Both the position numbers and the translations under genes were made by a program. Below the pieces are notes generated by a model. The model was given only the letters and a program-made list of their open reading frames with translations. It was not told the DNA's origin and did not search any database. Shown here one piece after another: positions 1-64,000 of a DNA stretch of 64,000 nucleotides (positions are counted from its first letter, which is position 1; the number at the start of each line of letters is the position of its first letter). Source of the DNA: Podospora anserina. Its lineage: Eukaryota. The stretch lies in NCBI GenBank assembly GCA_017654855.1, contig CM030338.1:1054001-1118000 (forward strand), read 5' to 3'.

Positions 1-792
1 CCCTGACGAAACACACCCAGGTCCCGCACTCGTGGTTTGCAATCTTTTACGTTGTGTCAGTGGCCTGGTCGGTGTTTTGGCTGGGGCAGTTCCTCTCCGG
101 TGGACAGGTCATCAAGTTCATTGCAGAGCAAGAAATGGAATATGGAGGGAACGGGAAAGGGATGGGGTCGGTGCAAGTGCTGGCCGGGTGGGCGATGATG
201 TTCCTCCAGGGGGCGAGGAGGACGTGCGAACACTTGTTTGTGGTGAGGGCTTCGAGCACGTCGACGATGTGGGTTGTTCACTGGGTGCTTGGGTTGGGGT
301 TTTACTTGGGGGTTGGGGTGGGGGTTGGGGTTGGGGGGGCGGGTGAGTTTTTTCTTTTTCATAGTGAAGGAGAAAGATGTGTGTGTGCTGACAATGATGA
401 TAGATGCTATCTTGAATCGGCGAACATTAGAGTTGAGCAGGGAGGAGATGGTTAAGCTTGGTGTTGCGGTCCCGGTGTTCTTCTACGCCTGGGTCAACCA
501 GTACAAATCTCACAAACATTTGGCTGGACTGAAGAAATATTCACTGCCTACTGAGGGACTGTTCAGATGGTTCGTCTGCGCTCATTACACTTGCGAGTGT
601 TTGCTGTACTTGTCTATGGCTGTGGCTACGGCTCCGGAGGGGGTTTGGTTCAACAGGACGCTGGTGTGCGCGTTGGCTTTTGTGGTGGTTAACCTTGGCG
701 TTACAGCTTCTGGAACGAGGAGGTGGTATGAAGAAAAGTTTGGGAAAGGGGCGGTGGAGGGGAGGTGGAATATGATTCCGTTTGTGTTTTAA
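1..792 (+). CDS. DFG10: Polyprenol/polyprenal reductase-like (3-oxo-5-alpha-steroid 4-dehydrogenase family), 5'-truncated by the window edge
   Basis: The frame of ORF 54..455 joins the frame of ORF 274..792 through intron 343..403 (GTGAGT...CTGAC...TAG). The C-terminus has family motifs HKHLAGLKKYSLP, FVCAHYTCECLLY, NLGVTA..T..WYEEKF and RWNMIPFVF. Confidence 0.8.
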
Positions 793-1001
793 GTGGATGG
801 TAGTGGAGGGCAAGCACGGCAGCGTTAAGAAACGATTACCACATCAAAAAAGTTCACCATCATTCATAGCAACACGGACAACACGTGAGGAGCTTTTTCG
901 ACCCAAGAATTCGGCCTTGGTTCCCGTCAATTTTGTTCAGCATCAAAGTGGCCCATCTGCCTCGGCCGAGTCCGGAAATTCAGTACCTGGCCGGTGTTTT
1001 C

Positions 1002-1851
1002 TCAGGGACACTTAAACATCGGTCCCAGCTTATTTCCCAGTTTGGAGACTTTGAGCACATCCCGATACGTCAGGCTGATACGTGTCCGCCGCTGGTTCAG
1101 GCCGTCTTTGTATAGCTCTGGAGAACGCAAGAGGTCCCAGTTCACAATCGTCTTCTCCGACAACTCTACATCGGTTGCGATAGGCTCGATGCCATGGAGA
1201 TACTCTGTGTAGAGATCCGCGGTTGTGATCAAGAGACTCCGGGGCTCTTGGAGGATGCGCCAGACAGGCTCCAGGTCTAAAGCGCCGTCTTCCTTGCTCT
1301 TGTACAGGTTCAAGCAGAGGGCAGAACCGAGACTCACGGTGCAAACGACGGGGTGGTAGGCGCCGCCGTCCTTGTGTGGCATGATGCCGGTGTTTGGGGG
1401 GTATTCGTTGATCAGGACATGGTTTGGTCGTTGGTGAGGGCTGTCATGAAACATGTTCTCGGGTTGGCTGTCGGATAGTGGGATCGAGAGGAGACGTGCG
1501 ACGACGGGTTGTTCGAGCCAGTCGGGGAGTGGCCGGGCATCGAGAAGGGTGTTTTTGACGAGATCGGATGGCCATGTTTGGAGGCGCCTATGAGTGAGTT
1601 GTCGCCATCTCGCTTTCGGAGCTGTATTGACCTTTTTGTATGTTCGCGATTAGAGGCAACGAGGTGGGGGGCCCGAATCAAACTGGGCACATTATTACCT
1701 TGTCCAAGATCGCCTTTTCCTCTTCTTCGGTGATGAAATCTGAGATGTAGTAGCAGGCGGGTGGAAGGGCCTTGATCTTCTTGTCCTCGAGGGTGTGTGG
1801 CAGGTCGAGGGGTCGAGAAGAAGAAGCAGAAGAGGTGTCGTTGTGTTCCAT
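1002..1851 (-). CDS. AlkB-family 2OG-Fe(II) dioxygenase (ALKBH6-like)
   Basis: ATG at 1851. Exon 1 encodes YYISDFITEEEE, followed by an intron about 1698..1632. Exon 2 encodes WRQLTHRRLQ, PNHVLINEY, GIMPHKDG (HxD), YLHGI and RISLTYR. Confidence 0.85.
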
Positions 1852-3372
1852 GGTGGTTAGCCTGTCTGAGAGCCTTGCCCTTTCCCCGCTTGTCCGAGAG
1901 GTCTGTCTTATGCGAGGATGGCCAAACGGGCCAGCCGAAGAGGCGAAGCAGCTCAGCAGCGGTGAGTGGTGGGCTTGAGTGGTTGAGAAAAAAGGAAAAA
2001 GTCTGACAGAAAGATTATGTAGAGCGGCCTCCCAAAGCTAAATTGAGGGGCCCTGCTTTGGGGTGAGTTTTGTTGAAGGGCGACAAATTCTGAACCAGGC
2101 GGGAGGGGTCAACAAAGAGAAAAAGAGGGGAAACAGTGAAGCACGAAGGGACTGCACAGCGTTCGGGAACGGCGTCTGTGAAACATGACGGGGGGCCAGT
2201 TCACAAGTGGTGCCGTCGCTGCACAAAAAGGTCCAGAATGACCTACATGCACAAGGCCGCTCAATGTTGAATCTACGGGCCTTGGCGCTGACCCCAAAGG
2301 TCCAACTAATGCAGGGCAAAAAAGCCCGGGGAGGCGGCGAGCTTTTTCGAGGCCCTTTTGATTCTTGTAGGTACACGGTATCTGCACTGAAAAGGAGGGG
2401 AGTCATCAGGCAACAGACGGTGATACGGCCGCTACCTGGAAGAGGCAACGGATCAACGTTTAAACACTCAAATGGATAGCCCAGGCTTGACAGGATAGCG
2501 GTGTACCTTGATATTTCTTGTTATTTTCAGAAACAGTCGTGACAAAACAACCCACATAAAAAAATGGGGGAGATTGCGGCCTTCTCGACAATTGAGCTCA
2601 GTCCAGGCTGCCCTGTTGAAGGCTTGGAACACACCCAACTGGCACCCACGGCACCCTGGTCGAACGCGTCGGAAAAAGCATTGTCTCCAGGGATTAAGCA
2701 GACGACGGTGGTAGGACACAACAGGGCCAATCAGCACGGTGGCGATCAGACTTTGATCTGGGAATCTCCAACTTCCCGCCTATTCCAGGTGCTGGGCCTT
2801 GCTGAGTGCTGAGTGGTTCGCTCTTGGCTGAGGTGCCAGTGGGTGCTTTACTAGGTACGCTCCATTCTGCTGCTGGCCTGGTGCTGCTGCCATCCTGCCA
2901 TCCTGCCATCCATCCATCCATCCATCGTTTCCCGTTCCTTGGTGAGGACCGTCTCCTTTCACCAAACACACGCTCACGCTCACGTTCACGCTCGCGCTTT
3001 CACCCATCGCCAACCCGCGCGCAACTTCCCACCGGCGCGCCCATCTCCATCCCATAAAGCCCCCTAGCCTAATCTTGGAACCTTATCCAATCCCGCGAGC
3101 CGTGGTGGTCGTTTGATTCGTTTCTATCTCGTGTGTCACTTTTTGACCCGCCTCTACACTCACCTCCAGCTGCCACTGGCTCAGTGTTCAGTCACCTTGC
3201 TCTGCGCTGCAGTCTGCATTTTCTTTGCGAAGAACATTACTCTATTCTGTCGCATCATTGTCGACATCCTGATTCAATCACCACGCGCTCCTGCTGCCCT
3301 CTCGATCGAATTCCCGGGCCACCCAGCGACCAGGATGGTGCACAGCGGCTCTTGTTTTTCGAATTAAATGAC

Positions 3373-6022
3373 ATGGATGCGCAGAATGCTGTCGAGCCCG
3401 CCTCCACGAAGCCTGCTGCTTCTCCCAAGCGCCTGGCAACAGGAACCGACGCCGACCAACCCAGGTCCTCCGCCGTGACCAAGTTGTCCCAGATCGCCAA
3501 ACCCGAGCTGTCCGTCAAGGACAACAGGGACCACCACAGCAGCAGCAGTAGGCCGAGTGCGACCGGCTCGCAATCACATTCCCAACACCAACATACCTCA
3601 CATACTTATTCCCACTCTCACTTGCATGATGACGATGCCGGCGATGGGAACTCTGATGCCGAAACCATTGTCCTGCCCGGCAAAGATGGCCAACACTCAC
3701 CGTCCAAGGTACGCAAGATCATCAAACACGAGGACAAGAGCGATGGGGAAGAGGCTCCACTCCCAGCCGCACCCTCGCTCAATCGCAAGCCCTCCACCCT
3801 GAAACATGACCGAGAAGGTGAGAGCAACAGCAACAGCAACAGAGCAGACCGGGCAGACAGAAAAGACCGGGGCGACAAGGCCGACCGTGCCGAAAAGCCA
3901 AGCAGGTCCGCATCCGCTGTCCGCAATGGTCCCAGCGGACCCAGCGATAGCGCCGCCGCGCTGGTCGGCAGGAAGAAGAAGCATCCCGGTGATAGGGCCA
4001 AATTGAAAGACGGGTCCAGCGGTTTGAGCTCCGCGCCTGCGTCTCCACCTCAGCAGCGTCGTCGTCGGTCTTCGAATGCGCACTCCAAGTCGGATTCAGA
4101 AACTGCACCTGTGGATTCTCCCAAAATTTCATCAAGAGAAAAGCTGCCAAAATCTGCTGCCGATAAGCTGGTGCCTCACAAGAGAAAGGCCCCCAAGCCC
4201 GAGTCTGACGACGAAAGAGAAAGCCGCAAGGTTCGTCGACAACGAATTTCAGGCTCTGGCCTTGACGCGTCTCGCAAACCACACCTTCCCTCGGCCAAAA
4301 CAAGCCATCACGAGGTCCACACCTCGACTCGCACTCGATCTCCATCACCGCACTCCCGAGCTTCTCACCGCCGTAGCATCTCAACCCATCTTCCCGCCTC
4401 ATCGTCCAACGGCCTCGGCCAAAAGAAAAAGCGGGTTCCCGCGCCGCTCCAGTCGACCGACTATCACTCCGACGAGTCGTCTGTGAGCGGCAGCCCGCAC
4501 CCTCGCAGCTCCAAGCTGCGCAGTCTAACCACCCCGGCGACGGCTGAATCAACCATCTCTCCCGCCAAGATGGCACCCCACAAAAAGCACCTCGACGCCC
4601 ACGGTCAAACCCACCTGGCCAGGGCCTGTGCCAAGGGTGAGTATGAGAATGCAAAGGCCCGTCTCGCTGCCCGACCCGAAGATATCAATGTTGCCGATTA
4701 TGCTGGGAACACGCCACTTCAAATTGCAGCACTGAATGGGTACGACGACATTGTGAAACTTTTGGTAGATGCCGGCTGCAATCTGGAATGTTTCAACAAC
4801 GAAAAGGACACCCCACTTCTCGATGCGGTCGAAAACGGACATCTCGAAGTCGTCAACATTCTGCTTGCGGCAGGCGTCAATCCCCGAAAGGCTAACGCTT
4901 ATGGAGAGGAGCCTATCGCCAGGATCAACGAAGATTCAGAACATGCCGATGAGATCAGAAAGGCTTTGCAGGAAGCAAAGAAGAATATGGGCGATCGTCG
5001 ACTCACCTCGGAGGATCATCATTTGGACCATCCCGATACCTTGTCGTCGCATGGGAATGAAAGTCCCCGACGATCGCCTGGTGCCTCCAGCTCCATCCAC
5101 GCCATCGGAGGGCGAAGGGCAGGTACCGTCAGGGCGAACAAGACCAGCAATCACTTACTTTACATGCCGATGGACGACAAGACTCTCCGATTGGCAGCCG
5201 CCCGTGGTGACGAGGAAACGGTTACGCGCATCCTCCAGGTTCGGGAGGCTTTCGACGATCCAGAGTCCATGGTTGCGGCGGCACGCGGCGGTCATGAAAT
5301 GGTTATGCAGCTGTTGCTGGCTCTCGGCAAAGCGAATCCCGACCCTCCACCCATTCCATCTGCGGAAAATAGCGAGTATGCCACACCAATGCTGGCGGCG
5401 ATTGGGCAAGAGAACCTTAATGTGATTCGACTCCTGCTCGCCCAAAATGACTTTGATCCCACGAAACGGTACAAAGGGGAGACATACTATGAGATTGCTC
5501 GGCGAAGGAAGGGTCCGAACTGGGGAGATGAGGAACACATTCTGAAGAACGCCTATGATGAGTACAAAAAGTCGCACAAGGATGGCTCCAAGACTCGATC
5601 CCCGAACAGACGAGAGCAGGAGAGGGAGGCTCGGCGAAATAGGGCTGAAGTCAAAGACGAAACGGCTGCGCGGTCGTCCCACAAGCGAAAAGCCTCCAGC
5701 CCTACACGGGAGCCCAAGAAATCCACCACGTCCAAGCTTGCTGCCAGCCCACGAGAAAAACCTCGATCAGGTTCTTTTCCCGCCCACCCCGACGACCAAA
5801 CTTCGCCTAAACGTGGTCCCGGCAGACCCAAGAAGGATGACCGGATACCCACCATCGCCATATCAGATCGCGAAGCCTCCCCTGCAGGAAGAGCTCCGAA
5901 AGTCAAGCGTGTGGAGTCTGATATGGCCGTTTCTGCGTCAGAGGGTGAAGCTGTTAAGCCAAGACGGAAGTTGATGACCGCTAAGGAGTACCACAAGGAC
6001 AAGCAGCAGCAGCAGCAGCAGC

Positions 6023-6081
<59 letters not shown>

Positions 6082-8376
6082 CGTCGGCAGAGCATAACTT
6101 CTAATGCGTCGTCGATGAATATTCCGTCTAGTCCTAGGGATGAGCCTGAGAAGTTGGCGAAAACGGAGAAATACCATGATCGGACAAAGGCTCTTAAGAG
6201 GGACGAGTCTCGTGATCGGCTCTCTGTCTCAGGTGAGAGTCCTGGTAAGCGGTACAGATCAAGTGCCACCCCGCCGCATCCTAGCATTATGGAGAAGGAC
6301 GTCGGTGAAGCGCCTGCTAAGAGAAGGCGCTTGGATGTTCCAGAAGGCAAGGAGAAACGGCCCAAGCCAAGCCCCTCTGACGATAGGCTTTTGAAGGCGC
6401 CTGCGCCACGCGAAACGGTATCTGCATCAGGATCTGTGACGGGCTCTCGTATGAGCTCCAAGACCCGGGATGACGACGACAGAAAACCCACCCCCAAACC
6501 CAAAAAGGTGGAGGAACACGCTAGGAGAGAATCTGGGAAATCCAACTCTTCCGATAACAGTATACATGTCAAGTCCGAAGATCCAGACGTGGAGATGCCG
6601 GATGCTGATGCGCCCGCAAAGGAACCTTCTCAACAGCGGAGGAGGGAGGAGGAGGAGAAGAAGAAGAAACTAGGCGAAGCTGAAATTGCAGCCCGTGAAG
6701 CCAGAAGGAAGGAGGAAGATAAGAGACGGAAAGAGGAAGAAGAAAAGGAGAAGGAGAAGGAAAGAGAACGGGAAAAGGAACGATCTCGCCTTGCAGAGGA
6801 GGCCAAGCGTCGTGCCGAGACAGAAGCCCAACAACGAGCCCAGGAAGAGCAACGACGAAAAGAAGCCGAAGAAAAGCAACGAAGAGAAGACGAGGAACGC
6901 AGAAAACGCGAGGAAGAGGAACGTAAGCAACGAGAACAGGAGGAGCGACGTCGGCATGAAGAAGAAGAGCGCAAGCGACGAGAAGAAGAGAAGAAGGCCG
7001 AAGAGGAGAGAAGGCGCAAAGAGGAAGAGGAGCGGAGGAAGCGGGAGGAGGACGAGCGGTTGCGGAGGGAGCAGGTTGAGCGTGAAGCTGCTGAAGAAGC
7101 CCGACGGCAGCGTGAGGAAGAGGAGCGCAAGGAGCATGAACGCAAGGAGCGCGTGCTTCGTGAAGAGGAGCGTAGGCGTGCCGAGCGTGCAGCCAGAGAG
7201 GCCGAACAGCGGCGGTTGCGTGCTGAGCAAGAACGTGCTCGTCTGGCCAAACTCCCTCCACTTTTGCGCTGGCTCGAAAGCGCCGTCAACCCCAAGTTGC
7301 CAGAGGTTGCCGAGAAATTCAGCACCATGCAGGGTGTTCGCTACGATTGCATCCGCCCCGAGGCCAACGGCACTTTGGACGGCAGAGAGCAATGGCTTCT
7401 CAACACCCAAGTGGCCCTTCTTCTGGGAGAGAAGGATTTGGAGCTCTCGCGATGTAAGTGCTTGGCTCGACATGTGACATGACGACTGCAGATTTGCTAA
7501 CGAGTGCACACAGATACTGCATGGACACGGATCCCTGTCTCGCAAACCGCGAAGCGCATCATCTGGCGCCTGGAGTCGGACCGTTATGCGCTGACTACAC
7601 CCAGTCTCTATGAGCTCGGCAGGCAGCTCCCCGATTACTACGAAGGGTACGACCCTGAGCAGATGGGCTACCTCACTCTAGAGCGGCTCCGGAATGAGGC
7701 TTGGGAGAAGTTTTCGGCCATGGATATGTTCTTCGTCAAGGTAAGCTCGTCACGGTGTCAATCTTGTGCAAAAAATACTAACGTGGACCAGGCATCTGAT
7801 TTCATGTTCATCATCCCGACCATCTACCATCTTCGCAATGTGAAACTCTCGATGGCATATCTGGAACTACCAGACCCGGACGCTGAGCCCGTCAATTGGG
7901 TGGTTCATCAAAAGTGGAGAAGTGACCCTCAAGCACACATATTGGGAGGGTTTGCGCCCACAAGCAAGCATTACATGAATGGCGAGCTCCTCCACGAGGA
8001 CAAACCGATCTTGAGGGAGGCAAGCACTTCTCCAGTTCCTTTCCGTTGCCGGCGGATTCCTCGGCACGGCCTTACGGCCATAGCCCGGGATGACCCAGCA
8101 TATAACCAGTTCTTCAAGGACAACGGCGGAGACGGGTCTGTGGAGAATGCAGAGTCGCCCCTCCTTCCCAACGGCGTACACTCGTCACCCACGAGCACGT
8201 CGTCCCGCTTGATGGCTCAATCAATCGATGGTGCCATGTCACCAACAATGGCCATGGCGACAGCCCCCAATGGTGCTGCCAACCAGCCAATTTCGCCATC
8301 CTCAGAATCGGGGCCAGCACAGGCCCGCCCACTGGTCAACGGCATCCACGGGCTGGTCAATGGTGACACAGTATAG
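3373..8376 (+). CDS. Large ankyrin-repeat protein with a charged coiled coil, resembling the fungal Hos4 subunit of the Set3 deacetylase complex
   Basis: Ankyrin motifs GQTHLARAC, GNTPLQIAALNG and DTPLLDAVENGH, a polyQ tract and an E/R/K-rich coil. Introns at 7454..7513 and 7741..7791. The Hos4 assignment rests on recalled architecture only. Confidence 0.7.
6004..6081 (+). repeat. (CAG)6(CAA)20 coding microsatellite giving Q26
   Basis: Read directly from the sequence. Confidence 0.95.
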
Positions 8377-9149
8377 ATGGTCACCGTATCCAACACAGCA
8401 GGATATCAGTACACTTGATTGCTTCTTTTTGGGAGAGGAGGATGATTTGCTCAGAGTTGATGCGTGTTGAATTGGATGGCTTGCCTTGGATCTCATATCT
8501 TTTCACCCACCTTACCAACTAAACAACGAAGTTTCGGGAGATACCCTTGATTTGGCAGCAAGCTTTGCCTCATGTCGGGAGTACAATGTTCATCATCATG
8601 TTCATGGAATGGTTGTTATGTGGAGGCGGCGGCCATCAAGATATGCGTATATGGAGTCGTCGGTTTGGGTTTTTGGGCGGTGATTTTACATGGGAAAGAG
8701 AGGCAGTTGTGGTTTATAGGGCACGTTTGCCAGGGCGATGCAATTCGGTGCTATGTTATATTATGAGGGAGGACATTGGGGTTGTGCTGTACATATATGA
8801 AATCTTATAACTATGAAACAAAACAAATATGGGAAAGGAATAATGAGGATGGGAGTGAAGTTGTTGAGTTCTGTTGAGCAAGTGGCACACAGTAACATCA
8901 GATGGCCCCGCAAGCTTGAAGCACAGGCCTGGAGGCGGCGATTGAGACGGTGCCAAGGGCGGCAGGCAGGCCCTCTTGTTGAATTTTGCCCCACCATCAA
9001 AATTCCCCACGACATCGACCTTGGGAATACCTTCTGGTGAAGGACCGCAGAGTAACGAGCGAGGCTACAAACGCCCGTCATCAGAGAACGAATCCGGACA
9101 TCGACACAGAGAGACCGTCCTTCCGCGCCAGGAAGACAACACCGCAATC

Positions 9150-10466
9150 ATGTCGACCACAGTGGAAAAGGTGCGCCAACCTCCCCCTCCAGAGCACAGG
9201 ATACATGGCAAGCTAACCAAGATGCGCGCAAACAGATCAAGGAGGTCGAGCTCGAAGTATGTCTATCCCATCTAACATCTCCATAGATTACGACCCACGA
9301 ACACGACGACTTACATGAATGATTTTCTCCCCTGTCTAGATGGCTCGCACCCAAAAGAACAAGGCCACCTCGTACCATCTCGGTCAGCTCAAAGCCAAGC
9401 TCGCCAAACTCAAACGCGAGCTCCTCACCCCCTCGGGCGGCGGCGGCGGTGGCGGCGCCGGCTTCGACGTCGCCCGCACCGGTGTCGCCTCCATCGGCTT
9501 CATCGGCTTCCCCTCGGTCGGCAAATCAACCCTCATGTCCCATCTCACCGGCCAGCACTCGGAAGCGGCCGCCTACGAGTTCACGACCTTGACCTCGGTC
9601 CCGGGTCAGGTGGTGTACAATGGTGCGCCGCTGCAGATGATTGATTTGCCTGGTATCATCGAGGGTGCCAAGGACGGTCGTGGTAGAGGTCGCCAGGTTA
9701 TTGCTGTGGCGAAGACGTGCAACTTGATCTTTATTGTGCTGGATGTGAACAAGCCGTTGACGGACAAGAGGGTGATTGAGGCGGAGTTGGAAGGGTTTGG
9801 GATCAGGATCAACAAGGAGCCGCCGAATATCACGTTCAAGAAGAAGGATAAGGGTGGACTGAATATCACGAGCACGGTGCCGTTGACGCATATTGATAAC
9901 GATGAGATCAGGGCTGTGATGAGCGAGTACAAGATCAGCTCGGCTGATATTGCTATCCGCTGCGATGCCACCATCGACGACTTGATCGATATTCTCGAGG
10001 CCAAGAGCAGAAGTTACATTCCTGTCATTTACGTGCTCAACAAGATCGACAGCATCAGCATTGAGGAGTTGGACCTGCTGTACCGGATTCCCAACTCTGT
10101 GCCCATCAGCTCGGAGCACGGGTGGAATATTGATGAGCTGATGGAGGCTGCGTATGTTTTTTCCTTGTCGAACTCAACTCTTGTGTAACTGGGTGGCTAA
10201 CCTAACTCCACAACAGCTGGGAAAAACTCAAGCTCGTCCGCGTCTACACCAAGCCCAAGGGCCGCATGCCCGACTACGACGCGCCGGTTGTGCTCCGGTC
10301 CAACAAGTGCACCGTGGAGGATTTCTGCAACACGATCCACAAGAGCATCTTGGAGCAGTTCAAGGTGGCGATTGTGTACGGCAAGTCGGTGAAGCACCAG
10401 CCGCAAAGGGTGGGGTTGTCGCACGAGTTGGCGGATGAGGATATTGTTACTATTATCAAGCGGTAA
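9150..10466 (+). CDS. RBG1: DRG/OBG-family ribosome-interacting GTPase (DRG1 orthologue)
   Basis: Exons 9150..9170, 9236..9256, 9340..10151 and 10217..10466 give [29 protein letters not shown]. Motifs G1 [17 protein letters not shown] and NKID, plus a C-terminal TGS domain. Confidence 0.95.
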
Positions 10467-10665
10467 AGTAGCCCTTCGCAAGCGCTATCAGCTTCGAGCC
10501 GGCTTTGTTTTTTGGCAGAACGAACGGGCTCATGGGACGCCGCGGGAGTTGGGGTATGATGGGGGGTTATAGAACTCGGCAGGGAGGGCTGAAGAAGCGA
10601 CAATGCCACAAGGGAGAGATGACAGCTGCTATGTTCAGTTTGCGTCTGCGGCTGGCTTGTATCCC

Positions 10666-10670
<5 letters not shown>

Positions 10671-10726
<56 letters not shown>
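10671..10726 (+). repeat. (GA)28 microsatellite in the RBG1 3' region
   Basis: Read directly from the sequence. Confidence 0.95.
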
Positions 10727-10729
<3 letters not shown>

Positions 10730-11171
10730 GGCAAACAAACCCAACCCAGGCACGTGGAGGGGGGAGGAATGGTTGCGAATGAGGTAAGGGAGGGGGGACA
10801 TGGGACTTTTTAGCGGCGTTTTGGGGGTACAGAAGGTACTTAGCTGTACCGGCAAAAGATATGGAATTGGGAAAAACGAGAATGACCTTTTGGAGCTAGA
10901 AGTGGGGATATGAGCTGGAGGATGTTATATATCATGTACTTTTTGTGTGTATATGAAACGTTGATGATACCTACCTACCTTGCTTCAGAAGCATATCAAC
11001 TTGACGGCTGAAATCAGTCATCACCAAGAAGCACATGAACAACAAAAATTGACAGCCGAAGACCTTGTTTCGGTCGGTGTCTTACACTCAAGGGCTGTTC
11101 AACGGTTTGAACCTCCTTGTCCATTTTATCGATTTAGTTCAAACTCGGGCGCCCACCAGAATCTTTGTGTG

Positions 11172-11550
11172 TTATCCCCCGGGGGTTTTGTATACCTTTT
11201 TAGCCACATACCTATCTGAAAGAAGTCAGAACGAGAATTGTTTGGAATTCATTCATTCATTCACCCCGGTACGGGTTCGGGACCCTCTAAATCTCGCATT
11301 TATGCACCGTACATATTCGAGAGAAAATCTCAGTTTAATAGCTAAGCTCCGTAAAAAGCTAGGTAAGTGAGATATACAAGTATATCGAGTCAAAACTACC
11401 TACCGAACACGCAAGGATCCTCTTCCGACTTCGGTTCAAACTGGTAGGGAGTTTTGGTCAAGTGGGTGGGTGGGTAGTGGTGAGAGGGCTGGAAGACATG
11501 GGGGTTTAAATGGGGCGTGATGGAGTATGTACCTTGGTGTTGGGTAACAT
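11172..11550 (-). CDS. Candidate spliced micropeptide gene (MLPNTK|FEPKSEEDPCVF|D...); 3' end uncertain
   Basis: ATG at 11550. Exon 11550..11533, intron GTACAT..TTGAC..CAG, exon 11440..11404, intron GTAGGT..CTGAC..TTTCAG ending at 11216, then ATAG followed by GTATGT. No homology recognised. Confidence 0.4.
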
Positions 11551-12997
11551 CTCGGCCGAGAGAGGGGGTCGTGGGGAAGGGGCGGTGGTTATTTGTCTTG
11601 ATATTTTGTACATGAATTTCTCTCCCTTGCTCTACTGAGATTGCTACGGCGAGTTACCTATGGTTGAGCTACATGTGTGGTGTTAAAGAGTCACGGGCGG
11701 TTGGGGGTTCCAAGGGGCGGTGGGTAATAAGAAGAGTAGTGCGAGTCCTGGTTTAAAGTTGATATCTTGTATGGGACTTAAAACTAGACATGTCTCTCTA
11801 TCGCTTCTATTTTCAAAATTGGAATAACTTCGTTTTTGGGTCGTGAAGTTGTTTCTCAGTTTGGGCTGCTATGCGCGTCTTGGCCAGTGAGGGCTCCGAA
11901 AGTCGTGATGATAAACTCTGAGAAGGTACAAGCATGTATATCTCGGGCATTATAAGATTGTGTGTTCTTTGTGAGAGAGTTGGTAAGCTTGAAATCAGCG
12001 GGGGCATGAAGTGTTGGAGTTTTGTTCTTTTTTTTGTAGCTTGCTACCCCGTTATTTGAGCCTCGAAGAATACCATGGCACCGGGGAGATATAACAAGAA
12101 GCTTTTTTCTCGTGGGATGAGATATCACATCCCTTCTCATAGTAGGATGGGGCATTTGTTTGCTTCGACGTCTGACTCTAGTGTCGCTGATGTGAGGGAG
12201 GATAAACGGGACAAGGGGACGCGGGAATGAACTGGAGCTTGCCTGTGTACCTAAATTTGACTCATGCCTGTTCTATCCGGAACATTGCGGTGGGCGTTAT
12301 GCTCTTTTCCATCTGCTCTCTTTCTTGAATGTGTGGCTGGTAGGGTCTGCATCACTGTCGATGGCGTCGAGTTACAACTTGGTTGTGCAACTTCTTTAGG
12401 CATTTGAGATGATAAGTGTTTCTGGAGCAGTTGCCTTTTTAATCTGAGATGAGGATGAACGAAAGGAGGAGCAACACGGAGAATGACTACTGATTATAAC
12501 GAAGCCCAAGAACGATATTTTGCTCTGGTTTGGGATGATATTTGTTATCGTATCATGCCGTGAAGATAGATGCTGTCAATACCTGTTCAAGTACCTACTG
12601 TAGTCCGGTTTGGTCTGGTTTGAGTTGGTTTTAGATACAAGCTTTTTGTAGGCACCTGGTCTTCGGCATTTTCGACATGTATGACCTTTTAACCTTCCCT
12701 TGGCTTGTCTCCCATGGTTGCGAGCGACAGTGGCCGGTCGAGTCAGTTTCCAGCTCAACACAAGCCTCCCTAACATTCACGAAGCTCCCAAACCCGCCTT
12801 CACATACTTGAGCCTCACCCACCTTATATTCCATCACTCCTACCACCGCACACTATCACTTTGTGTCAGCGCATACCTTACTTACCTGTATATGCACTGG
12901 CACGTTGCGTCCGTCCGTCCGTCTACCCGTCCACTTGTCCAACCCCATCCGGGCCTAACCAACACAATCGGAATTCAGTTCCGTTGTTTCGTGTTTG

Positions 12998-13024
12998 CTC
13001 TCTCTCTCTCTCTCTCTCTCTCTC
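12998..13024 (+). repeat. (CT)n microsatellite
   Basis: Read directly from the sequence. Confidence 0.9.
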
Positions 13025-16000
13025 GGCCTCTCTCAAAAGCTGCTGTGCCCGCGCCGTACATCCCGCCCGCTCTGCTCTTCTGTCCTGCCCAATTCGCCAC
13101 GCCAGTCGGTCCGTTGGTAACAGAACTGTGATACTTGCCCTCTCCAAAACCCCTTTTCTTCGCCCTTCAATAACCGCCAAGTGATGCCAAAAATATGTCG
13201 TACATAAAGAGAATAGAAATAGGGGTCGGTATCAATCACCTCACCCAAGAACCAAAAGCATTGTACCACCACCCCCATCTCGTCTGTTTCAAGCCCTCTC
13301 TCGTCTACAAAAGTAATCCTCGGGTTCTGATCACCTAATCCAGCTAAACCACCCCCCAACCCGAACTTCCCCCCCTCCATCTCTGGTATTTTGTGTAGCA
13401 TCTCATGTTATAACCCGTTGGTCTGTTCTAGACTTGGTTAGCTCCCTCCCCCCAAAACCAACACAAATCAACACACCTGCTTACGCCCTCCCCTTGCATC
13501 AATTTGGCAGCAGTAGCCGCACCACCATCAGCACCGAAAATGCCAGAAGAGAAAAAAAGAAAAGAAACAAAATCATACCCGTAATAAACCCATTCCTGGA
13601 TCTGCCTTTGGAGCAAACGATATAGCGCCTCATTGCAACCTCTGTACAGTGTACGAAAACATACATATAAAACCCCCCCTTCTATGCATGACGCTAACCC
13701 ACTCCCTTTGCCCAAAGATAGCATCCCGAACACCTGTTGCAGAAGTGGCAACTTGGTTTACCAATATCAATTCCAGTGTTATCATTCCCCCCTTGTTGTT
13801 AGCATACCCGTCTTATAAATACGCATCAGCAGCCGTACGAAAAAGCTTGGTGGCAGAGTAGCAACCATACTGTACACACGCATCGTCATCAACAAGCAAA
13901 AAAACGCACGAAACCCCCTACTTCCGTCTCTCGGCTGACCTGCATCGAGGTAGTAAGGAAAAGGGCGGTATACAGCATGCGGCCAAGACCTCACAAGTTC
14001 AGACGAAAATACGGTGGTGCTTCTTCCTTGCTCGTGGACTTTCCCCATCGCCTTACGGCTCCTCCCAAAAAACCAACAAGCGAGGAAGGAAGGGCTGACC
14101 ACAGGTTCCTTGTCCGGGAATAGTCTGGGGTTTTTAGTGTCTTCAAGGTTCAGCAAGCATCATCAACAGACCACGGGACCTTGACAAGAAAAGCGAGCTT
14201 TCGTGCATGATGAAAGAACTTGGTTAGCAGGGCCGGGTGATCTGCGAGTGGGAGGGTCCGACGTCTTCTTCCGAAGCCCCGGTTCTTCCTTTTTTGTTTT
14301 GAACGACCGTTTTGACACTTGCTTGCTTGTGTGTGTGTGTGCTGACATATCCAGATTTCTTGGTGGTTGGTGGTGTCTGATAGCTGTTGTTACCACTACG
14401 CCGCTGGATCCGCAAAAACCCACTATGGGTAGCCCCTTGGTGACCCTCTCACGAAACTGCTCTTGCCGCCGACCACCCTTGGTCCATTTGCTCATTGTAT
14501 ACACACCATTCCTACCAGAGAGAGGATCCGGTAGATGGGTGAGCACGTGGGTATCACCGCGGTAATAAGGTAGATAACAAGGCACGGCTCCATGTTGCTA
14601 TGCGGGGCTGTTAGAGTCTCTGCTGCTGGTGTTCCCTCGACAGGACTGAGGCATCGCCGGTTCCTAGGCCCAAGCGTGTCAGAAAGCATGGCAACGTGGT
14701 TTGCACAGACGTTCCTTCTTGCCGGCCTTGATACCATGATCGTGTTGCCCCTCGCACAATGCAACCCACATGCTGGGAAACGCTGCTTCGGGTGGTGTTC
14801 TCAGGAGGCCCGAAAGGGAACAGGGGCTGCCAAATACGGGAGCATCTTTTGCCCACCGTCCACGATCAGATGCGAGAATGTGCTCATTGCTCTCAGTGGG
14901 CTGAGCGTGTTGGTGGGGGTTCAAGGTGCATTGTTTGATCTCTCTTCTCCAGGTCCGAACATGCCGCGATCCATCTTCACCCCTCATTTTGCTCTCCGTC
15001 AAAACAAACCACAACCCCTCCACAGGAGCCCACTTGGTGTCCGTCCACAGTGGACCAAGATCTCTCTTTTGGCTTAAGCTGTGGATCACAGAGCGGCAGC
15101 TTGCGGGCCTCCGTAGTGCCGTTGATCGCCAAGCATGGCACCGTCAATGCCCAGTGGTTGACCTGTCGTCCTTCACTTGAAGCCGACGATGGAGTCTTGT
15201 GAGAGTTTTGCGGTCAATTGGTCCCCGAGAAGCCATCCGGGAGAGCACCCAGCAAATAAAAGATCTGTTACCCATCGGCTCATGTACGTCGACGACCTCA
15301 TCATGTGAGCAGAGCCGAACCGCAACCCCTGCGCCAAGATCAGAGAGCGCTTCTCTTGGCACAGACGAAGGTGTTGTTCCTCAGGATGATAACCGTCGGA
15401 GGTCTTGATGGTGTCTCACGCTCCTCCTCCGTCCGCACCGCCACATTGAGACGGCAACATGGAGCCTTTTCCTCTTCTTGCCCAGCTTGATTGTGAGGTC
15501 CAGAGTCACGCTAGGCCCAAAGCAGTTTCCCACTTGAAAAAAAATGCTTCCCTCCCATGTCTTCTTGGCCAGCCATCTGTCAATGGGACTGTTGAGGATT
15601 GACGACTTGTTGACCAGTGGGAAGCCAGGCCGGCCTCACGCTTGGACCTCACCGTGGGGATGATTTTCTGCCCAATGGCGGCGGCGTGCAACCCGCATCG
15701 AGCCGGAAAATACACCCAATGATAATCCTGACCTGCCTCTCTGATCATCGCCGTTGGACAAAAGAGGTCCCGAGAGGTCGAGTGGTGGCCGCAGGTGGCC
15801 GACGTTGCCCCAGACCCCGTGCCTTTTGTCTGTGAGGAACGGGCGAGCTGGTGAAGAGGGCACTGTAACCCAGATCGCTTGGAAGATAACGATGATTGCA
15901 ACTCCACAGTCTCCGACCGCAACCACAACCAGGAAAAGAAAGCTTTTGTGTCTTTTGAGGTCCTTTGTCGAGCTTGGCGCGGCTCGTCGCCGTTCGGGTT

Positions 16001-19000
16001 TCTTAGAGTGTACGGATGCTCGATATCTCATCTGGCGTGACATTGGCAATTCGAGGCCAATTCAAGGGCTGTATCTGGAGCTGAGCTTACTTTTCGTTTG
16101 GCCCCCTCTATTTGCTTTTGGCAATGTAGCCGATCCCGAGATTCTTTGATTATCGGATGAGAGAACTTGAGGCGTCGAAGGCGTTATGCTGCTATTGTCT
16201 AGCTGACCCTATGTTGCATTTCTTGGAGTGTGGTGGTGCTTCACACACACACCAGACCGGAGGATACTGCCCGGTGTTCCTTTCATGGGCCACGAGCTCT
16301 ATCGTGAATGTCTCGCGCTCTGACGGAAAAAAAAAAAAAGAGCGCACATCTTCTCTCAAGACTTGTGGACAATTTCATGAGCCCCATCGATATGGAGCGT
16401 CGATGAAGCGTGAGCTCCCCAGCAGAAACATCGGAAGGTCGACGTCTTTGCTTCCGGAAGCACCCCCTGACACCTGTAGTGCTGTGTCACGGCGCGCTGG
16501 CTGGGGGTCCTGGCGACGAGCGGGGAGAGTCGTGTCCATCTCAATCCCAGATGAGGCAGCGAGCAGCTCTCAAGCCATGATCGAGCCGATCCCAGATGAT
16601 GGCTGCGCTAGCAAGAATTGACAAATGACAATCGCATTGTCGTCCTTGGGCAGACCAGCAGACCAGCGGCACGATGTCTCTGAGCTGTGTCTCGCGGTGG
16701 TGCGGTTTGCGGGCCGACACCCACTAGAATGATCGAGTATCGAGCATGGAACGTCTCTTTCTGGCGGTCGATCGCATTTGGCAAGCTGCTGTGGTGCTGC
16801 CAGAAGGGCCCTGTGAGACTGTCTGTTCGACTCTGTGAGACCTCTCCTGTGGCACCTTGATGGATGCTGGCGAGAGCAGCAGGTGCACTAAGCTGGTTCC
16901 ATTCTGACAGGGCCTGACAGGCACAGCGGGCACAGCGGGCCAGTTAAGCGACCGCACCTTGTGGAGGCGGGACCCTTGCCCTGTCCCCTTGAAGCTCTGA
17001 AGCTCTTTCGAGATGATGTCTCGTTGCAGACACGGGAAGGCAGCTGATGATTCGCACTTGGCCCGGTACTATTTGTTGACCAATTGCCCATGGTCTGTCG
17101 AAACGAGATAACAGCGAATAACGAATAACGAGATGGATCGAGAGAGGTGCAGGAACCTGGAAACGCCTCCGTCTGCAGCTGGCCGAGGTTGGAGTGTTAC
17201 CTGGCTGACTGTCAACCTGGAAGCCCAAGCAGCAGGTGAGGTTGTGCAATGCCTGAAATGCATTCCGGCATTTCAATGGGGTCTGTGCATCGGATACCCT
17301 GGATTGAATATTGGATAGGAAAATATTGAATGGGCGAGGGAAGGCAGCATTGCAATTGCCATCCTCGCCAGTCATGCGGGCACCTGCCACGGTCATTGAC
17401 AAGTTTCGTTCTTTCCAGGCCGGACAGGCCCTGATATACCTCCACCAGGAAGGCAGAACTGACCTGCCCTGACCCAACAGGCAGGAACAACTCAACACAT
17501 GGCTTTTCCAGCAAACTGCCTTGCAACTACCAGGTAAATTCATCATCGGCGAAAAGAAACAAGCAGGACTTCAACAGCAGCCACCGCGTTTCGCCAGAGA
17601 CAGCCTGAGCGTGTTAACGGCGTCAGCCAAGCCTCCCCTCTTCTTCCTCTCTCCTAGTTTTTCCTATGTCTACGGCTGTTGCTTTTTTCCCTCCATCTTT
17701 TTCCCTCATCAGTTGCCCGCGGCCTCTCTCTCTTTTTCTCGCTCACCTCGCTGCCCCTGGCCCCTGGTCCACGGGGACAAGGGCCCATGTCCCCATGTCT
17801 TCCCATGGTGCGCGGTACGTACCGTGCATTTTCCTCAACAACCCGGCCTGGCCTGGCAAGGTACCTCTCATCCTCTCACTGACCTTGCCTTGCTCATCAG
17901 TGAGGTCCTTTTCGCTCTCTGGTCCCATCTGACGACGCTAACTGTGGGCATGATCCCTCCTTCTCCTCCCACTGTGCTCACTCGGGCTTGGTCTCAGCAG
18001 CTCCATGGCCCATCAGCGACTTGGAATTCGTCGGCATCTCCCTCGCGAGCCGCTCACTATCCGCTAGCTAAAGTTGCTACACTAGCTAGTAGAGCAATGA
18101 TTAACACCATATGTCTCTTTGCTGAATGACACTCACGACGGACCACCCCGGCTGCTCCAGCGAGCGCCGTTCTCCCCAGTCGACCCCCCTCCCGTGCTCC
18201 CCCAATCCGAACCAAGCTCGCCCTGGACCCCTGCCGGGAGATACAAGAGACGGTTCCTTCGCGTACATAGTACAAGTACCTACATATGCCGCCCAAGCGT
18301 GGTCCCCTCGGCCGCTTGCCTTGTCTTTTGCGCGTCCTGAACTTATCTTGTCCCAGTCCCACAGGTTGAACTGCATTTGCGGCGCCAGCTCTGCAGCCGA
18401 CTGTCGACTTGCGACTGGTAGATCTCTCTTGTTTGCTGCTGCACGCCAGTCACCCTTCTTCCGCTTGTTCTACCCGTATGTCCTCGACACCGGCTCGGCC
18501 TGACCTCTGCACGCTTTGGGGACCTCTGTCGGACCGGTAGGGCACACCACCCGTTCATATCCCGCCAGCAGTTCTGTCCGACGACTGCTCTGTACGCCAA
18601 GGTCTGCGGATAGAGAGTGAGAGAGAGAGAGAAGAGGGAAAAACATCTTCAACGGCGGCTACGGGTTAACTAACTCACCATACAAGCTTCTTTCCGCCCC
18701 CTTTTCGCCCTGCACTCCACCCCGTGCTGTCCCCGTCCAAGTCCCGGGTCTGCATCCACCTCGACCCGCGCTCTGCTTGACCAAGAGACCTGCCGAACGA
18801 CCACCCTCCCAACACCTCTGCAGGAGCTACCCAACTAAGACTTCGTGAAAGTGCAACACCACTGCACTTCCGGCCTCCACACCAAGCCTCTTGCGACCTT
18901 CCCCAGGCCAGGCCGCTGCACGCCCCCTCAGGAACCAATTGCTGTCCTCGGCCCCCCGTATCATGCATGTACTTCTCCTGAGAGTGTCTGTCTTGCGCAT

Positions 19001-19159
19001 CCTTTCCTGGGCGGACTGATCCCCACACCAGCTAGTCACCACCCCGTTGCCATCAACTGAGTGATTCGCTCCCACTGAGCCAGTGGTTTCTGCTTGCCTT
19101 GACTTGACCTGCGCCCCCGTCTGGTTTCGTCTCTGTTGGACGAAGCCTGTTCTGTCAGA

Positions 19160-20928
19160 ATGCACAACCAGATCATCGCCTCGACGGGCATGGACCAGGA
19201 AAGTCACTTAGCACACGATAACAACACATATGGCAACGACAGTTGGGTCGACATGAATTCGTATCACCACCATCATCAAACCACCATGCCCGACTATGGA
19301 GGGAACTATGGCTACTCGTCCATCCCGCCCATCACTCACGGGCTACCGTCGGAAAATTTGAACAGGATGCCACCACCACCGCCTCCTCATTCCATGCACC
19401 AACAGCATGCCTCTCACACACAGCTACCAATGCTCATGATGCCTCATCATCAACCGACGCCTACCTGGCCGAGTATGTTGACAAACCCAAACAACTACAG
19501 CCCTCACTCGGCCCCTCCGATCGCCATACCTCCCATCACTACACCGCTCAAGACGACGAAGCTTCCAGCGATTCAGACCACCACCTCCCAACCGAGAAAG
19601 ACCTTGACGGACGATGACCGCCGCGCCATGTGCCAGTATGCCAAGGACCACCCCAACGCGAAGCAGACTGACATCGGCCAGCGCTTTGGCGTGGAGAGGA
19701 GGTAGGAATTGATGGACCCCCTCGTTGTGATGCGATGTTCCCGTGCATGTTTTCCTCTAACACTGCTCACAGTACCGTCTCCAAGGTCCTGAGACACAAG
19801 GACAAATACCTGAACTCGGAGGATCGGAGCAGTTCACCTATCAAGCGTGGCAAAGGAAAGGGAGCAGACATTGAAAAGGCGCTGACGGCTTTCCTTCGTA
19901 ATGCTCGAAAGGAAGGCAAAACTCTGACTACCGAAGAGGTCAAGGAGAAGGCCCAGTCGTTTTCTATGGTCGGCGGTGGTGACTCCTTTACGGAGCACAA
20001 CAGCTCGGCTTGGCTGGAAAAGTTCATGCTCAAGCATGGCATGGGCCCCGGGAGACTGATGCGCCGGGCGTCAGAAACCAACATTTTGGACAGTAGACGC
20101 CACTCGCCAGCGTTGAGTGCTTCCCAGCCATCAAGCGCCATTTCCCCAGCGTCTCCAGCCGGCCACCTGTCACCATCACCCTTGTCAGCAAACAAGAGCG
20201 ACGAAGAAAAGGAAAGCATGAACAGTTTCATGGACTTTACGACCGACAATGCCTACAAGCACACAAATACGCAGAGCAATGCATCGCTAAACAGTGCTTA
20301 CACCGACCATGCCAACTCTTCCTTTTCTGGGAGCGCTCTCAGTCCTGCAGCTTCGTTTGGTTTCTCGCCGGATCCCAATACTGGCGGATTTCCGCCTCCC
20401 GGAGCACCAGGTGGAGGTTTCCAACGCCCGCGAAGCCAGACATTTCCGACGCTGGACCTGGAATACATGAACCAGTCTCAGAACACGGAGCCCCTGACGC
20501 CAAAGTATCATGTCTCATCTACCGCACCATCTTCGGCACTGGAGCCGCCATCCGCCAACCCGTCAGGTGGGCATTTCAGTATCGATCAGGCGATTTTACC
20601 TCAGCTCCGTCACAGCACCAGCAACCAGAGCCTTGGTGGGAGATCTTCAACGACTCCAGTTACGGCGAATCCCTCGTCTCCCAGCTCACCCACTCAAGAG
20701 GATGCAAGAAGAGCAGCGGATACTCTTCTGTCTTTTATCACCAACTCTGGTGGATTTGCTGACCATTCCGAGTACATGACTCTGCTCAAGCTTACCGAAA
20801 AGCTACGTATCCACCAAATGCAGCTAGCAAAGGCCCATGGCATGGGAGGACTCTCGCGCATACCCGAAGGCGACAGTGAGATGATGAACACGACCTCTAT
20901 CAAGCTGGAACCGACAACTACCGCCTGA
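19160..20928 (+). CDS. CENP-B/pogo-type HTH DNA-binding protein without a DDE domain (probable transcription factor)
   Basis: Intron 19702..19772 joins RKTLTDDDRRAMCQYAKDHPNAKQTDIGQRFGVERS to TVSKVLR (psq-type HTH). A second HTH follows (DIEKAL...SSAWLEKF), flanked by P/H/S-rich low-complexity sequence. Confidence 0.8.
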
Positions 20929-22277
20929 TACATACCCATTCGCTCTTCTTCATTTCTTTCAGCATTCCATGGTGTTTTGTTGGTGCTATTTAAGGTGTCT
21001 GGCGGAGGAGGAAGTGGAGTCGGCAGGCAACATTGCTTTTGAAGTCACCAGGGGATAGGAGTTGGGATCTCACAGGAGGATGCTTTCCTCCTGACGGAAT
21101 TTTTGGAAAGGGCAGCGAAAAACACAAACGAACAACACTTCGGAAAACCACACACTCACATACCACATACCCACCTTCTTCTTCGATACATCGACACTTT
21201 ATATACCCCTTTTTGGCGTTGCTGAATACCACTATACTGTCACCGTCACCGGAAGACTATACGCTCACGCGAAAAGCGAGGGTCACCAAAACCGACTCTC
21301 GCATCTTTTTCTTGTTGTCATTTCCATCTGGTCTTTTCTCGTTCGGTTTTGTTCTAGTTGATTGGCTTCCGACTACCCTATTTCATTTGACTCTGTACAA
21401 TTACTATCAGCATGGTTTCTCTTCGGACTTGTTTTTGAATTTTTTTTCTCTCTCTCTCTCACACACACACACACGGGCAGAGGGAGAGGGGGAGCGATCG
21501 ACCGACCGAACACGCATCGAACGAACAAATGGACGAACAGTCGCATATTTTCAAGCACCGAAAGTTTTCGAAAAGAATATAAAAGGTTGATGGACATGGT
21601 CCGCAAGGGCCTACTGGGGGTTGGCGATGGAATGAGTGGATGGAAATGAAAGTGTGTTTATTGTTTTTGTTTTTGTTTTTGCTTCATAATTGGGGAGGTA
21701 AGGGCGGGCTGGAGGAGGATATTGGACGGTTGAGATGGGCTCAAGATTGGGGTGATTCTTGACATAGTGGATGGATTTCATTTTTTATTTTTTTTTACCT
21801 TGGGTGATTTCATTAGGGAATGGAATGCACAATATTGGGAGGAGAGAAACAGACAGAATCACACAATCAGGAAGCATGTTGAGAGGGGAAGCAGAAAGGG
21901 GGAAAAGAGACAGCATAGGACCACGCCCATTCAGAGGAAATTTCGAGAATCAACCCTTTTCTTTTTGGTTTATTTTTCACACACCACACTGCCACACTGT
22001 CCTCTGGAATATGGAGACAGTTTGACTGTTATACGCTCTTTATGGATGTTGATTCTGGATTTTCTTTGCGGTGGTTGTGTTGTGTCTGACAGCTGAAGCT
22101 GTGTGTTTCTCTTTTTTTGCCCAGTGGAACGGCTAGTTCTAAAACCCCCCCCCACCTCCTGTGTCAAACCTGAATATATTATACCATTTTTCTTTGCAGC
22201 TCGAAATTTTAGTAATCATTGATAATGAATGATTCGTGAATACATTCAACTACTTTACTACCAAAACATTCACTAAC

Positions 22278-25200
22278 CTAAGTACAATCAACCCCCCTTT
22301 CCGCCCACAGCTCCAGCACCCCCCTCTCCCCAATCTCGGGCATCAACCTCACCAGTACCAGCTCGACAAGGCCGTAAACCAAATGCTTGTTGCAGTAGGC
22401 GTCAGAAAAGACGTCCAGGATCCCTCTCTCGATTTCAGAGAAAATCTCCTCTTCTTCTGGTGTCATCGTCGCTTCTTCTTCATCAGCAGACACCGTCGTT
22501 GGTGTTGCAGCCTTACTTTTTGTTGTCCTCCGGCGCCCCCGACGGCTAGCATCATCCTTGTTAGCCTTTTTGCGGTGGTGTCGTTGGTGTTGGCTGTGGC
22601 CGTGGCCGCGGTCCGTTCCTTCCCTAGCCTGCGTACTACTACTACTACTACTAACAAGATCATCATCAAACCTCGCTGCTTTCTTTTTCCCGCTGCCGTC
22701 CTCCCCTGACGAAGAAGGTGAGCTCCCCTCAGAGGACACATCTCCCTTTTCCTTTTGCAGTGTAGTTTTCTTAGCAGCAGCAGCAGCACCACCGCTGAAC
22801 GGTGAAAGCCCAAAGTAGATTTTGGCAACATTCCCCCCCAACAGCCCCCATAACCCCCTAGCGCACCTCCTCTTCAACACTCTCAACCCCTCCTCCCCTT
22901 CTGGAGCAACCAACGTCCCCTTCCCTGGCGCATTACCAGGAAAGAGCGCCCCGCGCACGTTGCGCAAAAGTGGGGGGAGCGCCAATGGTCCAGTGTCTTG
23001 GTTGAGTATGTACTGGTGGATACCGTGCGATAGCAACCTGTAAATCAGACTGTCAGAAAAATATACCACAACAGGAAATAAATCAGAAATTGGGGGTCAA
23101 ATGATATGATCCCATAATGTGAGACAGCCCGCCCGTGTGGTGTTTCATTTCCGTTTTCTTTTGCGTGGGGGAACAATAAGAAGCAGATAGAAGGATGTAG
23201 GTAAAAGGTGTGGTAGGATGGGTGGTGGTCATGGTGTGTAGCAGGGACTGGACACTGGTCCCCCCCCCCAAACTTGATCAGCCAGTGCTGTGGAAGGTGA
23301 CATTCAAGCACCAACTCGGAGAGAAAAAGGTCAGGCCGGAACACACACACAACTCTGTGTGGTGTGTGTCTGTGTGTCAAAAGTTCAGATGATCACAAAA
23401 CGACCCCAACGTAACCCGGTAAAACGTCCAGAGGGAAGCCAAAGGGATTTTCGACTTGGGAACCGCGGCAGTCTCGATACTCAGCAATGAACCCAGCCAG
23501 CCAGCCCACAACCACCACCACCACCACCACCATCTCAACCCCGGTTGATGCGGCCCAGTAGGCTGCTGCAGTTGGGAGACCAAAGGCGGCCAAAGCTTCT
23601 TGCTGAATGTGTGGGGAGAAACGACCGGGGTGAGGCACAAGGTGGGGAGACACACTTCGCTGACGGGGGTCCTGAGCATGGGTGCCAATGGACCATCGGA
23701 CTTGGGTCGGAGGAGAGGAGAGGGGGGACCATTGATGATTGCGCTTGGAGCACCCCATGGCTAAGCTGTCTTTGACTTCCTTTTTCCTGGCTCACGTCAT
23801 GCCGTCCAGGTAAGATCACATCTCGACAGGCGTAACAAGGTGACTCGATGCTCTTCCAGGGTTCCTTTGCACATGCGCCCCCTTCATGTTTCCCCTAGCT
23901 CGGGTTGTAAGACAACCTAAGAGGGGATATATGATCTGTCATTCGGTTTGACAGCCGAGACACCATCCGAGAAGGTTCAAGCCTCATCGCGACGATCTCT
24001 GCCTGTCGTCGAGCAACAACGTCGACGAAGACGGCACGCTGTGGGGCGGTGCGAAGCGCAAAGGAAGCCAGCGGTGAGTGAAGCAAGTCGGGGTGCTCGG
24101 CGTCCTCGGCGTGGAAGTGAGGTGCGATAGAGAAGTGTCCAATCGACATGATTGATGGCTTGGAAGAGGGTGGCCCGATCCCTGTCCCGTTGCTCCAGCC
24201 CGGGCGCGTAGAGGAGACTCGTTGATGGATGGTCAAAAGCCTGACAGAAGCCCTTCTCGAGCAATCGGACGCAGCCAAGGCGGTGCGGCGCCGCGATTGG
24301 TCCAATGGGTTGGGGGCACCAGATGCAGGCCCCAAGAGGAACAAGAACGACAGAACTGCGCCGTATGCGGGTCGCCGATTCGGCCGCAGGACATGTGGGA
24401 AGCGTGCGTTCCACTGCAGCACCAGCTTTTACCCCGAAGCCTTGCTCCAGCTGGGCATTGGTCCGGAGCACAGCTGCACAATGCGTCCAGTGACATCCGA
24501 CGACATCACAGGCAACGGCCCAAGTGACACTCCTCAAGACCCCTCGAGACCTAAACATGTTGCACTTGCAACTCGCCAGGAAGCATCATGATTCGTGCCG
24601 GACTCGGCACTTCTTCAAGTCCAGTGACTTTCTGCTCATGCAGTGCGACGGCGAACAGCAAAAAGGGGGTGGGGATATATCAGAAATGCTAAGTAAACAT
24701 GAAGCCACCTACCTGTCAAGCTTGCCATCCACGGCCGCGATTCGTCCTGGTCCCGTCATGGTAACCCACTGCACCATCGATAATGCGCCGCAGAGCCATG
24801 GCATCCGCACATCCATCTCGATCAGATTCGATATTGCCGACCAGCATCTGAAGGCCAACACGGGCATTTTGAGTGGTCCAGAATCCAGTCCGACCTCGTG
24901 TTGAACCACATTCTTGCGCTGGGCCGTGCTGTGAGAGCTTCGAGGCGGCAGAGAACGGGTCGTCATGAGGACCATGAAGGCCAATCTGATGAATGAGGTC
25001 GCGAGGAAGCACCAGTGCACCACCATCCAAAACAAGCCCTGCACCGAAGAGAGGCCGCGGCGACCAGCCGAGGAGCCCTTGCCCGGCCGCCCCGAAGGAT
25101 TCTCGTCCTCGATTGCTTTTCTCTTGCCCAACGTTCGTGTCGCAATAATGATCATCTCCAATATCATCCACGGCTCCGATAGTTTGTTGGCGACCGAGTT

Positions 25201-26151
25201 CCCGATGATTAGCTCTGAAAATATTTGGCCAACCAGAGCTGTCAGGCACCCATTCTCGAGGTCTTCGGTGGGGAGCAGGATGGCCAGGACGGCGTGAACT
25301 AGCAGTTGACGATACGCTACTTCATTCTCGGCCTGTTGGGCAACGCTTTCAGGGTCCTCTGGGCGGGGGACGGGTGTCAGCGCGGGGAGTGGACATAGCG
25401 AGTGGTAGATCTCGCGAGCATTTGTCCTGATGGGGGCCTGCGTGATGGGATCATGGGCTATGCGGTAGGCTGGATGTCTCCAACGTTAGCACGACCCAAA
25501 ATTGGACACGAGATCGCCTGTGGCTCCTTCTTCTTTCATGTTCCAGCCTCCGACAGCTCGCTCCAGACTCGGGGAACAAAAAGACCAACCAGTGATGTGC
25601 TTATCGAGCAGATCTGGAATCTCGTCGAATAAAAGGCTCTCCAGGTCCACTTTCCGCAGCCGCTGCTCGAGGGCTCTTGTGATGTGTGCGATGATTTGAA
25701 CAATCTCGGCAACGAATGTCTCATCGGGCGTAATCTTGTTGTACCAGTTCTGGATGTACTCCCTCAGGATGATGGCGATGAGGACGTAGAGCTGCAGATC
25801 CACATCGTTGCGACTGGTCAGCGGCGGTAAGAGCTCCTCGATCGGTGTTGGCGCACTCTTGGCCTTTTCGATATGCTGAGGGCAGAGGATGCGGCGGATC
25901 AGGAGAGCGGTGGCTTTGTCTGAGAGGGGGTCGGTGGTGGGAAATGCCGGGCGGGCGCTTCGTCGAGCTGCCGCTCCTCCTGACTGGGCAGGCGTCTGAG
26001 ACGCATCAGCTGAAGCTGTTGTGGAGGTTGGCCCCGACTCTGACTGTAGACTCGACGTGCGCGATGGCTTGGGTCGAGGCGTTACCGGCCCCGGTGGTGG
26101 TGGGTTGGGTGTTTGGACGCGGCTGGGAGCCTGGGCAGCTGCGGTCGTCAT
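22278..26151 (-). CDS. PXA-domain protein with a sorting-nexin C-terminal-like region
   Basis: Exon 26151..25590 (PPLTSRNDVDLQLY..IILREYIQNWYNKIT), intron, exon about 25469..24713 (LLPTEDLEN), 1,675-nt intron 24712..23038, exon 23037..22278 (LLRNVRGALFP, LDVFSDAYCNKHLVY..VELVLVRLMPE). Confidence 0.8.
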
Positions 26152-27019
26152 GTCGAAGTATGGTTGCTTACAGGCATCTCGCCGACTCGGTGACTGGTGG
26201 CCAGCAGAGCTCTTGTTCAAGTTCCAAGTCGGACTGGTGATGGTGCGTGGGTGTCGTTGACTTGAAGCTGTGGAGGGCGGTGGGCAGATCAATCGCTTAT
26301 CGGAGCTCAGGTCGCCTTATGTCACTGGCCCGAAACGGCAAGCGGTGAAACCCCACATCAGATGCAGTGCGTCACTCCATCACTGCACAGTGCTGTAGCA
26401 GCACTGTAAATACAGGGTATCTTAGCAGAATACAGCACCACAAGAAATAGATATGAGAAAAACTTCAGACATTCAAGAGTGCCGACGGGTGTGGTGCCAA
26501 CGACATCTTTCACAGGACTCATCGTGAACCTGAGACAGAAGGCATCGACAGCATGTGACTCTCGTTTCAACGGCATCCCTGGTCTCAAGAGTTGTCAGGT
26601 GGATCCTGTGGGGATGCAGGGATATCAAAGCGAAAGCCCCTTTGTGACCCCTATTCCCACTCGTTGCCCGGTGCTGGAATGTAAACATTCATATGTCGTT
26701 GACAACCGTTTGACAAGAGTTGAGGCTCAAGATACCCCTGCTGCATCCTGCAGCCTTCCTACCGCTCTACCGCATGTACATACATGTACTGGATGCGACC
26801 GCCTTCCGGTCATGGTGTATGAACACGCTGCAGCCTTGCCATGCATCCATAACGTTCCGCTTGTGCGCAGCAAATGCGCTCACGACCAACAGCCGAGAAC
26901 TGGAGCAGTCATTTTTTTGTTACAGCTTTATATACATACAGCTTTGTCAGACTCGGTCCAACAAGAGTTACTATACAACACATAGAGTTCAAATCATTGT
27001 CGCGAGTGTTGGAAACATC

Positions 27020-28636
27020 TTATTCGGAATCTTTGCGGGTGGTTTCATATCTGAAGCGGGACATGTTAGCAAAGGGAAGTCATAATCAGTAGATCCAAGA
27101 ATAGCTTACCTCTTGCCTCTGAATGCCCAGACGCCCCAGTTGCCGGCACTGACGTCCTGGGGATCAAGATCGTTCAAATCCCACCGAAGACTGCGGAACC
27201 GGTTCTCACCAGGCTCCAAAAGCATGTCGAATTCACCATGAGCTGTCTTGTTGACCCACGCAACATCGCGCTCCATATCCTCCTGCGTGTAGCCAGTGAC
27301 AATGATGGGGGCCTTGGTTTCCAGAAGCATGGGAAGCGTCTCTACCCACTCATGGGAGCTTGCTGGGTGACCCAGACCGGGGTGAAACATGACGAAGCAG
27401 TCAAAGTAGGGGTCGTAAGGGTAGAAGTGACCGGTCTTGTGGAGGGTGTGGTAGTAGTCCACGATGGTGCTGATCTTCATGGTAGGCCAGACCCGGTCCT
27501 CGACGATGGCACCGAAGGGGTTGGTGGCAGTCCGAGGGGGCAGCGGGAACTCGTTGTCTCGGTTGGTCATGCTCTCAGGGCCAATAAAGATCAGGTGAAT
27601 GCGGGAGCCCGGGAACACATGTGCGAGTTGCACCCAAACATCTCGAGGAAGAGACGACTCGGCCCGGGCACCGAGAATGAACAGACGAACAGGTGGGGCC
27701 TCTACCCGAAGGCCCTTGATGTCCATGCCACCGCCGTTTTTAGGTGGGTGAAGAGTGTATCGAAGAGCTGGGAGTAGGTTAGATGACTCATATATCAAAT
27801 CCCCAATGCCAAGGGCGACACCTACCGCTGAAGCTCTTCAAACCCTCTGCAGTCAGCCTTCCTCCAGATTTGAGATTGTATGGACTAAGCTCATGAAGCA
27901 CGCTGGCAATTGTGACGGGATAAGTGAGTAACCTCGTGGCCTGTCTCATGCTCCTATCATCATCAATGGCGAGGAAGGAGCGGGTATATAAAAAGGTATC
28001 CCAGTTGGTCATGTTGATCAGAGCTTCGTCTATTTGTGGCCCAGCATATTCGAACTCGGGGAAAAAGCGGCCGGACCGCAGATCGTGGTCGTCCTCGTTG
28101 ATTTGCCTCAGTGTATCGCATATTTCCAGGTGCTTCTCATAGTCGTCAGCCCAGTGCTCCTTGGAGCAGGACACTGGAATACCACAGTCAGGGCATTCGA
28201 AGTCGACATGGGCAGGTGCCAGGTTCCCATGGGGCTGGTGGTCGGGGTGGTTGCAGCGGGCATACTGCCTCATGAAAGCCGCTCTTTTCCGGATCTCGGG
28301 AATGGGAGAGTTGGTGAACGAGTGGAAGAGGTCATCGGCTTCCAGAACTCTTTTCTTCTCGGTCTTGGTGGGTGCGGGCGCACTGGATCCAAAGGCAAAG
28401 CCAGAAGAGAAGCGCTTCGTAACGGAGGTTGGAGCAGGCTTGGGGACATTGCTATCGACGGCAGCTCGTGGAGGGGGGCATTTGCTATGGACGGAGCGTT
28501 GTTGCTGCTGTCGTTGTGAGGCCTGAAAAAGGCCATTGGGTAACCTGGCTCCGGCTTGTCTCCTGAAAGAGACTGAGCAGTGTGAACACACTCTCGACAG
28601 CGCTGAGCGTGCCGCAAGATCTGCCGGAAGCGCCAT
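27020..28636 (-). CDS. MSS51: Mitochondrial COX1 translational activator/assembly factor Mss51
   Basis: Basic presequence, Zn-finger FECPDCGIPVSCS, LRQINEDDHDLRSGRFFPEF, ILGARAESSLP and FHPGLGHP. Introns 27825..27768 and 27109..27051; last exon YETTRKDSE*. Confidence 0.93.
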
Positions 28637-29058
28637 TGGGAATTTGGTGATGTCTCACGATTGACTTTTTGGAGCTCTTGGAGGTTCAAGAGCTCTGACG
28701 GGCAGTTAACTTGGCGCTCACCAATCAATGCAGATTAGCTGACCCCACATGGGAGCAACACCATGGAGAGGCCGCACTGTGTAAAATCTCCATACGTTGG
28801 CGACTCTCACAGTATGAGAAATGACGGAGCACGGTCTCAACTCTTGGCTTGGAGAAACGCGGTGCTGTCAAGCGCAAGCGCGGGGCGTGGTTGACCAGCT
28901 TCCTGCATCTCAATATTTTTTTGCCTGCCACTGGATTTGGTCCGTCCTCATATTCACACCGACTTCTCTAGCACAAACATCGCTAGTTTTGATTCTGAGT
29001 CTGTCAAAGTCGATTTCTCCCAAAGAAGCCGCGCCGGCTTTCTGCGCGCCGAGCAATC

Positions 29059-32000
29059 ATGGCGACCACCTCTAACATGTTCCTGTACTCGTTGACGATC
29101 CAGCCGCCAACCACGATATCGCAAGCGTTGCTGGGCCAGTTCTCGGGAACCAAAGAACAACAAATCATCACCGCCTCTGGCTCTCGCCTCACATTACTCC
29201 AACCAGACCCACGGCAGGGCAAGGTCAACACTATTCTATCACAGGATGTCTTTGGAATTATTAGGGCCATTGCGTCCTTCCGCCTTGCTGGCAGCCACAA
29301 GGGTAAGTCGCACTGTTGTCTTTCCCCCTACCTCAGTATCTTGGACACTTAGTGATTCGGTATCCGCTCCGCAGCTGTGGCGGCATGATGATCCTCCGCC
29401 TTGACTCGAAGCGGCCGTCCTCGGATCCATCACAGAGGGCCTTTGCGACGAGCCTTTGCTAAAAATTCATATGAGCCTAGACTACATCATCCTCGCGACA
29501 GACTCGGGCCGTATCGCTATCATCGAGTACCTGCCCAAGACCAACAGGTTTAATCGCATCCACCTAGAGACCTTTGGAAAGTCGGGTGTTCGACGTGTTG
29601 TACCTGGCCAATATCTTGCCGCCGATCCCAAAGGAAGAGCCTGTTTGATTGCCTCGCTCGAGAAGAACAAGCTTGTCTACGTCCTTAATCGCAACGCCCA
29701 AGCAGAGCTCACCATCTCCTCGCCATTGGAAGCACACAAGCCCGGTGTCTTGGTGCTTTCGCTCGTCGCCCTCGATGTTGGATACGCCAACCCTGTGTTT
29801 GCAGCCCTGGAGCTCGACTACACCGAAGCAGACCAGGACCCGACTGGGCAGGCTGGTCAGGAGCCAGAAGCACAGCTTGTATACTACGAACTCGATCTCG
29901 GTCTGAACCATGTGGTTCGCAAGTGGTCTGACGCGGTGGACCCAACCTCTTCGTTACTTTTCCAGGTTCCCGGCGGCAGCGATGGTCCTAGTGGTGTTCT
30001 GGTCTGCGGCGAGGAAAATGTTACTTATCGGCACTCGAATCAGGAGGCTTTCCGCGTACCAATTCCACGACGGCGGGGTCCTACCGAGGATCCCCAGAGA
30101 AAGCGAACCATTGTCTCGGGCGTCATGCACAAGCTCAAGGGCAGCGCAGGTGCCTTTTTCTTTTTGCTGCAGACAGAAGATGGGGATCTCTTCAAGGTCA
30201 CGCTGGATATGGTCGAGGACGACAATGGGAACCCCACCGGAGAGGTGAAACGACTCAAGATCAAATACTTTGATACGATTCCAATAGCCACAAGCTTGTG
30301 CATTCTCAAGAGCGGTTTCCTCTTTGTGGCAAGCGAGTTTGGCAACCATTCTCTGTACCAATTCGAAAAGCTCGGCGATGATGACGAGGAACTCGAGTTC
30401 TCGAGCGAGGAGTTCCCAACAGACTCTCGTGCCGCGTACAATCCGGTATACTTCCAGCCTCGCCCACTCGAAAATCTGACTCTAGTCGAGAGCATCGACT
30501 CGATGAACCCTCAAATAGATTGCAAAGTGGCGAACTTGACAGGAGAGGACGCGCCGCAAATCTACTCGGTGTGTGGTAACGGTGCGAGAAGCTCTTTCCG
30601 TATGCTTAAGCATGGGCTGGAGGTATCAGAAATTGTTGCCTCGGAACTCCCTGGCACACCTGCTGCAGTCTGGACGACCAAGCTCACAAAGTACGACGAA
30701 TACGATGCTTACATTGTTCTTTCGTTCACCAACGCGACATTGGTATTGAGCATTGGCGAAACCGTCGAGGAAGTTAGTGACAGCGGATTCCTCACCACTG
30801 TGCCAACATTGGCTGTCCAACAGCTGGGCGAGGAAGGTCTTATTCAGGTTCACCCCAAGGGCATTAGACATATTGTCCAAGGTCGTGTTAATGAATGGCC
30901 AGCGCCTCAGCATCGGTCGATTGTGGCTGCCGCTACCAATGAGAATCAAGTCGTCATTGCTCTGAGCTCGGGCGAGATTGTGTACTTTGAGATGGATGCA
31001 GATGGATCTCTCGCCGAGTACGACGAGAAGAAGGAAATGTCTGGTACCGTCACGTCTTTGAGTTTGGGAAGGGTACCGGAAGGCTTACGGCGGAGTTCGT
31101 TCTTGGCTGTTGGGTGTGACGACTGCACTGTGCGCATTCTCAGCCTCGACCCGGAATCCACCCTCGAAATGAAGTCGATCCAGGCTCTTACAGCGGCGCC
31201 GGCATCGCTTTCCATCATGTCTATGGAAGACTCGTTCGGTGGCACCACCCTATATCTGCATATCGGCTTACACTCTGGTGTCTACCTCCGAACTGTGTTG
31301 GACGAGGTCACTGGTGAGCTTACGGACACCCGTCAAAAATTCTTGGGCCCCAAGCCCACCAAGCTCTTCCAGGTTTCTGTGCAGGGGCGGCCATGTGTGC
31401 TCGCCCTGAACTCCCGCCCATGGTTGGGCTACACGGACCCTATTACCAAGGGTTTCGTAATGACACCGCTGAGCTATGTAGATCTTGAGTATGGATGGAA
31501 CTTTAGCAGCGAGCAGTGTCTGGAAGGCATGGTGGGTATCCACGCCAATTTCCTCAGGTACGTTTTTAATCTCTTTCTACTTCCGCTGCTGTATGATGAT
31601 AAAAGGGATTCCTATGCAATTGCTATGAGGGTTGATTACGACGCCAGTCGTATCAATTGTTCCTTCTGAAGAAGCTGTTTTATACCTTGTTTCGATACTT
31701 TGTTGGTAGTTTTCTTGCTAACTGGAGAGTTAGAATCTTCACCATCGAGAAGCTCGGGGACAACATGATCCAAAAGTCCATTCCTCTGACCTATACACCA
31801 AAGCGCCTGGTCAAACACCCCGAGCAGCCCTACTTCTACACCATCGAAGCCGACAACAATACTCTCCCACCGGAGCTCCGGGCGCAGCTGCTGGCTCAGT
31901 CTAATACTAATGGTGACGCAGCCATTCTGCCGCCAGAGGAGTTTGGCTATCCCAAGGCCAGGAACAGGTGGGCATCGTGTATCAGCATTGTCGACCCTGT

Positions 32001-33102
32001 CAGCGATGAGCCAAGCGTTCTCAACCGTGTCGACCTCGACAACAACGAAGCCGCCATCAGTGCTGCCGTTGTGTCGTTTGCCAGCCAAGACGGCGAGAGC
32101 TTCCTTATCGTTGGTACCGGCAAGGACATGATTCTCAGCCCTCGCCAATTCAGCGAAGGCTACATCCATGTCTACCGCTTCCACGACGATGGCCGTGACT
32201 TGGAATTCATCCACAAGACCAAGATTGAAGAACCCCCCATGGCGCTCATCCCCTTCCAAGGCCGTCTCCTCGCCGGCATTGGCAAGACGTTGAGAATCTA
32301 TGATCTTGGTCTCAAGCAGCTTCTCCGCAAGGCCCAAGCCGAGATTGCCCCTCAGCTTATCGTGTCGTTGCAGACGCAAGGTAACCGTATCGTCGTCGGT
32401 GATGTCCAGCAGGGGATTACCTACGCCGTCTACAAACCCGAAAGCAACAAGCTCCTTGCGTGGGCGGATGACACCATCAACCGATGGACGACCTGCACAG
32501 CCATGGTCGACTACGAATCCGTCGCCGGCGGAGACAAATTCGGCAACGTCTGGATTTTGCGGGCTCCCGAGCGCGCCTCCCAGGAGTCGGACGAGCCCGG
32601 CTCGGAAATCCAACTCGTCCACGCAAAGAGCTACCTCCACGGCGCACCCAATCGGACCGCTCTCATGGCGCACTTTTACACTCAGGATCTTCCTACGTCG
32701 ATCACCAAGACGAATCTTGTTGTGGGCGGGCAGGATGTTTTGCTCTGGAGCGGGATTCAGGGGACGGTGGGGGTGCTGATCCCGTTTGTGAGCAGGGAGG
32801 ATGTGGATTTCTTCCAGAGCTTGGAGAGTCACATGAGGGCCGAGGATCCGCCGCTTGCCGGGAGGGATCATTTGATTTATCGGGGGTATTATGTGCCCGT
32901 CAAGGGGGTGATTGATGGGGATCTGTGCGAGAGGTTTGCGCTGTTGGCGAATGACAAGAAGCAGATGATTGCTGGGGAGCTGGACAGGAGCGTGAGGGAG
33001 ATTGAGAGGAAGATTTCGGTGAGTTTCTTTTGTGAAGTCTGATGACGATTTGAGGATTGTGCTAACTGGTGATAGGACATCCGTACGAGGTCTGCATTCT
33101 AG
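29059..33102 (+). CDS. RSE1: U2 snRNP SF3b subunit Rse1/SF3B3
   Basis: [51 protein letters not shown] and [12 protein letters not shown]. Introns 29303..29480, 31558..31733 and 33019..33075; the protein ends DIRTRSAF*. Confidence 0.97.
31585..31675 (+). ncRNA. Intronic box C/D snoRNA, snR41/U62-like (predicted guide for the 18S Am541-equivalent)
   Basis: Box C ATGATGA 31593..31599, D' ATGA 31625..31628, C' TTGATTA 31632..31638, D CTGA 31666..31669. Guide CAATTGTTCCT (31654..31664) is complementary to 18S AGGAACAAUUG (recalled), and the D-5 base pairs with the A after GG. Short terminal stem GCTGCT/AGAAGC. Confidence 0.8.
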
Positions 33103-33568
33103 TACACTGACTGGGGAATTAGAGATGTCTATATGGGGGGTGGGGGAACGTACCTATATGCGGAGACTTGTTTCGAGGTAGCCATAATGTCTGTCAGCAC
33201 CAGCGTCAGAAAAACCAAAAGCGAGTTGCTTTTTTTGTTAAAGAGTCTGGAGTTGAGCAAGGGGCAGGCTTTAGGCGTTTGTGGTAGTGTAATTGAGCAT
33301 GTTTATCAAGGCCTTTTAGTTGTGTGAGTATGCTTCAAACTTGCAAATGAGTGTGTGCTCTTTTCGAAAGATGTCAATCCAAGCCACCAACCATGCACGC
33401 CTTTAAGCCACTAAAATCTACCGTCGACTATGTGTACATATCCCTTCCCAAGTAACCTTACCCCTGTCCCATGCCATTCCCACCATAAATATATCCCCTT
33501 CATATATCCATCCCATCTCATACTCCATATCTTACACCCCCCTCACCCCACCCCATCCCCAGGGGATA

Positions 33569-34588
33569 CTACCCCCCCAACAAACCCCCCACCAACCCCC
33601 TCACCACCTTCCTCTTCCCCTGCTTCATCACATCCCCCTTCCTCATCGGATTCTCCCTTTCCCATCTAACATCATCGCTATATCTACCCACCGCCTCGTG
33701 AAAGTCATACCCCGCCCCCTCGAGGTAAGTGACCGCGATGTCATAGTCATGCTCCTTTGTGGCGACCATCCAACGACGTATCTTCCCTTTCCGGGCCTCT
33801 TCCTCCTCTCCCTCGTAGGGACGGGGGGAATGGGAGATTGCCCCCTTGGGGAGGTGGGAGGCTGGTATGAGGAGGGTGCGGCGGGCGTGGAGGAGTGAGT
33901 CGGTGGGGAGGGAGTTGTAGGATCTTAGGAGGGAGGAGGGGAGGTTGTATAACAGGGAGAGGGAAGGGATGCTGTCGTGGGGGGTGAGGAAGTGGAGGAT
34001 GTCTTCTTCTTCTTCTTCCTGAGGAGGGGGTTGTTTCAATTTGGGTACAGGTGGTGATGATGATGATGAAAGGGGTGTGTAAGCTGGGGGAAGATGGAGG
34101 GAGGAATAAGGGGGTGGATGAGTGTCGTCACTGAGAACAGGTGTGAGAGAGCGGGTGATGTTGTTCGGTGAAGAAGATGACGACAAAGATCTCCCTGAGC
34201 TTTGGCAGTAAGGGCAGTAGGTTAGGAAGCGGGGGTTTTTCTGTTGCACACAAAAGGGGGTTTATCGGTTAGTCTTTCTTTTCTGTCACATAGAGAGTCC
34301 AATGCCAAGAATGAAGCGGAAGAAAAAGAAGTAGCGCACAGATATGCAGTCAGCGCAGATTACGCGGGCGCAACAGGTTAATCGGTGATGCTGCTGGTGG
34401 AGTAGTAGTTTCCGATCTCCGCCTGTGAGTTGTTGGTCATCCTCGTCTTCGTCGGATAGGGGCTGCTTTTCGGATGATACGTCTTGTGGTGGTGGCGGAC
34501 GGGAGGAGATGGTGGATAAGAGGGTTGCGCATGTGCAGCAGGCCTCCTCCTCTTGCCGTCTTCCTTCTCCTGGACGTATCAATGTCAT
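33569..34588 (-). CDS. Intracellular LysM-domain protein with an N-terminal Cys-rich (RING-like) region
   Basis: CCTC, CCARVICADC and CPYC cysteines. LysM-like segment HFLTPHDSIPSLSLLYNLPSSLLRSYNSL..LLHARRTLLIP. Intron 34339..34241. Confidence 0.75.
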
Positions 34589-35946
34589 TTCTTGCGCAGA
34601 AAGAAAAGTTTGGTACAGGTGGTGGTTTCGACCGTGGAAAACAAAGGAGGCTGTGTCTAATATTCGCGGGTTGCCAGATCTGGAACCTTCGGATTCGTGG
34701 GATACTGAGAGAAGGCTAGGTTACGTTACGGGGAGGGGGGGGGGGATATGGAAAGGTTACGGAATAAGTGATGGAATTCAGGACATAACTCGCATCTATC
34801 AGAGAGGCACAGAAGGTTCGGGTGGTATTGGTGGCGGTTGACGTCTTTGAATGGCCGTGGGGGGAAAGGGTAGGTACCTCGAGGGACAGCTGTTATCGAT
34901 AAGCTGAGACATGCCTGCACAAAACCCCAGGCACCCCAGCAACCTACCCCACTTTACCCCGCGGACATCTCGAACCTCGAATCTGAACAAAAGACATGAA
35001 GAAGAGAAAAAAAGCGGAATATCTCCGAACGTTTCCTTTCACCCTTTCCAGTGAGACGTCCCCATAATCCCAATATCATGGGGACATCCCGCATGGGGAG
35101 GGGGGCATTGGGATCACCAGATCCGAGAAAATCCTAGCAAGCATCCTCTGTCAAAGCCTTACACAGTAAGTTTGATGACAAGTCGACACCGCTTTGCGGG
35201 GTTCGGTCGAATCTGAGCCGTCAAAAAAAACAAAAAACATCGTTGTATTCGATGACTGGACGAGACGACGATCATTGGCCGCTGCGCGCGGCGGCCCGTC
35301 CAGGGTTAGAGCTCTTCCATGTGACTGGGTTGCCAATCGGCATTTTTACTGTGCAGTAGTTTTGTGTTCTCCTTCCATGGGCCCGGTGTGGACAGCGCCG
35401 AGACGCCAGCGGTGATGCGGTGAGATGGGGACATCATGCACCTATTCCTGAACGGGCCATTCAGCCATCCGGTTGGGCCCTGCCCTGGGGGGGAGGCTGG
35501 CCTGCTGGCTTGCTGGGCCTGACCAGGGCTTCCGTCTCTTTGGGATCTGTTGTTCCCCTCAAATGGCTTACGGCGGCTTGCGCGGGGGGGAGGAGGGGGG
35601 GAGGAGAGGGGGAGGCGCGTGTTTGTTTTTGTATCACGGCAACACGGCCTACTGTGTCCGGAAATCTATGGCTTTTTGTCCCATGTTGCAAGCTGGGGGA
35701 TCTTAAGGGGAAGGGATGGGGGGCGAAGAAGAAGGGGGTTGCGGGGCTAGCCGCAAGGTGTCAGTGAAAAGCTCGGTGGGTCGGCTCTAGATTCCGTGTG
35801 TCCATGGATGTCGCAACTGCTTCTTCAGTCCCCTAGTCCCTGGTGGCTGGCACTTGAAACCTGGGAGCTTCGGGTATTTGAGGACAGGAGGTCCCGGCTC
35901 GCACGAGGGAGATGCTTTCGTCCCCGTTCCTGGGAAGCTCGTTGCT

Positions 35947-36036
35947 CTCTCTCTGCTCTCTCTGCTCTCTCTGCTCTCTCTGCTCTCTCTGCTCTCTCTG
36001 CTCTCTCTGCTCTCTCTGCTCTCTCTGCTCTCTCTG
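35947..36036 (+). repeat. (CTCTCTCTG)10 perfect 9-mer tandem repeat about 110 nt upstream of the esterase ATG
   Basis: Read directly from the sequence. Confidence 0.95.
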
Positions 36037-36147
36037 TTGCTCTCCCCGAACCCCAGGGTCCGCCAAGAGATATTCAAGAGAAAACCAGTTGCTAGTCAGC
36101 GAGAGCTAAGCTCCCTTAGCTGAGTGGCAATCTGAACGTCACAAGCC

Positions 36148-37137
36148 ATGGCGGTAAGTCTTCAGTTCTCCAAGTCGATATCGACTCTGTATGGGAATGT
36201 AGGGCTGATAACGGATGCAACCGTGACCCCGCCAGGCCTCCTATCCTCAAATCGTCCTCTTTGGCGATTCTATCTTTCAGGGAGCTATCGACCTAGTAGA
36301 CGGCTTCTCCTTCCACGCTGCCCTGCAATCAAGTTAGTAGCAATATCTCGTTCTTGAGCTGAGATTCTCAGGGCTAATAAGGTTGTCTTTTTCCCCCGTA
36401 TCAGAAGTCAACCGTCGATATGATGTTATCAACCGCGGGCTCTCAGGCTACAACACATCAAATGCCCTGGCCGTCTTACCTCAGGTCTTCTCCCCGCCTG
36501 GTCCGGGCGTGCCGAAGATTGAGTGCCTGGTTTGTTGAGCTTGGATGAAACCCGTGTATGGCGCCTACTAATCATGAGCGGCCAGTTCATCCTCCTTGGG
36601 GCCAATGATGCTTGCGTCCCATTGCCCACAAACCACCAGCATGTTCCCCTCGACAAGTACAAGATCAACTTGAAGCGGATCATCACACATCCTACCATCA
36701 CAGCCCACAAGCCCAAGATTTTCCTCATCACCCCACCGCCCCTTGACCAGATCCGTATCACCGAGCTTGACCTCGCTTCCGGGCACCCTTCGGCGACAAG
36801 GCATGCCAAGATCAGCGCGTCATATTCAGAGGCTGCCAGACAAGTGGCCGCCGAGAACGCCGGTGTTACCCTGGTTGATCTCTGGAAGGCCATAATGGAC
36901 ACTGCCATCAAGAAGACGCCGTCCTTCAACCCTAACGGCCCACCTCTCGGGTATCCAGAGGGACAGCGTGGCTATCTAGAGCACCTCTTGCCAGACGGTC
37001 TCCACCTGAGCCCCGAGTCGTACCGCATCTTCTACGATCTTGTCAGCTCGTATATTGACTCAAACGATGAGAACAGAGTGCTTCCAGAGTGGAGACAGGC
37101 GCCGTGGTTGGAGGAGGATGGCCATCTGAAGGGTTGA
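36148..37137 (+). CDS. SGNH/GDSL hydrolase, isoamyl-acetate esterase (Iah1-like)
   Basis: Four exons give IVLFGDSI (block I), NRGLSGYNT (II), LGANDA (III) and DGLHL (V). The first coding exon is only ATG GCG. Confidence 0.85.
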
Positions 37138-38650
37138 GGTTGAGGTTGCCGTTGTATCCTATCAATCCTGTCACAGGTCTCAAATGGACAAGACCCTGGA
37201 AACGGCGGGGGGTCCACCAGATAAAGTCTTGCCAAGACATTCTCGAATGGTACCTTGGCTTGGGTGGGTACCGTGTACATACCTTTAGGTACTTTCTTTG
37301 CTTTCAATCTCATCACACGTTTATGTTTACCGCAAACGAACAGTGCCGGCCTCTGGTGAAGAATCCAGTACAGAACCAAGCCGCTAACTTAACCATGGCT
37401 ACAGCAAACTGGACGGGATCCTGCAGAGAGAAAAGAACCGTGCGTGCCGGGAGCATTCAGGACAGTGTTGTCAAGTAACTCTACCTACTTTAGACTTCTT
37501 CAGCACAGACAGCTAGCTTAGTCATGGGCTGGAAATGGTTTAGGGTCCCATCCTCCCTTCCATCACTTTTTCAGACGCCGCAGTTTGTTGTTGTTTAAGC
37601 CGACCCAACCTCCACAACCTCCACTGATTGGACCTTGTTGGCCCTGACGGCGACTCTCTGAGCAAAGCAAATCAACTGTGTGTCCTGAACCACTGCCCTC
37701 TCTCAGCTGGCTGCCCTCTGCACCATCACCGAGCATCCCAGACCGAACATTGATTTCGACGGTACTTTTAATAAACCCAGAAGGGGTCCATTAATAATCA
37801 CCAAACCACGACCACGACCACGACCACGACCGACGGAAACACGCCCCCTGCATTCCCCAACCATCCACCACCCGGCAGTGCCTCTTTGTTTCGACGCGAC
37901 AAGATCTGGCGGCGTACCTCGAAACACCACCTCATCGTTTCCTGCCTGGTGTTTCCTCTCTCTGCATTCTCTGGGCTCGCTGATCTGCGGGAGCTCACAT
38001 CTGCAACTCTATTTTCTCGATTGTGCACACCTCCAACGCATCGTGTCCCCCGATCTCCCACAATCCTTCATTTGCACCGTTGCCGCCCTTGAACAGGGAC
38101 CATCTGAGCACCACTTTCTCTCCGAACCCATCGTGTTCCCACCGTGACCTCTGACCCACGATTCTCGGGGTGTCCATCCGATCACCACTTGGCGATTTCT
38201 TACCTTCCCTTTAGCGAGTAGGTTCCGGATTCCCCCTACGGTCGCTCCGACTTTTCGACGGACCAGCAAGCACTCCCGACGTCGAACTAGTAGCTGTCAA
38301 CGACTCACTGTATCGACGGTAGCAGTCAAACGCCGGAATTCATCCTACCTGGAAGCCTCGGGGGATGCGGGGGGCGGAGGACCTCGATAGTTGAAGCAGG
38401 TCAAGCATCGAGGTCGAGCAAATAAACCAAATACACACCACAAAAAGATCGAGTCCCAAATCAAGTTGTTTCTGTCGTCCGGATTTTCTCGAAAACATTT
38501 GCCCAGCAACATCTGTCTGAGGTCCCTCCTCCCGCGCACCACCCCCCCCCCTCCCCTTCTCCCCCCTCCCCCGCCGGCTGTTGCGTGCTAGAACGAATCC
38601 ATTCGATTCTCAGAATCCTCTCAGAGTCTCTCCTACATTCTTGTCTGGGC

Positions 38651-40599
38651 ATGGAGCCGGTCTTCATAGTCTCACGCGAAGAGTTCCACGATGTTCAGAT
38701 GGAGCTGAAGCGTGTTCAGAACATACAGCACCATCACTCGGAACGGCTACGGCTCATTGAGCAACGTCAGGCTGATGATGCGGCCTTGAAGTCATGCTGG
38801 AATCCTCCCTTTCCAAGCGTGCTTGGGGGAACGCCTCAGCATGGTCAGTGTCTATGATTAAACAGTCGGGAAGACATAATGCTAATCGTGAGATAGGGCC
38901 CACCCATATGCCGTCGGCCGACTTCAGCGACATTGACGACGAACAGAGTCAGACCCTGCTAGGCACTTTGCAGCTCGATGCCGAGGACGAACCGATACGC
39001 AGAGGGGCTGCTTCGCGGGCCAATAGCGTGCGGTTCGACGAAAGTGCCCTGCACGGTGCCGGCTTTGGAGGCCATGCCATTCGCCACTCCAACGACTTTG
39101 GTCCCATACGTCCGTCGAGCGGGATGGGAGGACACCAGTTGGAACGGACATATTCTCACAAGTCGGATGGCAGACATAGTTCCGCTGGACATTCGGTCCA
39201 CTCTGGAATTTCTGGGAGAGCCAGCAGTCTCGGACTGGATACCAACTTTGTGATTGGGGGCCGTGACGACGATGAGTCGCCCTTAGATATCCCCGAGCCC
39301 CCACCCGTTTTTTATGTCTTGGGCTCTGCCCCCTCCATTATCCGCTGCTGGATCACGACCGACTTCACGTCCGAAGGGTTGTTGTATGCCGTGGTGTGCA
39401 CTGGGTCTCAAAAATCGACGGTTGAGTACTCGCTGCTTCGAGATCTGGACCTGGTCAACAACATCCATCGGGATGTGGATGGTGCTCACAGAATCACACT
39501 GCCAGTTTTTCTGGCTGAGGCCCGGGTTACCCAGTCCAACTCCCGCGGCGGAAGTCCTGCATCACAGCTGCCTAGTATCACAGCCAACTTTGAAGTCACG
39601 GGCATGGACCAACAAGACAGCCCCGAGACCAAAAGAGCGATCCGTGTGTTCATCGGCAGCCACACGCTGCGGCTTCTCAGTGCCGACCTGTTGCTGTCCC
39701 AAAACTGCATGACTCTGTACGGCAATGACCGGAACAAGCTTTCGATTCCGTTTGTGCGGCCCGAGGACGATGCCGTATTCAAGCATTTGACTACAGCCAA
39801 CCTGCTTCCAGGCAAGCCGAAGCTCAACGCTGCCGCACCCGAGTTTGTTGCTGGTGACAAAACGGCAAGGCGCTCTCCCAAGGTGGCGGCGGAGCCGGAG
39901 CGTCCAGTATCCAAGCCTATGGGGGGTGGTTCTGAGGGTGTAGTGTCTCCCGCCGCGCAGCCGAGCCAACCTGTGTCCAAACCTGTGACGGCGACGAGTA
40001 CCGCATCGGAGAGTGGAGCGGAGAGTGAGAAGCAGCACCAGGAATCGAAGAGCACGGAAACGTCTGGAAAGGATTCACACGCAACAACCGATGCCCCACG
40101 CCGCGAACCCAGCCTTGCTATCAGAACACCCTGGCGGCAGACGGCGGTAGGACTTTCTGAGAACGGCACTCCCTTGAGTGGTTACCAGCCAGCACCCCGC
40201 ACGCGCTCTATGAAGGTGCTTCGACCACCCAAGGCTAGCAGCAGCACCTCATCCTCGGCACGAACAGGAGCGGCATATGAGCCAGCGCCGACGGCACGTT
40301 CAGGAAATGAGCAACGGCGCAAGGGCCAGAGTGACGCCCAACCCCCCATTGGTATGAATAGCTGGGGTATGTCGAAGCGCAGCATGAGCGGCCCAGCTCT
40401 CAGCAGCCTCAATTCGGAGACGAGGGTCTCCTCGGCTGCGTTCACGTCAACAATCACCACACCTACCACCAGTAGCCACCATGACGCGGGTAAAACGACG
40501 CCTTCACTTCCACGGACAGTCAACAACCCTCTTGGAAGCGCGTCGGCATTTTCGTGGATCGCATCCAACAAGCCCAAGACCCCGGCCGCTGCTGACTAG
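38651..40599 (+). CDS. Conserved fungal protein of unknown function
   Basis: Exon 38651..38843, intron 38844..38896, then a long ORF with RRGAASRANSVRFDESA and PSIIRCW...LLYAVVCTGSQKS and an S/T-rich C-terminus. Confidence 0.7.
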
Positions 40600-42048
40600 G
40601 AGATAGGCGTTCGGAAGAAGACTCGCCGGCATCAGGGAAAGGGCAAGAAACAGAAGAAGAAGGAGAAGAAGAGGATTGTTGTGAGCTGCTGAGAATAATG
40701 AGGAGGTTGGCTTGGCAGATGAAGATCAAGGGCAATAAACTGGCTGCTAATGGATGGCCTTGAATGCCCGGGTTTAGTGCGCCTTGGGGTAGCAGGCAGC
40801 ACCGGGCGGTGGTTTTAGCTGGGTGATTGAGCTTGCAGCGGCAGTAGTAACTACGATAGTTATGAGCAGAAAAGCAAAAATAAAACAGTCTGAACGAAGG
40901 CCGTTGCGCCTGATGATCCACGTTCTCTTCTGTAGAGTTCCCAGATCCATCTCAACAGCTATGGCCCCAGGTGGTGTGTATGTCAAGGTCGAGCCGCTTC
41001 TCCAAACAGCCGGATAGGTGGAAGCATGGAAATTCCAGGTACGTACCTAGACCACTGGAGATATCATAGCTCTTTTTGATACCATCAGACATCTCATCCA
41101 ATGCCACCAAATTCATTCCCATCCTCCCATACAATTCCCCAGGACGATCCTAAGAACCGGCATGTGGAACACTGTTATCATGCACCCATATACCATCACA
41201 CGCACAAGGCCAAAGCTCGGTCGACGCCCACTGCCCGTTGATGCACCTTGTCGATTGGGATAGAGGTAGGATCTTGTATTTCTACAAGCTGGGGGTTTAC
41301 TGGGACTGTTTGGTCAAAGGCCCAGTGCAGTCACTGAAGTTGGTTTACCATTTCCATAAACAGCTACTTGCCATGTTCTATAATGGATGGTATCAGCAAT
41401 CCCAACGAAGAAAGCTCAAAGAGCTTCATGAGAACCAAGTCCAAGCTCAACACGTGAAAAAGCATGATACCTCATCATCCTCGCACATGAAAGAGATGAA
41501 ACCCGTGTATAAGCTTTATTTACCTTCTTCTTGACGATCAAAACCTCCCTATAGTGGTCCCGCGGAGAGAGTAGGAGCTAAGAAGGCTAGACTCTTTCGG
41601 CATTTGATGTCCTCGTGGCAGCTTTTCTGGGGAACCCGGCATACCTCGTTATAAAACATAGCAATTCGTTCGTCATCCATAAATATCATGCTATAGGCAT
41701 CTGTTTATAGTATATACGTACCGAAACGCAAGAAAGTTCATGGTTGCTCGTAGTCTGTTTATAAGCCGGATCAAGCGGGCATCCATCTCCTTTACATTTC
41801 GTTCGACAATCAGCACTGTCTTCATTTTCCACACCCCCAACAGCATATCTACTCGAACAGCGGCCAGGTCGAGAGGAACCACTGCAGTTGGTTACAACAC
41901 TATTTTCACAAACAGCTACGTGCGTTACTTATCATACTTTACCTGATCGATCGATAGCACCACCCCAAGCCCCAGCGAAGAAGCCTTCAGAGACTGATAG
42001 TCCAAGCCTTGACACGTTCAAAGCAAAACATCTAGCACTTGTTAAAAA

Positions 42049-42057
<9 letters not shown>

Positions 42058-42087
<30 letters not shown>
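42058..42087 (+). repeat. (GA)n microsatellite preceded by a poly-A run
   Basis: Read directly from the sequence. Confidence 0.9.
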
Positions 42088-42089
<2 letters not shown>

Positions 42090-42176
42090 AACAACCTCAT
42101 GTGTGGACATATTGCTTTCATCTACGCGCTTATTTACCCAACTATATATAGCTTCATTCAAAATCAAAAAGAAAAA

Positions 42177-43014
42177 TCAAATCTTACTCCCCACCAACCC
42201 CCCCAACGCCCTCTTAGTCTCATTCCCCGTATCCTTGACCAGGTTCACAATCCCCTTGAACTCCGGCACAGCCGCATCCCCCATCAGCTCGTAAATCCAG
42301 CTCTCACTGCTCGTGACCACCGCCCCGGCCTGCCTCAGCCTCGCAAGCGCGATGGGGACCTCTTCCTTGTTTGTCGAGCTGACGCCGTCTGCCAGGACGT
42401 AGACTTTATGTCCTGCCGCTAGCAGGTCGAGCGCAGTTTGAGTGACGCAGATGTGGGACTCGATGCCCACGATGGCGACCTGGGCGGGGGAGGAGAAGAC
42501 GGGGTCGGAGAGGATGGGGGGGATGAACATGCTGAAGCGGGTTTTGTCGATATCGGCCTTGACGGTTGTGCGGGCGAGGTGGGGTTTGAGCTCGGCGACG
42601 GTGTCGCCCAGGCGGGACCGGTTTTGGGTGGTGACGAAGACGGGGACGGAGAGGACGGTGGAGGCGCGGAGGAGTTTGGAGGTTGTGGAGATTCTATTGT
42701 GGGGGGTGTAAGTATTACTTGCTACATAACTAGATGAAGGGGGTGCCTACACTTTGTCGAACTCGTGGATGGCAGGGCGGAATTTCTCTTGGATGTCGCA
42801 GACGCTATTGTGGTGAGTTAGTCGATTGTGAGAACTGGGTGGGCGATAGCCATGTTCATGAGAGATGAGGTGGGAGAGTAATGTGCAATTAACATACAAA
42901 ACAGCTGGGTTTTCTACATCAATCCATCATCATCAGCAACACGCTCCCTCATGACGGGTCTCAAGAGTAAAACATACGAAACCGCCTCTGCGGCGCCGGA
43001 GCAGGAGAAGACAT
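42177..43014 (-). CDS. Isochorismatase-family hydrolase (ISOC1/2, YcaC-like)
   Basis: Four exons, including a 16-nt exon 42913..42898, give FVCDIQEKFRPAI, TTQN...LGDTV, KTRFSM and GIESHICVTQTALDL; the protein ends -SKI*. Confidence 0.88.
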
Positions 43015-43529
43015 GGTCGCCCTGTTGAGTATAGAATACGATCTCGCCTGAGTTGAGATGATTGAAGCTAAAGGTGTAAATTGTCTCCCGAGTGTTGATG
43101 TAATTGTCGGTTTGAAGCAAACTCGCAAGCTCATATTATTATGAGATCAGAAGATATGATGACTCAATTGTCCAGCCATGAAAGAAATAGGAAAGGGAGC
43201 ATCGGATCGATGACAGGATTAAGAAAGAGCGGGGCAACGGAACCGACGCCGAGCATGCGGGACGGCCGCGGCCGGCGGCGCAACACTAACACGCACGCAC
43301 GTTGGGGTAAACGATTCCGGGGGTGGGACAATGCCGGTTGCCTTCCTTCCCCGCATAAAAAGAGGTGGCGATCTCAAAATTGGTGACATGTGGAAATGTT
43401 AAGTGGGGGTAACTTCATGAAGGGCTTTAGAGATCTCATCAACGTGTAAGTCGACTTGTAGAATGTCACCGGGTTAGGGTTATGTTTAGCCCCTGAATGG
43501 AGCCATTATCCTACATCCTGGCCCTGCGT

Positions 43530-45283
43530 TTAAAGGTCCGTAACCGTCACCTTGGCCCTCTCCAACCACTTCATGTCCCCACTCACAGTGGCAGTCCGGA
43601 TATTGTACAATTCGTCCAGGAAGGCCGAGATGAAGGTCCCAGGCCCCTTGACGTCCTCCCTCTCAGCGGCAATCTCGGCCGCAATCTCGAAATGCAGCAT
43701 CGCCGTGACCACAGCCCATAGCTTGTCCTCTTTATGGTGCACAGCCAAGGCCACTGAGATCGCCGTCCCAAGTGTGCACCCCGTTCCCGTGACAAGACCC
43801 AGATATTCGTGTCCATTGGCGACAGTAACAGCCGAATATCCATCACTGACGTAGTCCGTCTTTCCAGTCATCACTACCACGCTCTGTTCCCTCCTGGCCA
43901 ACTTCACAACAAGGTCGAGTTTGTTTTCGGGTGTGAGACTGTCGACGCTGTCGACGCCTTTTTGTTGCTCGCCGTCCACCGCGCCCCAGACCGTCTTGAT
44001 CTCGCCTTCGTTGCCCTTGATGACGTCGAGGTAGCCGTTGGCGAGGATGGATCTGACGGCCTCCCTCCTAACTGAAGTTGCCCCTGCACCAACAGGATCA
44101 AAAACAACCGGCTGAACGGCCACATTGTAAGCCTGGAGCGCCTTGTAATAGTTCAGCAGCCCCTCGGGGGTGACGGTGCCCATGTTGACCACCAGCGAAC
44201 CTCCCAACTTGGACAAATCGGCAGCCTCCTCGCCGTAATTAGCCATGATGGGTGAGCCACCGACTGCCAGAGCGACATTTGCAGCAAAGTTTTGTACCAC
44301 CTGCCCCTTCGTCAGTATCATCTCCCCTCAGAATGTGCTTGGAAACATACCAAATTCGTCATATTGTGCGTCAATGGCTTGGCCTCATGCACCTTCTTGA
44401 TGATATCCCCCGCCACCTCCAACACCCCCTTACTCGCTCTAGCCCCCATCAGACTGCTGCCCCTGAACTTGTCGTATGATTTGACCAGCGTCAGAAGCTC
44501 TTTGCTTGCCTCCTCAGGGTCATCGGCAGACATGATGGCGCTGACAACAGCCACACCATTCAAGGTGAGCCACCCTGGCTTGCCATCAACATGCCGGCTC
44601 TGGTACATAATACGCGCGATGTTGTATTTGTTGAGACCGCCGATACAGACGGTTCTGACCTTGTCGTAGCAGCCGGCCGTCTCCATGGCGGCGAGGATCT
44701 CACGAACTCCGGCGGCACCGATGATGGCCTTGGTATTTGTTTTCCTTTATTTTGTCAGTAGTCTACCATCAAGTCGAAGAGGAGGCTACTCACGTCGGAG
44801 TGGCGTATACGGTGCCAATACCCAAGTAGTCGGCTCCGTTTTTGCAGGCGATGAGGGCCTCTTCCACATTGCTGACGGTTACTCCGATGATCTTGTCGTC
44901 ACCGAGTAATTTCCTGGCCGTCTCCAAATCTGTGTTTGTCATTCCGAAGTCAGCAACCGAATAGATGAGAAGGATATCGCCTCAAAGAACTCACCCATAT
45001 CATCCTGCCCGATATGCACACCCTCACACCCCACCGCCAGCGCGACATCCACCCTATCATTGATCAAAAGAGGCACATTATACTTCTTGGTCAACTCATG
45101 CAGCCTCTTCGCTATAGACACCAACTCGCCCGTGTCGGCCGTCTTTTCGCGAAGCTGAACGAGGCTCACCCCTCCACGGAGGGCTTGCTCAACGACATCA
45201 AAAAACCGGGATGGGTCCTTGAGCACGGCGGGTGTGGAGTCAGTTACCAAGTAAAGGTGGTAGTCGACGTGTGGTTTCGGCAT
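43530..45283 (-). CDS. THI6: Bifunctional thiamine-phosphate synthase / hydroxyethylthiazole kinase
   Basis: N-terminal domain DYHLYLVTD, VQLREK, LLINDRVDVALA, GVHIGQDD. C-terminal domain HNMTNLVVQNFAAN, FDPVGAGAT, IKGNEGEI, TGTGC. Several short introns. Confidence 0.93.
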
Positions 45284-46496
45284 CGTGAAAGCAAAAGATT
45301 GGATGACAGTTGTGAGATTATCGGGCTGAGATGAGCGGTTGGGGATGTGAGTGAGTGAGTAAGTGACCGACTGAGTGGGGTCAAACTTTGAGCCTTGAGA
45401 GAGAATAGAGAGCGCTTCAAGTGGCGTCACATCTGGCTCTTTCCGAGACGGCTTGGCGGGGGTAGTCACGGCATTGCAGTGGACAATACAGCTCCTTAGA
45501 GGCTCTTTGCTAATTTTGCTGGAGAATCATCATCAAATCTCTCACAGTTCAGCGTCTTTTACTTCCTATCAAGCATTTTCCACTCTCTTCCCCAAGGCTC
45601 GTTCAAGGGTTAGGGTTGCACATGCCGGATGTAGTTCCCCTTTTCCAAGATGTCACTACCCCTTTTCGACCTTGTCACTCTACGCCCGTTCCCACACACC
45701 CGGACGGACGGGTACTCTGGATATGTAACCACGCAACAGGATATGTCAAATCATTTATGCCCACGAGGCCGGACGAAAGTGCACTGATGCACCCCGCAGT
45801 TTTAATTCCGAGAGGCGTCCATTGCCGCCTCGGGCATTTATTTTGGACGTTGACTCCTTTTAGAGATTCCTGCCCTCTTGCCTTCCAACCTGGCGACCGT
45901 GGGTAGTACCTGGTTAAACTCGGGGGTTGGGGAGGGAGCTGCCCTCGTTCGTGGGCGAAGAAAATGAATTTAACCGCTTCTTGGGTCATGGACAACTTAC
46001 TACATGGCATGGCACTCTAAGAGTCCTGCGGAGAGCGTGCCAGCCAAGATGTTGGATCATATAGAGATATGATGGGGAACTCCAAGTTGAAAGATCGTGA
46101 GTTTGGTGGTGTTGGCTGTTGGAGCAACTGAATTCCAGGTTGGTAGAAAAGCCATTGCAATGTTTGGCTGTATCTGAGAGAGACACCACTAGCAACTCTG
46201 GCTAATACAGACCACCAAAGAACACAGCTTCATCAATATGTCAAGAATTCATAGCACAGACGGGTGCTCATAGTACAGCATGCCGGAAGACGGGCAATTA
46301 ATATGCCTTATACAAGGTAATATCGACTTTCCCAGAAACGTACCACGATGAGAGGGGGGGCTCAAAAGAGAACAAAATTCGGGGCACATGGCAAACACAT
46401 GCATCATGTATAAAACCGTAAAGAATCCCCTTCCCCCCGAGAGACGACGATCCTAGTTATCACACCCACCATCTCTCCCCCCAAAGCCCAGCCAAG

Positions 46497-48010
46497 ATGC
46501 GCCTCGCCGGAACATTCCTCACAGCAGCGGCTGCCATCACCGGCGCCGCTGCTGCCCCTGGCACAACCACCCTCGGTCCCCGCCAGCAGTCCTCCACCAT
46601 CACCGTCGACCTCACCCGCACTTTTCAGAAAATGGATGGCTTCGGCTTCAGTCTCGCCTTCCAGCGCGCCAATCTCATCACGAACATGTCTGACAAGACC
46701 AAGCAAAAGGAGCTCCTCGACCTCCTGTTCAACCGCACCACCGGAGCAGGCTTCACCATCCTCCGCAATGGCATTGGCTCCACACCCAACAGCAACTCCG
46801 ACTTCATGAACACCATCGCCCCTCGCAATCCGGGGGGCCCAAGAGCTACGCCCCAGTATGTCTGGGACGGCAAAGACAGTGGCCAGCTCTGGGTATCCCA
46901 ACAAGCCGTCCAGCAATACCGCGTGAAGCAGATTTACGCCAGCAAGCACACCCCTAATTCCCCCCCTTTCCCGCGGTCTCTGACGCTTTCCCAGACGCCT
47001 GGTCAGCCCCAGGCTACATGAAAACAAACAACAACGACGCCAACGGCGGCACCCTCTGTGGGGTCCCGGGAGCATCATGCTCATCCGGAGACTGGCGACA
47101 GGCCTACGCCGACTACCTGGTAGCTTACATCAAGTTTTATGCTCAGGAGGGCGTCCCCATCACCCACCTCGGCTTCCTCAACGAGCCAGACTACACCGCC
47201 AGCTACGCGAGCATGAGATCAGACGGGAACCAAGCAGCCGACTTTATCAAGATCCTCTACCCAACCCTCGAAGCCGCCAACCTGACCAGCCAACTCGGCA
47301 TCGCCTGCTGCGAGACGATGGGCTGGGGCAGCGCCGTCAACATGATCAACTCGATTCGCTCTCAAGGGCAAGAAGGAAGGCTCAAGACTGTGACGAGTCA
47401 CACTTATACTGGTGGACCGTCAAGCCCGCTGAATAGTCGGAACCCTGTTTGGTTTTCTGAGCAATGTGATTTGAATGGGCAGTGGACGACGTCTTGGTAC
47501 AGCAACGGCGGTGCAGGGGAGGGCTTGACCTGGGCGAATAACGTATATTCTGCGGTCGTGAACTACAACGCGTCGGGGTACCTCTACTGGGAGGGGGTTC
47601 AGTGGCCCAACCCCAACACCAACGAAAAGATCATCCGGGTGGACAACAGGACAAACACTTATGAAGTCTCAAAAAGGCTCTGGGCGTTTGCCAACTGGAG
47701 CAGGTATGTCCGGCCGGGGGCGGTCAGGGTTGGTACGTCGGGGGGTAGCGGGCTGAGGACGGCGGCGTTTAGGAACGAGGATGGGACGATTGCTGTCGTG
47801 GTGATTTCTACCACGGGGAGTGCGGTGAATGTGAGTGTTCGGGTTAGTGGAGGGGGGACGCCGAGTTATGCGCAGGCTTTTGTGTCGGATAATACTAGGA
47901 ATGCGGCGAGCACGCCGGCGACGTTGGGGGCGGACGGGACGGTGAGTGGGCAGGTGGCTGCGAGGAGTATAACTACGTTTTTTATACTGCCTGGGGCGAG
48001 GAAGTCGTGA
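46497..48010 (+). CDS. Secreted glycoside hydrolase family 30 (GH30_7-like xylanase)
   Basis: Signal peptide, FQKMDGFGFS, ILRNGIGS, YANAWSAPGYMK (across GC-AG intron 46942..46994), acid/base GFLNEPD and putative nucleophile WFSE. Confidence 0.85.
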
Positions 48011-48349
48011 GGTGGACGTGATGGAGAGATTTTGATTTTTGAGAAGGGGGTGGATGAAGCGTATATCTCACATTAAGCTGAGCAGATAAATCCCTGGCTG
48101 CGGTTGAAGACCTGGTCAATCCTTTCGGCCGGCTGCATCCTCCTATGGTGGTGCCAGGGCGACCGACTTCTACGTCACACAAGCAGGAAGCCACAACGAA
48201 CGTCAGGTCATGAGACAGCTTCACGGTAGAGTTTAACAACATTCTTTTCCCGGCAAATATCCAAAATGTTGCACCGTTCACGGTTTTGTAAATTCTCACG
48301 TATCAAAACAAACCCCCAACGCCAAACCAAAACCCGCCATCCCAACCTC

Positions 48350-49961
48350 CTAAAAAGCCGTCAGCCCCCTCAAAATAGGATACTCCCTCCCATCAATCAC
48401 CTCCGTATCCATCACCCACTCATCCCCCTCCCCCTCTTCCTCCACATCCGCCTGCTCCCCATTCTCCAAATACTCCCCCCTCTTCCACCTCGGGTTACAA
48501 TTCCCCGGCATAAACTTGGCCGCATCCATCTTCAACGTCATCTTCACCTCGGGACAATAATCCCAAATATGCTTCCTCAACTCTGGCGTCCCCCACACCT
48601 TGCTATGTAGATACTTCCCCCCTCCCCCAGTATGATACCCCATCGGCTCATAAAACCCATGCCGCCAGTCATCCACCCCCTCAGTATAAGGCTTCACCGG
48701 CTCCCCCGCGGTACCATTTACAGGGAACGTCCCGTTAGACGGCAGCTCCTCATCCGGCAGCAACGGCGCCGGCGCAGTCAAGGCAGGGTCAGGGTTGTTG
48801 ATATCAACCTTTTTCCCCGAATGCTGCTCCCCAGAAAAGGCACTCGACACGCTGCCGTTGGCCATCATATTCCCGATCCGGTGGCCCAGCCTGTCAGAAA
48901 GCCAGACATCCTCCGGCTCGGAGCCGTCTTTTCGCGTTTGGTGTTTTAGGACTTCGACAATGGCGCTCACACGGCGAAGTGAGAGCCCGCCGTTACCACC
49001 GTACCGAGCATTCGGCGACCAGGGCGCACCCACCCAGTCGTATTCCAAGAATTCGTTTAGATTCCTTCGTGAGTTTGCGCAGAGGATGGAGTCGGTCTGG
49101 AAGACGAGCAGCCATTCGGCTGGTTGGAGGACCACTTCGTATAACCAGCGGTTGGTCAAGAATCGGGAGATCTCCTCCTGGGATCCCGTCGTCATGTTGG
49201 AGGGGATGTAAGTCAGGTCTAGCTTCCCCGCGGCGACCTGGGAGCGGATGGCGGAGGATTTGTTGATGTGGGCTACGGATTCGTACGAGCCCATGAAGCG
49301 GAAGCGCCAGTCGGGGGGGACCACGCCCATGAAGTGGAGCATGAGGGGGGCGAGGATGGGGTCGGGGCGGTTTTCAATTAGGAGAGCGACCTTGGAGGCG
49401 TTGTAGCGGCTTGCCTGGACTTGGTAGTGGTGTTTTTGGTTGGTGAGGGTGATGGAGGGGAGGGTGATGAGGGAGGATTCGATGGCTAGGTGGGAGAGGT
49501 AGGTTGCGAGGGCTCTGTGGTGGTGGTGGTGGTGTGTTAGTAGAATTTCTGGTGGTGGTGGTGGTGGTGGTGGTGATGGTGGCGATGGTGGTGATGGTGG
49601 TGATACTAAACGGATTGCGCTGCACTTACAAGAAAACAAACACTCCTCCCATCAATCGCATCCGCCTGCTCGTCCTCCCCCACAGCGCGCTCCCTAGCAG
49701 CTTCCCCTTTTGCCATGACATGACTACTTTCTCGCTGAAATTCACCTCCCCGAACGCCGTTCTCTTCTCTGCAAAGTGTTTGTTGAGATAGGACACCGCC
49801 CCGGAGGCGGATTCTCTGACGCTCCCCGCGCGAGGAGTGTGGTTGTCGAGAAATGATACCGCTTCGGCGGTGGATTCTCTAAACCTAACCATGCGCGGGC
49901 CGCCACTTGAATTTGAAGCAAAGTCGCGTACCCGCTCCAGGGTCTGCGCAAGCTTGTCCAT
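48350..49961 (-). CDS. DUF5672-like type II membrane protein (putative glycosyltransferase), paralogue A
   Basis: YNASKVALLIE, VVPPDWRFRF, FQTDSILCANS, DWVGAPW, GNGGLSLRRVS and PEDVW. Intron 49629..49515 falls within the hydrophobic anchor. Confidence 0.75.
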
Positions 49962-50975
49962 TGTTCGCTATTGGCGGCTCTCAAGGCACCGTAGCAGTGG
50001 AGAGGACCCTCAGTAAGCCGATCGCGCTATAGCATCTCGGCGGAAAGATGGTCGTCAACCCGTACGTGGTGATGATGCGTGGTGTAGACAGATCTCTCGT
50101 CAGTCGGAGGGAGAGAAGCAGTAATGCAATGTCTGACACGCGCTATCTACTGCAGTATCTGATTACAAGGGGGAAAAAAGGGGATGTGATCACCCCCTTC
50201 GCCCCTCCCTGCGATCCTTCTGTTCAGCTGAGAGCCTGGTGAGCGATACTTGGTTGGTACTTTTGAGGGCTCTCCCGCTTTCAGACCCAATCCGGAATGG
50301 CTGACGAGAGCCCAGGTGCAGTTGATGCAGAGCGGCGCAGCTTTGATTGCTTCGTGGTCGACGGGCTATCGGTGCGCGACCAGATGTCATGTCTGGCAAC
50401 CCGAGCACTCCGGTCCGATGCCAATTCGGTTCTGCTTTTGTACCACAATGCTCAGTTGGTGAGAAAAAAAGCCGTCGGTGATTTCATCATTGTCATCGAG
50501 GAAAACAATCCATTAATGACTTAGCCTTTTCCAGCTAGACTTGACCCAGGAACGCGGTCTGACCTGCCAAGACTGCATTCATAAATGAAGAGGCGCTGTG
50601 CTCCCGTCATCAGTGCTGGGGATGATCTGCAGGATCCCTTATTAATGGCACCAATTCGGGCTTTCAGAGGGCTGATGGTGCAATTCCGAAAGTCGAAGTC
50701 GGGGAAGACCACCGGCAGCGTGTGAGTGGTTGGTCCCCCCCCGGAATGTACCATCAAGGTACCTGCATCCCACTTCTTGCCTCTCCCTGTCTGTCAGCCT
50801 GCATCTCGGTTCGTTTGGAATTTCTTCAATTCCCCTTCGCATCTGACACACCTCGCTGTAATGAACCAGTGAGTCCGTTGTCGGTACTGTCGTGATCATA
50901 TCTCCCATCCCATCATGACCTAGGATTTCTCCACCGCCGGCCCCAAACTTCCAGCGACGACATCACATTTTCACC

Positions 50976-52027
50976 ATGGCGACATCGCCGACATCAGGCG
51001 CGTTTCCTGGCCCATTCACCATTACGCGAACCAAGGTCTTCCTGCTGGTTTCCCTGGCATTGACGTGAGCTTATCCCAACATTCAAATTGCCAAACCTGA
51101 GCAGCCTGCTAATCCGGTCCATTCAGCTGGTGGTTTGCCTCCCTGTTTCCGCACTACAAGCCAGTGATTCAGGAGACGTTCAAGGCGAGATTAAACGATG
51201 CGCTCCTGAAGCTACCATCCATCCAAGTCGACTGGGACACGTCGGTGGAGGTTTCTGAGGCATACAATGCGTCCAAAGTCGCCATCATAATCGAGCCAAG
51301 GCCACTGCCGCATCTTGTACCGCACATCTTGTACATGATGAACGTGGTGCCCCCTGAATGGCGCTTTGTCTTCATAGGCTCAAAAGGTAGTGTAACGGGC
51401 ATGGAGGAGTCGGCGGCCGTCAAACACCGCCAAATCATCGGGAAGCTGGACTTGATGGTGCTGCCGGAGCCTTGGGAGATTGACTCCAAGGAGAAAGTGT
51501 TTCGAACACTGACGGATATCCGATTTTACGACGAGTTCTTGCCGGGCGTCGAATATTTGTTAAAGTACGAGGCCGACAGCATCTTGTGCGCCAATTCCGA
51601 GGACAGCTTGAACGACTGGCTGGATTGGGACTTTGTTGGCGCACCGAGGAGGGCAGATGATCATTTTGCGGGCAATGGCGGTCTGTCACTTCGACGTGTG
51701 TCAACCATCAAGAGGGTGCTCAGCTTCCAAGCCAGATTGAACGACAGCGACCCCGAGGACGAGTGGTTTGGAAAGCGCGTCTATGTCTTGCCGGGCGCCA
51801 AGGTTGCGTCGGGTGTTGAAGAGGCTCTGGCGGTAGAAGACGTCTACCGCGAGGGAGCCATGGGCTACCATGTTCGTGATGGTGGCAATAACATTGCTGA
51901 TGCTGTCTGGAAGCAGCCTGAGCAAAGGAAGAAGATATTTCAATATTGCCCAGAGTTGACCATGATCATGGAGATGAAGCTCGAGAGGCAGCGGTGTCCA
52001 GGGGATAAGGGGACGGGTCGCGAATGA
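50976..52027 (+). CDS. DUF5672-like type II membrane protein, paralogue B
   Basis: YNASKVAIIIE, VVPPEWRFVF, YEADSILCANS, DFVGAP, GNGGLSLRRVS and PEDEW. Intron 51065..51126 falls within the hydrophobic anchor. Confidence 0.75.
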
Positions 52028-53425
52028 GGTGTTGGTTCGATGAGTTTGGTAGGAACTGGCAACGTTGGAAATGGAACACGGGGTGGGAAGGTAAAAAGGC
52101 AGGATGCATTGGCACGTTACCATGGCGTTGTGGCAATATAATTTCGTATAGGTAGTCTTGGTCAGCAACGGCGCTCTGGTAGTAGCGGAATTGGTCACTT
52201 TTGACATTATTCCACTCGACTGTTCCCATGATGTATGGGATGGCGACAGGAATTTAAGCTTTTTATCGGTCGATTTCGAGACTGAGAAAGAGGGGCACGA
52301 TGCGCCATCCCATCCACACAATCCCTTCGACACATTTCTTACACTCCTCCGAACCCGCCCAGTTGACTTTACAAGTTCAACCAATCCATGCCACCTAATT
52401 CATACCTTTTGCATTTCCAACATTTAGAGAAGCAACCTTGACGTCCAACCTGCAATCCTCATCCGCCGCGCGTTCCGATTCTCCACGGCCGTCGTAGACC
52501 CGACTTCAGCCAAAATACCCTATGGAGATTGTCGTCCACTTCAGGCGTCCATTCTCCAAATTTATAGCATTCTGCCACGTCAGCTCTCGGTACGATTCAA
52601 CAAGCTTTGTCCAAGAAAGACCAAGAAACCAGATCTGCCGGAAAGCAACCATTGCCCGTGAGGCTGATCGCTACCACCTGGGCCGATATCCATCTGGTAG
52701 CTTCAGGGCATCCGGGAATACTTCCGGTGCTCACACCACTCTTGCTCGCTTTCGAGGGACGTTCTCTCAGGTTCAGACTCAGATTATGAGCTGTGTCGGA
52801 ATTCTTTGTGTCTGGTCAAAGACATGTCATTGCATGACATGTCTTGTTTCTGACTTTTGTTTGCTAACTCCTTTCCAGCATTTGCCACTCACTTATCCCC
52901 CAGTGACAGTCTCGTGGTCTATTCCAGAAGACCCTTGAGGTGGCCTCGTTTACCACCCGGGCCGGAGACGATCATACCTTCTATACAGTTCCCCGCTACA
53001 TCATGAAAAGTTCTCATGGCTTCTTAATTCCCGCGCTCCGCAAATAGGAATGATACGCACATCCTGACGAATACCACCCGTGTGGTATCATGGCGCTCAC
53101 AAGGTGTGCCCAGCTTGGTGGCATTTATCGTTTTCAAGACCACCTTTTCCAATGGCCTTACATCAATATTTTTATTTCATATTCGCTTGTCACCCTACCG
53201 CATGTGCCTGCAAGGTCCAGTGCCACCACGGGAACAGCAGCCTGTCCTAGATGGCTTCCTCGCCCTTTCTGGCCCCTATTCTCAAAAACTAGGCCTCGAC
53301 TGTCTAGTTTGTCCCTCATACAACAAGTGTCATGTTGTCAATCTCTATATAAGCTCCATGACCTCTCGTGTTTTCTCTTGCGGGTTTCCTTGTCTATATA
53401 GGTAGATCAAAAGCTCTCGCCAGCC

Positions 53426-55545
53426 ATGAAGCTTTTTGTTACCATCCTTGCCGCCTACCTGGGCTTGGCAGCGGCCCACGGCGATCATGAAGGCCAACAT
53501 ATTCCCAAGATTTTGGGTGGGAGAAAGTTCCTCTCTGAGATGGGAGCTCGCCGTAGGTGGTCCCAGGGTGTCCAACAGCCCAATGTGATCAAAAGGCACC
53601 CACCATCCCCCAAGCCTCAGCATCACGCCGACAAACGACAAGAAAACACCAGCGGCAAATGTGGCGCCAGTGGTGGAAGCTGCGCGGCAGGTTACTGTTG
53701 CTCGGCCGAAGGGTATGTCATTTGTCTGTTCACAAAAACCAAAACATGCTGACATGGATATCAGATGGTGTGGAAGAGGCATTGACTATTGCTCTGCCCC
53801 TGATTGCCAGCTGAACTACGGCCCTGGTTGCGACGGGGTAAAATATCACCATGCCATGAAGAAGGAATATTGTCGAGACTAACACGCCACAGAACAAAAA
53901 GCCAAGTGGCCCGGATACCTCCGGAGTTGCTCGCCCAAAGCTTGGAAGCGTCTTGTATGGCGGAGCTGGTATTTACGACTGCGTCACATCGGGAGATATT
54001 GCCCTAACATTTGATGACGGGCCATACCTCTATACAAACGATCTGTTAGATAAGTTGAGGGTACGTGCCTGTTTTTTGGATTCAGGATATGCCTCTGACA
54101 TTTGAACAGAGCTATGGAGCCAAAGCAACATTCTTCCTCACCGGAACGAATATCGGTAAAGGCATGATCAACGATCCTGCCACGCCGTATCCCGCCATAA
54201 TCAAGGTAAATATGCCTTCAGCGTTCGAGTTCTTGTAGTCACTCACACATGAACAGAGGATGCATGCCGAGGGCCACCAAATTGCCAGCCACACTTGGTC
54301 TCACCAGAACGCAAGTCAAATGACCAACACCCAGTTCACCAACCAGATGGTGTGGAATGAGATTGCGCTCAACTCGATTCTTGGATTCTTCCCAACTTAC
54401 ATGAGGTGAGCTCCCATGCTGACATCCCAACCGCCCGAGACTTACCAGATACTTCAGACCGCCGTATTCCATCTGCCAACGGGAATGTCAAAACATCCTC
54501 TCCACCCTCGGCTATCACACCATCTACTTCAACCTCGACACGGCCGGCTACCTAAACGACAGCCCCCGCGCAATCCAGACGAGCAAGAACATCTGGGATG
54601 ACGCCATCGAAGGCTCCGACCCAGAAACAGACAGCTTCCTCCAGATCGAGCACGACATCCACCAGCAAATCGTCTACAACCTTACCGACTACATCCTTAC
54701 CTCTCTGTTCTCCAACGGCTACCGAGCCGTCACGGTAGGTGAATGCCTAGGCGACCCGCCATCAAACTGGTACCGTGCTGGTCCGGCCTCGTCGTCACCC
54801 TCATCATCACCGTCATCGGCAGCTGTGCCCACCAGAACAACAATCTCTGTTGCCCCGACAAGAACGGGCGCAAGCACAGATGGTACCTGCGGCAACGGCA
54901 TCACATGCGCGGGGACCAGATGGGGAGCCTGCTGTTCCGCCTTTGGGTTCTGCGGGGTGGGCGAGGAGTACTGCCAGTTGGGCAACGGGTGCCAGGCAGC
55001 GTGGGGGAGGTGCGATGGTGATGCTCCTGCTGTGAGCAGCAGTTCTTCTCGGACGAGTATCAGTACCCGATATGTCATCAGCAGCACCAGCACAGCAACC
55101 AGCACACGCACGAGCATCAGTACCCGGTCTGTTATCACGAGCACGGCGAGGAGTACGAGTACTACCACGAGCTCTCGTAGTAGTGTCAGTACGCGGTATG
55201 TGATTAGCAGCACGAGCACAAGCAGCAGGAGGAGCACGAGCACGAGTACATCAAGAAGCACGTCAACATCCGCCACGAGAACCAGAACCACTTGTGAGTT
55301 TTCCACCCATCTTGATCATGTTTCCGGTTGCTAACTGTGAAACAGCAACTACAACATCCACCAGACCAACCTCCACCCCCGGCCTCGCCATCAGTGAAGA
55401 TGGTCTCTGTGGTCCAGAGAACCAACAGACGTGCGAGGGGAGCGAGTTTGGGACCTGCTGCGGGCCGTCGGGGAGGTGCAGCTCGAGTAGTATTGCTTGT
55501 TTGGCGATTTTGGGGTGTCAGGAGAGGTATGGGAGGTGTGTTTAA
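53426..55545 (+). CDS. Secreted CE4 chitin/polysaccharide deacetylase with three CBM18 (hevein-like) modules
   Basis: Signal peptide. The spliced exons (six introns) give CCSAEGWCG, ALTFDDGP, SHTWSH, MRPPY and IEHD, two further Cys-rich CCSxxGxC-type modules and an S/T linker. Confidence 0.9.
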
Positions 55546-56403
55546 CTTTCAGGTTTGCTTTTTCTTTTTCCAAAGTGTATAGTTGTCGGAAGTGGGTAGT
55601 TGCACATGGACATTATATAATTTCTGCTGGTATAAGGCGATGTACTATGCAAGTGTGAGTGGAATAGGGAATTGGAAAATGGTGTGGTTCGGTGTGTGTA
55701 AAAGTAGGTAGATAAGGTAGATGGTTGCCTGCTCTTGTGGAGGATTCGGTGAGATGACTGGATGCCAACAAGGAAGAGAGATGAGGTTGCTGCCTGCGAG
55801 AACACGTGTTGTGGAACTGGGTACAATGGAGAAAAAACGATGTTGATGGGACGATGTGATGGAGGACAACAGATCGGGGGTGAGGACCCGATGGGGGATG
55901 CTGTGTTACGGCTTGCGGGGTGATGCACATCATGCTGCTAGCCGGGAGGGGGATTACACGATAGGGCGTGGGGGGAAATGAAACTCGGATGCCTTATTCC
56001 GGATTCTCGGTGACGTGTTGCATTGGTTCGTTGAGCATGTCTGGGTCGGAGAGAAAGCACCCTCACGAGAAAACAGTTGAGACAGCAACAGTAGGTTAAA
56101 CACAGTAATATTGTAGACCGTACACCTCGAAAGACAATCGTCAGGCCTTTAAATATATTCAAAAGGGCCTATTAACTTACTTTTAAGGCACGGTTAACTC
56201 CCATATAACATAGATTGATTCCATTTTTCGTTGTGCCAATTATTTTTTTGTGGGTAGGTGAGAAGAAGTCATGAAGAGGTCGTCAGTTCACTACAAGTCA
56301 GAGTCGAACTGAGTGGACGTCAAGATCAGGGGCACATCTTCCTTATCAACCAAACAACTCCCCCAAAAAACCACATGTCACCTCACCTACCACCAGTGGT
56401 GGC

Positions 56404-56792
56404 AAAAATGCGAGAAATCCCCCACGCAGTCATCCCAACATTTAACTCAATCCTTCCCTGTCCCAGAGGGCCATGGGGGAGAGCCCCGGCGCACTCGTGG
56501 CATCAATTTATCACTCGGTCTCACAGATCCAAAGTTTCCCCCCTGGAGTTGCCAGGGGAAATTTCGTCATCTACCATGCCAAACAACAAGTGTTGAAGTA
56601 TCTGTGCGCCGGGTCATGAACAACTGCTAACCCTACGACTTGAACGTAGAAGCTCTGCCGATGTTGCTGCTACCAGTTTGAACGGCTCTAACCCCAAACT
56701 TGACAGTGGTTTAGGTTTGAGACTCATTTTCTTTCTTTTTTTGCTTTTTTTTTTTTTGCGAGGCTGCGTGCTGACCGTTGCACCAATTGGGG
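56404..56792 (-). ncRNA. tRNA-like Pol III ncRNA with acceptor-stem insertion, copy C (about 374 nt plus trailer)
   Basis: CCCCAAT TG GTGC AACGGTCA GCAC (D arm/A box); T arm CTACG-TTCAAGT-CGTAG; GCAGTTGTTC (56627..56618) pairs with GGATGACTGC (56435..56426); then GT GGGG G ATTTCTCGCA TTTTT. Confidence 0.75.
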
Positions 56793-57030
56793 GGGTTCTC
56801 TGGTTGCCGGCAGAGCAAGTCGAACTTGGCTGATAAAACGGCAGGCTGGCAGGCAGGCAGGCAGAAAGACAGACATTAGATGATGATGTGCAAAAAAAGA
56901 GAGAGCAATATGGAAAGCAGCAGCATGGGACATTTCAACATGTATTTTACTGACGAGATAATATTAAAGATGAAAATGATGACAGTTGTGTGTCTGTGTG
57001 ACGACAATAGTCAAAAGTTCAGAACCCCCC

Positions 57031-57118
57031 TGACGATGAGAATGCATTTGACGAGAGGATTTACTTGACGATGAGAATGTATTTGAAGAGGAGCATATAC
57101 TTGATGACGGGATGGAGG
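57031..57118. repeat. Degenerate 17-18-bp tandem repeat (TGACGATGAGAATGYATT-like) in the spacer between tRNA-like copies B and C
   Basis: About five imperfect units aligned by eye. Confidence 0.6.
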
Positions 57119-57205
57119 TATGTAATGGGGTATGATGACGGTAAAGGCATACAGCAATAGACCACAATAAAGGCACTTAAAAAGACATCATCAGAAAATA
57201 AAAAT

Positions 57206-57443
57206 AAAAAAAGAATGTGAGAAATTCCCATGCAGCCATCCTTCCTCCCCCATACGGGGTAGCCAGTGGGTCGAGAACGACACGGAGGTCAATAGAGGGA
57301 CTTGCTCCCCCGAGATCTTCAACGATCCCATTGGATATGTTCAAGATCCTGCTCTCTAAAGGAGAGACAGCTGCAAACCCTGCGACTCGAACGCAGGACC
57401 GCTGCCTTTGGGGCAGACATGCTAGCAGTTACACCAATCGGGA
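57206..57443 (-). ncRNA. tRNA-like Pol III ncRNA with acceptor-stem insertion, copy B (about 219 nt plus trailer)
   Basis: TCCCGAT TG GTGT AACTGCTA GCAT G TCTGC CCCAAAG GCAGC GGTC CTGCG TTCGAGT CGCAG has exact tRNA spacing. GCAGCTGTC (57374..57366) pairs with GATGGCTGC (57240..57232); then AT GGGA A TTTCTCACATTC and T7. Confidence 0.8.
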
Positions 57444-57521
57444 GTGTTTTCTTTGTTGATGAGAGAGTAGTTGGGCAGTCGCTCGATAAGGCAGCAGGCA
57501 GGCAGATATCGGATGGTATAT

Positions 57522-57710
57522 AAGGAAGGAGCAGTATGAAAAGAGCAACATAGGGAACAGTAGCATGAAAAGGAGAAGCCTGAGAAAAAGCAGTAAGGGG
57601 AAAAACAGTATGGGGAAGTGCTATATAGGGAAAAGAAGCATGAAAAAGAAGCATGGAAAAGAGAAGGATGGAAAAAAGAAGCATGGGGAAATATAACACA
57701 GGGGAATACA
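57522..57710. repeat. Degenerate about 15-bp purine-rich tandem repeat (GAAGCATGGAAAAAA-like) in the spacer between copies A and B
   Basis: About 12 imperfect units, also visible as a pentapeptide periodicity in minus-strand ORFs (FPMLL FSILL FSMLL; SPYCF SPYCF). Confidence 0.6.
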
Positions 57711-57812
57711 CCTTGGCATATAGCATCTTCAACATACATATTGCTAAGGAGGTAAGGGTGAAGACCTGGGACAAAAGGATAATGGCCGTCTATGTGATAG
57801 ATAAAAAAAGTC

Positions 57813-58233
57813 AAAAAATGAGAACCCCCGAGCAGCTACCTCACTGCACCCCCACGGTCATCTTTCTGTTTTTTTCTTTCTTTGAGAGCATATTTGCGGC
57901 TTTAGCTTTTCCTCTCTTGTAGAGGAATCGGTTTCGACACGAGCGAAGTTTTTGTTCTTATACCCTCTAAGGGGACCAAGTCTGAGATGCATGCTCAGTT
58001 TTTTTTTAGATAGCATGCACCTTCAGATATATACTCCGTTTTGTAAGGAGGGCAAGCCTGTACGTGACCGTGGAAGTGCAACCTCTTATAGCACTTTTGG
58101 CTAATAAGAGGGAAATAACTGCAAACCCCACAATTCGAACGTGGGACCTAGCTAACACCCAGGACAGGAAGGTATCTTTTTTGACCTTCCTACCTAATGC
58201 TTCGCTAAATGCTTCCAATTACACCAGTTGGGG
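57813..58233 (-). ncRNA. tRNA-like Pol III ncRNA with acceptor-stem insertion, copy A (about 409 nt plus trailer)
   Basis: CCCCAAC TG GTGT AATTGGAA GCAT; T arm CCACG-TTCGAAT-TGTGG; GCAGTTATT (58122..58114) pairs with GGTAGCTGC (57840..57832); then TC GGGG G TTCTCA TTTTTT. Confidence 0.78.
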
Positions 58234-59564
58234 TTTGTTCTCTGGTTGCCGATTGAACAGGCAAGAGGATGGGATTATAACGAACCTAGAAGACGGGGAC
58301 TGAAATTGCTCGTTAGGCAAGAGAGACCGGGGTTTGAGTTTGGGAAGGAGATGGCATATGGAGAGGAAGGAACGTAGCGTCATTGCTATGTGGGCCTGTT
58401 GAGACGGAATGGGGAAAATATCAAAAGAGCAGATAAAAAACATTGCTACACAGTCCAGGAGTACGAAGATGATAAAGCAATGAAAACGCTGACTTGATAA
58501 TCATTACCGGGGCAATGCTCAACCAGATAGGCAGCAGCAAACAACATGACGGGTCCCAACTCTCGTGGTAATTGTCGATGACGAACCAGACAACATTTGG
58601 AGCTGACAGGCAGCAAAAACATGCCTTCCTACATCCAAAGCACTGCACCATGCCCCATTTACTCATCAGCTGTCAAACAGGGCGCCAGCCGGACAAATTT
58701 GGAAAGTGGCCAGGTCAAGATAGAAGAGCAAAAGGTACATGAGCACAAGATGTTGACCTACATCTTTGTCAGTGATGCCTGTAAATCATCACTTACCTCC
58801 AACATTATTATCCACCTCCCCGTTTCCCCCGGACCCAACCCCGAAGCCCACCGGCCCCCTCCGGCCGGGCTACCCCCGACTCCCATCCGGAAGACGTGTT
58901 TCACCCCGGTTCCTCAACCGACCTCCGCCGGCCTCCACCTCCCACATCCCCACTTAGGGCGTTCAACGGTTTCAGAATGCGTGCTTTACACACCAGGAAC
59001 CTTGGCTATCGTCAACTGCCGGCCGCTTGCCAGCCGGGGCTGGATGGATAATGCGAGACCAAAGGGCAATAGATCCGGGACCATTGAAGAAGGTGAACAG
59101 ACCGCTTTTTTGTTATCGGCGACTGATCCAGATGAACTGAGGTCTAGACTTTCGTCAGATGAGGGATAGGGCGATGGAGATGGCAGAGTGGAGGGAATGT
59201 TGCTCGGTGAGAGGATGAGGGTTGCATCTGGACGACAGCACACGAGAAGGGCTGGGAGAGGATGTGACGACGCACAAAAATTGTGTAAGAGAGGCAGAGT
59301 GGGCGTTTTGGGGGATTGACTTTCCACCTTTGTCACAGCTGCACCTACAGATCTGTATGGCCAGTCCGAACTGTCAGTGTCAGTGTCAGTGTCATCCGAA
59401 GCCAAACTCAACCCATCCAACTCCGACAACTCCCATCCTCTCCTCCTCCTCCTCGCATCTTCCTTCGCTTGGATAATACCAATCCTTCCTCCCCTTCGGA
59501 CCCCGAATCCCCAAAATTCCCTCCTCTGCTGCCGTGTGATGAACCGTGTCCTTCTGCTGTTCCC

Positions 59565-59775
59565 AAAATCCAACCGCCCACGGCGGCCCGCCACATGTGC
59601 CCCAGATTTTCCAATTCACACAGAGTTGGATCCAGGTGGATTCCCCGGAAATTGCGCTCTGGTGATCCTCAACCTGTGATTGGCTGCCGTCCTAGCGAAC
59701 TGCTAACCCTGGATTCGATAGGAGGAGGGTGCGAAAGCAACATCCGCTCCTGCTGTGGAAATTGACCAGCGCGGC
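59565..59775 (-). ncRNA. Possible degenerate fourth tRNA-like copy
   Basis: Starts GCCGCGC TGGTCAA; broken B box (ATCGAATCC); 13-nt junction AGGGTTAGCAGTT identical to copy C; imperfect closing helix; ends at TTTT. Confidence 0.35.
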
Positions 59776-60121
59776 ACAGAAGACAACTCACAATTCAGTG
59801 GTACACACCACTTCAAAGTGCAAGAAACAGCGCATTTGCTCAAAGTCAAAGCCAACGTCACAACTCTCAAAACAAATCACATTAAGGTCATGTTTCCATA
59901 TCGTTATGTAGAAAAAGACAGCGCCTTCACTGTGCTCAAAGCTTGTCAAGTGAAAACAGCAAAAAAGCGCTGCCAAAAAAATACAATTAGAAGATTAAAT
60001 ACATAGGTGTGGTATCATCATTATCGCTTGTCAATCCACCTGTTTTCCCACAAAAGAAATTTGCTTTGCTTGCTTGCTGTGATGTCCCCCAAAAATATAA
60101 CAATACTCTCACTTAGCGAGT

Positions 60122-60847
60122 TTAAGCAAGGAGAGCAAGGACACCGGCAAAGGCGGCGAGGGCAATGCTGCCACCGACGGTGGAGGCACCGGCGGTGAAG
60201 ACAGGCTGGGGAGGAGTGGTGCCGGAGGGGACGCCACCGGAGGGAACGGCGCCGGAGGGAGCAGGGACGCCGGGGACGCCGGGAGCACCGGGGCCGCCAG
60301 TGGGGCAGGGGACCTCGACGGTCTCGTAGATGACGGTGGGGATGACCGTGGTGATGGAGGTGCTGATGGTCTTGATGGAGGTGCCGGGGCACTCAGGAGC
60401 AACAGTGACGAAGGTGGGGATGGGAGCGGGCTTGGTGGGCTCCTCGTGGCCGGAGGTGGGGTAGGGAGGGTGCTCGACAGCGGTGGTGTTGGAGTAGTGG
60501 TGCGAGCTGGTGGCGATGGGGGTGGGCTCGACGTCGGTGACGGGGCAGACGGTGGTGGAGACGGCGATGGTCTCGGTGACGACGTGGGTGGCATCAGCGG
60601 GGCAGTCGGTCACGGTCTCAGCGCAGTCGGTGACGGTGTAGGTCGAGGTGGCGTAGATGGTAGAGGTGGTGATGGGGAAGACGGAGCTGGTGACAACGGT
60701 GGCGCTGGCAGGGCAGTCGGTCACCTCAGGGACGCAGGAGGTGACGGTGTAGTACTCAGTAGAGTAGACGGTGGAGTGAGCCTCCTCCGCAACATCCTGG
60801 GCAATGGCAGCGCCAGCGAGGGCAACGGCAGCAACGGCGAAACGCAT
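60122..60847 (-). CDS. GPI-anchored Ser/Thr-rich cell-wall protein
   Basis: Signal peptide MRFAVAAVALAGAAIA, repeated TVTxC..VTDCPA motifs, C-terminal FTAGAS plus hydrophobic tail, strong codon bias, no intron. Confidence 0.88.
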   Translation of the reverse strand: MRFAVAAVALAGAAIAQDVAEEAHSTVYSTEYYTVTSCVPEVTDCPASATVVTSSVFPITTSTIYATSTYTVTDCAETVTDCPADATHVVTETIAVSTTVCPVTDVEPTPIATSSHHYSNTTAVEHPPYPTSGHEEPTKPAPIPTFVTVAPECPGTSIKTISTSITTVIPTVIYETVEVPCPTGGPGAPGVPGVPAPSGAVPSGGVPSGTTPPQPVFTAGASTVGGSIALAAFAGVLALLA

Positions 60848-63800
60848 CTTGAAGGTTTGGGGGGGTTGGTTCGTTAAAAACGAGGATAGATGTGAGTGTT
60901 GTAGAAGGGGGTTGGTAAAGACCGACTAAAGCTATAGAGCTTAAGAGTTGTTGTTAAAGAATGGACGACCGAAGTCAAAGAGCTGGAGACAATTGGCTGT
61001 GTGAGCTGAGGAAGGAAAGAGAAAAGAAACAGAAGTTCGGCGGACGGCGGTCATTGTTAAATATCCATCCCCCGGGCACCTCGACTTGCGGTGCACAACA
61101 TGCGGGAAATTACCGTCAGCGCCGGCTGCCCAATTCGGTGGACGCTAATCCAGGGGCTCGGTGGAGGGAACATTGAAGGCAACATCAACATCCCCGCCGT
61201 GGCTGCGGATCCCAGTGGTCCCCTGAGGATGCCCCCTGAGATGCACTGCAGCGACCGACCTTCTCCTTTGCGGAAAGAGACCCGCCGAGTAACAAGCCAG
61301 CTACCCCCTATCCAGATAGCACCGAGACAGGGGTCTGCTGTGCTCTCGAAATCTGGGTTGGTCAACGCGAGGCGCTTACAATGTCTTGTGGTCTGCTCAT
61401 GAATTTGACCAGTGCAACCCTTCTGATTTGGCTAACCAGCGCCTCTCTTCCGCCGGTTTTTCCAATTTCGTCTCTGGCCAGTTCACCGCAAGAGATTCCC
61501 CGTTTGCTGCACTCCCTTTAGCAGACCCGGTCATGATCTGATAGTGGATGGGACCGGATACAAAACAAGCGGTCGAGGCGGTGGAGGAAAGGTGGAGAAG
61601 CCGGCCTCTCTCCGCATTTTCTGGACCTGGGTGCCCGTTGCCCATGTGCGCCCGTGCTGTAACGGTCGGCCAGAAAACTGCCGCCAACAACGACGCGTGC
61701 GGTGAGCCGTGACGGGAGCACACCCACTGCGCTACTGTGCGTTGCGGGGCGCGTATTTGCTTGCTGGATTGCCAGGTGTTCCTCGACGTGGTTTGTTTTG
61801 TGTGATGGCAATGCTCAATGCTCCCTCCATCTCGTGGCATTGAAACAACACATGGCCTGGCAAAGTGCTTGCAGGAGGACCTCAGACCTCGAAAATGCTC
61901 GATCATGAATTTTCGATGAGTGGCAGCTGACAGCGGTCAGCACAGACGCGGCACTGTCTGAAAGGCAGTGTACGTAGACTGCTTGAATATAACCAGACGC
62001 TAATGCAGGTACCATGAGATGCGCGCTTTTGATTCGATGTCTCTTTTCAACACTAATCCCAGGACCCTGCCAAAACAGAAGCGAGATCACAATTTCTGAG
62101 CCAACGCCCACCGCCAGAAATTGTGATGAACGCCACAGCTAGGAAAAGATCTCTTTTCCTCTTGGGTCGCACTGCTCTCCGCGCCTGTTTCTTGCCGAGA
62201 AGGCTTAATCTCGTGGAACGATCTCTTGGAAGCCGGGAATTTCATGCATCGTCCTTGTGCCCGGAGTTGAGTCCATCGCCTTGTCGTCGTCCGTTGTCGT
62301 GGCTGTTCAATGGATCAGCAGTTTCAAGATGCTGCAGAGGGAAGATCTTGTGGTGATATTTCCACATCAATCCGGAGTCGGAGAGTCAGAAGAAGAGTCG
62401 GAAGAAGGAGGATGACGTGAGGTTCTCAGTCATCAGAGGAAGGTTTGACAAGATCACCGTTCGTGCCTTGTTTTTCGTACCCGTTCAGCCGTTCCTGCCG
62501 TTTACGCCGTTGCCAGATGCAAATTTGTGTTTTCGATATCTCTGGGCACGCACTGGACCAACAAGCCATCAACAGTCTCGGCCCGGCCATTGGAGCGTCA
62601 TTTTGTGGTGTGCCAATTCTGGCGACATCGTTGCGGAACAGCCTTTCCTGATTTGCTCGCAGTTCAAGATTGGGACTCGGCCCTTTCGCCCAGTCAGAGC
62701 CATCGAATCTCAAAATCCCCCATTTCTGTCATTACACCGCAAAAAAGCTTCATCGAGACAATCAAGACATCACCAAGCAATGCAACCCTCATCCTTGTCG
62801 TCGACGAGCGGTCAAAGACACCTCGGCGGTCACGCATTTTCTCCCCACAAAAGGAGACAGCCGGGGTGCATCATGCATGAGCACGGCTGCCGATATATCT
62901 ATCGTGGCGGCCGCTGGTGCAGATCACTGCACCGATCCCATTGCAGCTTGACCGACTCGATGTTGCTAGAGACACAGTCTCACCTCCACGGAGTGATTCG
63001 AGACTTGTTGCGCCTCGCAGACGACGATACCTGACGACCAGCTGAACTGGAGCAGAGCCAGTGGCTGAAAGGGACAGCACATGACACATTCCAGCATGCT
63101 TCCGGAGCCTTCATCTGGATCTTCTGGCCAACTCCCCTCCATGGATGTGGATATCAGTTGCAAAGACTTGGGGAAGCTCGTTGGCCCCCTCGATGGCGGA
63201 TCAAACTTGTCGGCCGAACTCATGCTTCGACCTCGTCTATCACTGAGTTTGTGCGACATACGGACCCCGGCATCATTAGGCTTTTTTCTTGTTGCTGTTT
63301 CGGCAGAGGTGCAAGTGCACTTCGTGTCATCGATTCTCTTTGGGCTTCTTATACAGTCATCAACTCACCTCAGGAGCGCTGACCTCAGTCCTTCAAGTGA
63401 AGATCAGGTGCCTTGGCACTCTGGAAGATGCAGAGAGCAATCTGTTCATAAAGCATTTTGGGCTCACAGTATTGACAACTATACAGTACGGCGTCACCGA
63501 GACTGACAGAGGGGCTTTCTGGGATAATTCACAGCAAACGAGGCGATGCAGACCAAATGGACGACCAACAGGAGCGATTGCGATCTGGACCGTATTCAGT
63601 GACCAGCGACAAGCTGTGTTCATCATCACGACACAGCAAAGCGGCAACGTCCGAGAAGGCTTTCCGGACCCGGTGTGGATTCACGGTGTGGCGGTGCTAA
63701 TGGCGGTCGGGCTTGCAAAAGGAAGATACCTAGGAGAGACCGGGGCCGGACCCGTTACTGGGTCGGAAGCGGCTCTTCGCCGGGGAGGGACAAGAATCAC

Positions 63801-64000
63801 GACTTGTGCACCAATGCGGGCAGCTGCATGTCCCACAAGTCAGCTGAATTTCTTGGGAGACCACAAGGCAGTTCGGCAGGCTGAAATCATCAACGAAACC
63901 GACCACTCACCATCCACCATCACCAAACCCTGCGGCATTTTATTGGGGCTCTTGTTCAACACAGCCTCGGCCTCATAAACCGGCCGCTTTTGGGCTGTGG

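Follow-up and report, generated by a model that had tools for sequence, protein, structure and literature searches.

What do three neighbouring units on the minus strand of Podospora anserina contig CM030338.1 encode, with the D and T arms of a tRNA and an acceptor stem opened by a long insert that differs from copy to copy? The units, hereafter referred to as A, B and C, lie in a window of 64,000 nt covering positions 1,054,001 to 1,118,000 of the contig (forward strand), and all positions below are those of the window. They are probably (at a rough probability of 0.55) three diverged tandem paralogues, tRNA-derived and with a type-2 RNA polymerase III (Pol III) layout, each giving a non-decoding minus-strand RNA of 219-409 nt.

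Organization of the array

The initial annotation had proposed that the three units share one architecture, and a single regular expression describing this architecture matched all three at the positions proposed. On the 5' side, the 5' acceptor strand is followed by the D arm, a variable anticodon region, the T arm and GGTT; on the 3' side, a 10-bp helix around the insert precedes GGGR, the discriminator, a TTCTC trailer and T5-T7. The distance from base 1 to the discriminator was 409 nt for A, 219 nt for B and 374 nt for C, the very sizes predicted for the RNAs. The anticodon region measured 64, 22 and 118 nt and the insert between the closing-helix strands 271, 123 and 182 nt, respectively, the insert having initially been given as about 125-275 nt. 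The units were compared by a motif-anchored parse, the variable regions being misaligned in a whole-unit MAFFT alignment.

In all three units, GGTT pairs back to bases 5-8 and GGGR pairs to bases 1-4, and 143-291 nt separate these two partners. The acceptor 3' strand is broken between positions 68 and 69 by the grafted domain, forming a three-way junction with links of 1 nt and 2 nt. The acceptor stem had been described as split in this way: the pairing of bases 1-4 beyond the insert stands, whereas the local pairing is now seen to involve bases 5-8, not only 5-7. Deletion of the link, helix, insert and second link would yield a 7-bp acceptor stem in every unit, with GTT+GGGR facing YCCCRAY. 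The T stem of each copy can be extended to 6 bp, and conserved tRNA-type bases occupy positions U8, A14, A21 and T54-T55-C56-A58. Base 1 is a pyrimidine, an extra G lies between the T stem and GTT, and the 10-bp closing helix is conserved and GCAG/CTGC-based. The D-arm pattern GGTGYAAYNGNNAGCAY had three matches in the 64-kb window, versus 0.17 expected, and the pattern GTTCRARTNNNNGGGTTWGCAG also had three, versus 0.01 expected; all were on the minus strand and within the units, and the window contains three tandem copies only.

Unit A (57813..58233, minus strand) has base 1 at 58233, its discriminator at 57825 and TTCTCA plus T6 at 57824-57813. Its tRNA-like 5' module (58124..58233) starts CCCC AACT G and comprises the D arm GTGT-AATTGGAA-GCAT, a long hairpin in the anticodon region and the T arm CCACG-TTCGAAT-TGTGG, followed by the GGTT that pairs to bases 5-8. 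The grafted domain (57832..58122) holds the 271-nt insert within the 10-bp helix GCAGTTATTT/AGGTAGCTGC. The minimum free energy (MFE) fold of the whole unit reproduced the architecture (z -5.75).

Unit B (57206..57443, minus strand) has base 1 at 57443, its discriminator at 57225 and TTTCTCACATTC plus T7 at 57224-57206. Its 5' module (57376..57443) starts TCCC GATT G, with the D arm GTGT-AACTGCTA-GCAT, no G18G19 doublet, an ordinary-looking anticodon arm (loop CCCAAAG, with C at position 33) and the T arm CTGCG-TTCGAGT-CGCAG, then GGTT. In its grafted domain (57232..57374), the helix GCAGCTGTCT/GGATGGCTGC encloses the 123-nt insert.

Unit C (56404..56792, minus strand) has base 1 at 56792, its discriminator at 56419 and ATTTCTCGCA plus T5 at 56418-56404. 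The 5' module (56629..56792) starts CCCC AATT G and contains the D arm GTGC-AACGGTCA-GCAC, an A-rich anticodon region (A13, A7 and A4) and the T arm CTACG-TTCAAGT-CGTAG, then GGTT; the grafted domain (56426..56627) consists of the helix GCAGTTGTTC/GGATGACTGC and the 182-nt insert. The anticodon arms of both A and C lack a 7-nt loop.

Homology extends beyond the units, with residual spacer identity of 63-67% across the array. The B-C spacer contains a relic of an A-like 3' end (57010..57030, minus strand; G6-TTCTG-AAC-TTTT-GAC) lacking the closing-helix strand, and the segment 57829-57728 aligns to 57029-56934 at 65% over 102 nt. The GC content of the array region (0.453) is below that of the rest of the window.

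Folding of the inserts

No 7-mer was common to all three inserts, which, examined for common cargo motifs and for possible targets within the window, gave only short chance matches of 9-14 nt. With the helix closed, domain A had an MFE of -103 kcal/mol and a z score of -7.04, none of 200 shuffles being as stable; the z scores of domains B and C were -3.01 and -3.26, with 0 and 2 of 200 shuffles, respectively, as stable. Insert folding was better on the minus strand than on the plus strand in all three cases, and the two spacers, folded on the minus strand, gave z scores of about +1. The inserts are folded domains without common sequence.

Insert A forms a 10-bp helix, a helix of roughly 17 bp and a 14-15-bp hairpin, as might be expected of small-RNA precursors in which the tRNA-like body would drive Pol III transcription and provide RNase P/Z cut sites, the insert helices being diced into milRNA-like RNAs, as for Neurospora milR-4 and the MHV68 tRNA-miRNA genes. 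The 14-15-bp hairpin weakly matches a miRNA family (22.5 bits, E 0.51; gathering score, 47). This explanation is nonetheless improbable: the hairpins are short and branched, rather than clean precursor stems of ~22 bp, the cargo is nested within the tRNA-like fold, not downstream from it, and a simple tRNA-hairpin precursor needs neither a conserved closing helix nor a 3' acceptor strand.

Pol III-type signals and coverage by sequencing runs

The A-box and B-box consensus sequences quoted in a passage of PMC2566860 (TRGYnnAnnnG and GWTCRAnnC) were fitted by three of three and two of three units, respectively, the B box of A missing the last base. The terminal T runs are T6 in A, T7 in B and only T5 in C. 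The units (1002 nt in total) contained no runs of T4 or longer, whereas the two spacers (782 nt) contained 17 on the same strand; A4+ runs numbered 10 in the units (seven in A, three in C) and two in the spacers. The absence of T4 was marginal relative to dinucleotide shuffles (joint 0.0525). The units thus display the layout of type-2 Pol III genes (A box, B box, oligo-T, no internal terminator), as the initial annotation had maintained, and its remark that internal T4 runs are lacking despite plentiful A-runs was borne out. A TTAT motif lies at a similar distance upstream from each unit, at -47 for A (58277..58280, minus strand, within TTATAA), -46 for B (57486-57489) and -44 for C (56833-56836), and may constitute a TATA-like promoter element near -45. 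Pairing between leader and trailer (GAGAA/TTCTC) was not significant, as 49, 74 and 69 of 500 shuffled trailers paired equally well.

We also considered contigs from four sequencing runs, which are taken as RNA solely from their patchy cover and give neither strand nor ends. In each of the four runs, a single contig spanned unit C, insert included, with no joint. These contigs reach 130-230 nt upstream from base 1 (to 56920-57021) and, on the other side, go on past the T5 run for 117-265 nt (as far as 56139-56287), crossing a further T6; they overrun both predicted ends, so a longer, possibly Pol II, transcript fits as well as read-through. Unit A had only patchy, low-depth contigs (57670-58007 and 58103-58330), some crossing its 5' end (58177-58330 and 58103-285) and others its T runs (57670-58007, among others). 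The end of an X15 contig at 58230, 4 nt into unit A, was rejected as a cleavage site, as contigs of X18 and X19 cross it. No contig of the four runs covered unit B or its near flanks (57196-57537). No joints were reported in the contigs of the four runs, contigs being prone to drop rare forms, and no further contigs at 90-99% likeness to the units were present in these runs. Neither the gaps and patchy cover nor the lack of joints bears on expression or splicing in either direction.

The overrun of both ends of unit C in four of four runs, and the contigs crossing the 5' end and T runs of A, would be expected if tRNA-like signals of the mascRNA/MALAT1 type lay in a longer Pol II non-coding transcript spanning the array, from which RNase P and RNase Z cut out the units. 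We nevertheless consider such an arrangement rather unlikely, because the units end in T5-T7 and lack internal T4 while the same-strand spacers have 17 T4+ runs, and because A and B boxes and a TTAT at a fixed distance have been kept; the contigs that favour it give no strand and no ends, and the RNA nature of the runs is a guess.

Recognition by RNA finders

ARAGORN reported no genes in the 64 kb, and none for the native units at default and intron-allowed settings. Compared with the Rfam 15 covariance models of described families, such as SRP, RNase P/MRP, U6, snoRNA, Y and vault RNAs, the window gave no match at gathering score; at E<=10, the region 56000-58700 yielded three matches only, to mir-7360, Giardia U2 and sR52, each of them unrelated and far below gathering, and no match to the tRNA model. 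This outcome agrees with the expectation that a tRNA finder and Rfam would return a pseudogene or no call, and with the units not having been recognized, in the initial annotation, as SRP, RNase P/MRP, U6 or another described family. An SRP Alu-domain, RNase P/MRP RNA, a snoRNA box and a spliceosomal intron, considered on visual inspection, were rejected as identities, there being no Rfam support or no defining motifs. The units are not ordinary tRNAs: they depart from canonical nuclear tRNAs in finder recognition, in the continuity of the 7-bp acceptor stem and in the anticodon arm, canonically a 5-bp stem and a 7-nt loop with U33. A metagenome scan with CGTTCRARTNNNNGGGTTWGCAGYT found no relatives: the two loci matching it were considered to be chance matches, in bacterial-looking coding DNA with no D arm or related architecture around them. 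Literature searches turned up no account of genes of this kind.

With introns allowed, ARAGORN called a tRNA in unit C after computational removal of its insert. At pseudogene stringency, unit C was called both native and insert-less, whereas A and B were called only insert-less and without the extra G. These calls, together with the pairing of GTT+GGGR to all seven bases of YCCCRAY after removal in each unit, are consistent with a new type of acceptor-stem intron, the link, helix, insert and second link being excised and the ends ligated to give a small tRNA-like RNA with a continuous 7-bp acceptor stem. This possibility appears remote, as the junction offers no bulge-helix-bulge motif, pairing between the exon ends GTT and GGGR being impossible; the anticodon loops are not 7 nt long in A and C and have C at 33 in B, the extra G would remain between the T stem and GTT, and an intron has no need of so highly structured an interior.

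Compensatory changes and strand

The 27 core pairs of the architecture, scored in the three copies, were standard pairs in all 81 cells, whereas only 29-39 of the 81 cells remained paired when the 3' partner was slid by 1-3 columns. With the 3' letters shuffled among copies, every cell was paired in just 332 of 20,000 shuffles, for a covariation drawn from three paralogues at one locus. Fourteen of the 27 core pairs were variable and five had changed on both sides; the 19 variable columns (of 54) all displayed transitions, with no transversions. The individual covariations listed in the initial annotation were all recovered: the T stems pair in each copy despite their different sequences (CCACG/TGTGG, CTGCG/CGCAG and CTACG/CGTAG); position 1 and the distal end form C-G in A, T-A in B and C-G in C; and the helix closing the insert, previously given as 9-10 bp, has 10 bp, pairs in three of three copies and varies at six of its 10 pairs. 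G·U accounted for 20 of the 81 cells and A·C for none; as the G·U pairs would be mismatched on the plus strand, selection has acted at the RNA level, on a minus-strand RNA.

As an alternative, the units might be decaying tRNA pseudogenes, or descend by tandem duplication from a tRNA gene into which a small inverted-repeat transposon had inserted (the helix being its terminal inverted repeat), with no RNA-level function. Such an origin would account for the segmental tandem duplication with its 63-67% spacer homology, the decayed 3' end at 57030-57010, the low GC content (0.453) and the rejection of the units by tRNA finders. It is very unlikely to explain helices that pair in 81/81 cells, with 20 G·U, no A·C and no transversions, although their columns are roughly as variable as the spacers (19/54), or inserts strongly folded on one strand only.

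Comparison with known systems

tRNA-like modules have been widely reused, in tmRNA, viral tRNA-like structures, mascRNA and tRNA-miRNA genes. The units resemble nuclear tRNA genes in their A and B boxes, oligo-T end, D and T arms, conserved bases and 7-bp acceptor scheme with discriminator, but differ from them in having an acceptor 3' strand interrupted after position 68 by a folded domain of 143-291 nt, a non-conserved anticodon arm of 22-118 nt, a pyrimidine at base 1 and an extra G. Archaeal and red-algal tRNAs may carry non-canonical introns at positions other than the anticodon, and there too the foreign sequence lies off the anticodon position and its removal restores a continuous stem; the units, by contrast, lack a bulge-helix-bulge motif, are fungal and nuclear, and have non-decoding anticodon regions. 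In tmRNA and bacterial YrlA, a tRNA-like elbow and acceptor are joined to a large structured domain, but these RNAs are bacterial and the large part replaces the anticodon arm, whereas the graft in the units leaves from the acceptor 3' strand.

The S. cerevisiae RPR1 gene has an 84-nt tRNA-like promoter, according to a passage of PMC2566860. As in genes of the RPR1 and SNR52 type, the A and B boxes of the units are located in a 5' tRNA-like part, ahead of the bulk of the RNA. However, this 5' part folds in a cloverleaf-like manner, the 3' end returns to bases 1-4, the domain is nested rather than appended, and Rfam identifies neither RNase P RNA nor snoRNAs in the downstream domains. Precursors of tRNA-linked small RNAs are Pol III products with a tRNA moiety and a structured non-tRNA RNA in one transcript (PMC3547838); Neurospora milR-4 and the MHV68 tRNA-miRNA genes have complete tRNAs followed by hairpins, whereas the extra RNA of the units is larger and lies inside the acceptor stem. 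Fungal tRNA-derived SINEs, such as the AfuSINE2 families (PMC5063351), have a tRNA-related 5' part with A and B boxes followed by unrelated sequence, as do the units. The units differ from them in being three tandem copies with homologous spacers and helices under selection, and their 3' end (GGGR-N-TTCTC-Tn) pairs with bases 1-4 and has no A-rich, simple-repeat or LINE-like tail. In the literature, we found no nuclear gene family whose RNAs bear, in the acceptor stem, a large structured graft maintained by compensatory evolution.

A possible tRNA scaffold with variable domains

The initial annotation regarded the array as a family of tRNA-mimic RNAs. That view stands insofar as the units are derived from tRNA, specific to one strand and constrained in structure, with a large domain that interrupts the acceptor stem; for transcription by Pol III, discrete RNAs of 219, 374 and 409 nt, tRNA-type processing of their ends and the suggested roles as milRNA precursor, decoy or RNP scaffold, it is a prediction. 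The three copies give evidence of one architecture, its strand, selection on structure and folded inserts; we infer that the units would be transcribed by Pol III, keep their inserts and make use of the tRNA-handling machinery. In the reading that we prefer, of three tRNA-derived paralogues, the RNA would fold into a tRNA-like, L-shaped core with acceptor stem, D arm and T arm, tolerating two sites of expansion, the anticodon arm and the grafted domain leaving the acceptor 3' strand at 68/69. The tRNA body would supply the promoter and a fold recognized by tRNA-handling proteins, and the grafted domain would be retained after maturation, either serving as cargo or being tolerated as an expansion.

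More tentatively, the units might represent an undescribed class of eukaryotic Pol III RNAs, natural tRNA scaffolds with an L-shaped body bearing a fast-evolving, independently folded domain of 140-290 nt in the acceptor 3' strand. The tRNA machinery, possibly RNase P and RNase Z, the CCA-adding enzyme, and export and elongation factors, could then make, end-process, stabilize or move the cargo, or be titrated by it, with the paralogues diversifying the cargo while compensatory changes hold the scaffold.

A passage of the Podospora anserina genome paper counts only 28 non-tRNA, non-rRNA RNA genes or elements (PMC2441463). If the RNAs are made as predicted, tRNA finders and Rfam would be overlooking such genes when fungal genomes are annotated. 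The RNAs would also raise the questions of whether an acceptor stem that bears a side arm four base pairs from its end can be handled by RNase P, RNase Z and the CCA-adding enzyme, and of which partners bind the variable domains.

Architecture of the array

Three co-oriented units, A (58233-57813), B (57443-57206) and C (56792-56404), occupy 56404-58233 on the minus strand, and all three were matched by one regular expression encoding their shared layout. Each unit begins with YCCC (bases 1-4, base 1 being the 5' end) and RAYT (bases 5-8), then G, and continues with a D arm (GTGY and GCAY 8 nt apart), an anticodon region whose length varies (64 nt in A, 22 nt in B and 118 nt in C), a T arm with a 5-bp stem and the loop TTCRART, and GGTT with one linking base. 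The two strands of a closing helix (GCAGYTRTYN and NGRTRRCTGC) flank an insert of 271 (A), 123 (B) and 182 nt (C) and are followed by two linking bases, GGGR, the discriminator, a TTCTC-containing trailer and a terminal run of T6, T7 and T5, respectively. The architecture proposed in the initial annotation was therefore borne out by a single expression, and two conserved blocks each had exactly three matches in the 64-kb window, all inside the units (chance expectation 0.17 and 0.01). The predicted RNA sizes of about 219, 374 and 409 nt are the lengths computed from base 1 to the discriminator for B (219 nt), C (374 nt) and A (409 nt). The three-unit array with its shared architecture is a confirmed observation.

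The T-arm blocks (56610-58148) lie 747 and 748 nt apart, despite length differences of up to about 150 nt in each of the intervening parts (inserts, anticodon regions, spacers); the near-equal spacing may be a coincidence or a spacing constraint. The B-C spacer contains a decayed A-like 3' end with downstream sequence (57010-57030, minus strand; G6-TTCTG-AAC-TTTT-GAC...), about 190 nt downstream of the working 3' end of B, and 57829-57728 aligns to 57029-56934. To judge from the sequence, this relic suggests that the insert of B was formerly longer, or that a unit has been partly lost. Short degenerate tandem repeats on the minus strand lie upstream of B (57541-57686, CATGCTTCTTTT-like) and upstream of C (57031-57108, CTCATCGTCA-like), and correspond to repeat-listing entries D2, D3 and D5. 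One contig of the sequencing run X17 has a 15-nt insertion behind 57606, indicating that repeat number varies between strains.

Base-pair conservation and strand

Pairs were counted in the three copies over five core helices: those that GGGR and GGTT form with bases 1-4 and bases 5-8, respectively, the D and T stems, and the closing helix of 10 bp. Standard pairs were found in 81 of 81 cells (27 pairs × 3 copies), and sliding the 3' partner by one to three columns left 29-39 of the 81 paired. Variation affected 14 of the 27 pairs and 19 of the 54 columns, all 19 being transitions. Changes on both sides were found in five pairs (base 1 with its counterpart, the second and third pairs of the T stem, and the fifth and tenth of the closing helix), in agreement with the T-stem pairing and the co-variation of position 1 and the closing helix noted initially. 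When the 3' letters were re-dealt among copies, every cell was still paired in 332 of 20000 trials. The core pair table contains 20 G·U cells and no A·C; neutral transition drift would be expected to give both alike, so this imbalance reflects selection on RNA structure. The 20 wobble pairs are mismatches on the plus strand, and the conserved entity is therefore the minus-strand RNA. By comparison, the alignable parts of the spacers have only 63-67% identity.

The 2-kb bin holding the array (56001-58000) has the lowest GC content of the window (0.453 versus 0.48-0.58 elsewhere). This low value and the restriction of variable columns to transitions could be due partly to repeat-induced point mutation acting on tandem copies.

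Folding of the inserts

No 7-mer is common to the three inserts, and none has a significant match elsewhere within the 64-kb window. Each insert with its closing helix was compared with dinucleotide shuffles (n=200 per unit). The z-scores were -7.04 for A and -3.01 for B (0/200 shuffles folding as well in each case) and -3.26 for C (2/200), with minus- and plus-strand values of -7.7 and -5.0 (A), -2.8 and -1.5 (B), and -3.3 and -2.2 (C). The 10-bp closing helix formed in all minimum-energy structures, the two spacers lacked structure on that strand (minus; z about +1), and folding of whole units without prompting reproduced the proposed layout in A, B and C. Strong minus-strand folds without common sequence indicate, as modelled, that each insert is a folded domain in its own right, strand-specific and able to vary freely in sequence.

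Relationship to tRNA genes

As the initial annotation had expected, no call was obtained over the whole window with ARAGORN (0 tRNA) or Rfam 15 (0 matches at gathering score); over 56000-58700 at E≤10, the only matches from Rfam 15 were three unrelated ones that scored far below gathering, none of them to tRNA. The units nevertheless keep U8, A14, A21 and the T54-T55-C56-R57-A58 loop, with G18G19 in A and C. After in silico removal of the insert with its helix and both links, each of the seven bases of YCCCRAY has a pairing partner in GTT+GGGR. None of the three native units was called by ARAGORN at default or intron-allowed settings; with introns allowed, insert-less C was called as a tRNA (Ala, cgc, 85-nt intron). 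At pseudogene stringency, C was called both native and in the two insert-less versions, and A and B only if the insert and an extra G after the T stem were both removed.

A literature search found such genes nowhere described, and a single metagenome scan for relatives gave two matches, both chance. The available text of the Podospora anserina genome paper counts 361 tRNA genes and, of other types, 28 RNA genes or elements, with none of this kind among them (PMC2441463); units rejected by tRNA finders would be missed by a published search relying on such finders. Elsewhere in the window, a 754-residue open frame (29405-31669, plus strand) encodes the central portion of the pre-mRNA splicing factor Rse1/SF3B3, with 91-93% identity to proteins of Cladorrhinum and Podospora fimiseda and about 90% to those of Chaetomiaceae. 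This places the window in a fungal host belonging to the Sordariales and close to Podospora.

Putative promoter features and contig cover

The A box fits TRGYnnAnnnG in all three units and the B box fits GWTCRAnnC in two, A having a final T rather than C (consensus forms as given in PMC2566860). The absence of internal T4 runs was also upheld: on the minus strand, there were none of T4 or longer in 1002 nt of units versus 17 in 782 nt of the two spacers, a deficit that is marginal against dinucleotide shuffles (joint 0.0525), whereas runs of A4 or longer numbered 10 in the units and 2 in the spacers. A TTAT word lies at -47 (A), -46 (B) and -44 (C), which would put it near -30 if transcription began 10-20 nt before base 1. 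TATA-dependent Pol III genes exist in fission yeast, and this word is a putative promoter element.

The 15 nt directly upstream of A (58237-58251) and C (56795-56809) are identical (GGCAACCAGAGAAC, minus strand; repeat entry D7), far exceeding spacer identity, and the leader of B is a purine-rich variant. The identity could stem from recent gene conversion, or the segment could serve as a start-site element or have a role as a leader.

None of the listed sequencing runs is recorded as RNA and six are only guessed to be; contigs were taken from four of these six, each from a different study. In all four, one contig covered unit C, including its insert, without a joint, extending from 56139-56287 up to 56920-57021, thus past the T5 run and a further downstream T6 at one end, and reaching 130-230 nt beyond base 1 on the upstream side. 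Carrying no strand, ends or level, these contigs show only the unspliced presence of the C stretch in the libraries, and their extents fit read-through, a longer Pol II transcript or a Pol III unit equally. The stretch upstream of A (58234-59000) lies under contigs 58230-58880, 58305-58655 and 58655-59000+. Inspection of this stretch turned up no convincing open frame; it may represent either a non-coding transcript or a long UTR belonging to the gene at 60122-60925 on the minus strand.

Interpretation

The units may alternatively be small-RNA precursors, tRNA-linked milRNAs being made by Pol III in Neurospora (PMC3547838), or tRNA-like processing signals inside a Pol II transcript, as the contig extents would also allow. 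A further alternative would be a new type of intron in the acceptor stem, against which stand the structured interior of the insert and the impossibility of drawing a bulge-helix-bulge motif. Decayed pseudogenes or a transposon relic are the least compatible of the four with the pair counts.

The best-supported reading is that A, B and C are members of a small tRNA-derived gene family of Pol III type, its main weakness being that the whole case depends on three paralogues from a single locus. The tRNA-mimic proposal stands in part: a non-decoding mimic with variable cargo fits, whereas Pol III transcription and the suggested roles are predictions. The RNA would retain an L-shaped tRNA-like core with two expansion sites, the larger being a folded domain that would branch off between positions 68 and 69 on the 3' side of the acceptor stem, by way of a helix whose GCAG/CTGC base is invariant. 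The sequence shows the architecture, the strand, the selection on structure and the folding of the inserts. We infer that the units are transcribed by Pol III and that the insert is probably retained in the RNA; the tRNA body would then serve as a promoter and as a handle for tRNA-binding proteins.
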